A DNA stretch of 64,000 nt from an uncultured delta proteobacterium (GTDB lineage Bacteria > Desulfobacterota > Binatia > UBA9968). The DNA lies in the NCBI GenBank assembly GCA_963755715.1, contig CAVWLW010000074.1:108164-172163 (forward strand), given 5' to 3'. The translations under genes were made by a program, and so were the position numbers. Positions 1 through 64,000 of this stretch are shown here, in pieces (the first letter of the stretch is position 1; every line of letters begins with the position of its first letter). The notes below the pieces were generated by a model. That model was not told where the DNA came from and made no database searches. It worked only from the letters and a program-made list of their open reading frames with translations.

Positions 1-894
1 GTCGGCATGGGGAAGGATCTCAGCGCCGAGTTTGCGCTCGCCCGCGAGACTTTCGCCGAGGCCGACGACGCGCTCGGATTTTCTCTCAGCGGACTTTGTT
101 TCGATGGTCCCGAAGCCGATCTCAAGTTGACCGAGAATACCCAACCGGCGATTCTCGCCGCATCGATCGCCGCTTTGCGAGTGCTCGAAGCCGAGACGCC
201 GTTACGCCCCGCTTTTGTTGCCGGTCATAGCTTGGGCGAATATAGCGCGCTCGTTGCCGTCGGTGCGTTTAAGTTTAGTGATGCCGTCAAGGTTGTGCGC
301 GAGCGCGGACGCTTGATGCAGCACGCTGTGCCAGCGGGCCAAGGCGCAATGGCGGTAGTGCTGGGCTTGGAGATGGATGCCGTGGGCGCGCTTTGCGTCG
401 ATGCGGCTTGCGGCGAAGTGGTGTCGCCGGCCAATTTCAACGGCGCTGGACAAGTGGTCATTGCCGGGGCGAGGAGCGCTGTTGAACGCGCGATGGCATT
501 GGCGAAAGAGCGCGGCGCCAAAAGAGTATTGGATCTGCCCGTGAGCGCGCCGTTTCACTGCCAGCTCATGCAGCCAGCGGCGGAAGGTTTAGAACGGACA
601 CTCCACGACGTCGCGGTTCAGCCCTTCGATATCGGCGTCATCACCAACGCCGAAGCTGACGTCAATCGCAGCGCCGAGCGGGTCAAAGCTTTGCTGATCG
701 AACAAGCGGTCCGGCCCGTGCGTTGGGAAGAGTCGGTTAAAAAACTGGTGGCCTTGAACTGCCATCGGGCCATTGAGATCGGTCCCGGCAAGATCCTGAA
801 GGGGCTCATGAAGCGTATCGCGCCGACTATGGAACTGGAGAATTTCGAAACGCCGCAAGATCTATCGAAAGTTGTCTCGGCGTGGAGCCAATGA
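1..894 (+). CDS. fabD: ACP S-malonyltransferase, 5' end outside window
   Basis: TENTQPAI, catalytic GHSLGEY and VSAPFH motifs; upstream of fabG-acpP. Confidence 0.95.
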   Translation, partial: VGMGKDLSAEFALARETFAEADDALGFSLSGLCFDGPEADLKLTENTQPAILAASIAALRVLEAETPLRPAFVAGHSLGEYSALVAVGAFKFSDAVKVVRERGRLMQHAVPAGQGAMAVVLGLEMDAVGALCVDAACGEVVSPANFNGAGQVVIAGARSAVERAMALAKERGAKRVLDLPVSAPFHCQLMQPAAEGLERTLHDVAVQPFDIGVITNAEADVNRSAERVKALLIEQAVRPVRWEESVKKLVALNCHRAIEIGPGKILKGLMKRIAPTMELENFETPQDLSKVVSAWSQ

Positions 895-1635
895 GTTTCG
901 AGGGTCAAATTGCCTTGGTCACCGGCGCCAGCCGCGGCATCGGCCGAGCAATTGGACTGGCCTTCTCCCGTGTCGGCGCGTACGTTATCGTTAACTACCG
1001 TGGCAATGAGGCGGCGGCGCAAGAGTCATTGGCCGCTATCGAGGCCGCGGGAGGGCACGGCGAGCTTTGCCAGTTCGACGTCGCGGAGGAAAGCCAAATC
1101 GAAGACGGCCGCGAAGAAAATCGTTGACCGTCACAAGAAAATTGATATTCTCGTCAACAATGCCGGCATCGCTTCCGATAATCTTCTGATGCGCGTCAAA
1201 CCGGCGGATTGGGACGCAGTCATCGGGACCAATCTCAAGGGCACGGTCCTCTGCACAAAAATCGTTTCTCGTTATATGATCCGCCAGCACTATGGCCGGA
1301 TCGTGAATTTATCTTCCGTGGTCGGACAAACGGGCAACGTTGGACAGTCGCTCTACGCGGCGTCCAAGGCGGGAATCATCGGCTTCACGAAATCCCTGGC
1401 CCGCGAAGTGGCTTCGAGAAACGTGACGGTGAATGCCGTGGCGCCGGGCTTTATTGAAAGCGACATGACGGCTAAATTGCCGGAGCAGCTGCGCCAGGAC
1501 TTTCTCCACTCGATCCCTCTCGGTCGCTTTGGCACTTGCGAGGAAGTCGCCGAAATGATTGTATTTCTCGCTGGGGAGAAGGCTGGCTATATTACCGGGC
1601 AAGTGTTCAATATTAACGGTGGGCTGTACATGTAA
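891..1635 (+). CDS. fabG: 3-oxoacyl-ACP reductase, apparent frameshift near 1105 (likely sequencing error)
   Basis: TGASRGIG in ORF 882-1127; NNAG and YAASK in ORF 910-1635; ATG at 891 overlaps fabD stop. Confidence 0.92.
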
Positions 1636-1662
1636 CGAATCTGTAGCAGGAGGTATGTGAAG

Positions 1663-1899
1663 ATGGCGGCGTCTGTTCAGGCTAGGGTGAAAGAAATTGT
1701 CTGTGAGCAACTTGGGGTAAGCGCGGAAGAGGTGACCCCGGAAGCTTCCTTTATAGAAGACTTGGGTGCTGATTCTCTAGACATCGTCGAGCTGGTGATG
1801 GCGCTCGAAGAGGAATATGAGATGGAGATTTCCGACGAGGACGCGGAAAAAATAAAAACCGTCCAGGATGTCATCACCTACATCGAAGCTCATCGTTAG
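1663..1899 (+). CDS. acpP: acyl carrier protein
   Basis: [12 protein letters not shown] phosphopantetheine motif; AGGAGG RBS. Confidence 0.97.
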
Positions 1900-1966
1900 G
1901 AACTCCGGATCGCGCAGAGCGCTTTCGGGCTGGTTGATCACCCATCGGCCATCGGAGAAGCAACGC

Positions 1967-2014
1967 AAATCGCAGGGGAGTGGCGTCCAGGCCCACGTTC
2001 CTGCGATTTTCTTT
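1967..2014 (+). terminator. probable intrinsic terminator after acpP
   Basis: AAATCGCAGG...CCTGCGATTT inverted repeat followed by a T-rich tract. Confidence 0.6.
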
Positions 2015-2052
2015 ATCCCAAGATTGCGCTCGGCCAATTCGCTGGAGAATTT

Positions 2053-2526
2053 ATGATCGCATTCGCCTGCGACCATGGCGGCGTGGAGCTTAAAGATTTT
2101 CTCGTCGATAGCTTGCGCACCGATGGCGTCGTTATCGGTGATTACGGCACCCACGGTAAGGATTCAGTCGATTACCCGGATTATGCGCGTGAAGTTTGCC
2201 GGCGCGTGGTCTCGGGAGAAGCAGCGCGCGGCGTGCTCGTCTGCACGAGCGGCATCGGTATGTCGATCATCGCCAATAAATTTCCCGGCGTGCGGGCCGC
2301 ACTGGTGCAGGACCTAGACGGCGCGCGCTCGAGCCGCGAGCATAACGACGCCAACGTGCTGGTTCTGAGCGGCGCGAAGACCGACAAATCTTTGGCCCGA
2401 CAAATCATCGACGCCTGGCTCGCCACGCCGTTCGCCGGTGGACGGCATCAGCGCCGGGTAGATAAGATCACTCAGACGGAAAAAGATCTCGGTATCCGGC
2501 TCATCGTCGAAGCGGAGAAGAAATAG
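2053..2526 (+). CDS. rpiB: ribose-5-phosphate isomerase B
   Basis: DHGG, SVDYPD, CTSGIG, HNDANVL and GGRHQRR motifs. Confidence 0.95.
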   Translation: MIAFACDHGGVELKDFLVDSLRTDGVVIGDYGTHGKDSVDYPDYAREVCRRVVSGEAARGVLVCTSGIGMSIIANKFPGVRAALVQDLDGARSSREHNDANVLVLSGAKTDKSLARQIIDAWLATPFAGGRHQRRVDKITQTEKDLGIRLIVEAEKK

Positions 2527-2541
2527 AGCGAAGGAAGTCCT

Positions 2542-3810
2542 ATGTCATTTCTCGAACAAGCGGACCCAGCCGTGTTCTCGGCGATTCAGAAGGAAACGCA
2601 AAGGCTCGAAGGCAACCTGGAGCTGATCGCCTCGGAAAACGTCGTGAGCGAAGCGGTGTTGGAAGCGCAGGGCTGCGTGATGACCAACAAGTACGCGGAA
2701 GGCTATCCGGGCAAACGCTACTACGGCGGTTGCGAGTTCGTCGATGAAGTCGAGTCTTTGGCCATCGCGCGGGCAAAGGAGCTTTTTAGCGCCGATCATG
2801 CCAACGTGCAGCCCCATTCGGGCTCGCAGGCGAACATGACGGTTTATTTGTCCGTGCTAAAACCGGGCGATACCTATCTAGGTATGAACCTGGCGCACGG
2901 CGGGCATCTGTCGATGGGTAGCCCGGTCAATTTTTCCGGGTTTATTTACAAAGTGATTCCTTACGGCGTGTCCGAGAAAACCGAAACGATCGATTACGAC
3001 GAAGTCGAACGCTTGGCAAAAGAGCACCGTCCCAAATTGGTTGTCGCTGGCGCTAGTGCCTATCCGCGCGTGATCGACTATCCGCGCTTTCGCAAAATTG
3101 CCGACGATATCGGCGCTTTGCTGATGGTGGACATGGCGCATATCGCTGGTTTGGTGGCGGCCGGGTTGCACCCGAGTCCGGTGCCGTACGCCGACTTTGT
3201 TACGACGACGACTCATAAGACCTTGCGTGGCCCGCGCGGTGGCATGGTGCTGTGCAAAGCCGAGCACGCCAAGACGGTCGATAGCAAAGTTTTTCCCGGC
3301 ATGCAGGGCGGGCCGTTGATGCACGTGATTGCCGCCAAAGCGGTGGCGCTCAAGGAAGCCTTGAGCCCGGAATTTAAAATTTATCAGCAACAGATCGTCA
3401 AAAATGCTCAGACGCTCGCAAAGGGCTTGATGAGCCATGGTTTCAGGCTGACTTCCGACGGCACCGACAATCATTTGATGCTCGTTGATCTGCGCAAATC
3501 CGAGTTGACCGGCAAGGTCGCTCAGGAGACGCTCGATAAAGCGCGCATTACGGTGAATCGAAACGCCGTCCCGTTCGACACCCGTTCGCCGTTTGTCACC
3601 AGTGGGGTTCGCATCGGCACGCCGGCGGTGACGACGCGCGGCATGAAAGAGCCGGAAATGGCGATCATCGCGGATCTTATCGCGCGCGCTCTCGATCACG
3701 TGAGCGACGCCGCCGCGCTACGATCGATCGCCGACGCGGTCGGCGAGCTGTGCGGAAAATTTCCGGTTTATCCACACCGGCTGGGAAACGTGGAGCGCGA
3801 TAGAAGATAG
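2542..3810 (+). CDS. glyA: serine hydroxymethyltransferase
   Basis: [21 protein letters not shown] and [16 protein letters not shown] motif. Confidence 0.98.
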
Positions 3811-3856
3811 AAGATCGCGGTTCGCGATCGGCCATTCACGATCCTTAGTAAACGCT

Positions 3857-4360
3857 ATGAAATGTCCCTTTTGCCATGAGACGGAAAATCGCGTCATCGA
3901 CTCGCGCTTGAGCAAAGACAGCAACATGATCCGGCGCCGGCGCGAGTGCGGGCGCTGCAGCCGGCGCTTTACCACCTACGAGCGAGTCGAGGAAATGATG
4001 CCTCTCGTCGTCAAAAAAGACGGACGGCGCGAGAGCTACGATCGTTTGAAGATCATCAATGGCTTGAAACGGGCCTGCGAAAAACGTCCGGTCAGCATCA
4101 ATACCATCGAAGCGATCGCTGACAGGATCGAACGAACGATTCAAGAACGCGGCGAAAAAGAAGTCGCCAGCTCGGTCATCGGTGAAACTTTGATGCGCGA
4201 GTTGCACGACACCGATCCGGTGGCTTACGTGCGTTTTGCATCGGTGTATCGCTCTTTCAAAGACATCAGCGAGTTCATGGTCGAGCTCGAAGAGTTGCTG
4301 AAGGAACGCAAGGGCATGCCGCTTATCAAGGTCGCCGAGGCGCGCCAAAAGAGGGAATAG
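3857..4360 (+). CDS. nrdR: transcriptional repressor NrdR
   Basis: MKCPFC...RRRREC zinc ribbon, ATP cone, [10 protein letters not shown]. Confidence 0.97.
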
Positions 4361-4365
4361 CATCT

Positions 4366-5470
4366 TTGTCGGCGTCACGCTGGAGCGCACAAGATCTCAG
4401 ATATATCCGAAGGGCGTGCCGCTTGGCTCGAAAGGCGGCGGGCAGAACCAGCCCCAATCCCATGGTCGGCGCGGTTCTCGTGCGCGCCGGCCGAGTCGTC
4501 GGCGCTGGGTTCCACCAATTCGCTGGCGGTGATCATGCTGAAATCATCGCACTCAAGCGCGCCGGCGCGAAAGCGCGTGGCGCCACGCTCTATATTACGC
4601 TGGAGCCATGCAGCCATCAGGGGCGCACGCCGCCGTGTACCCGTGCGTTGATCGGCGCCGGTATCAAAGAGGTCGTCTGCGGCACGAGGGATCCCAATCC
4701 GCTGGTTGCGGGACGAGGCTTTCGCAAGCTCAGAACGAGCGGGCATCCAGGTGCGGGTCGGCGTTTTGGAAAACGAATGTCGCGCCCTGATCGAAAGTTT
4801 TTCTAAATTCATCACGCGTCGCCTGCCGTTCGTCACGCTAAAGCTAGCTGCGACCCTGGACGGCAAAATCGCCGCGGCGAGCGGCGACGCGCGCTGGATC
4901 AGCGGCGAAGATTCGCGCCTGACGGTGCACCGCATGCGCAACGAGGTTGACGCGGTCGTCGTTGGCATCGGCACGGTTAAAGCCGACGATCCGCAACTGA
5001 CATGCCGGATCCCGGGCGGCCGCAATCCGCGGCGCATTGTCCTCGATAGCCGCCTCGGCATCGACTTTTCCGCGGCGATCCTGCATCAGGTTGATCCGGC
5101 AAAGACGATCATCGTCACTGGCACGGCGGTTTCAATAACAAAATTGCGCTCGCTCGAAGCGCTCGGCGCGCAGGTTTGGTCAATGCCACTTCGGCATCGA
5201 GAGGTGGCGTGGTTGCCCTTGCTGCGGAAACTCGCGGCTTTGGGCATTGTCAGCGTGATGATTGAAGGCGGCGCGGCGGTCGCCGCCTCGGCTCTCAAAG
5301 CCAAGATCGTGGACAAGATCATTTTTTTCTATGCGCCGAAGTTTATCGGCGGCGATGGACGGGCAATGATTGCTCCGTTGAACATCAGGCGCGTGCGAAA
5401 CTCCATCCCGTTAAAAAAAATTCGTGTCGAGAAATCCGGCGCTGATTTGATGATCACCGGCTATTTTTAA
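4366..5470 (+). CDS. ribD: riboflavin deaminase/reductase, apparent frameshift near 4740
   Basis: PNPMVG, HAE and LEPCSH...PPC in the first frame; KLAATLDG and MIEGG in the second. Confidence 0.93.
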
Positions 5471-5517
5471 AACGGCAGCCTTGGACGGCAATCAACAATT
5501 CATTGGAAAATCAGAGC

Positions 5518-6111
5518 ATGTTTACCGGACTCATCGAAGACGTAGGGACGATCGGCGATTTGCGGCTGCAACAGAAGTCGGCGGTGCTGACCGTCAAAAC
5601 CAAGTTGCCGGTTCGCTCGATGGCGCGTGGCGCGAGCGTGGCGGTCAATGGCGCTTGCTTGACCGTCGTCAAAAAGGGCCTGAGGTCGTTTACCGTGGAC
5701 GTCTCGCCGGAAACTTTGCAGCGCACCAGCCTGGAAACTTTAACCGTCGGTAGCATGGTTAATCTGGAGCGGCCGATGCGTTTAGCCGATCGGCTCGGCG
5801 GACATTTAGTGACGGGGCATGTGGACGGTGTCGGCGCGGTCGCGGCGATCGAAAAGCAAGGCGAGTTTACCATTATTACTTTCGAGGTGCCGGCGCCGCT
5901 CGGCGCCTTGCTGGTGCCGAAGGGATCGGTCGCCGTCGATGGCATCAGTTTGACGGTCAATGTTTGCCGCAAACAGCGATTTTCCGTGGCGATTATTCCG
6001 TTTACCTTGCGGCACACTAATTTGCGCGCCCGCAGGGTTGGTGATAAGGTTAACATCGAAACCGATTTGATCGGCAAATATGTGCAAAGCTTCATGCGCC
6101 AAAGCGGCTAG
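5518..6111 (+). CDS. ribE: riboflavin synthase alpha chain
   Basis: MFTGLIE start, GGHLVTGHVDG, VNIETD. Confidence 0.96.
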   Translation: MFTGLIEDVGTIGDLRLQQKSAVLTVKTKLPVRSMARGASVAVNGACLTVVKKGLRSFTVDVSPETLQRTSLETLTVGSMVNLERPMRLADRLGGHLVTGHVDGVGAVAAIEKQGEFTIITFEVPAPLGALLVPKGSVAVDGISLTVNVCRKQRFSVAIIPFTLRHTNLRARRVGDKVNIETDLIGKYVQSFMRQSG

Positions 6112-6149
6112 AACAACGCCGCGCAATTACACTCTGCATTTTCGCTCTC

Positions 6150-7376
6150 ATGTCGCTCTCTAGCATCGAAGAAGGTCTCGAGGAGATCCGCAACGGCCGG
6201 ATGGTGATCCTGGTAGACGAGGATGCGCCGGAGAGCGACGGCTTTTTCTGTCTCGCGGCGGAAAAAGTTACGGCCCAAGCGGTCAATTATATGTTGCGTT
6301 ACGGACGCGGCATTGTTTACGTGACGTTAGTGGACGAGCGCATTCGCGAACTCGGCATTCCTATGGTGCCGGAGGAGAACAGCCGACTGGCGGGATTGCT
6401 CTGCGGCGCGTCTTTTTCGATCAGTTTGGAAGGCGTGCACGGAGTTTCCGCACAGGGACGAGCGCACACGATTCAGGCGGCGATCGCTGACACGACCAAA
6501 CATGAGGATCTCGTCATCCCCGGCCATGTGCAGCCGCTTCAGGCGCGCAGCGGCGGTGTTTTGGCACGCTCAGGCCGAACCGATGCATCGGTGGATTTGG
6601 CGCACTTGGCCGGCTTCAAGCCGGCGGGTGCGATTTGTCAGATCCTCGCCGACGACGGATCTGTGGCATTGCTGCCGGGGTTGAAGCGGCTCGCTGAAGA
6701 GCAGCATTTGAAAATCGTCTCGGTCGCGGATTTGATCGCCTATCGATTGCGCAACGAGAGCTTGGTCCGACGCGTCGCCGAAGAAGAGTTTCCCACCATT
6801 CACGGCGGCATGTATCGCGCCATTGTCTATCGCAACGAAGTCGACGGTCTGGAGCACATGGCGTTGGTCAAAGGCGATATCAGCCGCCCCGATCAGGTGC
6901 TGGTTCGGGTTCATTCCGAATGTCTGACCGGCGATGTGTTCGGCTCGGAGCGCTGCGACTGCGGCGATCAGATTCGTCAGTCGCTGCACTTGATCGACGA
7001 GCGCGGCCGAGGGGTGCTGATTTATATGCATCAGGAAGGGCGAGGCATCGGCTTGACCAACAAGATCAAAGCCTACGCATTGCAGGACCAGGGACGCGAC
7101 ACGGTCGAGGCCAACCTCGAATTGGGCTTTAAAGAAGACTTGCGCGACTACGGCATCGCCGCGCAGATTTTGCGCGACTTGCGCGTGGAAAAAGTCGAGC
7201 TATTGACCAACAATCCGCGCAAGATCGCCGGGCTGGAAGTTTATGGCGTCAAAGTCGTCGAGCGCGTACCCTTGGAGGCGCCGCCGCGCGACAGCAATAT
7301 TCATTATCTGCGAACGAAACAAATCAAGCTCGGCCATTTGTTATCGAATCTCGAAGCCAAACCTGTGAAGCGATAG
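6150..7376 (+). CDS. ribBA: RibBA-type fusion with intact GTP cyclohydrolase II and degenerate DHBP-synthase domain
   Basis: RVHSECLTGDVFGSERCDC, QEGRGIG and LTNNPRK intact; N-domain RENEGD motif replaced by PESDGF. Confidence 0.9.
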   Translation: MSLSSIEEGLEEIRNGRMVILVDEDAPESDGFFCLAAEKVTAQAVNYMLRYGRGIVYVTLVDERIRELGIPMVPEENSRLAGLLCGASFSISLEGVHGVSAQGRAHTIQAAIADTTKHEDLVIPGHVQPLQARSGGVLARSGRTDASVDLAHLAGFKPAGAICQILADDGSVALLPGLKRLAEEQHLKIVSVADLIAYRLRNESLVRRVAEEEFPTIHGGMYRAIVYRNEVDGLEHMALVKGDISRPDQVLVRVHSECLTGDVFGSERCDCGDQIRQSLHLIDERGRGVLIYMHQEGRGIGLTNKIKAYALQDQGRDTVEANLELGFKEDLRDYGIAAQILRDLRVEKVELLTNNPRKIAGLEVYGVKVVERVPLEAPPRDSNIHYLRTKQIKLGHLLSNLEAKPVKR

Positions 7377-7395
7377 AACACGCGCGGGCGCGGCC

Positions 7396-7863
7396 ATGAG
7401 CAAAATCATCGAAGGCAAGAAAGACGCGCAGGGCCTGAAAATCGGTATCGTCGTGAGCCGCTATAACCATTTTATTACGGAAAAATTACTCGATGGCGCC
7501 TTGGACGGATTTAAAAGCCACGGCGGGGACGATGACAAAGTAACGATCGTGCGGGTTCCCGGCGCTTTCGAGATTCCGCTGATCGCCGATAAGTTGGCGG
7601 CCAGCGGCCGATACGATGCGCTGGTCTGTTTGGGGGCGGTGATTCGCGGCGACACACCGCATTTCGATTATGTTTGCGACGCGGTCACACGCGGCATCGG
7701 CGCGGCAGTGCAGGCTCACAAGATTCCCATCGGCTTCGGTGTTCTGACGACCAACGACGTGCAGCAGGCGATGGAACGCGCCGGTGCGAAGGACGCCAAC
7801 AAGGGTTATGAGGCGCTGTTGACAGTCGTCGAGATGATCAGCGTGCTGCGCCAGTTAACGTAG
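7396..7863 (+). CDS. ribH: 6,7-dimethyl-8-ribityllumazine synthase
   Basis: VPGAFEIP, GAVIRGDTPHFDYV, NKG. Confidence 0.97.
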   Translation: MSKIIEGKKDAQGLKIGIVVSRYNHFITEKLLDGALDGFKSHGGDDDKVTIVRVPGAFEIPLIADKLAASGRYDALVCLGAVIRGDTPHFDYVCDAVTRGIGAAVQAHKIPIGFGVLTTNDVQQAMERAGAKDANKGYEALLTVVEMISVLRQLT

Positions 7864-7902
7864 CATCGAACGGTTTTTACCATTCATACTTCAGAGTCAC
7901 CA

Positions 7903-8361
7903 TTGTCGGCGGATCAAGACAGTTTTTTGCCCGGCCATTCGGTCAAGGGCACACGGCGCAAGGGGCGTGAGCTGGCGCTCCAAGCGCTGTATCAGATCGA
8001 GATCACGAGCGATCCGTCGGTCGCGGCCGTGGATCTGTTCCTGCAACATTTCGAGGGCAATGCGGCGGCCAAAGAATTTGCCCGCCGCTTGGTTTCCGGG
8101 GTGGTGAGCCAGTCGGTTGAAATCGACCGGCTAATTGCTGAATGCACGGAAAATTGGAAGCTCGCGCGGTTGGCGAAAGTCGATCTGGTGGTGCTGCGCA
8201 TGGCGACCTACGAATTGGTTTTTTGCCCCGACATCCCGTCGCGCGTCAGCTTGGATGAGGCCATCGAGATCGGCAAGCGCTTCGGCAGCGCCGAATCCGC
8301 CACTTTCATCAATGGAGTGTTGGATCACGTGGCGCAATCCAGTGGTGTCAAATCGGACTGA
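7903..8361 (+). CDS. nusB: transcription antitermination factor NusB
   Basis: RRKGRELALQALYQ, DEAIEIGKRF, FINGVLD. Confidence 0.95.
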   Translation: MSADQDSFLPGHSVKGTRRKGRELALQALYQIEITSDPSVAAVDLFLQHFEGNAAAKEFARRLVSGVVSQSVEIDRLIAECTENWKLARLAKVDLVVLRMATYELVFCPDIPSRVSLDEAIEIGKRFGSAESATFINGVLDHVAQSSGVKSD

Positions 8362-8370
8362 TCCAAGCTC

Positions 8371-10968
8371 ATGGAAGAACGCTACCAACCCAAAGCGATC
8401 GAGGAAAAGTGGCAGCAACGCTGGGAGGCTCGCCGCGCATTCACCGCGAGCGAGGATGCGGCAAAGCCCAAGTACTACGTCCTGGAGATGTTTCCTTATC
8501 CATCCGGCCGTATTCACATGGGGCACGTGCGCAATTACTCCATCGGCGACGTGGTCGCGCGCTACAAGCGCATGCGCGGTTTCAACACGCTCCATCCGAT
8601 GGGCTGGGACGCCTTCGGCTTGCCGGCTGAAAATGCCGCCATCGAGCGCGGCGTGCATCCGGAAACGTGGACGCAGGAAAATATTCTCTACATGAAAACC
8701 CAGCTCAAACGCATGGGACTTTCCTACGATTGGGAGCGCGAGCTCGCCACTTGCGAGCCCGAATACTATCGCTGGAATCAATGGATCTTTCTCCAGTTTT
8801 TCAAAAAAGGGCTGGCTTATAAAAAGAGCTCCTTCGTCAACTGGTGTCCGTCGTGCGAGACGGTTTTGGCCAACGAGCAGGTCATCGACGGCCGATGTTG
8901 GCGTTGTGATTCGCTGGTCACGCAAAAAGAGCTCGAGCAATGGTTTTTTCGCATCACGGATTATGCGGAAGAATTGCTGAGCGATTTGGACACGCTGAGC
9001 GGCTGGCCCGACAAAGTGCTCACCATGCAGCGCAACTGGATCGGCAAGTCGGTGGGCGCCGAAATCGATTTTCCCTTGATCGGACATGAAGGGGCGCTGC
9101 GCATTTTCACGACGCGACCGGATACGATCTTTGGCGCGACGTTCGTTTCCCTCGCGATCGAACATCCATTGGCTTTCAAGCTCGCCGTCGGCACGGCGCA
9201 AGAAGCCGCGGTGAGAGCATTCATCGAGCGATTTAAGAATATCAGTCAGACCAACCGGGGCGCAGAGGAAGGAGAAAAGGAAGGCGTGTTCACCGGCGCC
9301 TACTGCCTAAATCCGTATACGGGTGAAAACATCCCGATCTATCTCGCAAACTTTGTGCTCATGGAATACGGCACCGGCGCGGTCATGGCGGTGCCGGCGC
9401 ACGATCAAAGAGACTTCGAATTCGCGAAAAAATATGATCTGCCGATTCGCGTGGTGATTCAGCCGCGCGACCGCGAGATGCAGTCGACGCCTTTGACCGA
9501 AGCCTACGTCGATGAAGGAGTGATGGTCGATAGCGGCAGTTTTTCCGGCTTGGCGAATACGGTAGGCAAGGAAAAAGTCGCCGCTTACGCCGAGGAAAAC
9601 GGATGGGGCAAGAAAGCGATTCGCTATCGTTTGCGCGATTGGGGCGTGTCGCGCCAGCGTTACTGGGGCACGCCAATACCCATCATCTATTGCGATCGTT
9701 GCGGCACGGTGCCTGTGCCGGAGAGTCAATTGCCGGTGCTGCTCCCGAAAGACGTTCCATTTACCGGCAAGGGCGGTTCGCCGCTCGCCGAAAGCAAACT
9801 TTTTTCCGAAGTCGCTTGCCCTCAATGCGGCGGTCCGGCGCGCCGCGAAACCGACACCATGGACACTTTCGTGGATTCGTCGTGGTATTTTTTGCGTTAC
9901 ACGTCAGCCAGATTTACCGAGGGACCGTTTGACGCCGAAAAAGCACGCTATTGGATGGCGGTGGATCAGTATATCGGCGGCGTCGAGCACGCGGTTTTGC
10001 ATCTTCTTTACGCGCGCTTTTTTACCAAGGCGCTGCGCGATTTGGGCCTGGTCAACGTCGACGAGCCGTTCAGTAACCTCTTGACCCAGGGAATGGTCTC
10101 AAAAGAGACTTACCGATGCATTGAGCATAACTGGCTTTTTCCGGGAGAACTCATCGGCTCGGAAAAAGAAGGCTGGAAGTGTCCCCATTGCGGCCGACCC
10201 GTGGAACGCGGCCGGGTGGAGAAAATGTCCAAGTCGAAGAAAAACATAGTCGACCCGGAGGAATTGATAAATCTTTACGGCGCCGATACCGCGCGTTTGT
10301 TTACGCTCTTTGCCGCGCCGCCGGAAAAGGATCTGGAGTGGAGCGATCAAGGCGTCGAGGGCGCTTATCGTTTTCTCTCCCGCTTGTGGAGATTCATTTA
10401 TCAAAACCGGCAGTATTGGTTTACCAGCTCAGCCAATGGCGACGATAGTCAAGTTTCAACGGAACTGCGCGATCTGCGGCGCGCGATCCACCGAACCATT
10501 AAGAAGGTCGGCGACGACATCGACGGACGGTTTCATTTCAATACGGCGATCGCCGCGATTATGGAACTGTTCAACGCTCTGAGCGCGGCGGCGCAGATGA
10601 GACCTGAGTCGAGCGCGGCAAGGCAGGTCGTTAAAGAAGGGACCGAGGCGATCATTGTGCTGCTGGCGCCGTTTGTCCCGCACGTCGCGAGCGAGCTGTG
10701 GGAAGAGTTGGGTCATGGCCAGCACTTGGATCAGGCTCCGTGGCCGAGTTACTCAGAAGCGGCATTGGCGGAAGAAGAATTGCTGATCGTCGTTCAGGTG
10801 AACGGCAAAGTGCGCGGCAAGATCACGGTGCCCGCCGACGTGACTCAGGAATATATCGAAACCAATGCGCTGGCCGATCCCAAGGTCCTCGGTTTTCTGG
10901 ACGGTAAAAATGTCCGGCGGGTGGTTTACGTGCCGCGCCGCTTGGTCAACATTGTCGTGGAGGGCTAA
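8371..10968 (+). CDS. leuS: leucyl-tRNA synthetase
   Basis: MFPYPSG, HMGH, KMSKS and C-terminal VQVNGKVRG. Confidence 0.98.
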
Positions 10969-11583
10969 ATGATGCGATCCTATTTTTGGCTGTCGCGCTT
11001 CGCGGTGTGGTTATTTGCGATGATGACTGTGGCGCCGCTTGGCGGCTGTGGCTATCAATTTGTCGGCGAGAGCTCTCTATTGCCCAAAGAGGCCCGGACG
11101 ATCTACGTCGAGCCGTTCGTCAATCGCAGCCGCGATGTCGGCTTAGACAAGGAGCTGACGACGGCGTTGAGAGGAGAGTTTTATCGTCGTGGTCAACTTA
11201 AGATCGTCGATAGCGCCGAGCAAGCGGATGTTATTCTCAGCGGGGTGATTCGGTCTTTCGCGGACAGCACCGCCTCGGTAAACCGCGACGATGAAGTGCT
11301 GCAATACGAGTCCCTGCTCATTATGGATGTCACCTTGCGGCGTCGCGAGCCCAATGAAATTTTGTGGCGCGGCCAGGGAGTGCGGCTCAATCAAGTGTAC
11401 GCCGGTTCAAGAGCAGCGGTGGTGACGACTTCCTCGGCATTTCGCACCGGCACGTTCAACTCAACGGATGTAAGCCAACTGACGGACATTCAGCAGACCG
11501 AAGTAGACCGTAGAGCGACCAGAGACCGACTGATGGAGCAATTCGCCAGGGAACTGCACCAGCGCGTCACCGAAATGTTCTAG
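10969..11583 (+). CDS. lptE: LptE-family lipoprotein
   Basis: lipobox LGGCGY; canonical position right after leuS. Confidence 0.8.
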   Translation: MMRSYFWLSRFAVWLFAMMTVAPLGGCGYQFVGESSLLPKEARTIYVEPFVNRSRDVGLDKELTTALRGEFYRRGQLKIVDSAEQADVILSGVIRSFADSTASVNRDDEVLQYESLLIMDVTLRRREPNEILWRGQGVRLNQVYAGSRAAVVTTSSAFRTGTFNSTDVSQLTDIQQTEVDRRATRDRLMEQFARELHQRVTEMF

Positions 11584-11644
11584 CTGGAAGTGGCTTTCTT
11601 CAGGAACCGGCTTGTCGATCAAGTCCTGGGGAAGAGGATTTGCT

Positions 11645-11917
11645 TTAGCTGGACGCGCCAAGGCGAAATTCAGCACGGGAGAGTCGAGACAACCAGCGTG
11701 ATGCGGTATTACTCTTGATAATCCCTTTGCTAACGGCTTTGCCCAGGGCTTTGTTGACGGCGCGAATTTGCGTCTGAGCCTCGTCGCGATTTTTCGCTTC
11801 GACCGACTGCCGCGCTTTTTTGATCAGGGTTCTTAGTTTCGACTTAATATCGATGTTGCGCGCCCGCTTATTGAGGCTCTGATGATGTCTCTTGATCGCT
11901 GACTTGTGAATGGCCAA
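11645..11917 (-). CDS. rpsT: 30S ribosomal protein S20
   Basis: MAIHKSAIKR start; KGIIKSNTASR near C-terminus. Confidence 0.95.
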   Translation of the reverse strand: MAIHKSAIKRHHQSLNKRARNIDIKSKLRTLIKKARQSVEAKNRDEAQTQIRAVNKALGKAVSKGIIKSNTASRWLSRLSRAEFRLGASS

Positions 11918-12297
11918 TGCGTACCTCCGTAAAAATAACTAGTGAATCTCTACCATCGTCCTGGTACGGAGTCAACGCGACTTTTGGCTCGTTTTTTCAG
12001 TTCCGCTCCACTCAAGAAAGGATTTTATTCAAACGCACCCATTGCTTCGCTGATGCCTTCGGCGACCGGAAGAAGAAAGGGTGAGCGACAACGCCCAGGG
12101 GGACCGTTGAGCAGGATGACCCGCGGCGCGGCCCCAAACGGCGTCGAAAAATTTCGGATTCAACAGTGAACGCCGGTTTACTGCAATTTTACCGATAATT
12201 TGCAAGTTAACGAAATTTCAACATTTGTTTGGCTTGGAAATTAGGCAATTCGCTAGGATCCGCGAGTTTTAGCCTTGCGCGCCGTGGCCCTCATCGG

Positions 12298-12317
12298 TTA
12301 TCAACAAGTTATGCACA
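12298..12317 (+). promoter_or_regulatory. two tandem DnaA-box-like 9-mers
   Basis: TTATCAACA and TTATGCACA at 11-bp spacing in an approximately 800 bp intergenic region. Confidence 0.4.
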
Positions 12318-12719
12318 TTTGATGTGGTCTAACCTAGAAGCTCTTCATCGGCGCCATCAGCGCGTCAAAAACATTTGTGAATTCTTCGCCGTGTGTGCGG
12401 CCCTCAAAAGAAATATTTTGCCGATTTTTAGGCCGCGAACTTTGAAAAATGAGGAGCACTTTGATCAGAAAAAATGAAAAAGAAATCGCCCGCCTGCCGC
12501 AAACTGGAAAATTATCTGATAGTCGGTGCGATTGAGAAAAAACGAAATCGCTAGCGCGTAGCCATACCCACTCGGTGCACAGCCGGCCGATAAAAATCGC
12601 GCGTTACGAATCCCGGCAAATCATTAAACATGCTTGAATCTTCAATCGACATATGCGATAAAAAATCCTTAACGGACGATGCTTTGTATACGTGTGACGG
12701 GAAAGGAGGTGAACTAAGG

Positions 12720-12956
12720 ATGGGAAAGAAACTCGTGTCATTGTCGGCAATCACCCTCTTCGCTTTTACTCTAACGTTTGTGGGCTGCGGTAAGAAGGAG
12801 GAACCAGCTCCGCCTCCACCTCCGCCAGCTCCAGCAGCGCCACCAGAACCAGCGGCGCCGCCAGCGGGTGATCAGAAAGCGGCTGAACCGATGAAGGATG
12901 CAGCACCGGCTCCTGATAAGGCGCCAGAGAAAAAAGACGAGGCGAAAACCAAGTAA
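12720..12956 (+). CDS. small Pro/Ala-rich lipoprotein
   Basis: strong RBS GAAAGGAGGTGA, signal peptide ending FVGC, followed by terminator. Confidence 0.8.
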   Translation: MGKKLVSLSAITLFAFTLTFVGCGKKEEPAPPPPPPAPAAPPEPAAPPAGDQKAAEPMKDAAPAPDKAPEKKDEAKTK

Positions 12957-12990
12957 GGTTCGCAAACCTTATTGCGGTTTGAAGCAACCG

Positions 12991-13025
12991 AAAAGGGGAA
13001 GGGTTTTTGACCTTCCCCTTTTTTT
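12991..13025 (+). terminator. intrinsic terminator
   Basis: AAAAGGGGAAGG-loop-CCTTCCCCTTTTTTT. Confidence 0.85.
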
Positions 13026-13051
13026 GCAATTTCGGGTTACGGTAGTGGACT

Positions 13052-13780
13052 GTGGCGAGCGCTGCTCAAATGACTCTGACGGAGCATCTGGAGGACCTCC
13101 GTTGGTGTTTACTCAAATCGGTCTTAGCCATCATTCTTGCCTCGACGATCGGCTATTTATTTTCCGATTCGGTATTTAGTTTTATTGTCGCGCCGCTGCG
13201 GCAAAGCCTGCAGCCCGGTCAAAATCTGATCGGCACCAGCGTTACCGAAGCGTTTTTCGTCGAAATCAAAGTCGCGCTCGCCGCCGGCGTTCTCTTCGCG
13301 TGCCCGGTCATCTTTTATCAGATTTGGCGTTTTATCGCCCCCGGGTTATCGAAGAGAGAAAAGAAATGGGTCGTCCCTTTTGTCCTGTGCGCCACGCTGT
13401 TTTTTGTCGGCGGATCGTTGTTCTGCTATCGCTTCGTTTTGCCGGTAGCGTTTAAGTATTTTATCGAACAGTACGAAACTATGGGCGTGAGCCCGGCGAT
13501 ACGGATCGGGGATTATTTCACGTTTTTCTTTCGCATGGTGTTGGCGTTTGGCGTGACTTTCGAATTGCCGGTCTTTACTTTTTTTTTAGTGCGGGTCGGC
13601 GTGTGGGACTACCGTTTCATGCTGCGGTCGTTCCGCTACGCCTTGGTGGCGATTTTTATCATCGCCGCAATCTTGACGCCGACTCCGGATGTGATTAATC
13701 AATGTCTTTTGGCCGGGCCGATGCTGCTTCTGTATATTCTGAGCATCGGGGTGGCCTATGTGTGGCGCAAGAAAGAATGA
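13052..13780 (+). CDS. tatC: twin-arginine translocase subunit TatC
   Basis: MTLTEHLEDLR, WRFIAPGL, FELP, AILTPTPD. Confidence 0.95.
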   Translation: MASAAQMTLTEHLEDLRWCLLKSVLAIILASTIGYLFSDSVFSFIVAPLRQSLQPGQNLIGTSVTEAFFVEIKVALAAGVLFACPVIFYQIWRFIAPGLSKREKKWVVPFVLCATLFFVGGSLFCYRFVLPVAFKYFIEQYETMGVSPAIRIGDYFTFFFRMVLAFGVTFELPVFTFFLVRVGVWDYRFMLRSFRYALVAIFIIAAILTPTPDVINQCLLAGPMLLLYILSIGVAYVWRKKE

Positions 13781-13813
13781 ATTTACGACCTGAATCAGGG
13801 ATGAGGAGGAGTA

Positions 13814-15943
13814 ATGATCTCGTTTGTTATCGCGATTAGCTGCTTGTCGTTGGCCTTTGCAGTCTATTTGGCCCGCTGGGTGCTTCAGCGGGACATGGGA
13901 ACGCAAAAGATGCAGGAGATTTCCAACGCGATCAAAGAGGGCGCCGAAGCGTTCATGTCGCGGCAGAACCGAACGATCATCAGTTTGTCGGTAGCGTTGG
14001 CCGTGCTGATCTTTCTCCTCTATGCCTTTGTGCGCACGCCGAGCCCAGCCGATCCGGTGCCGCCGGTGGCGATGGCTTTCTGGACCACACTATCGTTTGT
14101 CCTGGGCGCTGCCTGTTCCGTGATTGCCGGCTATGTCGGTATGTGGGTATCCATTCGCTCTAATATCAGGACTGCATCCGCGGTTCGTTCCAGTCTCAAT
14201 GAGGGCCTTCGGATCGCGATGCGCGGCGGTGCGGTGTCCGGTTTGTTCGTCGTCGCCATGAGTCTATTGGGAGTCGGCGGCCTCTACGCTTTGCTTGAGT
14301 CCCTGGGCCACGATCCGCAAAAGATCCCTTTCACCATCGTCGGTTATGGGTTCGGTGCTTCGTTTGTCGCGCTGTTCGCCCAGCTCGGTGGCGGTATTTA
14401 CACAAAAGCCGCTGACGTGGGCGCCGATCTCGTCGGCAAAGTTGAGGCCGGCATCCCGGAGGACGATCCGCGTAATCCCGCGGTGATCGCCGACCTGGTC
14501 GGCGACAACGTCGGTGACTGCGCCGGCCGCGGCGCCGATCTGTTTGAATCCACCGCCGCGGAAAACATCGGCGCGATGATTCTCGGCGTCGGACTCTATC
14601 CTTACTTCGGAATCAAAGGGATCGTTTTTCCCTTGGTCGCCAGGGCCCTGGGGCTGATCGCATCGATCGTCGGTATTATGATCGTCAAGACTGAGGAAAA
14701 GGGCGATGCCATGGCGGCTCTCAATCGCGGCTATTATGTGACGAGCATTCTCGCGGTTGCCGGGTTTTTCATGACTGCCAAATTGCTGCTCGCGGTCGAT
14801 GTGACCAAGCATCCTGAAGCTGAGTCCGCGTGGATCTATTTCTTCCTCTGTGGCGTCGTCGGCATCCTGATGGCCCAGGCGTTCGTTTACATCACTCAGT
14901 ATTACACTGAGTATAAATACCGGCCGGTCAGAGAAATCGCCGAAGCGTCTAAGACCGGCCCGGCCACTAACATTATTGCCGGCATCGCCGTCGGTCTCGA
15001 ATGCACGGCGATTCCGGTCTTGGTGATTTCGGTGGCCATCATCACCTCGTACTATCTTGGCCTGGCGAGCGGTGTGAAGAATGCCGGCCTGTTCGGCACG
15101 GCTGTGGCCACCATGGGTATGTTGGGCACCGCGGCTTACATCTTAGCTATGGATACTTTCGGTCCGATCACCGACAACGCCGGCGGTATCGTCGAGATGA
15201 GCGGCCAGCCGGAAGAGGTTCGTCAAAAAACCGATCGTCTCGATGCCGTCGGCAACACCACCAAAGCTCTGACCAAAGGCTACGCCATTGGTTCAGCGGC
15301 GCTGGCGGCGTTCTTATTGTTTTCGGCGTACCTCGACGAAGTCGCTCACTACGGCCATCCGTTGGAAGTTGTCAACATCGCTAAGCCGGAGGTGTTTGTC
15401 GGCGGGTTGCTTGGCGCGATGCTGGTTTTTCTATTCTCGTCTTTCGCGATTCGCGCCGTCGGTAAAGCCGCTTACTATGTTATCAACGAAGTGCGCCGGC
15501 AGTTCAGAGAAAATCCCGGCATTCTCCAAGGTACAGTGAAACCGGATTACCGCCGCTGCGTCGATATCGTCACTGTCGGCGCGCTCAAGCAGATGATCGT
15601 TCCCGGCCTTCTCGCAGTCACCATGCCGGTCGCCGTCGGTCTCGTTTTCCGTATGTTCGGCATCGGTGCGGAAGCGGTGGCGGCATTCTTGATGGTCGGC
15701 ACGATCGCTGGCATCTTGATGGCAACGTTCTTCAATAACAGCGGTGGCGCTTGGGACAACGCCAAGAAGTTCATCGAGAGCGGGCAGTACGAAGGCGGCG
15801 GCAAAGGTTCCGATCCGCACAAGGCCGCAGTCGTGGGCGATACCTTGGGCGATCCGTTCAAAGACACCGCCGGCCCGAGCTTGCATGTCTTGATCAAGCT
15901 GTTGGCGACGATCACGCTGGTCTTGGCGCCGTTGTTCGTTTGA
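13814..15943 (+). CDS. hppA: membrane-bound proton-pumping pyrophosphatase, K+-independent signature
   Basis: DVGADLVGKVE, DNVGD, GGAWDNAKK; GNTTKA carries the Lys that marks K+-independent enzymes. Confidence 0.95.
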   Translation: MISFVIAISCLSLAFAVYLARWVLQRDMGTQKMQEISNAIKEGAEAFMSRQNRTIISLSVALAVLIFLLYAFVRTPSPADPVPPVAMAFWTTLSFVLGAACSVIAGYVGMWVSIRSNIRTASAVRSSLNEGLRIAMRGGAVSGLFVVAMSLLGVGGLYALLESLGHDPQKIPFTIVGYGFGASFVALFAQLGGGIYTKAADVGADLVGKVEAGIPEDDPRNPAVIADLVGDNVGDCAGRGADLFESTAAENIGAMILGVGLYPYFGIKGIVFPLVARALGLIASIVGIMIVKTEEKGDAMAALNRGYYVTSILAVAGFFMTAKLLLAVDVTKHPEAESAWIYFFLCGVVGILMAQAFVYITQYYTEYKYRPVREIAEASKTGPATNIIAGIAVGLECTAIPVLVISVAIITSYYLGLASGVKNAGLFGTAVATMGMLGTAAYILAMDTFGPITDNAGGIVEMSGQPEEVRQKTDRLDAVGNTTKALTKGYAIGSAALAAFLLFSAYLDEVAHYGHPLEVVNIAKPEVFVGGLLGAMLVFLFSSFAIRAVGKAAYYVINEVRRQFRENPGILQGTVKPDYRRCVDIVTVGALKQMIVPGLLAVTMPVAVGLVFRMFGIGAEAVAAFLMVGTIAGILMATFFNNSGGAWDNAKKFIESGQYEGGGKGSDPHKAAVVGDTLGDPFKDTAGPSLHVLIKLLATITLVLAPLFV

Positions 15944-15962
15944 TTGCGATTCGCCGACTGCG

Positions 15963-15996
15963 AGGGCCTCTCCACCCGGAGGGGCCTTCACATTTT
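15963..15996 (+). terminator. probable terminator after hppA
   Basis: AGGGCCTCTCC...GGAGGGGCCTT hairpin followed by ATTTT. Confidence 0.55.
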
Positions 15997-16043
15997 CCGG
16001 CATAAAAGTTTGTGCTAAAAATTAGTCTGCTACTCCGTTCCTC

Positions 16044-16091
16044 GCCCGGATGGTGGAATAGGTAGACGCAAGGAACGTAAAAATCCGGGCA
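16044..16091 (+). pseudogene. internally deleted copy of tRNA-Leu (att-site remnant)
   Basis: first 24 nt identical to the tRNA at 18934; then a degenerate anticodon arm joined directly to TCCGGGCA, the acceptor 3' strand. Confidence 0.8.
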
Positions 16092-16117
16092 GTGCGAAAA
16101 ATCGAATACTGCATGGG

Positions 16118-16152
16118 AAACGGGGAGTTAAGCCAACTCCCCGTTTTTATTT
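16118..16152 (+). terminator. intrinsic terminator
   Basis: AAACGGGGAGTT-AAGCC-AACTCCCCGTTT followed by TTATTT. Confidence 0.85.
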
Positions 16153-16322
16153 AATCTTTCCATACTATCTCGGATTGTGCTAAACGTTCAGATTGTCCAC
16201 ATCGGGCGCATTCTTCACCGAATTTGTTTACAGGGTGTTTACATAGATGGCGGCAACCGAGTTTGCTCCATCTATTCAGGTTTTTATTTACCCGGCGAAA
16301 CTAACCTTCGCGCGATGGCAAA

Positions 16323-16496
16323 ATGCCTGACAACAAACCCAACGAAATAAGCCTTGCGTTACTGAACGAGCGCATGGATCAGTTGACGCGCAAGATCGGG
16401 ATATTGGATCACGACGATCCGCGCCGCGCGAAGATCTTCAAAGAGATGCTACGGCTCAATGATTTGGCGAGGGAGATGAAAAAAGATGGCAAATAA
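16323..16496 (+). CDS. 57-aa hypothetical helical protein (below ORF-track cutoff)
   Basis: hand translation MPDNKPNEISLALLNERMDQLTRKIGILDHDDPRRAKIFKEMLRLNDLAREMKKDGK. Confidence 0.5.
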   Translation: MPDNKPNEISLALLNERMDQLTRKIGILDHDDPRRAKIFKEMLRLNDLAREMKKDGK

Positions 16497-16587
16497 CGAA
16501 ATCGAAGCGGCGACCCCTTCCCCTGCCTGAAACACCGCCGTTTTATCAGCGCTCAGAGGAGCTGAAGCAGCTCATGTGTCGGCCTCT

Positions 16588-16821
16588 TCATGTGAAGACG
16601 CACTCACTTTCAAATCGATGAAATTCCTTCTCTGGCACACCAAACTTTCGTAGGACCAATCGCAATTTCTTGCTCCAACGTTCGGCAGTTTCGTGTTGGG
16701 CTTTGTGGCTCACGATCAAACAAATATAAGCGCAGACAGTCTTGGAGTGGCCATTGACAAGCCGTTTAGGAAAGTGCTCGGCCCAGCTCCGCTCTATATC
16801 CGTTTCCTCGATCGGGTTCAT
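16588..16821 (-). CDS. hypothetical protein
   Basis: 77-aa ORF co-oriented with the upstream CxxC protein. Confidence 0.35.
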   Translation of the reverse strand: MNPIEETDIERSWAEHFPKRLVNGHSKTVCAYICLIVSHKAQHETAERWSKKLRLVLRKFGVPEKEFHRFESECVFT

Positions 16822-16861
16822 TGCTAGTCTAATTATTCCAGAGCGTGACTATAGGCAAAGC

Positions 16862-17083
16862 TTAGAAACAAGAGCCGTAACGTTCTACGTATTTAGGATC
16901 AGCGAACATACACGAATCACACACGTACTGTTCGTTCTCGCGCCGGTACTCTTCCCACTTTGTCATGTCATAAAAGCCAGCGGTAAACTGTTCACCTCGA
17001 ATCCCCTCAACGATTTGTTTGCAGCGGTCACAGAGAACTTTAATTGTTTTGATTCGAGAGTGCGAAGAGGCTTTAACTGACAT
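16862..17083 (-). CDS. small putative zinc-binding protein
   Basis: CDRC and CDSC pairs; GGAAGGAG RBS. Confidence 0.65.
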   Translation of the reverse strand: MSVKASSHSRIKTIKVLCDRCKQIVEGIRGEQFTAGFYDMTKWEEYRRENEQYVCDSCMFADPKYVERYGSCF

Positions 17084-17459
17084 GCACTGTCTCCTTCCTT
17101 CCCGCTACCGTAAAGCAGGCCGGGGTCTCGCTACCTGGACGTGGAGAAACACGGCTTGGCCTGCGACCGCCCGCCTTCAATGTGCGATTATCCGTGCCCC
17201 GGCCCGGTTCTTTTTATGGTTGCCTTGTATTGCAGAACCCGGAGCGACAACCAAGCGAGTTCTGCCGGATCATCGGTCCATGAAATCCGCTCGCTTTTGT
17301 TATTGACTACGACCCAGGCGCACAGTTTGTTGACATACGCCAATACTGGCCGGTCGTTTAACCAGCGGTCCATTCCGCGTTCTCCTTGGATGTTAAGCCC
17401 GTTGTAAAGTGGAACGCGAAAAAAGAAAGAAAGCCGATTGCCGGTTGAACGCTAATCGA

Positions 17460-18140
17460 TTAATTGTCTAGCCGCTGACGTTTTCTTAGAAACGGAAGAC
17501 CGCCGAAGCCCACCGCGAATAAAAGAAGCGAAGCAGGCTCCGGAACTGCCGCAGTTGGCGATCCTGAAGGTGTAAAGCTCAGGTTCGCGATCTGGCCGGT
17601 TACAGTTCTCGTATCACCAAACTGAGATGCTGCAGTATAGGACGCTGGATCATTAACCGAGATATCGAATGCGCCGGTACCGAGCGCATTGGAATAAGAC
17701 AGATGCTGAGCGGCGTTGGCGAAGTCGATCGTTAGCAGACTACCGCTGCCAATGTTATTTGAATTGCCACTGCGCAAAATCGTCCCGAAGATATCAGCTG
17801 TAAAAAGCGCCGGGCTTCCGGACACGACCGGATCGGTAAATGTAATTCTCAAAGTGAAGTCAGTAATGCCGTCTTGACTCCCGAACGGCTCTTCGCAGCC
17901 TCTGCTTCCGCATACATTGAGGGTAAAAGTTCCGAGATTTGTCAGGCTCGTCGGACCAGGACCGATCGGCACGTCGATATTTACAAAGCTGGCGCCTGTG
18001 TAGGTTAGGAAGGTGTCGATAGTTGTCGGCGAACTCGTATTAGTGTTTCCCGTGAACAAAATCGCTTGCGCTGTTCCGATAATGCCCAGCGCTCCAGCAA
18101 GTAGAGTCGCTAAAAAAACAAAACTCAGCATGTTTCTCTT
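17460..18140 (-). CDS. PEP-CTERM sorting domain protein
   Basis: signal peptide; Thr/Gly/Ser-rich body; VPEPASLLLFAVGFGGLPFLRKRQR tail. Confidence 0.9.
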   Translation of the reverse strand, partial: KRNMLSFVFLATLLAGALGIIGTAQAILFTGNTNTSSPTTIDTFLTYTGASFVNIDVPIGPGPTSLTNLGTFTLNVCGSRGCEEPFGSQDGITDFTLRITFTDPVVSGSPALFTADIFGTILRSGNSNNIGSGSLLTIDFANAAQHLSYSNALGTGAFDISVNDPASYTAASQFGDTRTVTGQIANLSFTPSGSPTAAVPEPASLLLFAVGFGGLPFLRKRQRLDN

Positions 18141-18188
18141 CATTTCTTTGCCCCGCTCGGAGAACTTCAAGATGATTTACCTCGGTAG

Positions 18189-18348
18189 AGCAATTGTTAG
18201 ACCGTTTTCAGATCTGATTGACTTTGTTGCATTTGATCATGCGAAATGGGCTTTAGTTGTAAACAAGATTTACGGGATTCGAAGCGGGGTTAGTGCCCTC
18301 CGAATATTTCGATCTTTTTCAGTGTCAATATTGTCGGAATCTGTGACA
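18189..18348 (-). promoter_or_regulatory. sigma-54 promoter and enhancer-binding-protein sites for the PEP-CTERM gene
   Basis: minus-strand CGGTCTAACAATTGCT (GG-N10-GC) at 18189-18204; TGTAAACAAGATTTACG at 18258-18274; TGT-N11-ACA at 18332-18348. Confidence 0.65.
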
Positions 18349-18521
18349 CCGCGGCGGCAGATTGACGTCGGTAGGATTATGCGTCTTTGGAAAGACGAGC
18401 GGCTGGCCCAATGCCCATTCGGTAGATCCCTTCTTTGTTTTTTTGCCATTGGACATGCCATCCGGTTGGTAGTGTCGCTGCATTGCGGCACGAAGCAATT
18501 TCAATGCGAAAGGCTTGTGCA

Positions 18522-18620
18522 TTATTGCTCGATCGACAAGCGATCCGTAGGAAAGGCGGTAGTTACGATCACGGGTATGTTGCGCGTCGACGGATCCGCT
18601 TTGAGCCGCCCTCGTGCTAC
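18522..18620 (-). pseudogene. response-regulator receiver domain fragment
   Basis: RLKADPSTRNIPVIVTTAF resembles a DivK/CheY-like alpha3-beta4 segment; no N-terminus. Confidence 0.5.
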
Positions 18621-18923
18621 TAGCTTTCTGTCTCGTGTTCGCAACGGCCGGCCTGTGAAGAGCATCCGAACCGCGTTCGAACGGGCAATTGAAAAAGCGG
18701 CGATCGAAGATCTACGATTGCACGATTTCCGACATACGTGCATTAGGCGCTGGGCTACGGAGGGAATTCCGCAGCGATCATAGCCGCGGCCGGACACCAT
18801 TCGATCGAGCAGAACAACGACTACGTGAACATGAAAGACGATCATCTTCGAGCAGCCTTCAAATTGTTTACACCACGTTTACACGGTAAACCGGTTGAAA
18901 ATCAGTGCGTCGCAAGTTATTGA
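18620..18923 (+). pseudogene. tyrosine recombinase/integrase C-terminal remnant
   Basis: IRTAFERAIEKAAIEDLRLHDFRHT (HxxR box); after a frameshift AAAGHHSIEQNNDY (GH and catalytic Y). Confidence 0.85.
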
Positions 18924-18933
18924 TTTTACTTAC

Positions 18934-19019
18934 GCCCGGATGGTGGAATAGGTAGACACAAGGGACTTAAAATCCCTCGGACCGAAAGGTCTGTGCCGGT
19001 TCGAGTCCGGCTCCGGGCA
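18934..19019 (+). tRNA. tRNA-Leu (anticodon TAA)
   Basis: GCCCGGA/TCCGGGC acceptor stem; AGGGA-CTTAAAA-TCCCT anticodon arm; long variable arm; GGTTCGAGTCC T-arm; CCA not encoded. Confidence 0.96.
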
Positions 19020-19163
19020 TCACATCCAATTACAATTAAATGGGTAAAATCATGTTGCGCATGGTTTTTAACAAAGCAAATTGACGAGCGGTTTGCGACG
19101 CAATTATCCGCGATTGTGTTATGGGAGTTGACGAAGTAGCCGCTGTCACGAAAGGCATAACCC

Positions 19164-19698
19164 ATGTCTGTGATCACTGAGATCGCGCGCGTGTTGCGTG
19201 ATCAGTTCGTCGCTCTCATCTTGGATAACGAGGTGACGGTGGGAGAATTCGTCGTGCAACCGCCGCTTCCTTGGCTTCGGCTCGTCCAGGAGAACGGTGT
19301 CTTTAGAGTAGCGCAGGGCTATCCCACGGTCTTGAGCGCCGCGCAAGCCAAGTTCGAGATGAAGAACTGGGATCAGGTTTCTGGGCCGAGCATTCAACGC
19401 GCTTTAGACGGAAATCAATGGCGGCGTAGACTATGTGCTATTCGGCAACAATGCCGGACAAGGCCTGCCGCTGGCGCAGAGTCTGGCGCCAGACTTGATC
19501 ACCGAACACGCCGCGATTATCTATGCCAACAGTCTGCCGGAGAAAAAAATCTATGAGCAATTGGGTTACCGGACTTTTTTTCGCCGCCGCGAGGCGGTGT
19601 CCCGCCTTTTGGAAGTGTCCGCCAGCGCAACCCGCCCGCTAGCGCTCTGTTTCATCAATACCATCCAACATAACGAGCTTAACTACCACGATCCGTAG
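19164..19698 (+). CDS. hypothetical protein, frameshift near 19410
   Basis: two overlapping protein-like ORFs that join by a single-base shift. Confidence 0.6.
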
Positions 19699-19922
19699 TC
19701 GACCTGCATCAACGCAGACGGCGAAACGGCGCGCGCTGGAAACATCCGACTAAGATGCCGCTCGTTGCTCGTGGCAAGACGCGTCGGGATTACGAGTCGC
19801 CACCTTGCAATAAGAAGGCGCAGGACTGTTGAGCTGCGCACGAAGCGATAGCTGTTCGTTAGCCGTGACGGGGATTTAGTACGACCCTGAAGCTACTGCA
19901 ATTGCGTCGAATCAATCGGCAT

Positions 19923-20198
19923 CTATGCCGCGCGATTGGTTGTTTGCGCCACGTTCCCGATCGATTCGCGCAACTTGCGAGTCGGAAGATCGAGTACGCT
20001 CTGACGTGCGGCATCGGGCTCCAGCGATAAATGATGACAGATCCAGATGAAACTTCCGATGGCGTCATCTCGCGAAGAAAACCATAGGCGCGCGGAGCGT
20101 GCGATGGGGTCGCGCCCGCTAAGATCTGTTTGGGCCTGGAGAAGCACGTTGGCCCATAACTTTCGCTCTGCGTCGGTTAACTGATCGGGTTCAATCAT
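19923..20198 (-). CDS. small hypothetical protein with sigma-54-type promoter
   Basis: ERKLWANVL...ARLWF...SFIWICHHL; minus-strand GGGCATCACGCTTGCT at 20263-20278. Confidence 0.65.
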   Translation of the reverse strand: MIEPDQLTDAERKLWANVLLQAQTDLSGRDPIARSARLWFSSRDDAIGSFIWICHHLSLEPDAARQSVLDLPTRKLRESIGNVAQTTNRAA

Positions 20199-20666
20199 TT
20201 CTTTCTACTCCATGTGTGTCTTGAACTGATTTAGTCACTGTCGTTTCGCCAGCGTGATGCTAAGCAAGCGTGATGCCCGGCGAAATTTATCGCTGTCGGT
20301 CAGATTTATCGCTAGTATTGACGCGAGGTTGCGCCGCTTCAGCGGAGACCTCACAAGTTTGTCGGTTTCCTTTCAATTCCTTTCAAAGCGGAAATTTTCG
20401 GGCATAAATCGACAATTTTGTGCAAAGCCAGACTAAACCGCCGACTGTCATGGCTTAGAAAAACATCCATTTAGTGGCAAAGAACTGCCAAAAAGTCTGC
20501 GTGTGGGATTAGGGAAGGAGAGAGGTTCGGCTCGTTTATGCGTTCAGACGCCGCTAGTATTTTGTCGAAGTTTGAATGGGAATCAGAGCTGGTTGATTAA
20601 CGCGCCTTCCTGAAATCCATGCGGCGTTAATCGCGAAAACAACGTTGAACGCGACGGCAATTACAA

Positions 20667-20915
20667 TTAATCGTTGTACTGATTCCTGGACTGATTGGTA
20701 CTGTAACGATCACGCCCATAACGCCAGTCGCGGTCACGATCCCAATCGTATCGACTATAACGGCGATCGTGGTCGCGATCGTAACGACTGTCATAGCGTC
20801 CGTCTCGATAACGACTATAGCGCCAATGGTCGTCTCGATCGTAGTAATAGCATCCGGCTGCCTACTGCGAAAAATGGATTTTACCATCATCAAAAAGCGG
20901 CATGATTTCGTAGTG
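20667..20915 (-). pseudogene. Tyr/Asp/Arg-rich small lipoprotein with a damaged 5' end
   Basis: open frame 20855-20667 reads GCYYYDRDDHWRYSRYRDGRYDSRYDRD...; in-frame TAG just upstream of AAGC. Confidence 0.55.
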
Positions 20916-21107
20916 ATGGAGCTGCCATGGAAGTGAAATGTCACGGTTGCGGGACAGCGGCGAGGGTGCCCCATATGACAAACGCTTACCGCGTACGCTG
21001 AGATCGCAGGATAAATTCATGCACTGAGAGCGCGGACCTCGGCAAAATTATTTGACAAAAACTCCAACGCATGTTTCCGTGGAAAATCCGACTTTGTCGA
21101 TCGCTCT

Positions 21108-21713
21108 ATGAAAAAAGGATTTCATTTTGTCGCTCTAGTTGTCGCTTTGCTGTCCGTCTCTCAAGGCTCCGTGTTGGCTGAGGATGCTCCAGTCAAACTC
21201 GTCCCGGTGCTCAAGATCAATAAAGAGCTTGATAAGCGGACGGCGATAAAGCCATCGACGATTCCCAACGCAGGCAACGGATTATTTGCCGTGGTTCCGA
21301 TTAGAGAGGGGGAGGTGATCGGCGAGTTGGGCGGCCGGCTGATGACCCTCGAAGACTCGATCGTGAGCAATCATTATCTCGCTTCGATACCAGAGTGCGC
21401 CTGGGAACAAACCAAACCCTACCGATATCTCAATAGCAAGGATTTTGGCGGCAACGTCAGTCGAACAAATTTCGCGCCGCGGAAAGTGAACGGCATAGAG
21501 ACCCATTTCCAGAATGCCGCGATCAGTCAACTTTGCGTCTATCCCTACGTTGTTTTCGTCGCTTTGAAGAATATCGAGCCCGGAACCGAGATCTGGTCCA
21601 GCTATGGTCCGCATTACGAATATGACAGATTCATGAACGAGCCCGAGGTGCGAGATTTTTTCTGTGGCCTATTAAGCATCGACTGCCACGAAAACTACTC
21701 GTACGAGTATTAA
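21108..21713 (+). CDS. SET-domain protein with Sec-type signal peptide (paralog 1)
   Basis: STIPNAGNGLFA, GEVIGE, SRTNF, IEPGTEIWSSYG; hydrophobic N-terminus ending VLA-E. Confidence 0.85.
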   Translation: MKKGFHFVALVVALLSVSQGSVLAEDAPVKLVPVLKINKELDKRTAIKPSTIPNAGNGLFAVVPIREGEVIGELGGRLMTLEDSIVSNHYLASIPECAWEQTKPYRYLNSKDFGGNVSRTNFAPRKVNGIETHFQNAAISQLCVYPYVVFVALKNIEPGTEIWSSYGPHYEYDRFMNEPEVRDFFCGLLSIDCHENYSYEY

Positions 21714-21779
21714 GGGTTTTGCTTGCGCTATTTCGCTCGTTGATCCGATAATTTTTCACCCGTGATCGAAGGAGGCTGC

Positions 21780-22577
21780 ATGGAGATTTTCGATATTCAT
21801 CATCATCTTGGTTCGTTGAGTGGCGGAAGTTTGCAAGAGGGCGATGACTGGCAGGAGCGGGACTATGTCAATCGAGTGCGGATTATGGAGGCCAACGGCG
21901 TAACTGGGTCGGCGATTCTAGCGGCCACGGGTTATATTCAGGCCGACGGCATCAAAGACACCATGCGTTGTAACGATACGGTGGCCGCGTACCGCAAGCG
22001 CGACCCGAAACGTTTCCCGGTGGCCTGCGGCATCGTCGAGCCGCTGCACGGCGCACGCTCAATCGGCGAGCTCGAGCGCATGAAGCATGACCTCGGCCTC
22101 AATGGCGTGGTGTGGCACAGTCGCTTTCAGGGAGTCGCCGTCGATCACGCGCTGATGCGGCCGCTGTTAAAAAAAGTCGGCGAGCTCGGGCTGGTGCCCT
22201 TGATTCACACCAATGCCGAGTCGAACCTCGAAGCCGTTTGGCGATTGGAACGACTCGCCTTGGAATTTCCAGAGCTCACCTTCGTGTCGATGGATGCGCT
22301 GACGACGAACACTAACAGCCAACTGGCTTTGGACATAGCCAAACGAACGAAAAATATTCTTTTTGACACCGCGCACGTACGGGGCCCCGCCTACGTTCGT
22401 CAGTTTGTCGAGGCGGTGGGCTCACATCGTTTGATTTTCGGCAGTCTTTTTTATTCTTATCCGGCGAGTTACGAGCATTGCGCGACGCTCGACGAGATCA
22501 AAGCGGCCAAGATCGGCGATGCGGACAAGGCCAATATTCTCGCACTGAACGCAAAGAGGCTCTTTAGTCTTTCTTAA
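21780..22577 (+). CDS. amidohydrolase_2 family protein
   Basis: DIHHH metal motif, LIHT, NILFDTA, RLIFGS, ILALNAKRLF. Confidence 0.85.
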   Translation: MEIFDIHHHLGSLSGGSLQEGDDWQERDYVNRVRIMEANGVTGSAILAATGYIQADGIKDTMRCNDTVAAYRKRDPKRFPVACGIVEPLHGARSIGELERMKHDLGLNGVVWHSRFQGVAVDHALMRPLLKKVGELGLVPLIHTNAESNLEAVWRLERLALEFPELTFVSMDALTTNTNSQLALDIAKRTKNILFDTAHVRGPAYVRQFVEAVGSHRLIFGSLFYSYPASYEHCATLDEIKAAKIGDADKANILALNAKRLFSLS

Positions 22578-22760
22578 CCATAAATCTCGCCGACTCACCG
22601 CAAGCGCTGTGCACGCCTGGCGTCGATTCAATCCCGCGTGGAAAAGGTCGGGGTCGGGTGTTATTGTTTTGATTGTGCTGCATACAAGCTTCACATCGGT
22701 TTCGATCGTCTTCGGCTACTCGGAAGAAATATTCCAGAGTCGCGTCGAGGAGGAATAATC

Positions 22761-23381
22761 ATGAAACTGACCTTCCATGTAATTGCAATTTTTGTCGCGA
22801 CTGTCGTTTTCGCCGGATGTTCGACGACCCATCCGATCGTGACTGAGTGGCGCAATCCGGGCTACAGCGCGGCTTCGTTTAAACGCATTATGGTTGGCGG
22901 TTTGGGCGGCGCGACCAGTGTCCGGCGCAATTTTGAAGACGAATTCGTCACTCAGCTCAGAGCGGCCGGTATCGACGCGCTGCCGAGTTACCGCTCGATG
23001 GCTGAAGATGAAAAAGTCGACGAAGCCAAGATCAGGCAAGCGGCAGAAAAAGCCGGAGCGGACGCGGCGATCTTGGCGCGCCCGATCCATGTCGAGGAAA
23101 AGACCCAACTTGGCCCAGGTTATTTTCCGATTCCCTGGTTTGGCTTCTACGGTCCGCATGGTGGTGCCAGTTGGTACGGCGGTTACGGCGCGCCGAGCGT
23201 CTATCGTTACAATGAGTTTACCTCGGAGACGACGCTCTACGATCTCGGCAAGAACGAAGTTGTCTGGACCGCTGCGATTAGAACGACCGAGCCGGAGGAC
23301 GTCAAAGCGGCGATCAAAACCTACGTGACAGCGGTCATGCGGGCGCTCGACGAGAAACAGTTACTTGGCCGGCGGTCTTGA
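22761..23381 (+). CDS. lipoprotein, DUF4136-like
   Basis: lipobox FAGC; RRNFED; Gly/Tyr-rich loop; ETTLYDL...VVW. Confidence 0.75.
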   Translation: MKLTFHVIAIFVATVVFAGCSTTHPIVTEWRNPGYSAASFKRIMVGGLGGATSVRRNFEDEFVTQLRAAGIDALPSYRSMAEDEKVDEAKIRQAAEKAGADAAILARPIHVEEKTQLGPGYFPIPWFGFYGPHGGASWYGGYGAPSVYRYNEFTSETTLYDLGKNEVVWTAAIRTTEPEDVKAAIKTYVTAVMRALDEKQLLGRRS

Positions 23382-23533
23382 GAAAACACGCCAACGAAAT
23401 TTAGCGCAAACCACGATTAGCACGTTCGATTCTTCACGGGAGCGATACTGACGGAGCGCTCCACACCTTCACCGTAATTTGACAATCCAGCCCGCCTATG
23501 ATTCCTCGGATGTAAAATCAATCAAGAGGAGAG

Positions 23534-24157
23534 ATGCGCAAGTTAGCACCGATGAAAATCTATCATTTTTTCGCCCTCTCGATCGCGCTTGTGCTTATGG
23601 TCCCAAATGATGCGCGACCGACGCCTGATAAAGCACCGGCGCAGCTCGCGCTGTTGAAGATTAACCAAAAATACGAGAGCAGAACTACCGTCAAAAAATC
23701 CATGATCCCCGGCGCCGGCAACGGCCTGTTCGCTACAGTGCGAATCAAAAAGGGCGAAGTCATCGGTGAGCTCGGCGGCCGCCTCGTTTCGGCGGACGAT
23801 TACCCCAAAGGTAATCACTACCTAGCGACCCTGCCGGAATGCGCCCGCGATAAAATCCGGCCCTATAAATACATCGACAGCAAGGATTACGGCGCGAACG
23901 TAAGCCGCATCAATTTCGCGCCGAGCGCAATAAACGGCAGAGAAACCAATTTCCAGAACGCGGCGATCAAGCAGCTCTGCCAGCATCCCTATTTTATCTT
24001 CGTCGCATTGAAAGATATTGAGCCTGGCGCGGAGATTTGGTCGAGCTACGGGCCCAACTATGATTATGACCGATTCATGCAGGTGCCCGAAGTGCGAGAC
24101 TTTTTCTGCGCTCGCTTGAAAATAGACTGCCGTGAAAAGTTCGTTTTTTCACATTGA
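23534..24157 (+). CDS. SET-domain protein with signal peptide (paralog 2)
   Basis: SMIPGAGNGLFA, GEVIGELGG, SRINF, IEPGAEIWSSYG; collinear with 21108-21713. Confidence 0.85.
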   Translation: MRKLAPMKIYHFFALSIALVLMVPNDARPTPDKAPAQLALLKINQKYESRTTVKKSMIPGAGNGLFATVRIKKGEVIGELGGRLVSADDYPKGNHYLATLPECARDKIRPYKYIDSKDYGANVSRINFAPSAINGRETNFQNAAIKQLCQHPYFIFVALKDIEPGAEIWSSYGPNYDYDRFMQVPEVRDFFCARLKIDCREKFVFSH

Positions 24158-24308
24158 CAACTTGGTTGCCAGTTTGACCAGGCGCCGCTAGATTGTCTTT
24201 CCCTCGGTTGCCTCGCGCTACGCATCGATTGCGGCTATATCGAACGATTTAGCTTCGCCGCCCCGGTGAACTATAATATTGTCATTTCACAGTTTGCGGG
24301 AAACGGTT

Positions 24309-25388
24309 ATGGACTACAAAACCGACGATCTACGAATTAAGGAAATTGACGAGCTGGTCGCGCCGGTGGATTTATTGCGTGAGTTCGCCATGACGCGCAG
24401 CGCCGCAGCGACCGTCTGGCAGACGCGCCAGGAAGTTCACAAGATCCTGCACGGCGCCGACGATCGGCTCTTAGTGATTATGGGGCCATGCTCGATTCAC
24501 GACGTCAAGGCGGCCAAGGATTTTGCCCAGCGGCTCCATGAAGCCAAAAGCCGGCTCGCGGCCGATCTATTGGTTGTGATGCGGGTGTATTTCGAGAAGC
24601 CGCGCACGACAGTGGGTTGGAAGGGGTTGATCAACGATCCTAACTTGGACGACAGCTATCGCATCAATGACGGTTTGCGCATCGCGCGCCGATTGCTCCT
24701 CGATCTCAACGAAATGGAGATGCCGGTCGGGTGCGAGTTCCTCGACATGATCACGCCGCAATATATCGGCGATCTGGTTTCCTGGGGAGCGATCGGAGCG
24801 CGCACGACTGAAAGCCAGGTGCATCGCGAGCTCGCCTCCGGTTTGTCATGCCCGGTCGGCTTCAAGAACGGCACGGACGGCAATATTCGCATCGCCGTCG
24901 ACGCCATTCGCGCGGCGCAGGCGCCCCATCATTTTATGGCGGTCACGAAAGCCGGGCGCTCGGCGATCGCGGCGACCACCGGCAACGAGGATTGCCACAT
25001 CATTTTGCGTGGCGGCAGACAACCGAACTACGATGCTGAAAATATCGCGGCCACGGTAAGGGCTCTGGCCGAAGCGGCGATTCCGGCGCGGATCATGATC
25101 GATTTCAGCCATGGCAACAGCGGCAAGGATGAGCAGCGCCAGCTTCTCGTTGGACGAGACGTGGCGGCGCAAATTGCGTCCGGCAATGGCGCTATTTTCG
25201 GCGTTATGGTCGAAAGCCACTTAAAAGCCGGCCGCCAGGATCTGCTTGCCGGTAAGGAACTGGTCTACGGATTGAGCATCACCGATGCCTGCATCGGTTG
25301 GGAAGAAAGCCGTGCTCTGCTCGACACGCTCGCCGATGGCGTGCGTCGGCGGCGTCTCAAGGCAGCGCTGGATGACGAATCCGAATAG
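24309..25388 (+). CDS. aroG: class I-alpha DAHP synthase
   Basis: GPCSIHD, YFEKPRTTVGWKG, GARTTESQVHRE, SITDACIGW. Confidence 0.93.
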   Translation: MDYKTDDLRIKEIDELVAPVDLLREFAMTRSAAATVWQTRQEVHKILHGADDRLLVIMGPCSIHDVKAAKDFAQRLHEAKSRLAADLLVVMRVYFEKPRTTVGWKGLINDPNLDDSYRINDGLRIARRLLLDLNEMEMPVGCEFLDMITPQYIGDLVSWGAIGARTTESQVHRELASGLSCPVGFKNGTDGNIRIAVDAIRAAQAPHHFMAVTKAGRSAIAATTGNEDCHIILRGGRQPNYDAENIAATVRALAEAAIPARIMIDFSHGNSGKDEQRQLLVGRDVAAQIASGNGAIFGVMVESHLKAGRQDLLAGKELVYGLSITDACIGWEESRALLDTLADGVRRRRLKAALDDESE

Positions 25389-25658
25389 CAATCGTCGTCT
25401 CGAGATTGACGCGGTTGCCATTGTTTAGCGCGGGGGACTTTCTCGCATCAGAACCGCCCGGTGTTCGCAGCCGTGCTTCGCCTTGCCGCGCCGGAACCCG
25501 AGCCGAGAAATTCATTCGCTATCGCCGTCTTGACTCGCTTTGCCGGTCCGCTTTATCTTTGCGAAACAATTCATTGCGCGTTTTTCTCGTTAGCCAGACT
25601 GCTTTCGATCGGTGCGGTTTACGCCGTGACGGTAACAACAAACAGGAGTTTCATCGCC

Positions 25659-26651
25659 ATGAAATTTTTCTCGTTACGCCTACTGGGTTTGCTGCCGTTA
25701 TTGTTTTTTCTCGAGCTTCCAGTGCAAGCAGCGGCGCCGCTGACCAAAGTGGTCATGACTTCCGGTTCGGCGAGCGAGCGCGACGGTGTGGTCTACGTCG
25801 CACAAGACCAAGGGTTGTTTCGTAAGTACGGTCTCGACGTGAGCTTTGTCCAAGTTCGCAACGGCCCGGTTGCCATGTCGGCATTGAGCTCGGGCGAGAC
25901 GCAGTTTCATTGGGGCTCGGTTTCGGGCGCGAATCTCGGCGCGATCGCCGAAGGCGCGGACTTGGTTTTCGTTGCCGGATTCATCAACCGGCTCTCAGGC
26001 ATGTTCATGGTCAATCCGCAAATCAAAACCCCGGCGGAGCTGAAAGGGAAAAGCGTCGCCGTTAACAGTCTGAGCGGCGGAGGGTGGATTTTTTCGATGT
26101 TGATGTTGGACTACTGGGGCCTCTCGCCCGAGCGCGACAAGATACAGTTCAGGACCTTGGGTGAGCAGGCGGTGATGGCGCAGGGTGTCATCAGCGGCAC
26201 GGCCGACGCGGCATTTTTAGGCTACACGTTCGGCAAAATGCTTCAGGGCAAGGGCTTCCGCCTTTTGGCCGATAGCGAGAAGCTGCCCATTCCCTATCAA
26301 GGCTCGGGTGTCATGGCGAAGCGGAGTTTCATCAATGCGGCGCCGGCGACATTGGAAAACGTGCTCAGAGCTTTGCTCGATAGCGCGGCATTTATCCGCA
26401 ATCCGGAAAATAAGGCGCAAGTGACCAAAGCGCTCGCCCGAGCGTTGCGCTTCAAACGGGTCGAAGACGCCGAGGACGGTTATCAAAGCATGGTCAATCT
26501 TTACGAGCGAAAAATTTACCCGAGCGTCGAGGGCATTCGCAACGTGATCCGCTTGCTCGGCGCCAACAACGAAAAAATTCGTCGCCTTAAGGCGGAAGAT
26601 TTGGTCGACGATAGTGCCGTTCGAAAAATGGAGAAAGAGGGGCGGTTTTGA
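25659..26651 (+). CDS. ABC transporter substrate-binding protein (SsuA/NMT1-like)
   Basis: signal peptide; GLFRKYGLDV; ELKGKSVAV. Confidence 0.85.
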   Translation: MKFFSLRLLGLLPLLFFLELPVQAAAPLTKVVMTSGSASERDGVVYVAQDQGLFRKYGLDVSFVQVRNGPVAMSALSSGETQFHWGSVSGANLGAIAEGADLVFVAGFINRLSGMFMVNPQIKTPAELKGKSVAVNSLSGGGWIFSMLMLDYWGLSPERDKIQFRTLGEQAVMAQGVISGTADAAFLGYTFGKMLQGKGFRLLADSEKLPIPYQGSGVMAKRSFINAAPATLENVLRALLDSAAFIRNPENKAQVTKALARALRFKRVEDAEDGYQSMVNLYERKIYPSVEGIRNVIRLLGANNEKIRRLKAEDLVDDSAVRKMEKEGRF

Positions 26652-26759
26652 CTCCGGCATCGGCTTTAAAAAGTCGGGAGGTTGTGTCATAGAGGAGGCG
26701 CCGACGTCGATCGATATCACGCAAAATTCCAAAGGTAATTTCAGACCAGGAGATTTACA

Positions 26760-27680
26760 GTGGCTTTTCAAAAAATCGGTATCATGAGTATCGGCGAGAT
26801 GGGATTTCACTGGGCGAAGCTGCTCAAAAGCCACGGCGTGGAAGTGCTAACCTTCGACCAGGACCGCGGTGAAGTGAGCCGCAAACGCGGCGAAAACGCC
26901 GGGGTCAAGTCGGTGGGCTCGATGGCGGAATTGGTCTTAAACGCCGAGTTGATCGTTTCCATCGTCGTGCCGTCGGCGGCGGCGCGGGTCGCGGCGAAGG
27001 TCGCGGAGGCGGTGAAAACCGCGGGACGAAAGGATCTCTTGTTCCTCGATGCCAACGCGATCTCGCCTATGACTGCGGATGAAATTGCCGAAACCTTGCG
27101 TCCCGCGGGCGTGAATTTTGTCGACGGTGGCATTATTGGTTCGGCAGCCAGAATAGGAAAGGGAACGATCGTTTATGTTTCCGGTCCAGCGGCGAGCCGG
27201 CTGCAAGCTTTGGAAGAATTCAAGATTCCGATCAAAGTGCTGGGCGCGAACACCAACCAAGCCTCGGCTTTCAAAGTAGTCTATGCCGGTCTCACTAAGG
27301 GGTTGCAGGGATTGTTTTGCGAGCTTCTGATGGGCGCCAGGCGATTCGGTTTGCTCGATGAGATCCGTGCGCAATATGAGGAAAGCTTTCCCGGATTGCT
27401 CGATAAAGTGTCCGGCTCTATTGTCGGCTTGCAGATTCACGCCGGCCGGCGTGCCGAGGAGATGGATGAGTTAAAACGAACATTTAATCACCACGGCATG
27501 GACTCTTTCATGGCGCCGGCGGTGCAGAAGGTGTTGGAAGCAATCGCCGCTTTGGAAGTAGGGAAGGCTTCAGCCAGCGGCGCACGTGAGGGCGACCTGC
27601 AGGAAACGCTGGAGCTGTTCTATAAAAAAGGACTATTACAGATGGCTCCCGCTCGGGAGAATTCTAAAGCGGGCCTATAG
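26760..27680 (+). CDS. NAD(P)-dependent oxidoreductase (6PGD NAD-binding/DUF1932-like)
   Basis: IGIMSIGEMG, DANAISP, VDGGIIG, ASAFKVVYAGLTKG, RRAEEM. Confidence 0.8.
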   Translation: MAFQKIGIMSIGEMGFHWAKLLKSHGVEVLTFDQDRGEVSRKRGENAGVKSVGSMAELVLNAELIVSIVVPSAAARVAAKVAEAVKTAGRKDLLFLDANAISPMTADEIAETLRPAGVNFVDGGIIGSAARIGKGTIVYVSGPAASRLQALEEFKIPIKVLGANTNQASAFKVVYAGLTKGLQGLFCELLMGARRFGLLDEIRAQYEESFPGLLDKVSGSIVGLQIHAGRRAEEMDELKRTFNHHGMDSFMAPAVQKVLEAIAALEVGKASASGAREGDLQETLELFYKKGLLQMAPARENSKAGL

Positions 27681-27740
27681 CCATAGAGCCCCATTCTTGG
27701 TATGGAGTGCAGAACACGAATTTGAGGGAGGGCTAAACCA

Positions 27741-29510
27741 GTGTCCAGAGTAGAAAAGAAACAACCGCAGTACGGTTCCGACGTCGTCGTCGATTTGATG
27801 AAGGCGTTCGATATCGAGTACGCGGCCTTCAACCCCGGCGCGACCTTTCGCGGTATTCACGACTCGATCGTCAACTACGGCGGCAATTATAAGCCCGAAG
27901 TGATCTTCTGCCATCATGAAGAAATCTCCGTTGCAGTGGCCCACGGCTACGCCAAGGCCAAGAACAAACCGATGATCGCCATTTGCCACAACATGGTCGG
28001 ATTGCAGCACGCCAGCATGGCGATCTTCAACGCCTACATCGACCGCGTGCCGATGATGGTGCTCGGCGGCACGGGGCCGATGAACTCCAAGCGGCGCCGC
28101 CCGCGCATCGACTGGATCCACACCGCGCTCGTCCAAGGCAATCAGGTGCGCGATTACACGAAATGGGACGATCAGCCGTATTCTTTGGCGGATGTACCGG
28201 ATTCCTTTATCCGCGGCTACCGGATTGCGACGACGGATCCGACCGCGCCGGTGTACATCAATTACGATGCCGATATTCAGGAAGATGCTCTCAAGAGCGC
28301 GTTCGATATACCTGATGTGAACCGTTATTCGGCGCCGGCGCCGATGCAGGCAAATCCGGAAGCGCTGCGCAAAGCGGCCGAGATGTTGGTCAACGCGCAA
28401 GCGCCGATCATCATCGCCGATTCGCTTGGGCGCAATCCCAAAACCGTGCCGGCGTTGATCGCATTGGCGGAACTGCTCGCGGTTCCAGTGGTCGACAAGG
28501 GCGGACGATTTAATTTTCCTTCGGTCCATCCCCTGGATGCGACCGACGGCGCGCGCGAGCTGTTGAAAAAAGCCGACTTTATCTTGGCGCTCGACGTGGC
28601 CGATCTGTTTGGCTCGCTTACGACGGTGAGCAAGCAGACGCGCAATTGCGAATATATCACGTCGCCGTCAGTGAAGATCGCCACCATTTCGATGAACGAT
28701 ATGCTGGTCCACTCCTGGGCCAACGACTACCAGGCGCTGCAAGCGATCGACGTGCCGATGAGCGCGGACACGGCGGTGGCCGTGCCGGAATTGACCCGGC
28801 TCTGCCGCGAGCTGCTCGGCAGCGACAGCAAGAAAAAGGCAGCCATCGAAGCGCGCCAAAAAGAGTTGGCCGAGAAACACAAAAGCCGCCGCGCCAAATG
28901 GCGCGCCGACGCCGAAGGCAAAGGCTCGCAGAAAGAAATTTCCACCGCCTGGTTGGGCTTGGAAGTGGGCGAAGCGGTCAAGCGCGAAGACTGGGTCTTG
29001 GTCAATGGAACTTCGAACGGTTGGACGCGCCGGCTGTGGGATTTTACCAAACCGAATCAGTCTCTGGGCGGTAGCGGTGGTGCTGGATTGGGCTACGGAC
29101 CGGGCGCGTCGATCGGCGCCGCGCTCGCGCTCAAGGGCACCGGTCAGCTCGCCGTCGCGATTCAATCGGACGGCGATATGTTGATGACCTCGAGCGCGCT
29201 TTGGACGGCGGCCAAGCATCGCATCCCGCTGCTCATGGTAATGCACAACAATCAGTCGTACTACAATTCCGAAGAGCACGGCATCGAAGTCGCCAAGTTT
29301 CGCAATCGGCCGGTGGAGAACGCCGGCATCGGCACTCACGTCGATGATCCGGCGATCGATTTCGCGACGATGGCGAAATCATTCGGCGTGAACGGCGAAG
29401 GACCGGTGCGCAACCCGGCCGATCTGCGTCCGGCCATCGAACGGGGCGTCAAGTACGTGAAGGAGAAGCAGTTGCCGTATCTCGTCGATGTTATCGCCGA
29501 GCCGCGCTGA
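27741..29510 (+). CDS. thiamine-pyrophosphate-dependent enzyme (ALS/benzoylformate decarboxylase superfamily)
   Basis: NPGATF, HEE, and SDGD...HNN TPP-binding motif. Confidence 0.88.
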   Translation: MSRVEKKQPQYGSDVVVDLMKAFDIEYAAFNPGATFRGIHDSIVNYGGNYKPEVIFCHHEEISVAVAHGYAKAKNKPMIAICHNMVGLQHASMAIFNAYIDRVPMMVLGGTGPMNSKRRRPRIDWIHTALVQGNQVRDYTKWDDQPYSLADVPDSFIRGYRIATTDPTAPVYINYDADIQEDALKSAFDIPDVNRYSAPAPMQANPEALRKAAEMLVNAQAPIIIADSLGRNPKTVPALIALAELLAVPVVDKGGRFNFPSVHPLDATDGARELLKKADFILALDVADLFGSLTTVSKQTRNCEYITSPSVKIATISMNDMLVHSWANDYQALQAIDVPMSADTAVAVPELTRLCRELLGSDSKKKAAIEARQKELAEKHKSRRAKWRADAEGKGSQKEISTAWLGLEVGEAVKREDWVLVNGTSNGWTRRLWDFTKPNQSLGGSGGAGLGYGPGASIGAALALKGTGQLAVAIQSDGDMLMTSSALWTAAKHRIPLLMVMHNNQSYYNSEEHGIEVAKFRNRPVENAGIGTHVDDPAIDFATMAKSFGVNGEGPVRNPADLRPAIERGVKYVKEKQLPYLVDVIAEPR

Positions 29511-29521
29511 TTTACGGGAAA

Positions 29522-30355
29522 TTGTCGCACGATCCCTACCGCGAATTTCGTCAGGCCGTCGACCGACCGGAAGCTAAAATCGACCTCGGTCGCGCGGCCT
29601 TGACGATCGCGTTGAGCAACTATCCCAACCTCGACATTGCCCAATATCTCGGGCGCATCGATCAGTTGGCCGTGGAAGCCGCCAGCCACGGCGGCGCCGA
29701 AGCCGACGTTTACCGCGCCGTCGCCGCGCTTAATTCTGTGTTGTTCAACCAGCACGGTTATCGCGGTAACGCCGGAGATTACTACGATCCGAGAAACAGT
29801 TTTTTGAACCAAGTGATCGAGCGCAAGATCGGCATCCCGATCACGCTTTCAGTTCTCTATCTCGAAGTCGCGCAACGCATCGGCTTGGCGCTCGAGGGAG
29901 TAAACTTTCCGGGCCATTTTCTCGTAAAACACGAGAGCGACGGCCTGGAGATCTTCATCGATCCGTTTCATGCCGGTGAGCTGAAAAGCCGCGAAGATTT
30001 AAGCGCCATGTTGGACCGCTTAAATGGCGAGAAAGTTACCTTTCGACCGGAATTCCTCGCGACGGCAGGCAAAAAGCAGATCCTTAAGCGAATGCTCGGC
30101 AACTTAAAGGCGATTTATTTAAGGGATGGAGATTTCGGCCAAGCTTTATCCGTGTTCGACCGCTTGATCATCCTCGATCCTGCGGCTGCCGAGGAGATTC
30201 GCGACCGCGGCTTGGTTTATTTCGAGGTGGAGGACTTAACCCAGGCACGGGAGGATTTTGAAACCTACCTTCAACTCGCCCCCGATGCCAGGGATGCGGC
30301 CGCGATTCGCGAGCAGCTCGCCAGATTGGCCAAGCGCGGGACGCTGGTTCACTAG
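29522..30355 (+). CDS. SirB1/YchA-like protein with TPR
   Basis: YYDPRNSFLNQV, GIPITLS, FPGHFL, RDRGL. Confidence 0.88.
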   Translation: MSHDPYREFRQAVDRPEAKIDLGRAALTIALSNYPNLDIAQYLGRIDQLAVEAASHGGAEADVYRAVAALNSVLFNQHGYRGNAGDYYDPRNSFLNQVIERKIGIPITLSVLYLEVAQRIGLALEGVNFPGHFLVKHESDGLEIFIDPFHAGELKSREDLSAMLDRLNGEKVTFRPEFLATAGKKQILKRMLGNLKAIYLRDGDFGQALSVFDRLIILDPAAAEEIRDRGLVYFEVEDLTQAREDFETYLQLAPDARDAAAIREQLARLAKRGTLVH

Positions 30356-30375
30356 CCACGCGACTTCGTGCCCGG

Positions 30376-32581
30376 CTATTTGGAAAATTCTCGAAAACTG
30401 TTCGCGAAGGAAGTTGTCAAAGAAAAGTCTTTGACCATCGCTTTGGCGAATTTCCACGGGCGGATCTGCCAGAGCTTCAACTGGCGCAGATCCAACAGGG
30501 TCTGCGACCAGATGCGCTGCAATTCCTGGCGCGAGTAAACGATTCGGTTGTTGAGGACATCGAACTTGATCAAGCTTAACTGCGCTTTCGACGGCAAATG
30601 CCCGCGCAGCCGCGTATAAGCGTCCTGCCATACCTGGATGCGGTCGCCCAGTCGGATGCCGGCCTGGATGCTGTGAATTTCATCGAGCACGCGGCGCGCC
30701 GCTTCGCTCTCGCACGGCCGCAATTCTTGGATTTTTAGGCGCAAATGTTCCCACTGCTTCAAGAAGCGATTGAGATCGCTGCGGTTGTAAACGACCCGCG
30801 AGGAGAGATCTTCCAATTGCTCGAGTAAAGTGCCGGCGCGTTCCGACAAACTGCCCTTCGCGCTGGTGTAGAGATTTTGAATTTCACCGATCTTGAGCGC
30901 TTGCCAGATGTCGGTTTGAATTTTTTGGATTTGCTCGATCCAGCGTTCCTCGGTCTCGCTCCGCTTGCGTGTTTGCAACCAGACCTCTTCCATTTCTTTG
31001 AGAAACTTGGCCCAGGTGATGAGCAATGCGGTTGTTTCTTTCGAACGTTTCCATAGATGGACCGGCAGCGAATCGACGGCGAAGCCCGAGCGGCGGGTCT
31101 TGCGGTCTTTTAGGCGGAAAAAGCCGGCGACCATGGGATGCTGTTTTTCGATGAGCGCGGCATTTTTATACCAAAAAAAGATCGACATCAGGTTCCAATA
31201 GTTCTTCGGCGCATTGGTCCAGTGGGCCAGAGTCTTGATCATGTTTTCTTTACTGTAAAACGCTTTCCAAGCATCCTCATAAGCTTCGGTCCATTCGTCC
31301 GCCGTCATGCGCGGATGCTCGATGGTGGCATGAAACGAGTCGCGTTTGTTGAAGTCCGGGTCCATCCATTCGCCGCGCTTTTTCATTTCGCGGTGATCGT
31401 GCGATCCGGGAAGAGGCGTCAGCATAAAAAACGAAGCCTGATCCGGACCGACTTCGTCCATCAGAAAGCGAACGTCCTCGGCGACTTGCGCCTTCGAATC
31501 CCACGGCAGGCCGATGATGTAGCCCGTGTGCACCAGCACGCCGGCGTCGTGCCATTCCTTGATAATACCGCGGTACTCTTCGACCTTGTTCTGCTTCTTG
31601 CCTTCGGCTTCGAGGTTTTGCGGGTTGACGCTTTCCATGCCGATAAACACCTGGGTGCAACCGGCTCGGGCGGCGAGAGGAACAAAGTCCTTCGGCTTTT
31701 TTTGCCAGATCCACTTGCATCATGAACGAGACATCGAGCCCTTCCTCGCGCAGCTTGATGATCTCTTCGAAGGTTTCGCGCCAGAGCTTTTTGCGCGCGA
31801 AATTATCGTCGGTAAAGAAATAGAAGGATAAGCCGTGATCTAGATAATTCCGCCGCATCATGGCGGCGATGCTCTGCGGGCTGCGCTCGCGCATCTTGCG
31901 TCCCTGAACGTTGATGATCGTGCAAAAGGTGCACGCAAACGGACAGCCGCGCGAAGTATCGGCGGTGGCAAAACTCGGATAGGCGAAGTGTTCCATTGTT
32001 TTCGCGCTGGTCTGGGGCAGCGGCGCATCTTCGATATCGACGAGATTTTGCAGGTCCTGCGCGAAGCTATAAAGCGGCTTCAATCGGTCGTGCAGATAGT
32101 CGGCGAGAATGCCTTCCCATTTTCCCTCGACTTCGCCGGAAACGATGCAAATGCCCTCGCGATAGAGCTCTTGAATGTCGGGCTCCTGATCGCTCAGCAT
32201 GTTGATCGTGCCGCTGGTGTGAAAGCCGCCCATGATCACGGTGATTCCCTCGGCTCTGAAAATTTTTGCCATGTCCATGGCGCGGGGAAATTGATTGGTT
32301 TGGACGCCGACCAGGCAAACGAGCAATTTAACGCCCGGCGCTTTGCTCCAGCTGATAATTTTTGCCGTCGGCACTTTTTCGGCGGTTTCATCGAAAGTAG
32401 TAACGTCGATCGGCAGGGTTCCGAAAACGCGCCGCGTCTTGATGTCTTCGGTCAGGCCATGGAGCACGTTCAAAGTGTTGCTCGGCAAGACGCCTTTCCA
32501 AAAACGGATCACGTAACCTTCGTCGTCGTATTTGGACGGTTTGATTAATACGATATGAAATTTTTTTATGTGATCGAGCAT
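30376..32581 (-). CDS. cobalamin-binding radical SAM protein with long helical C-terminal extension; frameshift at homopolymer near 31700
   Basis: RGCPFACTFC, FFTDDNF, FIGMES; N-terminal domain with IMGGFH. Confidence 0.85.
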
Positions 32582-32734
32582 CGGTCCCGTCGCCTCCCGA
32601 GTGCTTGTAAGTTGCTGGCGCATCTTTTATAGATAGCGAGAACACACAAGGTCATTCACTCTAACAACCGCCTCCCTTCATGTCAAGATAAAATCAAAGT
32701 TAAATAGCGATTCTCGCAGCGGAATTTTGCATTT

Positions 32735-33415
32735 TTGATGATCCAGGTTTTGCACCTCTCGAAAATCTACGGGCCGAACCGGCGGGCATTAACCGATATC
32801 AATTTAACAATCGCCAAAGGCGAGCTTGCCTTCATCAGCGGCCCGAGCGGCGCAGGGAAATCGACCTTGCTCAAGCTGCTCTTTCGTGAAGAGGAGCCGA
32901 GCGAAGGGCAGATATTGATCGACGGTAGCAATATCACGCGCTTGCCCAGCCGCGGCGTGGCTCAGTTCAGGCGAAAGATCGGCCTGATTTTTCAGGAGTT
33001 CCGGCTGTTGCCGCATTTGACCGCGCTCGACAACGTCGCCCTCGCCGCGCAGGTGATCGGCGTGTCGAAACGCGAGAGCCGAACCAAAGCGTACCAGTTG
33101 TTGGGCGAGCTCGGCTTAAAGGAACGTTACGACGCCAAACCGTTCACGCTCTCGGGCGGCGAGCAACAACGCGTGGCCATCGCGCGTGCCCTCGTCAATG
33201 AGCCGACCTTGCTGTTGGCGGACGAGCCCACCGGCAACATCGACGAAGAAACCGCCGGGGAAATCATGGGACTGCTGGTGCAGATTCGTGATCGAGGCGC
33301 GACGATCCTGATCGCGACGCACGATCGCCAAATCATCCGACGTTACGGCAGCCGATTAATCCTTCTGGACCACGGGTTCGTAGTCGACGATCTAGCGCAA
33401 GGGAGCGGCCGATGA
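32735..33415 (+). CDS. ftsE: cell division ATP-binding protein
   Basis: [22 protein letters not shown]; followed by ftsX-envC. Confidence 0.92.
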
Positions 33416-34335
33416 AAATATCATTGGTCGGTTTGGTGTTTCGTCAAGTGGGAACTAGTTTTCGCCATCTATTTTGGACTCATGTGCTGACCGCGGCGAC
33501 GATGGCGCTCACGCTCTTCAGCTTCGGCGCGTTCATGCTTTTGCAGACCAATTTGGAATATCTGCTCAAGGGCTGGGGCGATCAACTCCAAATCACCGCC
33601 TACTTAAATAACGGTCTCGCCGAGCCCCAAGTCGACGCGTTGATGCAGCGGATCGGGGCGATGCCGGAAGTGGCGCGGGCGCGGCATATTAGCCACGCCG
33701 AGGCGTGGCGCGATTTTCAGACGGCCTTGGGTGCGCAATCGGGGTTGTTGGACGGCTTGCCGCGTGATGTTTTGCCGGCATCGATTGAAATCACGATCAA
33801 GCCGGAAAATCGCAACGAGAAAATAATCGGGCAGCTCGCCGCGCGTCTAAAAGACGACAACGACATTGCCAGCGTTGAGTATCCGCAAGAGTGGGTCGAG
33901 CGGTTGGAATTGGTAGTGCTCGGGGTCGGGTGGGCAAAATGGATTTTGGGCGGCGTGTTGTTCTTGGCGACTTTGTTTATTGTTCGGAGCACGGTCAAGC
34001 TGGCGCTCTTTGCGCGCAAAGAAGAAGTCGAGATCATGCAACTCGTCGGCGCATCGGAAGAGTTGATCCAGGCGCCCTTCGTACTCGAAGGCATGATCCA
34101 AGGGCTTATTGGAGCGGGCGTTTCTCTCGCGGCGTTATGGGGAGTATATTCCCTTTTGCAAGACCATATGCCGACCATCGGCTTTTTTTTGGCACCCTTC
34201 GGGCAATTGCAATTTTTGGCTCCGCATCACATCGCCCTGCTCGTTGCTACAGGTTGGCTGTTGGGTTCGGCTGGTAGTCTTTTTTCGCTGCGGAGGTTCA
34301 TTAAAACGTGGCATCCTTCGAGCGCGAAATTCTAA
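33412..34335 (+). CDS. ftsX: cell division permease
   Basis: four-TM layout; EVEIMQLVGA...PFVLEG. Confidence 0.92.
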   Translation: MKISLVGLVFRQVGTSFRHLFWTHVLTAATMALTLFSFGAFMLLQTNLEYLLKGWGDQLQITAYLNNGLAEPQVDALMQRIGAMPEVARARHISHAEAWRDFQTALGAQSGLLDGLPRDVLPASIEITIKPENRNEKIIGQLAARLKDDNDIASVEYPQEWVERLELVVLGVGWAKWILGGVLFLATLFIVRSTVKLALFARKEEVEIMQLVGASEELIQAPFVLEGMIQGLIGAGVSLAALWGVYSLLQDHMPTIGFFLAPFGQLQFLAPHHIALLVATGWLLGSAGSLFSLRRFIKTWHPSSAKF

Positions 34336-35480
34336 TTTCATGTGTCGCCCTATTTCTAGCGATTCCGGGACCGGCGCGGGCGGCGCAGTCTAATCGCGAC
34401 CTCGAGGGCATCAGGAAAAAAATCGAAAATGAAAAAAAAAGCCTTTCTCAACTTCAGGTCAAGGAAGGCTCGGTGCTTCAAACTCTGAGTAAAATTCAAA
34501 CCGACCTCGAAAAGCGCCGCAAAGAGTTGAGTTTGGCCACTACCAAGCTGGCGTCTCTCGCCGATGAGCTGCGCGCTCAGGAGTCCGAGGCCGAGCGGCT
34601 GGGCGACTCGATCGCCGCGCGGCGGGATATCTTGCAAAAACGCGCGGCGGCGCTGTATCGCTGGCAAAAGGGCGGCAGCCCGCTGATGATTTTCAACGGC
34701 GCTGTCTCGCTCGGCAGTTTCTTGCACCGGCGTAAATATCTATCGACGGCGATCTCTTTTGACCGCGAACTGCTCGCGAACCTGCAGGAGGAAAGCCAGC
34801 ATCAAGAGATCTTGCGCGAGCGTCTGGCGCGCAAACAGGCTGAATTGAGCGAGCAAAAAAAAACCCTCAGCCTTGCTCAGGCATCGGTGCGCCAAGAGGC
34901 GGAGAAAGAAAAATTATTACTGGCCAGTCTACGCCGGGAAAAAACCACGCGGCTGCGCGCTTTGCGCGAGATGGAAGCGGCGGCGCAACGGCTCGAAAAA
35001 ATGATGGACGAAATCGCCAGGCGCGCAATGATCAAACCGAGACAGCCACCCTCGGCGCCTTCAACCGGCGTGGGGCTGGAGGCGTTGCGCGGCAAATTGG
35101 ATTGGCCGGTGCACGGGTCGGTGAGCGCGCCGTTTGGCAAATATAAGCATCCGGAGTTTGCCGGCGAGATATTTCGTAAAGGGATCGATATCGACGCGCC
35201 GATCGGCGAAGAGATCAGAGCCGTCGAAAAGGGCACCGTAGTTTATGCCGATCGGTTTTCCGGCTATGGTAAAATGGTGATCGTAGACCATGGCGAGCGT
35301 TACTATACAATTTACGGCCATCTTTCTGAAATAATTAAGAAATCTGGGGATGAAGTCAGGCGCGGCGAGGTCGTGGGCCGGGCTGGTGACAGCGACTCGC
35401 TGGCGGGCTCGAAGCTTTACTTTGAAATGCGCAAAGACGGCCGCTCCCTCGACCCGGTGCCGTGGTTCAAGAAGCAATAG
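34308..35480 (+). CDS. envC: murein hydrolase activator (coiled coil plus degenerate M23)
   Basis: long coiled coil; WPVHG, KGIDI, YGHL, LYFEMR. Confidence 0.88.
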   Translation: MASFEREILISCVALFLAIPGPARAAQSNRDLEGIRKKIENEKKSLSQLQVKEGSVLQTLSKIQTDLEKRRKELSLATTKLASLADELRAQESEAERLGDSIAARRDILQKRAAALYRWQKGGSPLMIFNGAVSLGSFLHRRKYLSTAISFDRELLANLQEESQHQEILRERLARKQAELSEQKKTLSLAQASVRQEAEKEKLLLASLRREKTTRLRALREMEAAAQRLEKMMDEIARRAMIKPRQPPSAPSTGVGLEALRGKLDWPVHGSVSAPFGKYKHPEFAGEIFRKGIDIDAPIGEEIRAVEKGTVVYADRFSGYGKMVIVDHGERYYTIYGHLSEIIKKSGDEVRRGEVVGRAGDSDSLAGSKLYFEMRKDGRSLDPVPWFKKQ

Positions 35481-35542
35481 CTATTTTATTTATCTTGCGA
35501 TAAACTCCGGGTTGTCCAGCACTCTTTTCGAGGAGACATACG

Positions 35543-36916
35543 ATGCGAATGGTTCGTAAACATGGAGCGCCGTTTTTGCTCTTGGTCGTCGGGATTGCTT
35601 TGGGATTTTTTCTTTCCGCCCATTGGGTGCCCAACGTCTCCGCCGTCGGACGGCAGGATTACGAGAGCTTGGAAGCTTTTAGCAACATTCTCTCGATCGT
35701 TAAGAAAAATTATGTCGACGACGTGCAAACCAAAAGTTTGGTGAGCGGCGCGATCAACGGCATGTTGAATTCTCTGGACCCACACAGCGCCTATCTCACG
35801 CCGGATCTGTACAAAGATCTGCAAAGCGATACCCAAGGTCGCTTTGGCGGACTCGGCATTGAGATTACCGTCAAGGGCGGCATTCTGACCGTCGTCTCAC
35901 CGATCGAAGACACGCCCGCGGCCAAAGCCGGTATCAAGCCGGGCGATCAAATCTTCAAAATCGAGGAAGAATTCACCAAAGACATGTCGTTGGTCGACGC
36001 CGTGAAAAAAATGCGCGGCTTGAAAGGCACGAAGATCAATTTGACGATCAAGCGCGAGGGTGTCGCCGACCTTTTGGACGTGACGATGGTGCGTGACGTT
36101 ATTCGCGTGCAAAGCGTGCGCAGCCGCACCTTGGAACCGGGCTACGTTTATATCCGTCTAGCGCAATTTCAAGAGCGAAGCGACCGTGACATGCAAAGGG
36201 CGCTGGAAAAGTTGGCGGCGGAAAAGGGCGGCATCAAGGGACTCGTGCTCGATCTGCGCAATAATCCAGGTGGCCTGTTGACCCAAGCCGTGCGCGTCTC
36301 GGATATGTTTTTGGAATCGGGCTTGATCGTTTACACGGAAGGGCGCATCGACTCGCAGAAGCAGAAATATTTTGCCCAAAAAGACGGGACTTGGACGGAT
36401 TTTCCGATCGTGGTTTTGGTCAACGGCGGCAGCGCCAGCGCGTCGGAGATCGTCGCCGGTGCTTTGCAGGACCACAAGCGCGCGGTGGTGCTCGGCACGA
36501 AAACTTTCGGCAAGGGCTCGGTGCAAACGATTCTGCCGCTCGATGACAACTCGGCGTTGCGCCTGACGACCGCGCGTTATTTCACGCCGAACGGCCGCTC
36601 GATCCAGGCAACCGGCATCGTGCCCGATATCAACGTCGACAATGCGCCGACCCAGGAGGGCAAGCCTGACGCGCCCAAGCGCCCCGGCTTACGCGAAGAG
36701 AATTTGCCGGGCCATCTGCAAAATCCGGTGCCGTCGCCGGAGCCAAGCTCTCAACCTCAGCCGCCGGATAGCGAAAAGGAGAAGGAGAAGCAAATCCCGT
36801 CTTCCGGGCCTACCGGCGACGAGACCATCGACAACGATACACAGTTGAAGCGCGCTCTCGATTTATTAAAAAGCTGGGATGTATTCAAACAAGTCGTGCA
36901 AAAAAAGGCGGCCTGA
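35543..36916 (+). CDS. ctpA: S41 carboxyl-terminal protease
   Basis: LDPHS, PDZ GLGI, DLRNNPGG, SASASE, FGKGSVQ. Confidence 0.93.
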   Translation: MRMVRKHGAPFLLLVVGIALGFFLSAHWVPNVSAVGRQDYESLEAFSNILSIVKKNYVDDVQTKSLVSGAINGMLNSLDPHSAYLTPDLYKDLQSDTQGRFGGLGIEITVKGGILTVVSPIEDTPAAKAGIKPGDQIFKIEEEFTKDMSLVDAVKKMRGLKGTKINLTIKREGVADLLDVTMVRDVIRVQSVRSRTLEPGYVYIRLAQFQERSDRDMQRALEKLAAEKGGIKGLVLDLRNNPGGLLTQAVRVSDMFLESGLIVYTEGRIDSQKQKYFAQKDGTWTDFPIVVLVNGGSASASEIVAGALQDHKRAVVLGTKTFGKGSVQTILPLDDNSALRLTTARYFTPNGRSIQATGIVPDINVDNAPTQEGKPDAPKRPGLREENLPGHLQNPVPSPEPSSQPQPPDSEKEKEKQIPSSGPTGDETIDNDTQLKRALDLLKSWDVFKQVVQKKAA

Positions 36917-37002
36917 CATTCGTCGAACTTTGCTCTATTGCCATCGTTTTTTATTAGCCCTCCCCTCGGAGGGCTAATTTTTTTGTGCTACAGCTAATCC
37001 CA

Positions 37003-38241
37003 ATGGCCAGACAGATTGAGCGCGAGATTGATCTACCTCTGTTTGCCGCCGCGACGCGGAAATTCTTGAGCGTCACCGAGCTCAACGAGCTCATCAAAGG
37101 GACTTTGGAATCGCGCCTCGACGCGCTCTGGGTGCAGGGCGAGATCTCCAACTTTCGTGTGCCGCCCTCGGGGCACTATTACTTCACCCTGAAAGACGAC
37201 AAGAGCCAGATCTGCGCGGTAATGTTTCGCCGCCAAGGAGGGGGCCTGCGCTTCCTCCCGGAAAACGGCCTGGCGGTCCTCTGTTTCGGCAAGGTGAGCC
37301 TTTATTCTGTGCGCGGCGACCTGCAGCTTTATGTCGACGATATGGAGCCGCAAGGACAAGGCGCGCTCTATCTGGCGTTCGAGCAGCTCAAGAAAAAACT
37401 CGCGGCTGAAGGCTTATTTGCCCAGGAGCGAAAAAAGCCGCTGCCATTTTTGCCGGCTACGATTGGCATCGTGAGCTCCGATCGCGGCGCGGCTTTGCAC
37501 GACATGCTGCGGATCATTCGTGACCGTTACGCCGACCGGCGCGTCGTGATTCGCCCGGTGCGGGTCCAAGGCGAAGGCGCGGCCAAGGAAATCGCCGAAG
37601 CCATCGCCGATCTGAATTGCTTCGCCGGCGTCGAAGCAATCATCGTCGGACGGGGCGGCGGCTCGTTGGAAGATTTGTGGGCCTTTAACGAAGAGATCGT
37701 CGCGCGCGCGATCTACGCGTCGAAAATCCCGGTCGTTTCAGCGGTCGGCCACGAGATCGATTTTACGATCGCCGACTTCGTCGCCGATCATCGCGCGCCG
37801 ACGCCCACTGCCGCCGCGGAATTCATCCTGCCGCGCAAACGCGATTTGCTCGAGCAGATTCAAGTGCTCGAGCTGCAACTGCTGAAAGAAATGGAGTTCA
37901 AGCTCGAAACGGCGAAAGAAAACTTAAACGCGCTGCTCAAGCGACTGACCGATCCCGGGCGCAAGCTCAGAGAGAATCAACAACGCTTGGATGAGCTGTC
38001 GATCGATTTACTAAGGAGATTTCAAGAGTGCGTGCGCCAAAGTAAAAATAGTTTGGCGGAGCTCGCCGGACGCTTGAGCGCGTTGAGCCCGCTGGCGGTG
38101 CTCGAACGCGGCTACGCGATCGCCCATAAACTGCCAGAGGAGCGGATTGTGAAGAGCGCCGCGGCTTTGCAGGCCGGCGATCTAATCCGCATCACGTTTG
38201 CCGAAGGCCAATCGTTTTGCCGTGTGGAGGAAAAAAAATAA
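37003..38241 (+). CDS. xseA: exodeoxyribonuclease VII large subunit
   Basis: GEISN, RGGGSLEDLWAFN, VGHEID, APTPTAAAE. Confidence 0.96.
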   Translation: MARQIEREIDLPLFAAATRKFLSVTELNELIKGTLESRLDALWVQGEISNFRVPPSGHYYFTLKDDKSQICAVMFRRQGGGLRFLPENGLAVLCFGKVSLYSVRGDLQLYVDDMEPQGQGALYLAFEQLKKKLAAEGLFAQERKKPLPFLPATIGIVSSDRGAALHDMLRIIRDRYADRRVVIRPVRVQGEGAAKEIAEAIADLNCFAGVEAIIVGRGGGSLEDLWAFNEEIVARAIYASKIPVVSAVGHEIDFTIADFVADHRAPTPTAAAEFILPRKRDLLEQIQVLELQLLKEMEFKLETAKENLNALLKRLTDPGRKLRENQQRLDELSIDLLRRFQECVRQSKNSLAELAGRLSALSPLAVLERGYAIAHKLPEERIVKSAAALQAGDLIRITFAEGQSFCRVEEKK

Positions 38242-38242
38242 C

Positions 38243-39166
38243 GTGACAAGATGGGCCGCAGTGATCTTGTGCGCCGGCTGGCTCGTCGGGGCAGTATGCG
38301 TCGATGCGAGCGATACAGCGGCGGTCAAATGGCCCAAGGCGCTCGAACTGTTTCAAGGCGGCTTGAGTGAAATCCATGTGAGCGGCGCGAACCTGATTGA
38401 CGTGAACGGTCGCATGGGCACGACGCCGATTGTTTTCTACCCGAACGGTCCAGGCTCGTTTGCGGCGATCATCGGCGCCGATGTCGAGGCCAAGCCGGGT
38501 TTATCCAAGGTTTTGCTGACGGCGATCGACCGCGCCGGCGCGCAACGCGAGCGCGTGATTCCATTTAGGATCAAAGCCAAGGCGTTCCGCAAGGAATCGT
38601 TCAATGTGCCGCCCAGCTTCGATCAGATGAGCGAGGAGACGCTCGAAGCGATTCGCCGCGAGCAGGCAACATTCGCGCGCGCGTTCGCCTACTCGGTTCC
38701 CGAGCGGCTCTGGGAAGCGCCCTTCGTTCGTCCGGTGCCGCAGGAGGCATCGGCGTCGTCTTTTGGATTTCGCCGCATTATCAACGGCACCCCGCGGGCG
38801 CCGCATAGCGGCACCGATCTCTCCGCGCCGACGGGGACGGAGGTGGTCGCCGCCAATCACGGCCGGGTCGTGCTCGTCGGTAATTTTTTCTTCGCCGGCG
38901 GGAGCGTCGTCATCGATCACGGCGGCGGGCTCTTTACCATGTATTTTCATCTATCGGAGTTTAAAGTCGAAGAAGGCGCGCCCGTGAAAAGCGGCGAGCT
39001 GATCGCTTTATCGGGCTCGTCAGGGCGGGTCACGGGGCCGCACCTTCATTGGGGCGCGCGCTTGGCCAATGCGCGCATCGATCCGCTCGAATTGCTGACG
39101 AGAATATCGGTCAACTCGGAAAACGCAGGCGGTTCCAAGTCGGTTGTTAAGCAAATGGAGAAATAA
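38243..39166 (+). CDS. M23 family metallopeptidase
   Basis: HSGTD and TGPHLH zinc motifs; signal peptide; start approximate. Confidence 0.88.
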   Translation: MTRWAAVILCAGWLVGAVCVDASDTAAVKWPKALELFQGGLSEIHVSGANLIDVNGRMGTTPIVFYPNGPGSFAAIIGADVEAKPGLSKVLLTAIDRAGAQRERVIPFRIKAKAFRKESFNVPPSFDQMSEETLEAIRREQATFARAFAYSVPERLWEAPFVRPVPQEASASSFGFRRIINGTPRAPHSGTDLSAPTGTEVVAANHGRVVLVGNFFFAGGSVVIDHGGGLFTMYFHLSEFKVEEGAPVKSGELIALSGSSGRVTGPHLHWGARLANARIDPLELLTRISVNSENAGGSKSVVKQMEK

Positions 39167-39167
39167 T

Positions 39168-39425
39168 ATGGCGGGTAAAGAATCGCTAAAACAAACTTAC
39201 GAAGCGGCGCTGGAAGACATCGAGCGGATCGTCGAGCAGTTGGAGTCCGGTGAGCTCTCGCTGGAGGATTCCCTCGCTGTCTTCGAAAAAGGCGTCGGTC
39301 TCACCAAGTACTGCTATCAAAAACTCGATGAGGTTGAAAAGAAAATCGAGCTGCTGGTTAAGGACAAAGACGGGAAATTGCGCTTGAAAGCGTTCGAAGA
39401 ACTGCCGGGTCAAGAAGACGATTGA
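39168..39425 (+). CDS. xseB: exodeoxyribonuclease VII small subunit
   Basis: YEAALEDIERIVEQLESGELSLEDSL...FEKG. Confidence 0.95.
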   Translation: MAGKESLKQTYEAALEDIERIVEQLESGELSLEDSLAVFEKGVGLTKYCYQKLDEVEKKIELLVKDKDGKLRLKAFEELPGQEDD

Positions 39426-39471
39426 ACTTACTTATCCTGCAACGCTGTGCCGTTCGGTTTTGATATCGGGT

Positions 39472-39914
39472 TCAAGATTTCTTGTCGCACGTAATGCCGG
39501 AAAGATTTTTTACCTTTCTTTCCATGAACGTGATGAGCTCCAGCTTGGTGGAAAAATTATCGCGGTAGATTGCTTCTCCGAGCGCGATATGGCCGATCCA
39601 TGGTTTTTCCTCATCGTAACGTAACCCGGCCGGAATAATCGGCACCTTCCCGCGCAAATAGCGCTCGGCCGCGCTCGCAATGTTTACGAATCCCGCTTTG
39701 AACGGCAGGAACGATGTGAAAGGGGCGAGGAAGCACTGCACACAGAGCCAAGCCGTCATAAAGATGATGATAGTGGCGCGCGACGATGAGGACCGGGCCG
39801 TGCGCGGGAATGTTCGGCAAATCTGAAGCGACGGTTTTGAAGCGGTTGGCTGCTAAACCGACGCGCGAGCAGGCGCATGGCTGTGTCGATTATAGTTCCG
39901 GTTATGTCTATCAC
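39472..39914 (-). pseudogene. lysophospholipid-acyltransferase-like gene with internal deletion
   Basis: NIPAHGPVLIVARHYHHLYD (HxxxxD-like) jumps near 39712 to FLPFKAGF...VPIIPAG; central FPEG block absent. Confidence 0.65.
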
Positions 39915-39990
39915 GAGAGCACCTCGCGCAAGTTCAATTCGAAAGCCTATATCGAACGCATTGCGGCGACCGAAAAAGGTTGCGAGCGGA

Positions 39991-40473
39991 CTAGCCGCTC
40001 ATTGATTGGCCTGCCGCTCGATCTGCCGATTGGAAAATTTCTTCAAGCACGCGATGGCGGTACTGAAAAATCCGTTCGAGATCGGGCGCAACGAAAAATT
40101 TTTGCACGAGCCGGCCGCCGGGCACGGCATATTCGACTTTGTCGCCAACAAGGGTGCCATTGTCCTTCTCGGTAAAAGTGTGTTCGTGCACCCAGAGCGA
40201 GTAGGGACCTCGGGTCTGGCGATCGATGAAGCGATGGGGCGGCTGCCAGACTTGGATCTCGCTCTGCCAGCGCAGCGGTATGCCCCGCAGGCGCAGCCGA
40301 TAGTCGAGCAAAGTGCCTTCGCGGATTTCGATTGCCGGCGGCGTCAGGATTTCGAAACGGAGCCAATCCGGCGTCAGAGCGCTGGAGATTACGCGGGTCG
40401 GCAAAGAACTTGGAAAATTTGATCGCGCGCTTGGCGGAGCCAGAGTTGAGCTTTCAAATCGATATGTTTTCAT
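39991..40473 (-). CDS. SRPBCC family protein; N-terminal region probably frameshifted
   Basis: TPDWLRFEILTP, IPLRWQSEI, FIDRQTRGPYSLWVHEHTF, IFQYRH. Confidence 0.85.
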   Translation of the reverse strand: MKTYRFESSTLAPPSARSNFPSSLPTRVISSALTPDWLRFEILTPPAIEIREGTLLDYRLRLRGIPLRWQSEIQVWQPPHRFIDRQTRGPYSLWVHEHTFTEKDNGTLVGDKVEYAVPGGRLVQKFFVAPDLERIFQYRHRVLEEIFQSADRAAGQSMSG

Positions 40474-40504
40474 CACGGATTCATTCGAGCCCGCTTGCGC
40501 TGCT

Positions 40505-41468
40505 CTACACATGATTGCGCAGCATGAGTTCCTTAGGGCTCGGCGATAAATAAATCTGCTGGTTCAAATAAGGCGACGTCGTATTTCTTGACATAGTGTT
40601 GGATCAACGTGACCGGCACGATCAGCGGCACCAGTTGCTTGCGGTAATCGCGGATCAATTCCACCAGCTCGCTGCGCTCGGCGGCGGAGAGCCGCTCGGA
40701 GAAATATCCCATCATGTGGTCGAGGACATTGGCGTGTTTTTTGGCGCTGGCGTGAATCGCCAGCGCTTCCATGAAGCCCCGGCCGTATTCCTCGTAGGCT
40801 CCGCGCAAAGGAATTTTTTTTACGTCGGCGACCAGGCGACCGAGCCGGCGATAGTGGCGCTCGCTATGCGCCAGCAGCAAATATTTATGCCGGGTATGAA
40901 ATTCCACCAATGCGCCGGCGGACTTCGATCCCGCCAGGGCTTCCTGCCAACGATGATAGGCGAAAACCCGATCGATAAAATTCTCGCGCAGCGCGGGATC
41001 ATTCAAGCGGCCTTCTTCTTCCACGGGCATCAGCGGAAATCTGGCCATGACCGCGGCGGCGAATAAGCCGCGACCGCGGCGTACCGGCAGGTTCTTCGCG
41101 CCGTAGACGCGCACCCGTTCGACGCCGCAGCTCGGCGAGTTCTTTTTGAACACATAACCGGCGAGCTTTAATTCGACTAATTGCCGCATGCGCACAGCGG
41201 CAAAACGGTGCATCGCGTGCGTCCAATCCTTCCCCGAGCGCTCGGCGATCAGCTGGGGCTTGTCCGGCGGGCCAACCAACCGCAGTGTTTCGCGCGGCAC
41301 ACCCATGCCGACTTCGACTTCCGGACATACGGCAACCCACTCGACGAAACGGCCGAAAGTATCGCTTAGAAAATTATCCCGCTTGTGTGCGCCGTCGTAG
41401 CGAACATTTTGGCCGAGCAGGCAAGCGCTGATGCCGAGCTTCGGTTTGGGGCGATTGGATTCTGTCAT
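40505..41468 (-). CDS. ybgA: YbgA family (DUF523 + DUF1722) protein; frameshift near 40570
   Basis: ISACLLG...VRYDG, CPEVEVG, SPSCG, EEEGRL, RENF; shifted frame ends YLSPSPKELMLRNHV-stop. Confidence 0.88.
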
Positions 41469-41476
41469 GGCAATGT

Positions 41477-41545
41477 ATGATATTAATATCATTTTAATAA
41501 AAAAGTCAATTATACTTGACTAAAACGGCTAATTTGGTAAAAAGA
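41477..41545. promoter_or_regulatory. divergent promoter region with perfect palindrome (candidate operator)
   Basis: ATGATATTAATATCAT at 41477-41492; AGTCAA-TTATAC-TTGACT at 41504-41521 gives back-to-back TTGACT -35 boxes. Confidence 0.65.
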
Positions 41546-41563
41546 AGGTGATTAGGAGCTCAT

Positions 41564-42469
41564 ATGAAAGTGGTTATCACAGGAGCGACAGGGTTAATCG
41601 GCTCGATCTTGACCGATCGACTGTGGAATCAATTTCACTCTGTGGTGCTGCTGAGTCGGAAACCGCCCTCGGAAATCAACGTCACAAAAAAGGAATGGTT
41701 CGCATGGCAGCCGGGCGTTGGCGGCGAATGGGAGAAGGCCATCGACGGCGCCGACGGCATTATCAACTTGGCCGGCGAACCGATTGCCGCCAAACGCTGG
41801 AGCGTGGCGCAGAAAGCCAAGCTGCGCTCCAGTCGAATTGACGCAACCCGATCGTTGGTCGATGCAATTTCCAAGGCGAACGTAAAGCCAAAGTTTTTAA
41901 TCAACGCGTCAGCCGTAGGTTATTACGGGCCGCACGGGGATGAAACCGTGACGGAAAAGACCGGCTCCGGATCGGACTTTCTCTCGCGTCTCTGTGTCGA
42001 GTGGGAAGACGAGGCAAGAAAGGCCGAAGCGTTCGGCGTCAGAGTCGCGCTGGTGCGCACCGGCATCGTGCTCGCCAAAGGCAAGGGAGCGTTAGCCAAG
42101 ATGGTCGCGCCGTTCAAGATGTTCGTCGGCGGTCCCTTAGGCTCCGGCCGACAGTGGATGCCCTGGATTCATATCGAAGATGAGATCGAGCTGATTTCCT
42201 TTCTGATCGAAAACGATGCGGCGCGCGGTGCGTTCAACGCCACCGCACCGAATCCGGTGACTATGGAAGTATTCTCTAAAACGCTCGGCGACGCGCTCGA
42301 CCGGCCGTCGTGGGCGTCGGTGCCGCCGTCGGTGTTGGCGATCTTGGTGGGCGAGATGGCCGAGATGCTTTTAAATGGCCAGCGCGCCATGCCCGAGGCG
42401 GCGTCGAAGCTCGGCTACAATTTCAAATATCCGCATCTCGCCGGTGCACTGAAATCGCTGAAACTATAG
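41564..42469 (+). CDS. TIGR01777/YfcH family NAD-dependent epimerase-like protein
   Basis: ITGATGLIG, INLAGEPI, SAVGYYG, GSGRQWMPWIH. Confidence 0.92.
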   Translation: MKVVITGATGLIGSILTDRLWNQFHSVVLLSRKPPSEINVTKKEWFAWQPGVGGEWEKAIDGADGIINLAGEPIAAKRWSVAQKAKLRSSRIDATRSLVDAISKANVKPKFLINASAVGYYGPHGDETVTEKTGSGSDFLSRLCVEWEDEARKAEAFGVRVALVRTGIVLAKGKGALAKMVAPFKMFVGGPLGSGRQWMPWIHIEDEIELISFLIENDAARGAFNATAPNPVTMEVFSKTLGDALDRPSWASVPPSVLAILVGEMAEMLLNGQRAMPEAASKLGYNFKYPHLAGALKSLKL

Positions 42470-42529
42470 GAGCGGCGAGAGTTGAATAACACGACAACAG
42501 TGGCGGTCGCACGACATAGGTAGGACAAA

Positions 42530-43472
42530 GTGAATATAGTCAAAAATCACTCAGATTATTTGGCGGAACATTTGGTGCCAATGCGGCAACGTTTCAGCAC
42601 CGCCCTCGGGCGCGGCGATGCCGAGGACGCGGCGCAAGTGATCGACGAGTTGCTGGCGGGCCAGAGATCGCTTTTGGAGATTTATCTGGAGGTCATTGCG
42701 CCGGCGTTGGTGGCCATCGGCGACTCGTGGTGCAGCGGCGAAATCGGCGTCGGAGACGAACACCTGGCGACACAAATCGTCATCGAGCAGATGGATCGGT
42801 TGCGCTCTTTGTTCGTGACGCCTGAAGCGCGCTCGCCCTATCGCGTACTGGTCGCTTGCATCGAAGGGGAGCAGCACTTCATCGGCGCTAGAATGGTCGC
42901 CGACCTCTGCTTGTTGAAAGGCTGGGCGGTCGATTTCCTCGGCGCGAACACGCCGACGACTGCCGTCGTCGAGATGGCCAAGCGACGCCATGCGCATTTG
43001 GTGGCGCTGTCCGTGACGATGGAACAAGGCATGACCCACGTGCAGCGCCTGCTCGATGAGTTGGCGGCGCTATCGCCCGCACCGAACGTCGTTCTCGGCG
43101 GCCAGCTTTTTGCCGCCAACGCCTTGCCGGTGAGTCTCCAGCGCGGTTGCGTCATCGCGCGCGACGCCACAGACGGCATCGAGCTGATCGGCAAGCTGCT
43201 GCGGGCGGATCGGCCGAAGGCTGTGCTGAAAGAATATTTGTTGGTTTTGGCCCGCCGGGTGCGCGAGCTGCGTACGAAGAAAGGTTGGACCCAGGAACAA
43301 TTGGCCGAAGCTACCCGGGTCACCCGTGTCTGCATCGTCGCCGTCGAAGGCGGCAAACAAAACGTTTCGATGGATATACTCGTCCGCCTCGGCCAATGCC
43401 CTGGCCGTAACGCCGGAGGCTCTGCTGGCGAGCGATAGCGATTTGCCCCCAGTCCCGAGGAGAGATGCATGA
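42530..43472 (+). CDS. cobalamin-binding (CarH-type) regulator with C-terminal XRE helix-turn-helix; frameshift near 43390
   Basis: W-x9-EH (WCSGEIGVGDEH), E-x-H-x-x-G (EQHFIG), LGANTP, ALSVT, LGG; then RVRELRTKKGWTQEQLAE...VEGGKQNVS; shifted frame ends with TGA overlapping the crtE ATG. Confidence 0.88.
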
Positions 43473-44581
43473 AGAATCCGATCTTCGAGAGCGCCAGCGC
43501 GGCGATTGCGCCGCGTAACAAACCGTTTAAAGAGCGCCACCAGAGCGGCGACGAGGATGGTCTTGCTTACGCCCTTCCCGATGACCATCGCTTGGGCAAG
43601 CTGCTTGGCTTTGACGCCGCTCCGGCGGTTGGAAATATTCTTATGGACGTGTTGCTCCGTCCCGTGGCCGATCTGACTGCAAACCCCGGTAAGCGCATCC
43701 GTGCGCAATTGGTTTCGTTCAGCTACCGGCTTCTCAATGGCGATCTGCCGTTGTCTCTGGCGGCAGCGACGCGTTGCCGGTCTTGCGCCGAAGCGATCGA
43801 ATTGATTCACGCCGGCTCGCTCATCGTCGACGATATCGAGGACGGCAGTCCGATGCGTCGGGGTTGTCCGGCGCTGCATACGCGCTACGGCATGCCGATC
43901 GCGCTCAACGCCGGCAACTGGTTATACTTCTGGCCTTTCCAGTTGTTCAAAGAAACCGGCCTCGGCGAAGACGATTTGCTGCTCGTGTATGAGCGTTATC
44001 ACCGCACGCTGCTGCGCGCCCATTTCGGTCAGGCCCTCGATTTAGGCGCGCGGGTCGACACGTTGACGCAAGATGCGGTGGCCGAAGTGTGCCTGGCTGC
44101 GATGCGGCTTAAAACCGGCGCGCTCATGGGCTTCGCCGCTCTCTTGGGCGCCACGCTTGCCGATGCTTCGGAAAGATTGCTGTCGACGCTCGACGAGTTC
44201 GGTCGGGACTTGGGCGTGGCGCTGCAAATGTTCGACGATTTGGGCAACGTTATCGGTAAATGCGAGCCATCAAAGCGCTACGAGGATTTGATTTTATCCC
44301 GGCCGTCGTGGGTGTGGGCCTGCGCCGCGCAGCGCAGCAGCCCGGCGGATTACCGGGACTTCGTCGCCGCGGCGCACAGGCTGCCCGAGGCGGCTGACTT
44401 GCAAGCGTGGATGGAACGGCATTGTTTGGTACAGGAGACGCGGCAAAGCGCCCGCGCGCATCTCGACCGGAGTTTCGACAATCTCAAAAATCGTTTGAGT
44501 GCCGAACACGTGCGCTGGTCGGCGCGCGCTTTTGACGAGCTGCGCGCTCTCGGCGAGGAGATCGCGGTGGCCTATGGCTAA
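43469..44581 (+). CDS. crtE: polyprenyl (GGPP) synthase
   Basis: GKRIR, HAGSLIVDDIED...RRG, GQALD, KTG; first gene of crtEIB run. Confidence 0.85.
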   Translation: MKNPIFESASAAIAPRNKPFKERHQSGDEDGLAYALPDDHRLGKLLGFDAAPAVGNILMDVLLRPVADLTANPGKRIRAQLVSFSYRLLNGDLPLSLAAATRCRSCAEAIELIHAGSLIVDDIEDGSPMRRGCPALHTRYGMPIALNAGNWLYFWPFQLFKETGLGEDDLLLVYERYHRTLLRAHFGQALDLGARVDTLTQDAVAEVCLAAMRLKTGALMGFAALLGATLADASERLLSTLDEFGRDLGVALQMFDDLGNVIGKCEPSKRYEDLILSRPSWVWACAAQRSSPADYRDFVAAAHRLPEAADLQAWMERHCLVQETRQSARAHLDRSFDNLKNRLSAEHVRWSARAFDELRALGEEIAVAYG

Positions 44582-46106
44582 GGTGCGCGCGGCGGTGATC
44601 GGCAGTGGATTCGGCGGCCTCGCCTTGGCGATCCGCTTACAGGCGGCCGGCTGCCGCACGATGCTATTTGAAAAACGCGATCAGGCGGGTGGGCGGGCGT
44701 ACGTTTACCGTGATCAAGGTTTTACCTTCGACGCCGGGCCGACGGTGATCACGGCGCCGGATTGTTTGCGCGAGCTTTTCACGCTCGCCGGCAGGTCGAT
44801 GGACGATTACGTTGAGCTGTTGCCGGTGAATCCCTTTTATCGCTTGTTCTGGGAAGACGGCTACCGGTTCGACTATTCCGCCGACCAGGCGCTGATCGAA
44901 CGGCAGATTGAAAAAAAATCGCCGGCCGACGTGGCCGGCTATAGGCAATTTTTAAAATATTCGGAAGAAGTGTTTCGCGAGGGTTACGAAAAACTCGCCC
45001 ACGTGCCGTTTCTCAACTGGTCGAGCATGGTTTCGGTCGCGCCGCAGTTAATTCGCCTGAAAGCCTATCGCTCGGTCTACAGCATGGTCGCCAAGCATGT
45101 GCGCGATCCGCATCTACGCCAGCTCTTCAGCTTTCATTCGCTCTTGGTCGGCGGCAATCCGTTTACGACGACTTCGATCTATACCTTGATTCATTGCCTG
45201 GAGCGCAAGTGGGGCGTTTTCTTTCCCAAGGGAGGCACCGGCGCGTTGGTGCGGGCGCTGGTCAAACTCTTCAACGAGCTTGGCGGTGAAATTCGCTTTA
45301 ATGCGGAAATCGCCGAGATTTCGACGAACGGCGATAAAGTTACCGGCGTGGTGGACGGGGAGGGGCACCAACAGGCTTTCGACTTGGTGGCGAGCAACGC
45401 CGATGTGGTTCATACTTATGGCAAACTGCTCGGGCACGAGCCGCGGGCTCAGCGCATGCGCAAATGCCTGGCGAAGATGAACTACAGCATGTCGCTGTTT
45501 CTAATCTATTTCGGCACGCGGCGAAAATATCCTAATCTCCTCCATCACAATATCATCTTCGGGCTGCGCTACCGCGAATTGTTACAAGACATTTTTAGTC
45601 GCGGCCGTTTGGCTGAAGATTTCTCGCTTTACCTGCACGCGCCGAGCCAATCCGATCCGGATCTGGCGCCGCCCGGCTGTGAAACTTTCTATGTGCTTTC
45701 CCCAGTGCCGCACCTGGGCAAGCTCAATCTCGACTGGAGCGTCGAAGGGCCGCGCTATGCTGAGCGCATACTCGCTTATCTCGAACAGCGCTACATGCCG
45801 GACTTGCGCCGCGAGATCGTTGCTCAAAGAATCTTTACGCCGAGGGATTTCCAGGTTGAGCTGAATTCTCATCTCGGCTCGGCATTTTCGCTCGAGCCGC
45901 GGTTGCTGCAGAGCGCCTATTTCCGAGTGCACAATCGCGACGAGAATATCAACGGCCTGTATTTCGTCGGCGCGGGGACCCATCCGGGCGCCGGTATTCC
46001 CGGCGTCGTCAACTCGGCGAAGGCGACCGCGGGCGTGATTTTGCAGGATTTCGCCGGTGTACTGGCAAGCGCACGGCTAAAGGCCGCGGAGTTTTGCTAT
46101 GCATGA
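44574..46106 (+). CDS. crtI: phytoene desaturase
   Basis: IGSGFGG, FDAGPTVIT, LVGGNPF, VGAGTHPGAGIPGV. Confidence 0.96.
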   Translation: MAKVRAAVIGSGFGGLALAIRLQAAGCRTMLFEKRDQAGGRAYVYRDQGFTFDAGPTVITAPDCLRELFTLAGRSMDDYVELLPVNPFYRLFWEDGYRFDYSADQALIERQIEKKSPADVAGYRQFLKYSEEVFREGYEKLAHVPFLNWSSMVSVAPQLIRLKAYRSVYSMVAKHVRDPHLRQLFSFHSLLVGGNPFTTTSIYTLIHCLERKWGVFFPKGGTGALVRALVKLFNELGGEIRFNAEIAEISTNGDKVTGVVDGEGHQQAFDLVASNADVVHTYGKLLGHEPRAQRMRKCLAKMNYSMSLFLIYFGTRRKYPNLLHHNIIFGLRYRELLQDIFSRGRLAEDFSLYLHAPSQSDPDLAPPGCETFYVLSPVPHLGKLNLDWSVEGPRYAERILAYLEQRYMPDLRREIVAQRIFTPRDFQVELNSHLGSAFSLEPRLLQSAYFRVHNRDENINGLYFVGAGTHPGAGIPGVVNSAKATAGVILQDFAGVLASARLKAAEFCYA

Positions 46107-47052
46107 GGCTATGACTCCGGAGGTAAAAACGGCCCTCGACGAGTGCCGTGAAATCATCCGCAAGGGATCGAAAAGTTTTTCCTTGGCCGCGCGGCTCTTC
46201 GATCCGGCGACGCGGGACGCGGCATTTTTTCTCTACGGCTGGTGTCGCTACTGCGACGATCAGGTCGATCAGGTGGGCCGGAGTGAAAGCGCGGCCGAGC
46301 TCGGGCAACGGCTGAAAGCGCTCAAGGAGCGCACGGCGGCCGCGTTTGGCTTCGCGCCGCAGCGCGAGCCGGTTTTTATCGCCCTGCAGTATATCGTGCA
46401 CCGCTACGGCATTCCGGCGCACTATGCGCTGGAATTGATCGAGGGCATGGCGATGGACGCGCGCGGCACGCGGTACACGACTTTAAAAGAGCTTTTGCTT
46501 TACTGCTACCGCGTCGCCGGTACCGTCGGTCTGATGATGACCCACGTGATGGGCCTGCGCGATGAGCGCGCGCTTAGACACGCGGCGGATCTAGGTATCG
46601 CCATGCAGCTCACTAATATCGCGCGCGACATTATCGAAGACGCCAGCATGGGCCGGATCTATCTGCCGGCGGGGTGGTTGCGCGAAGCCGAGATCGAGCC
46701 AGAAGAGCTCGCCGCGCCACACAACCGCGTGAAGTTGGCGATGTTGACGCTGCGCTTGCTGCACGAAGCCGAGCGCTACTACCGCTCCGGCGACGAAGGC
46801 TTGTGGCATCTTTCGCTTCGCTCCGCCTGCGCGGTCACGGCGGCGCGCCGCGTCTATTCCGAAATCGGCCGGCTGCTGATCGCCAAGGGCGCGCAGGCCT
46901 GGGACGAACGGACTTACGTCACCGGCGCGCGCAAGATATGGGTGGTGCTCCGCGCGGTTGCCGGTTTGATTCGCTCGGTGCCGGCGCGCTGGTTTCAACC
47001 CTGGTCGCCAGCGCCGCTGCGCGCGATTTGGAAAGCGTCCAATGTGCAATAG
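46099..47052 (+). CDS. crtB: phytoene synthase
   Basis: GSKSFSLA, CRYCDDQVD, YCYRVAGTVG, QLTNIARDIIED...GRIYLP. Confidence 0.96.
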   Translation: MHEAMTPEVKTALDECREIIRKGSKSFSLAARLFDPATRDAAFFLYGWCRYCDDQVDQVGRSESAAELGQRLKALKERTAAAFGFAPQREPVFIALQYIVHRYGIPAHYALELIEGMAMDARGTRYTTLKELLLYCYRVAGTVGLMMTHVMGLRDERALRHAADLGIAMQLTNIARDIIEDASMGRIYLPAGWLREAEIEPEELAAPHNRVKLAMLTLRLLHEAERYYRSGDEGLWHLSLRSACAVTAARRVYSEIGRLLIAKGAQAWDERTYVTGARKIWVVLRAVAGLIRSVPARWFQPWSPAPLRAIWKASNVQ

Positions 47053-47074
47053 GTCGAATTTCTCCGGAGGATCT

Positions 47075-47899
47075 ATGTCCATCGTGCCCTGGCTATTTTT
47101 AGCCGTTCAAGCCGCCATCGTCGTCGCCAGCCTTTTGGGCTACGGCATTTTTACCGCGCGTCCGGATCTGCTCCTACAGGTCGATCCGCAGGCGAAATTT
47201 TTTACCTGGGCGTTTCACGGCTTTGCCGTTGGCAACATGCTTTTCGGCGGGCTTGCCGTCGTCGCCGATGCGCTTTGGACGGATCGGCAAAAAGCTCTTT
47301 GGGCGTTCGTTGCCGTTTATGTCGTGAGTCTCACGAGCGAGCTCATGGGCACGACCTACGGCATGCCCTTCGGCGCCTATTCGTATACTTCGCTGCTCGG
47401 TGTCAAATGGTTCGAGCGCGTGCCGCTGTTGATTCCGCTGAGCTGGTTCACCATGAGTTGGGCCTGCTGGGTCATCGCACGGCTGCGTGCCCGCGGTGCC
47501 AGCGCCGTGTTGCTCGGCGCATCTTTGCTGGTGGCGTGGGATCTTTTGCTCGATCCGGCGATGAGCAAAGTGACGAGCTATTGGGTGTGGGGAGAAACCG
47601 GCAGTTACTATGACATGCCTTGGATGAATCTTGTCGGCTGGGGCGTCACCGGTCTAGTGCTGTTCATTATTCTCAACAAGATGGCGCCTGATCCGAAGAG
47701 TAGCCCGCGCTTCGCGTTTTGGGTGTACCTGGTTAATTTTGCCTTGCCGTTGGGCTTTTGCATCTTGAATCGTTACTGGCTAGCCGTGCTCGCCGGACCC
47801 TTGAGCATCACCTTGGCGTGTTTTGTTTTTACCCGCGTGTGGCGCGGCGGATTGAACCAGCAGGATTCTCCGGTAACTTTCGCCGCCGGCCGGGGCTAA
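47075..47899 (+). CDS. cruF: carotenoid biosynthesis membrane protein (CruF/DUF422, 1,2-hydratase-like)
   Basis: ELMGTTYGMPFGAYSY, VPLLIPLSW, WDLLLDPAM, PWMNLVGW. Confidence 0.8.
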   Translation: MSIVPWLFLAVQAAIVVASLLGYGIFTARPDLLLQVDPQAKFFTWAFHGFAVGNMLFGGLAVVADALWTDRQKALWAFVAVYVVSLTSELMGTTYGMPFGAYSYTSLLGVKWFERVPLLIPLSWFTMSWACWVIARLRARGASAVLLGASLLVAWDLLLDPAMSKVTSYWVWGETGSYYDMPWMNLVGWGVTGLVLFIILNKMAPDPKSSPRFAFWVYLVNFALPLGFCILNRYWLAVLAGPLSITLACFVFTRVWRGGLNQQDSPVTFAAGRG

Positions 47900-48083
47900 G
47901 AGCACGGTATTAGACAGCCCGACGTTCGACAACGAATTGCAGAGAATGTCGCTCTCCGCTGAAATCAACTGATCTGGCGGAGGGCGACAGCTTGCGCATT
48001 GACCTGAGGGCCAGCGAAATGAGAACTGTATTGATGGGCTGAGGAAAGGAAAAGAAGGCCAACAACCATCCACCGAGTCGAGC

Positions 48084-48434
48084 ATGGTGTCAGGGTTTGT
48101 CGCACTGATAGGTTTGGTTGTTTTTGGTTTTGGATTGCTGCTCTTGTGGCTATCCGTGGTTTCTTTCGACCAAGGCATACGAGACTTCTCTCTCTGGCTG
48201 TCCTTTAGTCTCGCTCTTTTTCTTATTTTCGCTGGGAACTACACGTACACAAAATTCCGGAAGAGAAGGTTCATCAACAAGGCCCAGGTTGCTCAGCTCT
48301 TTGGCGTAAAAAAGAACATCATCGACCGGTGGTTGCTCGATGGCAAGCTACCGAAGCCTAGAAGAAGGTTAGGATTCCGACGTTGGGATTACAACGAGCT
48401 CGTGGTTCTGCTGAAGCGACAACCGAAAATCTAG
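48084..48434 (+). CDS. two-TM membrane protein with C-terminal AlpA/excisionase-like HTH
   Basis: two hydrophobic segments, then INKAQVAQLFGVKKNIIDRWLLDGKLPKP...RRW. Confidence 0.6.
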   Translation: MVSGFVALIGLVVFGFGLLLLWLSVVSFDQGIRDFSLWLSFSLALFLIFAGNYTYTKFRKRRFINKAQVAQLFGVKKNIIDRWLLDGKLPKPRRRLGFRRWDYNELVVLLKRQPKI

Positions 48435-48522
48435 TGGCGCGAAATCTGAACGAGACACTAAACTAAGTTGTCCTGTTCCGATCGTCAGCGCGCCGAGTCC
48501 AAGCATCTCACCGCCGTTGCCG

Positions 48523-49346
48523 TCAGGGGTTTTGCGGGTTGAATGTGACTAAGCCGCAGCCGGTCGCCCACGGGACAATGGGCTCGTAGGCAAGCAATTC
48601 GGCTTTCCAGCTCTGCACCGCGCCCGCGAGAGCGATCCAAGTTCTGATTTCATGACCGCCGGACCCGGCGTCGGTATTGATTTCATCGTGGCTGTACGCA
48701 GTCAAACGCGCGCGATTGCCGCTGATTAGATTTGCCAAAAACATTTTGTCGAAGGGAACGTTGATTTTCCCGTGCTTCGCCTCGCCGGGCCAGTGCGACA
48801 GGCCTCCGGTCGCAATTAGGGCGATTCGCTTTGGATTTTTTTCCAACGCCCGGCCGAGAAACTCGCCGAGCGCGAAGCAGCGCTTCGCGCTCGGCATCGG
48901 CGGCGTGAGCGTATTGATGATCACCGGCACAATCGGGATGGCCATATTGGGATTTAAGAAATGCAGCGGCAAAAAGGTCGCGTGATCGAGCAGCAATTCG
49001 TCGGAGAAAGTCGGATCGAATCCGCCGTCAAAGCAGGCGTCGATCAATTGCGTTGCCAATTTTGCGTCGCCGGGCACTCGTGTTTTGGGGATCCGCAGCC
49101 ATTCTTCGACCGGGCCGTCGTAGTGCTCGGCGCGGCCGATGCAGAAGGCGGGCATGCGTTGAGAAAAAAATTCGCCCAGTGCTCGACGGTGAGGGCGACG
49201 ATGACATCGGGTTTAGCGCCCGCGAGCCGGGCGCCGAGCTTTCGATAGTTGCCAAGAAAATTGTCTGCTTGCGCTTTGGGTGCGGCTTCCGTCCAGGCGG
49301 TCATTCCGGGGGCATGGCTGGCGGCGCAGGCGAAAACGATCGGCAT
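48523..49346 (-). CDS. extradiol ring-cleavage dioxygenase LigB-type subunit; frameshift near 49160
   Basis: ASHAP, EHWANFF, LDHAT, TGGLSHWPG, HEIRTW. Confidence 0.88.
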
Positions 49347-49350
49347 GAAT

Positions 49351-49605
49351 TCACTCCAATCCTTTTAGTGCTTTGGCATAATCTTCGTTGGAAACTTTGT
49401 TGAGCAAGGTAAATGGCCTGAGCAGCAGGGAGTGAACGCCGATCGTATAAAGAGCGCGGACATCGACGTTGAGCACCGCCGCCGACTCTTGCTCGGACAA
49501 TTCATAGCTCTTGACGAATGCGGCGGGATTGCGGCGATAGCTCTCGCGCTGCGCCGCGTCGCGATTGACGTGATAAATCAGTTTTTGTAGTTGATAGAGG
49601 CTCAT
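49351..49605 (-). CDS. LigA-like small dioxygenase subunit
   Basis: MSLYQLQK...YELSEQE...LYTIGVH; directly upstream of the LigB-type gene. Confidence 0.8.
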   Translation of the reverse strand: MSLYQLQKLIYHVNRDAAQRESYRRNPAAFVKSYELSEQESAAVLNVDVRALYTIGVHSLLLRPFTLLNKVSNEDYAKALKGLE

Positions 49606-49610
49606 CAAGA

Positions 49611-50702
49611 TCAATCCAATTTTTGGTGTAGCCAGTCGATCACGGTTTTAAAAATATTGGCAATGGAGCCCATGTGGCCGCCCGGAAAGAGGCGTATCGC
49701 CTTGGGATTTCCATGCTCCAGGAGCAGATAAAAATCATCGAGCGGCACTTGCTTGTCTTCTTTGCCGTTGACGATCAACATGGGCGCGCAGGGCTTATCG
49801 AGCCAGCCTTGGTCGAGCAGCGACAACGCCGGCATGACTTGGCAAAGTTCGTCGAACGTTTTCTTGCCGAATAAATTGGCGCGTGCCTCGATCAAGTCGA
49901 ATAAATAGGAATCTGCGTGGCGCGATCGTTCCTGCCATTCGGGTTGAAAGAAATAATGGATGCCGCCGCCCCAATTGACCGCCGCGCGCAGTTTGTCCGG
50001 CGCCAGGTGCGCCAACTTGGTCGACCAATAGCCGCCGAAGCTGGCGCCGACGACGGCAATCTTGTTGGCGTCCACCTCGGCCCGCTTCAGCAGATATTCG
50101 AGCGCGGTGGTGTGCACGATGTGGGCATCGGGTCCGGCCAATTCCGGGCATTCGCCCGTGCCTGGGCTATCGATGATAAAGCAGCCCCAGCCTTCTTTGA
50201 CGAAGGCCTCGCCGAATGAATGGCGTTCTTCTTTCCAGTTGTCGATGCCGCCCCAGTGCATGATCATCGGCGCGGGGAGCTTTTTCGGTAGTCTTAAATG
50301 ACCGATGACGGCTTTTCCTTGAAGCGGGATGGCAACTCGCTCGACCGGAATATCGAAATACTTAGACGCCGCCAAAAACATCTCTCGGGTTTTTTTATAA
50401 CCGTGGTGTTTTCCCGCCGTGCTCGGAAACGGATGACGGGCGATGCCGTAATAGCCGTAGGATTTTAGAAACGAATCTTTCGCTTGAGCGGCGTCGTCGG
50501 CCTTCTCCGCCGCCGCGGCTTTTTCCTCCCAGCGCGCGCCGAGCGCGTTCCACGCCGCGGCCCAAGTTTCGCCATCAAAGCTCGGCATTTTGGCCAGCGC
50601 CTCTTCCGCTTCGGCCTTGTCGGCGTGAAGAAAGGGCGCGCGTCGCCCGACGCGCTCGCGGATATCGTCTTTAACTTCTTCGATGGATCGTGCCTTGCTC
50701 AT
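49611..50702 (-). CDS. alpha/beta hydrolase (FrsA/2,6-dihydropseudooxynicotine hydrolase-like)
   Basis: GGIDNWKEE, PGTG, nucleophile GASFGG, GKED, GGHM. Confidence 0.85.
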   Translation of the reverse strand: MSKARSIEEVKDDIRERVGRRAPFLHADKAEAEEALAKMPSFDGETWAAAWNALGARWEEKAAAAEKADDAAQAKDSFLKSYGYYGIARHPFPSTAGKHHGYKKTREMFLAASKYFDIPVERVAIPLQGKAVIGHLRLPKKLPAPMIMHWGGIDNWKEERHSFGEAFVKEGWGCFIIDSPGTGECPELAGPDAHIVHTTALEYLLKRAEVDANKIAVVGASFGGYWSTKLAHLAPDKLRAAVNWGGGIHYFFQPEWQERSRHADSYLFDLIEARANLFGKKTFDELCQVMPALSLLDQGWLDKPCAPMLIVNGKEDKQVPLDDFYLLLEHGNPKAIRLFPGGHMGSIANIFKTVIDWLHQKLD

Positions 50703-51063
50703 GTGGAAAATCCTTTGCTGCGGTTACGCCGGGAATCGTTTGGCAAAATGCCGCCGCGCTCATTTCTCAGTGAGGTTGCGCGGTCAAATCTTTCGAAGCC
50801 GCCAATCCATGATTGTCGGCGCTATTGCTTCTCGCCTTAAATTATCACCGGCAAGTTGTCAACCTGAAATAATGGATCGAGCTTTGAAAGATTTTGCTCA
50901 GAGGTGATTCGCGACAAATCGGCCGGCGATTTACCCGGTAATTTCCCGCCCGTGGGTGTTGACGTTTAAACTTCACCATGTCATGCAATTAATTCATGTT
51001 CCCTGCTTACAAAGCGATTTTATCCGGTGTAGATTTTTTTTCAGTCTCGGCATGGAGCAGCGC

Positions 51064-51924
51064 ATGGCCGCGATCATAGACGGCAAAGCCGTCGCCAAGG
51101 AAGTTCAAAAGCAGATCAAGGAAGAAGTGGAAGGTCTCGATCGGCGCTGGGGATGGGCGCCGGGTCTGGCGGTGGTTTTGGTCGGCGATGATCCGGCGTC
51201 GCACATTTACGTGCGCAACAAGGAGAAAGCGTGCCGGGAGGTGGGCATCAAATCCTTCGAGCATCTGTTGCCGGCGACGATCCCGGAAAAAGAATTGCTG
51301 GCGCTCGTGCATCAGCTCAACAAAGACAACGACGTGCATGGCATCCTGGTACAGTTGCCGTTGCCGCCGCATATTCGCGCGGAAAAAGTTTTGGAAGCGA
51401 TCTCGCCGCGCAAAGACATCGATGGCTTTCATCCCATGAGTCAGGGAATGTTGCTGCTCGGCGGCGACGGCTTTCGACCGTGCACACCGCTCGGCATCAT
51501 GAAGCTGCTGGCGGCGGCGGGTTGCGATCCAAAAGGTAAAACCGCCGTGGTCGTCGGACGGAGCAATATTGTCGGCAAGCCGGTGGCGCTGATGCTGCTC
51601 GAGAAGCACGCGACGGTGACGATCTGTCATTCGCGCACCGCGAGCTTGCGCGACGAAGTCGGCCGGGCCGATATTTTAGTGGTGGCGATCGGCAAGGCGG
51701 GATTGGTCCGCGGCGATTGGATCAAGCCCGGCGCGGTGGTGATCGACGTCGGCGTCAATCGGTTAGCGAGCGGCAAGCTGACCGGCGATGTGGAATTTGA
51801 CAGCGCCAAGGAACGCGCATCGGCGATCACGCCGGTGCCGGGCGGCGTCGGTCCGATGACGATTTGCATGTTGCTCTACAACACCTTGAAAGCCGCGAAA
51901 AACTCACTGCAGCGCGAGCGTTGA
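51064..51924 (+). CDS. folD: methylene-THF dehydrogenase/cyclohydrolase
   Basis: [38 protein letters not shown]. Confidence 0.97.
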
Positions 51925-51965
51925 GCGATCGATCACGAGTGGATCTATCTGCCGAGGTCGCGCCG

Positions 51966-52104
51966 ATGAAAAAAACTCCGCTCTACGCCGCGCATCGCCG
52001 CGCCGGCGCGAAAATGGTGGAATTCGCCGGCTGGGACATGCCGGTGCAATATCAGGGCGTCATCCAGGAACATTTGACCGTGCGCGGCCAGGCAGGGTTA
52101 TTCG
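51966..52104 (+). CDS. gcvT: glycine cleavage T protein, 5' fragment cut at junction
   Basis: MKKTPLY...[10 protein letters not shown]...EHLTVR...GLF, then the expected DVSHMG is missing. Confidence 0.9.
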
Positions 52105-52327
52105 TCACCGGGAAGACGCCGCTGAACATGGGCTACGTCCGGGAGAGGCTGACTTCTGCGCGGAGGGCCCGGAGGCGACCCTGAGCCTGGTGTCCACCAC
52201 CAACGGGGCGTACGGCCCGGCGATCGACGACGTGACCGTCACTCCGCGCCTGCGCTCCGCCGAGGCGGAGACCGAGTCCGGGGCCAAGGTCGGGGCCGGG
52301 GCTGAGACGCCGCGACAGAACGGCTGA
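52105..52327 (+). CDS. 3' fragment of a DUF642/choice-of-anchor-like protein
   Basis: NMGY...[22 protein letters not shown] across a frameshift; no 5' end. Confidence 0.5.
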
Positions 52328-52355
52328 CGCCCCGCGCCGCGGGCCAAGCGACGCA

Positions 52356-52384
52356 CGGGAGTCCCGGCGGCGCCGGGACTCCCG
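52356..52384. terminator. GC-rich hairpin between convergent genes
   Basis: CGGGAGTCCCGGC-GGC-GCCGGGACTCCCG perfect inverted repeat. Confidence 0.7.
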
Positions 52385-52391
52385 AAGGGGT

Positions 52392-52800
52392 CTACCGGGT
52401 GCCGCCGGGCTTCCAGAGGATCTCGTCGCCACCCGCGGCCACCCGGCAGAGGATGAACATCAGGTCACTCAGCCGGTTGAGGTATTTCGCGGTCAGCGGG
52501 TTGACGTCGTCGTGCGCCTCCAGGGCGGCCCAGACGGTCCGCTCGGCCCTCCGGGTCACGGTCCTGGCCACGTGGAGCTGGGCGACGACCGGGGTGCCGC
52601 CCGGCAGGATGAAGCTGCGCAGCGGCTTGAGCCGCTCGTTGAACTCATCGCACCGCTCCTCCAGCCATTCGACGTAGGAGGGCTCGACCCGCAGCGGCGG
52701 GAACTCGGGGCTCTCCACGACCGGGGTGCACAGGTCGGCGCCGACGTCGAACAGCTCGTTCTGGATCCGGACGAGGACCCGGGTGATGTCCTCGTCGTCG
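52392..52800 (-). CDS. PduO-type cob(I)alamin adenosyltransferase, 3' fragment
   Basis: IQNELFDVGADL, FILPGG, RTVTRRAER, YLNRLSD; N-terminal TRTGD motif missing. Confidence 0.9.
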
Positions 52801-53079
52801 TACCTCGAGGGCTTCGGGCTGGTCGCGCTCGAGGCCGCCGCCCACGGCACGCCGGCCGTGGTCTCAGACCTCCCGTGCTTCGCCGAGACGCTGGGCGACG
52901 CCGCGCTGCGGGTGGCGGTCGGCGACGCCGGCGCGCTCGCCGACGCGCTGCTGCGCATCGGCGGCGACGACGCGCTGCGCGCCCGCCTGGGCGCCGCCGC
53001 GCGCGAGCGCGCCGCCCTCTACACCTGGAAGCGGGCGGCGGCCGCGCTGCATCCGCTGCTGGCGCAGGCGGCGGCGTGA
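52800..53079 (+). CDS. GT4 glycosyltransferase, 3' fragment
   Basis: EGFGLVALEA...GTPAVVSD (E-x7-E motif), YTW. Confidence 0.85.
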
Positions 53080-53943
53080 GCTTCACGATCGTGACCGTCC
53101 TGCACGACTCGGCCCCCGAGCTGCAGCGGCTGCTGCCCTCCCTGCGCGAGCACGTGCCGTCCGACGCCCAGCTCGTGGTCGTCGACTCGGGGTCGAGCGA
53201 TGACGGCCCCGCCCTGGCGCGGGCCGCCGGCGCCGAGGTCATCGTCCTCGACGGCAACCCGGGCTTCGGGGCCGCCAACAACGCGGGCGTGGCCGCGGCG
53301 CGCCACGCCGTCGCCGTCCTGCTCAATCCCGATTGCGAGCTGCTCGACTCCGGGCTGTCGGCACTGGCGACAGCGCGCCGCGGGCGCCGAGGCCCTGCTC
53401 GTCCCGCGGCTGATCGAGGCCGACGGAGCGCTGCAGCGCAGCGCGCACCCGCTGCCTGGGCGTCCGATGGGCCTCGTGCGCGCCGCGCTGCCCACGCGCG
53501 CGCTGCCCCAGCCCCACCGCGCCCGCCGACCACGGCGCGTGGGCTGGGCCATCGCCGCCTGCCTGGCCGCGCCGAGCGCCGTGCTGCGTCGGCTGGGTCC
53601 CTTCGACCCCGACGCGTTCCTCTTCTACGAGGACATGGACCTGTGCCTGCGCGCGCACGCCGCGGGGGTGCCCACCATCCTGCGCCCCGAGGTGGTGGTG
53701 CGGCATCTCGGCGGGCGCAGCACAGCCCGCGAGTTCGGCGGCGAGGCCTTCGACCTGCAGGCGCGCCGCCGCCGCGAGGTCGTGGGCGCGCGCCTGGGGG
53801 CGCGCGCCCTGCGATACGACGACGGCGCACAGGCCTTGACCTTCGGCCTGCGCGCCGCCGTGGGACGCGAGCGGGGCCGCAACGTGGCGGCCCTGCGCGC
53901 GCTGCGCGCCGCACGGCGGATGGCCACCGCCGCACCGCGTTAG
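53076..53943 (+). CDS. GT2 glycosyltransferase, frameshifted
   Basis: VVVDSGSSD, NPGFGAANNAG, LNPD, FLFYEDMDLC. Confidence 0.85.
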
Positions 53944-53973
53944 CGCAGCCGGACTATTTGACGACGGCCTTCC

Positions 53974-54606
53974 CTAGTGGCGGGCCATCGGGTCGACGTA
54001 GACGTCGTCGATCCGCCACTTCGCGCCGAGCCCGATGGGCGTGAAGCGGAAGGCGACATTCGCCTTGCCGCCGTTCAGCACGCCGAGGAGGTTGGCGGTG
54101 ACGAGCGTGGGCAGCGACGGCGCCCAAGCCTTGCCGCCGACGTTCACGCCCAGCGGCAGCGTGATCACGCCACCACCCGGCGGGTAGTAGAGGATCGAGA
54201 TGCTCATGAGCGACAGCAGACCGCCGTCGTTCGCCGCGAAGAAGCGCATCGTCGGATCGAGCACGCCGACGCACACCTGGGGCGTCGTCGCCGAGCTACC
54301 GGACGGCAGCGACAGGGCGTTCTTCTCCCCTGCCCCGTGAGCCGCGAACGGCTCGCTGCCGGCGACGACCTTCGCGCCACCCGTCAGCTTCCAGCCGTCC
54401 ATCGCGCCCTCGAACGTGCCGCCCGGAGCGAGGACGTAGTTGGAGTTGTCGAGCCAGCGCGCGAACGGGTGCTCGATCGTCTGGGCCGGACAACCGTTCA
54501 GCCCGACGTTGAGACCGTCGGCCGAGGCGGCCGCGGGCATGGCGCACAGCGCGAGAGCGGCGATCGTGCCGGTCATTGCGCGGCGCAGAAATGACGTCCG
54601 TGTCAA
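53974..54606 (-). CDS. secreted hypothetical protein
   Basis: signal peptide ending PAAASA; GGTFEG...W...WRIDDVYVDP beta-rich body; GGGGGA RBS. Confidence 0.75.
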   Translation of the reverse strand: MTRTSFLRRAMTGTIAALALCAMPAAASADGLNVGLNGCPAQTIEHPFARWLDNSNYVLAPGGTFEGAMDGWKLTGGAKVVAGSEPFAAHGAGEKNALSLPSGSSATTPQVCVGVLDPTMRFFAANDGGLLSLMSISILYYPPGGGVITLPLGVNVGGKAWAPSLPTLVTANLLGVLNGGKANVAFRFTPIGLGAKWRIDDVYVDPMARH

Positions 54607-54762
54607 AGCATGTCCCCCTGTGATGTCCGTAGCGCCGTTCGGCGTCCATGGACGGCTTCGACCCATCGCCAAGCGGACATGAACCTGCGCCCAACGGCGC
54701 CGAACATGCGTCCAGAAGAAGGTGCGTCCCGCCCCCGCGCGCGCCGATGAAGGGGATGCGCC

Positions 54763-56124
54763 ATGGCTCTCGCAGACGACGACCCCTACGTCGAGGAGCT
54801 CCTCGGCAATGCCCCGGGCCGCGCCGCCGCGCCGCTGCCCGCCCGGGAGCTGCTCGCCGAGCTCGCGTGCGGTGCGCTGCTGCTTGCCGCGGTGGCCGCG
54901 CTGGCGCTTTTCGCCCCGTCCGGGCGCGCGCTGCAGCCGATCGTGGCGCTCGGGCTGATCGCCCTCTTCGCCGTCGCCCAGCAGGTGCAGTTCGAGGTGG
55001 GGATCGGCTACACGGTCCCGACCCAGCTCGTGCTCATGCCGATGCTGATCCTGGCGCCGCCGGCTCTGGTCCCGCTGCTCGTGGCCGCCGGCCTGCTGAT
55101 CGGACGCCTGCCCTCCTATCTGCGCCGCGAGGTCCACCCGTCGCGCGTGGCCTTCGTCCTGCCGGACGCCTTCTACGCGGTCGGGCCGGCGCTGGTCATG
55201 GCCGTGCTCGGGCCCGCGCACGTCGGCCTCGACGACTGGCCGGTGCTGGCCGTCGCTCTCGCTGCGCAGGCGGTCTGCGACGCCGGCTTCACCGGGCTGC
55301 GGATCTGGCTGGCTCTCGGCACCCCGCCGCAGATGCAGCTGCGTCTCTTCGCGTGGGTCCTCACCGTCGACGCCGCGCTGGCGCCGGTCGGCATCCTCGC
55401 CGGCGTGGCCGGCGAGCACCAGCCGCTCGCCGTGGTGCTCGTGCTTCCCATCATGGGCCTGCTCGCCTTCTTCGCGCGCGAGCGGCGCGCGCACATCGAC
55501 AAGGCGCTCGCGCTGTCGCACGCCTACCGCGGCACCGCGCTGCTCATGAGCGACCTGCTCGAGGCCGACGACGCCTACACCGGCGGCGAGCACAGCCACG
55601 GCGTGGTGGCGCTCGCCCTGGCCGTCGGCGACACCCTCGGCCTCGGCGCGCGCGACCGGCGCAACCTCGAGTTCGCCGCCCTGCTGCACGACATCGGCAA
55701 GATCCGGGTGCCCGACGAGATCATCAACAAGCCCGGCAAGCTCACCGACACGGAGTTCGAGATCGTCAAGCGCCATCCCGTCGACGGCCAGGAGATGCTC
55801 GAGCGCGTCGGCGGCGTGCTGGCGGAGGTGGGGATCATCGTCCGCCACCACCACGAGCGCTGGGACGGGCGCGGCTACCCCGACCGCATCGCGGGCGAGG
55901 CCATCCCGCTGGCCGCGCGGATCATCTGCGTGTGCGACGCCTACAGCGCGATGACCACGAATCGCCCCTACCGGGCGGCGATGCCCGTCGCCGACGCGGT
56001 GGCCGAGCTCGAGCGCTGCGCGGGCGACCAGTTCGACCCGGCCGTGTTCGTGGCGCTGATGCAGACCGTGGCCAGGCACCCCGAGCACCGCCCGGCGCGG
56101 ACGCTGCTCGAGCTCGCGGCGTAG
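54763..56124 (+). CDS. membrane-anchored HD-GYP phosphodiesterase
   Basis: multi-TM N-terminus; LHDIGK, HHERWDGRGYP, RPYR. Confidence 0.93.
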   Translation: MALADDDPYVEELLGNAPGRAAAPLPARELLAELACGALLLAAVAALALFAPSGRALQPIVALGLIALFAVAQQVQFEVGIGYTVPTQLVLMPMLILAPPALVPLLVAAGLLIGRLPSYLRREVHPSRVAFVLPDAFYAVGPALVMAVLGPAHVGLDDWPVLAVALAAQAVCDAGFTGLRIWLALGTPPQMQLRLFAWVLTVDAALAPVGILAGVAGEHQPLAVVLVLPIMGLLAFFARERRAHIDKALALSHAYRGTALLMSDLLEADDAYTGGEHSHGVVALALAVGDTLGLGARDRRNLEFAALLHDIGKIRVPDEIINKPGKLTDTEFEIVKRHPVDGQEMLERVGGVLAEVGIIVRHHHERWDGRGYPDRIAGEAIPLAARIICVCDAYSAMTTNRPYRAAMPVADAVAELERCAGDQFDPAVFVALMQTVARHPEHRPARTLLELAA

Positions 56125-56187
56125 CCCGACCAGCCGCCGCCGGGCGACGATTCGCTCTCAGCCGAAGGCTGCGGCAGAATCGGCTTC

Positions 56188-57168
56188 GTGATCCGCTTTC
56201 GCTTCGGCCACGAGGACCTGGTCCGCACGCGCTTTGCCATCTCGCCGCTCTTCGACCTGAACTGGAGCACGGACGTCCTGCGCGATCCCGCCGCGCACTC
56301 GCTGCATCTGCCATGGGCGCGCGCGGCGCGCCGGCGCCTTGAGGGCTTCGACTACGAGTTGCTCGACCTGCTGGCCACGTCGTCGCCCCACGGCTATGCG
56401 CCCGACTTCGTGTCGCCGCCCCCCACGACCCCGCTGGCCGAGCTGGACGACGAGCTGGCCCGCGTGCGCGCGACGCCGCACGCGCAGGTCGCCCTCGAGG
56501 TCGGCTGGCGCTTCGAGGGCATGGCGGTGCCGGAGGCCGCGCGAGTGCTGCTCGACGATCCCGAACGTGGCCTGGCAGAGCTCACCGCGATGATGGCGCA
56601 GTACTTCGAGCGCGCGATCGCCCCGTGGTGGCCGGAGATACGGGCCGCGCTCGAGGACGACATCCTGCATCGCGCGCGGCGCCTGACCGCGGGTGGCGCC
56701 ATCGAGGTCTTCGAGGACCTCCATCACCAGGTCCATTGGCGCGACGGCGCACTGGAGGTCGACCGCCCCTACGAGCAGCAGGTCGACCTGAGCGGGCGCG
56801 GACTGCTGCTCGTCCCCGCCGCCTTCGCGTGGCCGCGGGTCTTCGCGATGTTCGACGAGCCGTGGCAGCCGGCGCTCATCTACACCCCGCGCGGGTTGGG
56901 ATCGCTCTGGGCCCCTACCGCGACAGCCGACGGCGACGGGGAGGCGCTCGCGGCCCTGCTCGGCCGCCGCCGCGCGGCGATCCTCGCGACGCTGGGCACG
57001 CCGGCGGCGACGAGCGACCTGGCGCGGCGCCTCGGCGCTTCGGCGGCAGGCGTGAACGAGCACCTGGGCGTCCTGCGGCGCGCCGGGCTCGTGCGCGCGG
57101 TCCGCGACGGCCGGCGCGTCCTCTACTCCCGCACGCCCACGGGCGACGCGCTCCTGAGCCGGGCCTGA
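56188..57168 (+). CDS. ArsR-type winged-helix regulator (DUF5937-like)
   Basis: RTRFAISPL, APDFVSPPP, GLLLVP; C-terminal LLGRRRAAIL...HLGVLRRAGLV. Confidence 0.85.
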   Translation: MIRFRFGHEDLVRTRFAISPLFDLNWSTDVLRDPAAHSLHLPWARAARRRLEGFDYELLDLLATSSPHGYAPDFVSPPPTTPLAELDDELARVRATPHAQVALEVGWRFEGMAVPEAARVLLDDPERGLAELTAMMAQYFERAIAPWWPEIRAALEDDILHRARRLTAGGAIEVFEDLHHQVHWRDGALEVDRPYEQQVDLSGRGLLLVPAAFAWPRVFAMFDEPWQPALIYTPRGLGSLWAPTATADGDGEALAALLGRRRAAILATLGTPAATSDLARRLGASAAGVNEHLGVLRRAGLVRAVRDGRRVLYSRTPTGDALLSRA

Positions 57169-57405
57169 AGTGGTTCGAGCTGTCCTGCCCGGCGGCCGCA
57201 GGACGACCAGAGGGCAGGACGGCTCGCCGCGGCCCGTCGCGGACGACCCGCCTGGGCCCCGACCGCCGCTCACTCCTTCCCCTCGAGATGAGCAGTTCGT
57301 GACGACGCTGCGGCTAGAAGCCGACGGTCGACCGCCCCGTCCAGGATGACCCGGCCACGCGACTGGCCCGCCGGCCGCCGTTGTCCGAGCAGCTTGCGTC
57401 GATCA

Positions 57406-58129
57406 CGTCAAGGGCGCCAGAGGTGGATCTCGCACTCGTAGGGGACGTCGACCGGCCCGTCGGGCGACCAGGGCGCGCACGCGCTCGACCAGCGGTGCGC
57501 GGGTCGCCTCGTCGAGCGCGGCGATGAAGCTCGTCGAGCCGACGCGGTCGGCGACGGCGTCCGCGTCCATGCGCTGGGTGAAGTCGAACTTGACCTCGGT
57601 CAGCTCGCGGCCGGCGAACGTGTCACGCCAGGCGCCGCTGGCGTGCGCGGGCGCGTCGCCGCGATAGGGCGCGATCAGCGCGCTGATCTGCGCGTGCAGC
57701 TCCGAGGACTCGCTCGGGCGGCGGTTCCAGGCCAGCGCGAGCGCACCGCCGGGGCGCAGGACGCGCTCGATCTCGGCCAGGGCCTTGGGCCCGTCGAACC
57801 AGTGGAAGGCCTGGCCGACGGTGACGGCGTCGGCGCTGTCGTCGGGCAGCGGCATCGCCTCGGCGGTGCCGTCGAGCGCGCGCGCCGTCGGCCCGATCGC
57901 AGCGCGCATCTCGGCCACCGGCTCGATGGCGATCACCTCGCAGCCCAGCGCCGCCAGCGGCCGGGTGAGCTTGCCGCTGCCGGCGGCGAGGTCGACCACC
58001 GTCCGGCCGGGGCGCAGGTCGAGCTCCTCGCGCCAGCCACGCGATCGCCTCGGGCGGATACTCGGGCCGCGCGCGCTCGTAGGCCTCGACCGAGCGCGCG
58101 AAGCCGGTCGCCGCCGAGGGGTGGACCAT
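57406..58129 (-). CDS. class I SAM-dependent methyltransferase, frameshifted
   Basis: YERARPEYP, VDLAAGSGK, GQAFHWFD, RVLRPGG. Confidence 0.88.
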
Positions 58130-58842
58130 CAGAACAGCCCCAGCTGGCGATCGTCGATCGCCACGGCCACGGGCTCGAGCTCTGGGATGTCGGGCAGCGC
58201 GCGCGGCTCGGGCAGCTCGGGGCGCTCCTCCTCGCCGCCGGGCTGCGGCGGCGGCCCCATCGCCAGCAGCTCAGGCAGGCGGGCGAAGTCGGTCCGCAGG
58301 ACCTCGACGTTGGCCGGCGTGTAGAGCGCGGCCGCGGGGTGGAAGATCGGATACAGCCGCACCGCGCGGGTGCCGATGACGCGCACCTCGTCGCGCCCGT
58401 GCAGGCGCGTGATCCCGGTCGGGTCCGCGCGCAGGAGCTTGGTCGCGAAGTTCCCCAGGGTGCAGATGACGCGCGGCTCGATCAGCTCCACCTGGCGCAG
58501 GAGGTACTCGTGGCAGTTCTCGATCTCCTCGGGATGAGGATCGCGGTTGCCGGGCGGGCGGCACTTCAGCGTGTTGCAGATGAAGACGTCGCCGCGCTGG
58601 AGGCCGATCTCCTCGAGCAGCTTGTCCAGCAGCTTGCCGGCCTGCCCGACGAAGGGCAGCCCCTGCTCGTCCTCGTTGCGGCCGGGCGCCTCGCCGACGA
58701 ACATCAGGTCGGCGTCGGCGTTGCCCGAGCCGAAGACCACGGTGGTGCGGGTCGCGGCCAGCTGGGGGCAGCGGGTGCAGTCCCGCGCCTGGTGGTAGAC
58801 GGCCTTGAGCGCCTCCCGGCGCTCCTGCTTCGAAGGCGGCAC
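58129..58842 (-). CDS. family 4 uracil-DNA glycosylase
   Basis: [27 protein letters not shown]. Confidence 0.93.
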
Positions 58843-58981
58843 GATCCAAGCGTAGACACAGCCGCGGCCGGGCTTGGGCGAAGAAGCCGCAACCTGCGCA
58901 ACTCCGTTGGACCGACGGGGTACGCTTTGTCCACATCACACGTGACCGGCACCCCGATCCGGGGGCTGGATCCGACATCAG

Positions 58982-59670
58982 ATGCAAGAGAAGATCGCCA
59001 TCGTGGGGGACGGCCGCCTTGGCCGCGCCCTGGCTTCCGCACTGCGGGCCCCGGCTCCGCACGGCCGCGGCTACACCGGCGCGGGCGCCGACGCCGTGCT
59101 GCTGTGCGTCCCCGACGCCCAGATCGCCGCCGCCGCGGCCGCGATCGAGCCCGGCCCGCTGGTGGGCCACTGCTCGGGGGCGACGGGCCTCGACGTGCTC
59201 GCCCCGCACGAGGCCTTCGGGCTGCACCCGCTCATGACCGTGACCCGCGCCGGCGGCGCGTTCGCCGGCGCCGGCTGCGCCGATCGCGGGCACGACGCCG
59301 CGGGCGCTCGACTTCGCCCACCGCCTCGGCCTCGCCCTGGGCATGCGGCCGTTCGCGATCGCCGACGAGGATCGCGTCGCCTACCACGCCGCCGCCTCGA
59401 TGGCGTCGAACTTCCTGGTCACGCTCGAGTCGGCGGCGGCGCGCGCTGGCGGCGACGGCGGGCGTCGAGCGCACGATGCTCGTGCCGCTGGTGCGCGCCG
59501 CGGTCGAGGCCTGGGCCGTCGAGGGCGACGCGTCGCTGACGGGGCCGATCGTCCGCGGCGACGAGGCCACGGTGGCGCGCCATCGCGAGGCCATCGGCGA
59601 GCGCGCGCCCGAGCTGCTCGGGCTCTACGACGTGCTGGCCGACGCGACGCGGGCGGTGGCGGCGGCATGA
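58982..59670 (+). CDS. Rossmann-like/DUF2520 protein (PanG-type ketopantoate reductase candidate), frameshifted
   Basis: VGDGRLG, CVPD, HCSG, LHPLMT, YHAAASMASN, LTGPIVRGD; upstream of panC-panB. Confidence 0.85.
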
Positions 59671-60532
59671 GGACCGTGCGGACGATCGCCGACGTGCGCG
59701 CGGAGCTGCGCCCGGCGCGGCGCGCCGAGCGCGTCATCGGCCTCGTGCCGACGATGGGCGCGCTGCACGAGGGCCATCTGAGCCTCATCCGCCACGCGCG
59801 CGCCACGTGCGACGTGGTCGTCGATGTCGCTCTTCGTCAACCCCGCGCAGTTCAACGCGGCGGGCGACCTGGCCGCCTACCCGCGCGACGAGGAGCGCGA
59901 CGCGGCGCTGGCCGCCGAGGCCGGCGCCGACCTGCTCTTCGCGCCGGCGCTCGACGAGGTCTATCCGCCGGGCTTCGGGACGACGGTCCACGTGAGCGGC
60001 CTGACCGAGACGCTCGAGGGCGAGCACCGCGGCGTGAGCCACTTCGACGGCGTCACGACCGTCGTGACCAAGCTGCTGAACATGGTCGGGCCCGACGTGG
60101 CGTTCTTCGGCCAGAAGGACGCCCAGCAGGCGCTCGTCGTCCGCGCGCTGGTGCGCGACCTCGACCTGCCGGTGCGCATCGAGGTCTGCCCTACCGTGCG
60201 CGAGCCCGACGGCCTGGCCCTGTCGAGCCGCAACGTCCACCTGCGCGGCGCCGACCGCGAGCGCGCGCTGGCGCTGCGCGACGCGCTGGCCGCCGCCGAG
60301 GCGTCACTGGGCGCCGGCGAGCGCGACGCCGGAGGTCCTGCGCGCAGCCGCGCTGGCCGCGATGCGCGGGCGCGGCGTGGAGCCCGACTACCTCGAGCTC
60401 GTCCGCCCGGACGACCTCTCCCCCGTGGCGCGCGTCGACGGCGAAGTGCTCGTCGCCGTCGCGGCCAGCGTGGGCAGCACCCGTCTCATCGACAACACCA
60501 TTCTCAACGCCAACGGACAGCCGGGAGGCTGA
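59667..60532 (+). CDS. panC: pantoate-beta-alanine ligase, frameshifted
   Basis: [39 protein letters not shown]. Confidence 0.93.
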
Positions 60533-60538
60533 GTCGCC

Positions 60539-61430
60539 ATGAGCGCACACCCGAACATCCAGACCCCGGCCGACGCCTCGCGCCTGCCGATGACCCTGCC
60601 GCGGCTGTTCGAGAAGAAGCGCCTCGGGGAGCCGATCGTCATGGTCACCGCCTACGACTTCCCGAGCGCGCGGGCGGCCGAGGAGGCCGGCGTCGACCTC
60701 GTCCTCGTCGGCGACTCGGGCGCCATGACCGTCCTGGGCTATCCGAGCACGGTCGCGGTCGAGCTCGACGAGCTGCTCGTGCTCGCGCGCGCCACGCGCC
60801 GCGGGCTGCGCACGCCCTTCCTGGTCGGCGACCTGCCCTTCGGCTCCTACGAGGTCTCCGACGAGCAGGCGGTGCAGACGGCCTTCCGCTTCGTCAAGGA
60901 GGCGGGCTGCGACGCGGTCAAGCTCGAGGGCGGCGGCAGGTGAGCGTCGCGCGCGCTCGCGCCATCGTGCAGGCGGGCATCCCGGTCATGGGCCACGTCG
61001 GCCTGACGCCGCAGACCTCGACCGCCCTGGGCGGCTACCGCGCGCAGGGGCGCACGGCGCCGCCGCCTCGCGCATCGCCGCGAGGCGCTGGCGCTGCAGG
61101 AGGCGGGCTGCTTCAGCCTCGTCTTCGAGGCGATCCCCGCGGCGGTCGCGGCCGAGCTCATGCCGCGCATCGAGGTCCCGGTCATCGGCATCGGCGCCGG
61201 CCCCGCCACCGACGGCCAGGTGCTCGTCTTCCACGACCTGCTCGGCATCCGCGAGGGCCTCGGCGCGCGCTTCGTCAAGCGCTACGCGTCGCTGCAGGAC
61301 GAGATGGTCGCGGGCGTCGCGGCGTACGCCGACGACGTGCGCTCAGGCCGCTACCCGGGGCCCGAGCACGGCTACTCGATCGACGAGTCGGAGCTCGCGG
61401 AGTTCCGGGAGGCGCTGGCGGGGCGTGTAG
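60539..61430 (+). CDS. panB: ketopantoate hydroxymethyltransferase, frameshifted; 3' end uncertain
   Basis: [43 protein letters not shown]. Confidence 0.93.
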
Positions 61431-62332
61431 CGCAGGATCGCTGTGAGGCGGTCCGCGACGGTCTGCGGGTCGTAGCGCAGCTGGCGCCAGGTGAAGCGGA
61501 CGACTCGGTAGCCGGCGGCGAGGAGGGCGGCGTCCTTGGCGCGGTCATCCTCGAACGCCTGGCGGGTGCGGTGGGTGTCCCAGCCGTCGGTCTCCACGAC
61601 CAGGCGGTGCGTCGGGAAGTAGCAGTCGACCTCGAGACCTGGGTGGTCGGGGGCATCGAGGGAGACGTTGAAGCTGGGCTCGCGGCAGGCCGTGGTCGCG
61701 TACGAGCTTGCGCATGCGCGCTTCGAGCTCGCTGCGGGTGAACTGGGGTCGTCTTGGATCGCCGTCGGCCAGCCGCCTGGTGCCTCGGTGGCCGTTGCTT
61801 CGCTCGATGACGTCTCTCGATCGCTCGGTGGTCGTAGAGCTGGAGGCGCTCGGCCTGCGCGAGCGCTCGCTCGAGGTGGTCGCTCGGGACTTGGCCGCGA
61901 TGTCGAGCAGCGTGCGGTGCGACGGTGGTGATCGGAATGCCTTCGTGGTTGGTGGTGTCCTGGGCATCGAGGGAACGAGAGCGGTGCAGGCGGATCCCCG
62001 GGACGCCTTGCGCGACGCGGGGGCGGTGACCTCGGGGCGCGGCGCGTCGTATTGAGGAGGTTCCAGTGCACCGCGGCGCTGAATGGCTGAGCACCGCGCC
62101 GGGCCCGCAGGCCATGACCGCCGCCAACCAGCGGCCTTCGCGCGGCACGGGGCGCCACCGACCGCGTAACGCCGCGGTGCACCCGGCGCAACCGCCCGCA
62201 CCGCACCCGCCGCGTCACGGCCGAGCGCCCGACGCCCAACGCCCGCAACTGCGCCAGCGACACCACCCCCCACTGACGCCAGCCAGCTCCGCGACCGCCA
62301 GGTCGAGGGGTATGCTGCTTCATCCCGAACAT
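61372..62332 (-). CDS. AbiEi-like antitoxin N-domain plus DUF559 protein, frameshifted
   Basis: QWGVVS...[20 protein letters not shown]...H...FEDDRAKD...GYRVVRFTW. Confidence 0.75.
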
Positions 62333-62464
62333 CCCTCGGACTCAGCCACCTGCAAGGTGCCCCGCCGCGAAGACGGACTCTCCGACGCCCAGCGGAATGG
62401 CGGGAAGCAGGGCCGGCGGGAGCGGGTCAGTCGCTCCCGCCGGCGTGGAGCCGCCATGACGACG

Positions 62465-64000
62465 TCAGCTGCCCGCGCCCAGCGCTCCGGGCAGCGCGAA
62501 CGAGGGGTCGGTGGCGGCGGCGATCGTCGCGGCGTCCACCGCGAACGGCGCCTCGGCCTTGTAGGAGTCGAGCTTGACCAACGGACCGCCCTCGATCGCC
62601 GCGCCGCGCCTCGCACCAGCGCCACGGCAGCGAGATCGGGCGGCGCGACCGTGACCGGCTGCAGCGTCGGGCGGTGCAGCCACCACTCGGCGTTCGACGA
62701 GGTGAGCAGCACGCCGACGCGGTGGCCGGCCGGGAGCTTCCAGTCGTCGCCGTAGAGGTCGAAGCGCCAGCCGTTGCCCGACAGCAGGTACGTGCCGCGG
62801 CAGATGAGCGTCGCGTTGCCGCCGGAGTCGATGTCGTAGACGTCGGCCACGAGGTTGGCGTCGGGCAGCGCGATCGACGCGTCGACCGTCACCTTCGGGA
62901 CGCCCGCGAAGTGCGCGTCGTGGGCCAGCGGCGGCGAGAACGTCCAGATCCCCTGCCCGGGGCGTGCGCCGTCGCCGGTGCCGTTGTTCTGCGCGTCGTC
63001 GGTGTACGAGCCGGGCTTCAGCGGGGTCGACAGCACGAGGCGTCGGCCGGCGGCCAGCTGCCTCCGCGCGCCACGTGCCGTCGCTCGTCTCGACCGCGAC
63101 CGGCGGGTCTGCGACCGACGGCGTCGACGCCTTCAGGTAGCTGGTCGTAGAAGCGCATGGCCTCGTCGAACCAGCCGTGGCGGCCCATAGCCAGGCGGCC
63201 GTCGGCGTCGACGTCGTTGCCGCGCACGTGGTCCCACATGCCGAACCACGCGCGCTTGGGGCCGGCGACGTCGTTGAAGAGGTCCCAGGCGCCGTCGGGC
63301 TTGGTGTTGTTCTCGAGGAAGCCCTGCGTCAGGAACAGCGGCGTCGTCTGCCCGCGCGCCTTGGCGATCAGGTCGCGCGCGCTGCCAGAATGCCGAGCCG
63401 TGGTCGTCGCTGCTGCTGGTCGAGGCAGTTGCGGCGCAGGCACCCCGGGCGCGCGGTGTTGTTGGCGCCGTTGAGGTTGTAGGCCGGGCGTGTCGCCGGT
63501 CGTGCCCGGCGTGCGCGTCGATCGCGTCGTAGAGCGCGGGCGTCGGCGAGCGAGTTCTGAAGCGGACCCGGTTCGTGTAGAGGTAGCGGTACAGGTCGTA
63601 GACCGGCTCCTGGGAGACGACCGCGTCGAGGCCCGGCCGGCTGCTGGCGACGCCGATCAGCCCGGTCACGCCGTCGTAGGACTTGCCGTACATGCCGACC
63701 TTGCCGGTCGACCACGGCTGGGCCGCCGCCCACTCGACCGCGTCTTGACGTCGGCCTGCTCGCCCGGCCGCCCCAGTCCAGCAGCCACGTCGAGCCGCCG
63801 AATCCGCGCAGGTCAACCATACGTACGTGTAGCCGCGCCCCATCAGTGGGCGCCGTCGACGAAGTCCTAGAAGCGCGAGGCTGGGCCCGTTGGCCCGATC
63901 GGGTCGTAGGGGCGTGCCCTCGACGGGCCCCGCCGGCCCGGTCCGCCCGGGCGGTGGAAGACGGGCCGACCGAGAGGATGACCGGCGTCTTGGCGTCGGC
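62465..64000 (-). CDS. CocE/NonD (S15 peptidase-like) hydrolase, heavily frameshifted, 5' end outside window
   Basis: VDLRGFGGS, WSTGKVGMYGKSYDG nucleophile motif, C-terminal PepX_C-like domain. Confidence 0.8.

Follow-up and report, generated by a model that had tools for sequence, protein, structure and literature searches.

CarH serves as the model for photoreception by B12 and is in wide use as a green-light part in optogenetics. The CarH/LitR proteins (TtCarH, M. xanthus CarH and B. megaterium CarH) are AdoCbl photoreceptor repressors of carotenoid genes, with a MerR winged-helix domain that precedes the four-helix cap, and CarH operators are 11-bp direct repeats; to our knowledge, all characterised CarH/LitR proteins are repressors. 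The B12-binding_2 plus B12-binding module also serves light-dependent gene control in AerR/PpaA, the B12-binding antirepressors of purple bacteria, which have no DNA-binding domain and work via CrtJ/PpsR. Among the proven B12 photoreceptors found in our literature search a MerR DNA-binding domain is present throughout, the photocobilins excepted, and these carry a biliverdin-binding globin-like domain, sometimes a GGDEF domain, and no DNA-binding domain. XRE controllers and repressors such as C.AhdI, C.BclI and ClgR are dimeric HTH proteins that act on palindromes, and they are small, single-domain and without a sensor domain.

The locus described here lies in a stretch of 64,000 nucleotides (the window; features in Table 1) and encodes a regulator that resembles CarH/LitR in the two parts of its B12 module and their motifs W-x9-EH, E-x-H-x-x-G (which holds the lower-axial His) and GxxxP, in its position adjoining carotenoid genes with which it is probably co-transcribed, and in its predicted dark repression and light release. 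It differs in that its HTH is of the XRE/Cro type and follows the Rossmann domain, in a CBD identity of just 25–28%, and in a candidate operator that is a palindrome. Unlike AerR/PpaA, it has its own HTH. With a probability of roughly 0.6, judged from sequence comparison and a structure model, we take it to be an AdoCbl-dependent repressor released by light, in which a CarH-type module is joined to a C-terminal XRE HTH.

Table 1. Positions in the window of the regulator, its neighbours and the candidate operators.
Feature	Position	Strand	Basis or remark
SRPBCC-like gene, last in divergent arm	39991..40512	-	weak Polyketide_cyc match (E 0.0046)
YbgA-like gene, 2-thiouracil desulfurase domain + DUF1722	40533..41492	-	PF04463 E 6.2e-40, PF08349 E 1.4e-36
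Box 1, perfect palindrome of 16 nt, ATGATATTAATATCAT	41477..41492		comparison of 20 intergenic regions
Box 2, palindrome AGTCAA-N6-TTGACT	41504..41521		comparison of 20 intergenic regions, promoter scan
YfcH/ThyD-like NAD-dependent epimerase-family gene + DUF1731, first gene of plus-strand operon	41564..42469	+	TIGR01777, Pfam
B12-XRE regulator ORF as assembled	42530..43438	+	GTG start, 302 aa
One extra base (GGCC run), shifts frame	43391..43394	+	contigs with one letter fewer; homologues in frame
Rest of regulator in +1 frame (HTH end and tail ...PRRDA)	43392..43472	+	TGA overlaps next ATG
CrtE-like polyprenyl (GGPP-type) synthase	43469..44581	+	polyprenyl_synt E 7.3e-44; NCBIfam matches all below cut-off
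CrtI-family phytoene desaturase	44574..46106	+	TIGR02734, 693 bits vs cut-off 238
CrtB phytoene synthase	46099..47052	+	SQS_PSY E 8.4e-71; NF042419 313 bits, below cut-off 480
CruF-like carotenoid hydratase/hydroxylase, membrane protein	47042..47899	+	Caroten_synth E 3.7e-44; CruF models below cut-off

Domain layout and kinship of the regulator

The regulator ORF encodes, in order, a four-helix B12-binding_2 domain (PF02607, residues 19–91, E 2.7e-16), a Rossmann B12-binding domain (PF02310, residues 105–198, E 1.7e-18), a linker helix and an XRE HTH shortened by the frameshift discussed below, which Pfam matches both as HTH_31 (PF13560, residues 240–287, E 5.9e-9) and as HTH_3 (PF01381, residues 244–287, E 2.2e-7, 31.2 bits against a cut-off of 23). 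The frameshift cuts the HTH_3 match off at profile position 44 of 55, and the domain is whole in relatives (profile positions 1–54 of 55 in P0121 and 1–53 of 55 in L035). A MerR-type domain gave no Pfam match in this ORF. In the translation W-x9-EH reads WCSGEIGVGDEH, and E-x-H-x-x-G, with the lower-axial His, reads EQHFIG. The original prediction of a CarH-like B12 module carrying these two motifs, of a missing N-terminal MerR domain and of a C-terminal XRE HTH is thereby borne out by the domain matches. A passage in Yu et al. (2024, PMC11796333) gives the signature of light-responsive CBDs as GxxW, EH, GxxH and GxxxP, and translation and alignments place all four motifs in the regulator, as GDSW, (D)EH, GEQH and GANTP. 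No second CarH-like module occurs in the 7.4 Mb genome.

By sequence, the closest solved chains are the photocobilins 8j2x and 8j2w (E 2.7e-17), followed by CtMerR (8jbs), photocobilin 8j2y and TtCarH at about 1e-13, with the methyltransferase corrinoid proteins much weaker (7e-6 for 1y80, 3e-5 for 7xcn). The fold gives the same picture in an AF2 model of P0001, an intact orthologue 86% identical to the window protein, whose CBD has pLDDT values of mostly 85–97 and whose HTH is of low confidence (55–72). Foldseek searches with this model rank photoreceptors best, with target-normalised TM-scores of 0.77–0.84 for the CtMerR and TtCarH CBDs, and MetH first appears at rank 40; the predicted fold matches the TtCarH CBD structures at a target-normalised TM of about 0.8. 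CtMerR (Chloracidobacterium thermophilum, 8jbs/8jbt) and the photocobilins (8j2w, 8j2x, 8j2y), as the best matches in both sequence and fold, share GxxW, EH, GxxH and GxxxP with the regulator; CtMerR differs from it by an N-terminal MerR domain. For the C-terminal 60 residues of an intact orthologue, the closest solved relatives are the XRE proteins C.AhdI (1y7y), C.BclI (2b5a) and ClgR (3f51), with an E-value of 6.8e-8. Prediction of a homodimer from two copies of the intact orthologue scored 0.13 against a mark of 0.42, a value that weighs on neither side of the question of self-association.

The CarH/LitR equivalog NF052513 is matched only at profile positions 83–250 of 274, with 76.1 bits where its cut-off is 400. 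Two existing classes were rejected for the protein. A corrinoid methyltransferase protein is contradicted by the scores (TIGR02370, 42.8 against 215.3 bits; MtbC, 28.1 against 350; MtaC, 27.6 against 450) and by the neighbouring crt genes, and an antirepressor of the AerR/PpaA type by the HTH in the same polypeptide, which is found in 141 of 150 family representatives.

The reading frame near 43391

Frame 0 of the regulator terminates with ILVRLGQCPGRNAGGSAGER and a stop codon, and the +1 frame, in an ORF at 43326..43472, translates to ANALAVTPEALLASDSDLPPVPRRDA and a stop whose TGA (43470–43472) overlaps the ATG of the polyprenyl synthase (43469–43471). Homologues of 305–320 aa have a single-frame ending of the form '...ILVRLANAL.V.PE.LL...PRR..'. 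It had been proposed that removal of one base near 43390 would complete the HTH and create an ATGA overlap with crtE, and both contigs and homologues are indeed one base shorter. Over 43200–43560 we compared Logan contigs from four runs, each of a different study; at 90–99% likeness they represent related strains, and the source sample need not be among them. The letter at 43391 is missing in contigs of runs X1 (one contig), X8 (one, with all the depth) and X14 (two, with all the depth); contigs of X1 and X2 that start at 43392 have a loose end likewise shorter by one base, and none of the contigs listed for the four runs bridges the site in its longer form. By these comparisons the extra base is private to this assembly, and the frameshift is most likely an assembly error; the organism therefore probably has an intact protein of 313 aa. 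Programmed +1/−1 frameshifting was ruled out by the single frame of the relatives and by the contigs that do not have the extra base.

Should the frameshift be real in the strain, the regulator would be without the last portion of its HTH, and a true pseudogene of this kind would leave the crt operon constitutive. We regard this as improbable. It is true that the extra base stands in the assembled sequence, that the shorter contigs come from related strains and perhaps not from the source sample, and that P0067, a 92% identical protein from another assembly, is also out of frame in the same area. However, the listed bridging contigs of all four runs are without the extra base, the 99% identical protein P0054 reads in frame through the site, and the downstream frame still encodes a perfect end of the HTH and still has the ATGA overlap, which argues against decay. 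P0067 moreover has further frameshifts and continues into crtE, and a LigB family gene 6 kb away is frameshifted too, relative to two relatives (tblastn), both of which fit indel-prone assemblies; Pfam gives no match for the N-terminal part of this LigB gene (106 aa). Among 14 strong matches from the same genus, the only deviants are G014, which is split, and G020, which has two stops.

Carotenoid neighbourhood, family and signature residues

The order of a divergent ybgA-like gene followed by yfcH/ThyD-like, B12-XRE, crtE, crtI and crtB (with cruF) genes recurs in 20 of 22 related loci (L013–L034). A crtE-like gene stands directly 3' of the regulator in 20 of these 22, the exceptions being L034, with a crtB-like gene, and L025, which stops within the regulator gene. 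Upstream, wherever the flank is present, a divergently oriented ybgA-like gene keeps its position, and the SRPBCC-like gene downstream of it is kept in related loci as well. Since homologue alignments start at residues 1–9, the YbgA-like protein perhaps starts at the Met at 41468. The YfcH/ThyD-like gene (TIGR01777 at 354 bits against a cut-off of 207, with Pfam Epimerase and DUF1731) is missing in L024, L028 and L032, where the boxes described below directly precede the regulator gene. The regulated unit likely also takes in the yfcH/ThyD-like gene and the divergent ybgA-like and SRPBCC genes. No cobalamin riboswitch or other known RNA was found at the locus, the sole Rfam match in the window being a tRNA at 18934–19019.

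The tie to crtE-crtI-crtB-cruF that had been foreseen is thus present, and a survey of neighbourhoods for crt and ybgA is positive within one genus-level clade, but the crt link is confined to that clade and the wider family has other neighbour genes. A light-type gene (photolyase, pyrimidine-dimer glycosylase, YbgA, ThyD-like epimerase, CFA-synthase, amine-oxidase or DUF1295, a label assigned post hoc on the basis of the literature) lies within four genes of the regulator in 27 of 79 wider-family loci, and the remaining 52 have no neighbour linked to light.

The family itself is large, with 678 clusters (50% identity) at E ≤ 1e-30 and relatives encoded in at least 429 species genomes of many phyla, among them, by record label, Dehalococcoidia, Bdellovibrionota, Methylomirabilota/Rokubacteria, Armatimonadota, Planctomycetota and a soil deltaproteobacterial/Binatia-labelled clade. 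The proposed domain-architecture search bore the layout out, with B12-binding in 147 and HTH_3 in 141 of 150 wider-family representatives (the AppA_SCHIC model, which is related to AerR/PpaA, matches 2 of 150), and a length of 290–340 aa in 114 of 120 close homologues, among the matches listed, means a single polypeptide, which rules out an HTH encoded as a separate gene, as had been expected. The suggestion that the architecture might be undescribed fared less evenly. Our literature search, with most subscription journals outside its scope, turned up neither a paper on any CBD-XRE protein nor a characterised member, but members of this large family already bear pipeline names such as 'MtbC1/DNA-binding XRE family transcriptional regulator', and a passage in Yu et al. 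(2024, PMC11796333) notes in general terms that HTH domains occur fused to light-responsive CBDs on the N- as well as the C-terminal side. The CBD-XRE architecture is uncharacterised rather than unseen.

Conservation of the signature bears on what the module senses. Of 134 full-length members of the wider family, 125 have the Trp, 122 the EH and 132 the lower-axial His, and in the close clade (n = 114) the counts are 113 for GxxW, 109 for GxxHxxG, 113 for GxxxP and 64 for EH. Lys stands in place of the EH His in 49 of the 114 close homologues and in 12 of 20 crt-linked loci (EK in 8, QK in 4), so that a signature residue is unconserved where the crt link is strongest, and a Cys next to the motif Trp is invariant in the crt-linked clade. 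This Cys occupies the position of TtCarH His132, which provides the His adduct of the light state. Both departures weigh against a light sensor; in alignments CtMerR and the photocobilins also have no His after the Trp. The Cys may replace His132 as light-state cobalt ligand in the crt-linked clade, and the Lys may there substitute for the EH His.

The Lys could also mean another upper ligand, which would suit a regulator that senses cobalamin availability or redox state instead of light and couples the expression of pigment or membrane genes to the B12 available. Modules of B12-binding_2 and B12-binding often belong to proteins other than photoreceptors, such as MetH and corrinoid proteins, and the 52 loci with no obviously light-related neighbour point the same way. 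We nevertheless consider such a sensor unlikely: its targets would be carotenoid genes and a ybgA-like gene, in a unit that includes no gene for B12 metabolism or transport, its module is nearest to proven photoreceptors and not to corrinoid proteins in both sequence and fold, and the photoreceptor signature is kept in about 91–99% of the wider family. The B12 module of M. xanthus CarA reportedly acts as a ligand-independent oligomerisation domain. A corresponding role here, within an XRE repressor that is constitutive or otherwise controlled, would have a precedent in the B12-independent paralogue within the CarH family that a passage of PMC9304148 describes, and would accord with a signature that is partly variable in the crt-linked clade. 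It seems decidedly unlikely, however, as almost every sequence keeps the lower-axial His, the Trp and GxxxP (109–113 of 114; 125–132 of 134), a constancy that would be difficult to account for if no corrinoid were bound.

Candidate operators and the proposed light switch

Two conserved boxes, each a palindrome here, lie in the divergent promoter region with identical order and spacing across 20 intergenic regions in an anchored comparison. Box 1 takes the form (A/G)TGTT(G/T)AcT-N7-AACATT in relatives, and Box 2 has the core GTCAAnTATA in 19 of the 20 regions and GTCTAnTATA in one. Both overlap a predicted minus-strand promoter, TTGACT-18-TAATAT, with the −35 in Box 2 and the −10 in Box 1, where the hexamer TAATAT ends at 41480 in the promoter scan; as the boxes thereby fall on core promoter hexamers, it could be the promoters, and not an operator, that account for their conservation. 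The Box 2 pattern GTCAANTATANNTNAC has one site in the 7.4 Mb genome and 0 control matches, and the genome-wide regulon search gave no further target beyond that site itself. Inverted repeats of at least 10 were not found within 41400–41620, where the arms of the palindromes are just 6–8 nt. Of these elements, Box 2 is the best operator candidate.

For an AdoCbl-dependent repressor released by light, we propose that in the dark the AdoCbl-loaded regulator would oligomerise and sit on the two boxes of the 71-nt stretch that separates the ybgA-like gene from the yfcH/ThyD-like gene, shutting both back-to-back promoters. Light would break the Co–C bond, upon which the oligomer or its grip on DNA would be lost and two units would be released, ybgA-SRPBCC on one side and thyD, the regulator itself, crtE, crtI, crtB and cruF on the other, so that carotenoids would be made in the presence of light. 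A light- or B12-dependent activator is very improbable, for although some XRE-family proteins, such as the C.AhdI-type controllers, both activate and repress, and C.AhdI is the nearest solved HTH, the boxes lie on the minus-strand −35/−10 and around the likely plus-strand start, the usual repressor position. In addition, the CarH/LitR proteins of the same module type that are known from experiments, those in a passage of PMC11796333 among them, are all repressors.

The placement of the DNA-binding domain after the Rossmann domain would imply that dark assembly and light release differ geometrically from the CarH tetramer. We tentatively suggest, at somewhat less than even odds, that CBD-XRE proteins as a whole form another class of B12-photoreceptor transcription factors beside CarH, put together independently, with a non-CarH geometry and Cys and Lys ligand substitutions taken together. 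A natural family that joins the CarH-type sensor to an XRE HTH of compact size, whose operator is probably palindromic, would show that the B12 light module is combinable with other DNA-binding folds, provide a further, orthogonal pair of repressor and operator under the control of light, and give a simple account of how pigments could be regulated by light in a soil lineage that is uncultured and abundant. The H-to-K and H-to-C changes at cofactor-facing positions are natural experiments on the requirements of the photoreceptor signature.

Near-identical sequence occurs in 20 runs from 10 named studies, among the matches listed. The JGI pipeline labels some members of the family as methyltransferase corrinoid proteins (MtbC/MtaC/MtgC). 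The genome also encodes PduO-type adenosyltransferases, one of them 9 kb from the regulator, as a possible supply of the cofactor.

Architecture and kinship of the B12-XRE regulator

The regulator gene is a real, well-supported and ordinary-looking member of a large uncharacterised family. As the original prediction had it, Pfam finds a B12 module followed by a C-terminal XRE-type helix-turn-helix (HTH; HTH_31 and HTH_3, the latter match ending at profile position 44 of 55) and no MerR domain, and the translation carries both named motifs, W-x9-EH as WCSGEIGVGDEH and E-x-H-x-x-G as EQHFIG. The NCBI CarH equivalog model matches the B12 part only (positions 83-250 of 274) with 76 bits against a cut-off of 400. 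Membership of the CarH/LitR family is ruled out by the absent MerR domain and the widely missed cut-off, and an AerR/PpaA-type protein by the regulator's own HTH. The genome holds no further CarH-like module: its other B12-binding_2 match lies in a 1236-aa frame of MetH size.

Features in and around the regulator gene
Feature	Position	Strand	Remarks
Regulator ORF	window 42530..43438	+	GTG start, 302 aa
B12-binding_2	regulator residues 19-91		Pfam E 2.7e-16
B12-binding	regulator residues 105-198		Pfam E 1.7e-18
HTH_31 (XRE-type HTH)	regulator residues 240-287		Pfam E 5.9e-9
HTH_3 (XRE-type HTH)	regulator residues 244-287		Pfam E 2.2e-7
Box 1	window 41477-41492		perfect 16-nt palindrome
Box 2	window 41504-41521		perfect AGTCAA/TTGAC-type palindrome
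LigB-family dioxygenase, out of frame	window 48523-49364	-	6 kb from regulator
PduO-type ATP:cob(I)alamin adenosyltransferase	window 52392-52958	-	PF01923 E 6.7e-42; about 9 kb from regulator

Among solved chains, sequence comparison places the photocobilins 8j2x and 8j2w closest (E 2.7e-17), followed by CtMerR 8jbs, the GGDEF photocobilin 8j2y and TtCarH (about 1e-13), with methyltransferase corrinoid proteins far weaker (1y80 at 7e-6, 7xcn at 3e-5). The same photoreceptors rank first when an AlphaFold2 model of the intact orthologue P0001 (86% identical; 29-row alignment) is compared with the PDB by Foldseek, with target-normalised TM values of 0.77-0.84 for the cobalamin-binding domains (CBDs) of CtMerR and TtCarH and MetH first appearing at rank 40. 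The pLDDT of this model averages 79.4; by block, the mean is mostly 85-97 in the B12 module and 55-72 in the HTH, a part of low confidence. Identity as a methyltransferase corrinoid protein was rejected.

A passage of Yu et al., 2024 (PMC11796333) gives the light-responsive signature as GxxW, EH, GxxH and GxxxP. All four motifs occur in the regulator, as GDSW, EH, GEQH and GANTP. Directly after the motif Trp the regulator has Cys, as do 107 of 114 close homologues in the crt-linked clade, whereas TtCarH has His132, with which the H132A entries 8c35/8c36 and the alignment agree; in that alignment photocobilin and CtMerR likewise have no His there. The His of EH is replaced by Lys in 12 of 20 crt-linked loci (EK in 8, QK in 4) and 49 of the 114 close homologues (EK in 27, QK in 22), and is retained in the window protein.

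The combination of a B12 module and an XRE HTH in one protein, also part of the original prediction, recurs widely. A word-index search returned 506 proteins at E<=1e-3, and 114 of the best 120 are 290-340 aa long, nearly all listed with the three domains, under pipeline names such as "cobalamin-dependent protein", "MtbC1/DNA-binding XRE family transcriptional regulator" and "MerR family ... light-induced transcriptional regulator". When 1.84 billion representatives were searched with a profile, 39,133 matched at E<=1e-3, of which 8,455 reached E<=1e-10 and 678 reached E<=1e-30. The best 150 representatives are mostly 280-320 aa long and align over their whole length, and the domain-architecture survey that had been proposed finds B12-binding in 147 of them, HTH_3 in 141 and B12-binding_2 in 140. 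Among 134 full-length representatives the signature is kept at G (128), W (125), EH (122), the lower-axial His (132) and GxxxP (129-130), and His follows W in 51. Scanning one genome per species gave at least 601 pattern matches, and a relative is encoded in at least 429 of them.

Going by their record titles, the 80 best belong to Dehalococcoidia, Bdellovibrionota, Rokubacteria/Methylomirabilota, Fimbriimonadales, Fraserbacteria, Thermoleophilaceae, Latescibacterota and Bipolaricaulia, and include one on the complete chromosome of Candidatus Uabimicrobium amorphum. This member (strain SRT547, NZ_AP019860.1) shows 43% identity to the query alignment and, coming from a named strain whose chromosome is complete, could offer a way into experiments.

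The closest published statement that we found, in part of PMC11796333, is generic, namely that light-responsive CBDs are fused to HTHs at both the N- and C-terminal side; of putative B12 photoreceptors with a more complex build, a passage of PMC10979010 says that they "lack functional characterisation". Searches of the text of papers outside subscription journals turned up no description of the CBD-XRE type, and a term search of the text of PMC8262859, on Binatota genomes, finds none of "CarH", "cobalamin" and "regulator". For work on photoreception and optogenetics, the gene is of moderate specialist interest.

The interrupted reading frame

Frame 0 of the regulator terminates as "...ILVRLGQCPGRNAGGSAGER", and the +1 frame carries on as "...ANALAVTPEALLASDSDLPPVPRRDA", its TGA overlapping the ATG of the next gene (ATGA, 43469-43472). 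The one-base frameshift proposed near 43390, together with this overlap, agrees with the relatives: close homologues of 305-320 aa run in one frame ("...ILVRL(A/G)NAL.V.PE.LL...PRR.."), as does the 99% identical partial protein P0054. We also compared positions 43200-43560 with Logan contigs from four soil/rhizosphere runs of four studies, which at 90-99% likeness represent related strains and not necessarily the source sample. One letter at 43391 is omitted in runs X1 (one contig), X8 (one contig, all depth) and X14 (two contigs, all depth); contigs of X1 and X2 that begin at 43392 have an 11-letter loose end, likewise one base shorter, and none of the contigs listed from the four runs bridges 43391 in the window's form.

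The LigB-family (extradiol dioxygenase) gene is likewise split by a frameshift, near 49170-49210; its two pieces lie in different frames in the window and are contiguous in a single frame in the related loci L126 and L127, with an open frame of 229 aa against 272-324 aa in relatives. Split genes also occur in many long-read MAG records of the regulator's clade. Since the homologues are in one frame, the contigs are shorter, the LigB gene is also out of frame and the clade's MAGs contain split genes, an assembly error is the most likely source of the extra base (probability about 0.85), a genuine mutation that arose very recently in this strain being less probable. In P0067, which comes from a different public assembly and is 92% identical, the HTH region is out of frame too and enters the crtE frame with further shifts; poor assembly quality, more than any shared biology, is the suggested cause.

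Distribution and gene neighbourhoods

A strong orthologue (E<=1e-60, 51-59% identity) is present in 14 of 24 same-genus genomes, with the unpublished G005 counted among those that lack one, and fragments occur in one. None was found in 16 of 16 genomes from other families of the order, nor any orthologue at E<=1e-40 among 300 genomes drawn across the phylum. Record labels within the clade conflict (Candidatus Binatia, uncultured delta proteobacterium, Syntrophobacter sp., Thermodesulfobacteriota, even Chloroflexota).

The predicted genomic link to carotenoid genes holds in this clade but does not extend to the wider family, where the neighbours are other genes. Within the clade, a crtE-like gene lies directly 3' of the regulator in 20 of 22 named-record loci (L013-L034; L034 has a crtB-like gene and L025 stops within the regulator gene), followed, wherever the flank reaches, by crtI, crtB and usually a cruF-like gene. 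Upstream is a yfcH/ThyD-like epimerase gene (missing in L024, L028 and L032), divergent from a ybgA-like and an SRPBCC gene. L011, from genome G008, has the same order; several of L002-L012 were not double-counted, being apparently the same contigs as named loci (identical tblastn values).

Clustering four genes each side of the 79 wider-family loci gives, mostly in Bdellovibrionota, a DnaJ-domain protein (21 loci), Methyltransf_9 (19) and ApaG (14), and in Dehalococcoidia (record labels; L055-L112) an AcrB-type RND pump directly downstream (17). The Bdellovibrionota loci (record labels; L078-L120) are freshwater, and their methyltransferase is Methyltransf_9/DUF1698. A ThyD-like epimerase (10 loci), amine oxidase (5), and YbgA, photolyase, pyrimidine-dimer glycosylase, CFA synthase and ERG4/DUF1295 (4 each) form a group with at least one gene in 27 of the 79 loci and none in 52. 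The name light/UV-type given to this group follows the literature on singlet-oxygen and LitR regulons and on the ybgA-phr operon of E. coli, and as a post hoc label it is a hint only. In L035, a 34% identical member (4905-5801, plus strand) is divergent from amine oxidase and DUF1365 genes, and a DUF3833 gene follows, a set that in proteobacteria belongs to light and singlet-oxygen regulons. In E. coli, ybgA adjoins phr; the 93.6%-complete genome containing the window has the ybgA-like gene and no photolyase (FAD_binding_7, PF03441) was found in it, so a broader light regulon is not evident.

Candidate operators and a possible mode of regulation

The 71 nt between the ORF-called ybgA-like start and the thyD-like gene hold two elements that recur in the same order and at the same spacing across 20 intergenic regions. 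Box 1 reads (A/G)TGTT(G/T)AcT-N7-AACATT in relatives. Box 2, 11-12 nt beyond, reads GTCAAnTATAnnT.AC in 19 of the 20 regions and GTCTA... in L034, and its palindrome is also perfect in L013, L019, L024, L028 and L032. As the comparison was anchored on box 2 itself, the evidence lies in its presence in every region at the same distance from box 1 and the genes. The box 2 pattern has no further site in the 7.4 Mb genome (control, 0 matches).

A promoter scan predicts a minus-strand sigma-70-like promoter on the boxes (TTGACT at 41509, 18-nt spacer, TAATAT ending at 41480), and by eye most relatives have a plus-strand -35 inside box 1. The arrangement resembles a pair of promoters set back to back, their core elements covered by the conserved palindromes, the position expected of a repressor. 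Across the clade the recognition-helix region (..TRV.R.CIVAVEGGKQN) hardly varies, in step with the boxes. Judged by sequence, box 1 or box 2 is a candidate operator, with the caveat that the conserved boxes coincide with promoter hexamers.

By analogy, the regulator may work like CarH. In the dark, the AdoCbl-loaded protein would oligomerise via its B12 module and hold the boxes, shutting both promoters; in light, cleavage of the Co-C bond would loosen the complex, allowing transcription of a ybgA-SRPBCC unit and of a unit of thyD, the regulator, crtE, crtI, crtB and cruF. The regulator would thus be autoregulated, as is carH inside the M. xanthus carB cluster according to a passage of PMC8156234. 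AdoCbl is a plausible cofactor given the PduO-type adenosyltransferase genes in the genome, one within the window and a second copy on contig C9; a search for a CobA/BtuR-type enzyme in this genome found none.

The ybgA-like ORF as called begins inside box 1 (41492), with a Met codon at 41468, and homologue alignments to it begin at residues 1-9. With the predicted -10 at 41480-41485, the ybgA-like transcript would be nearly leaderless.
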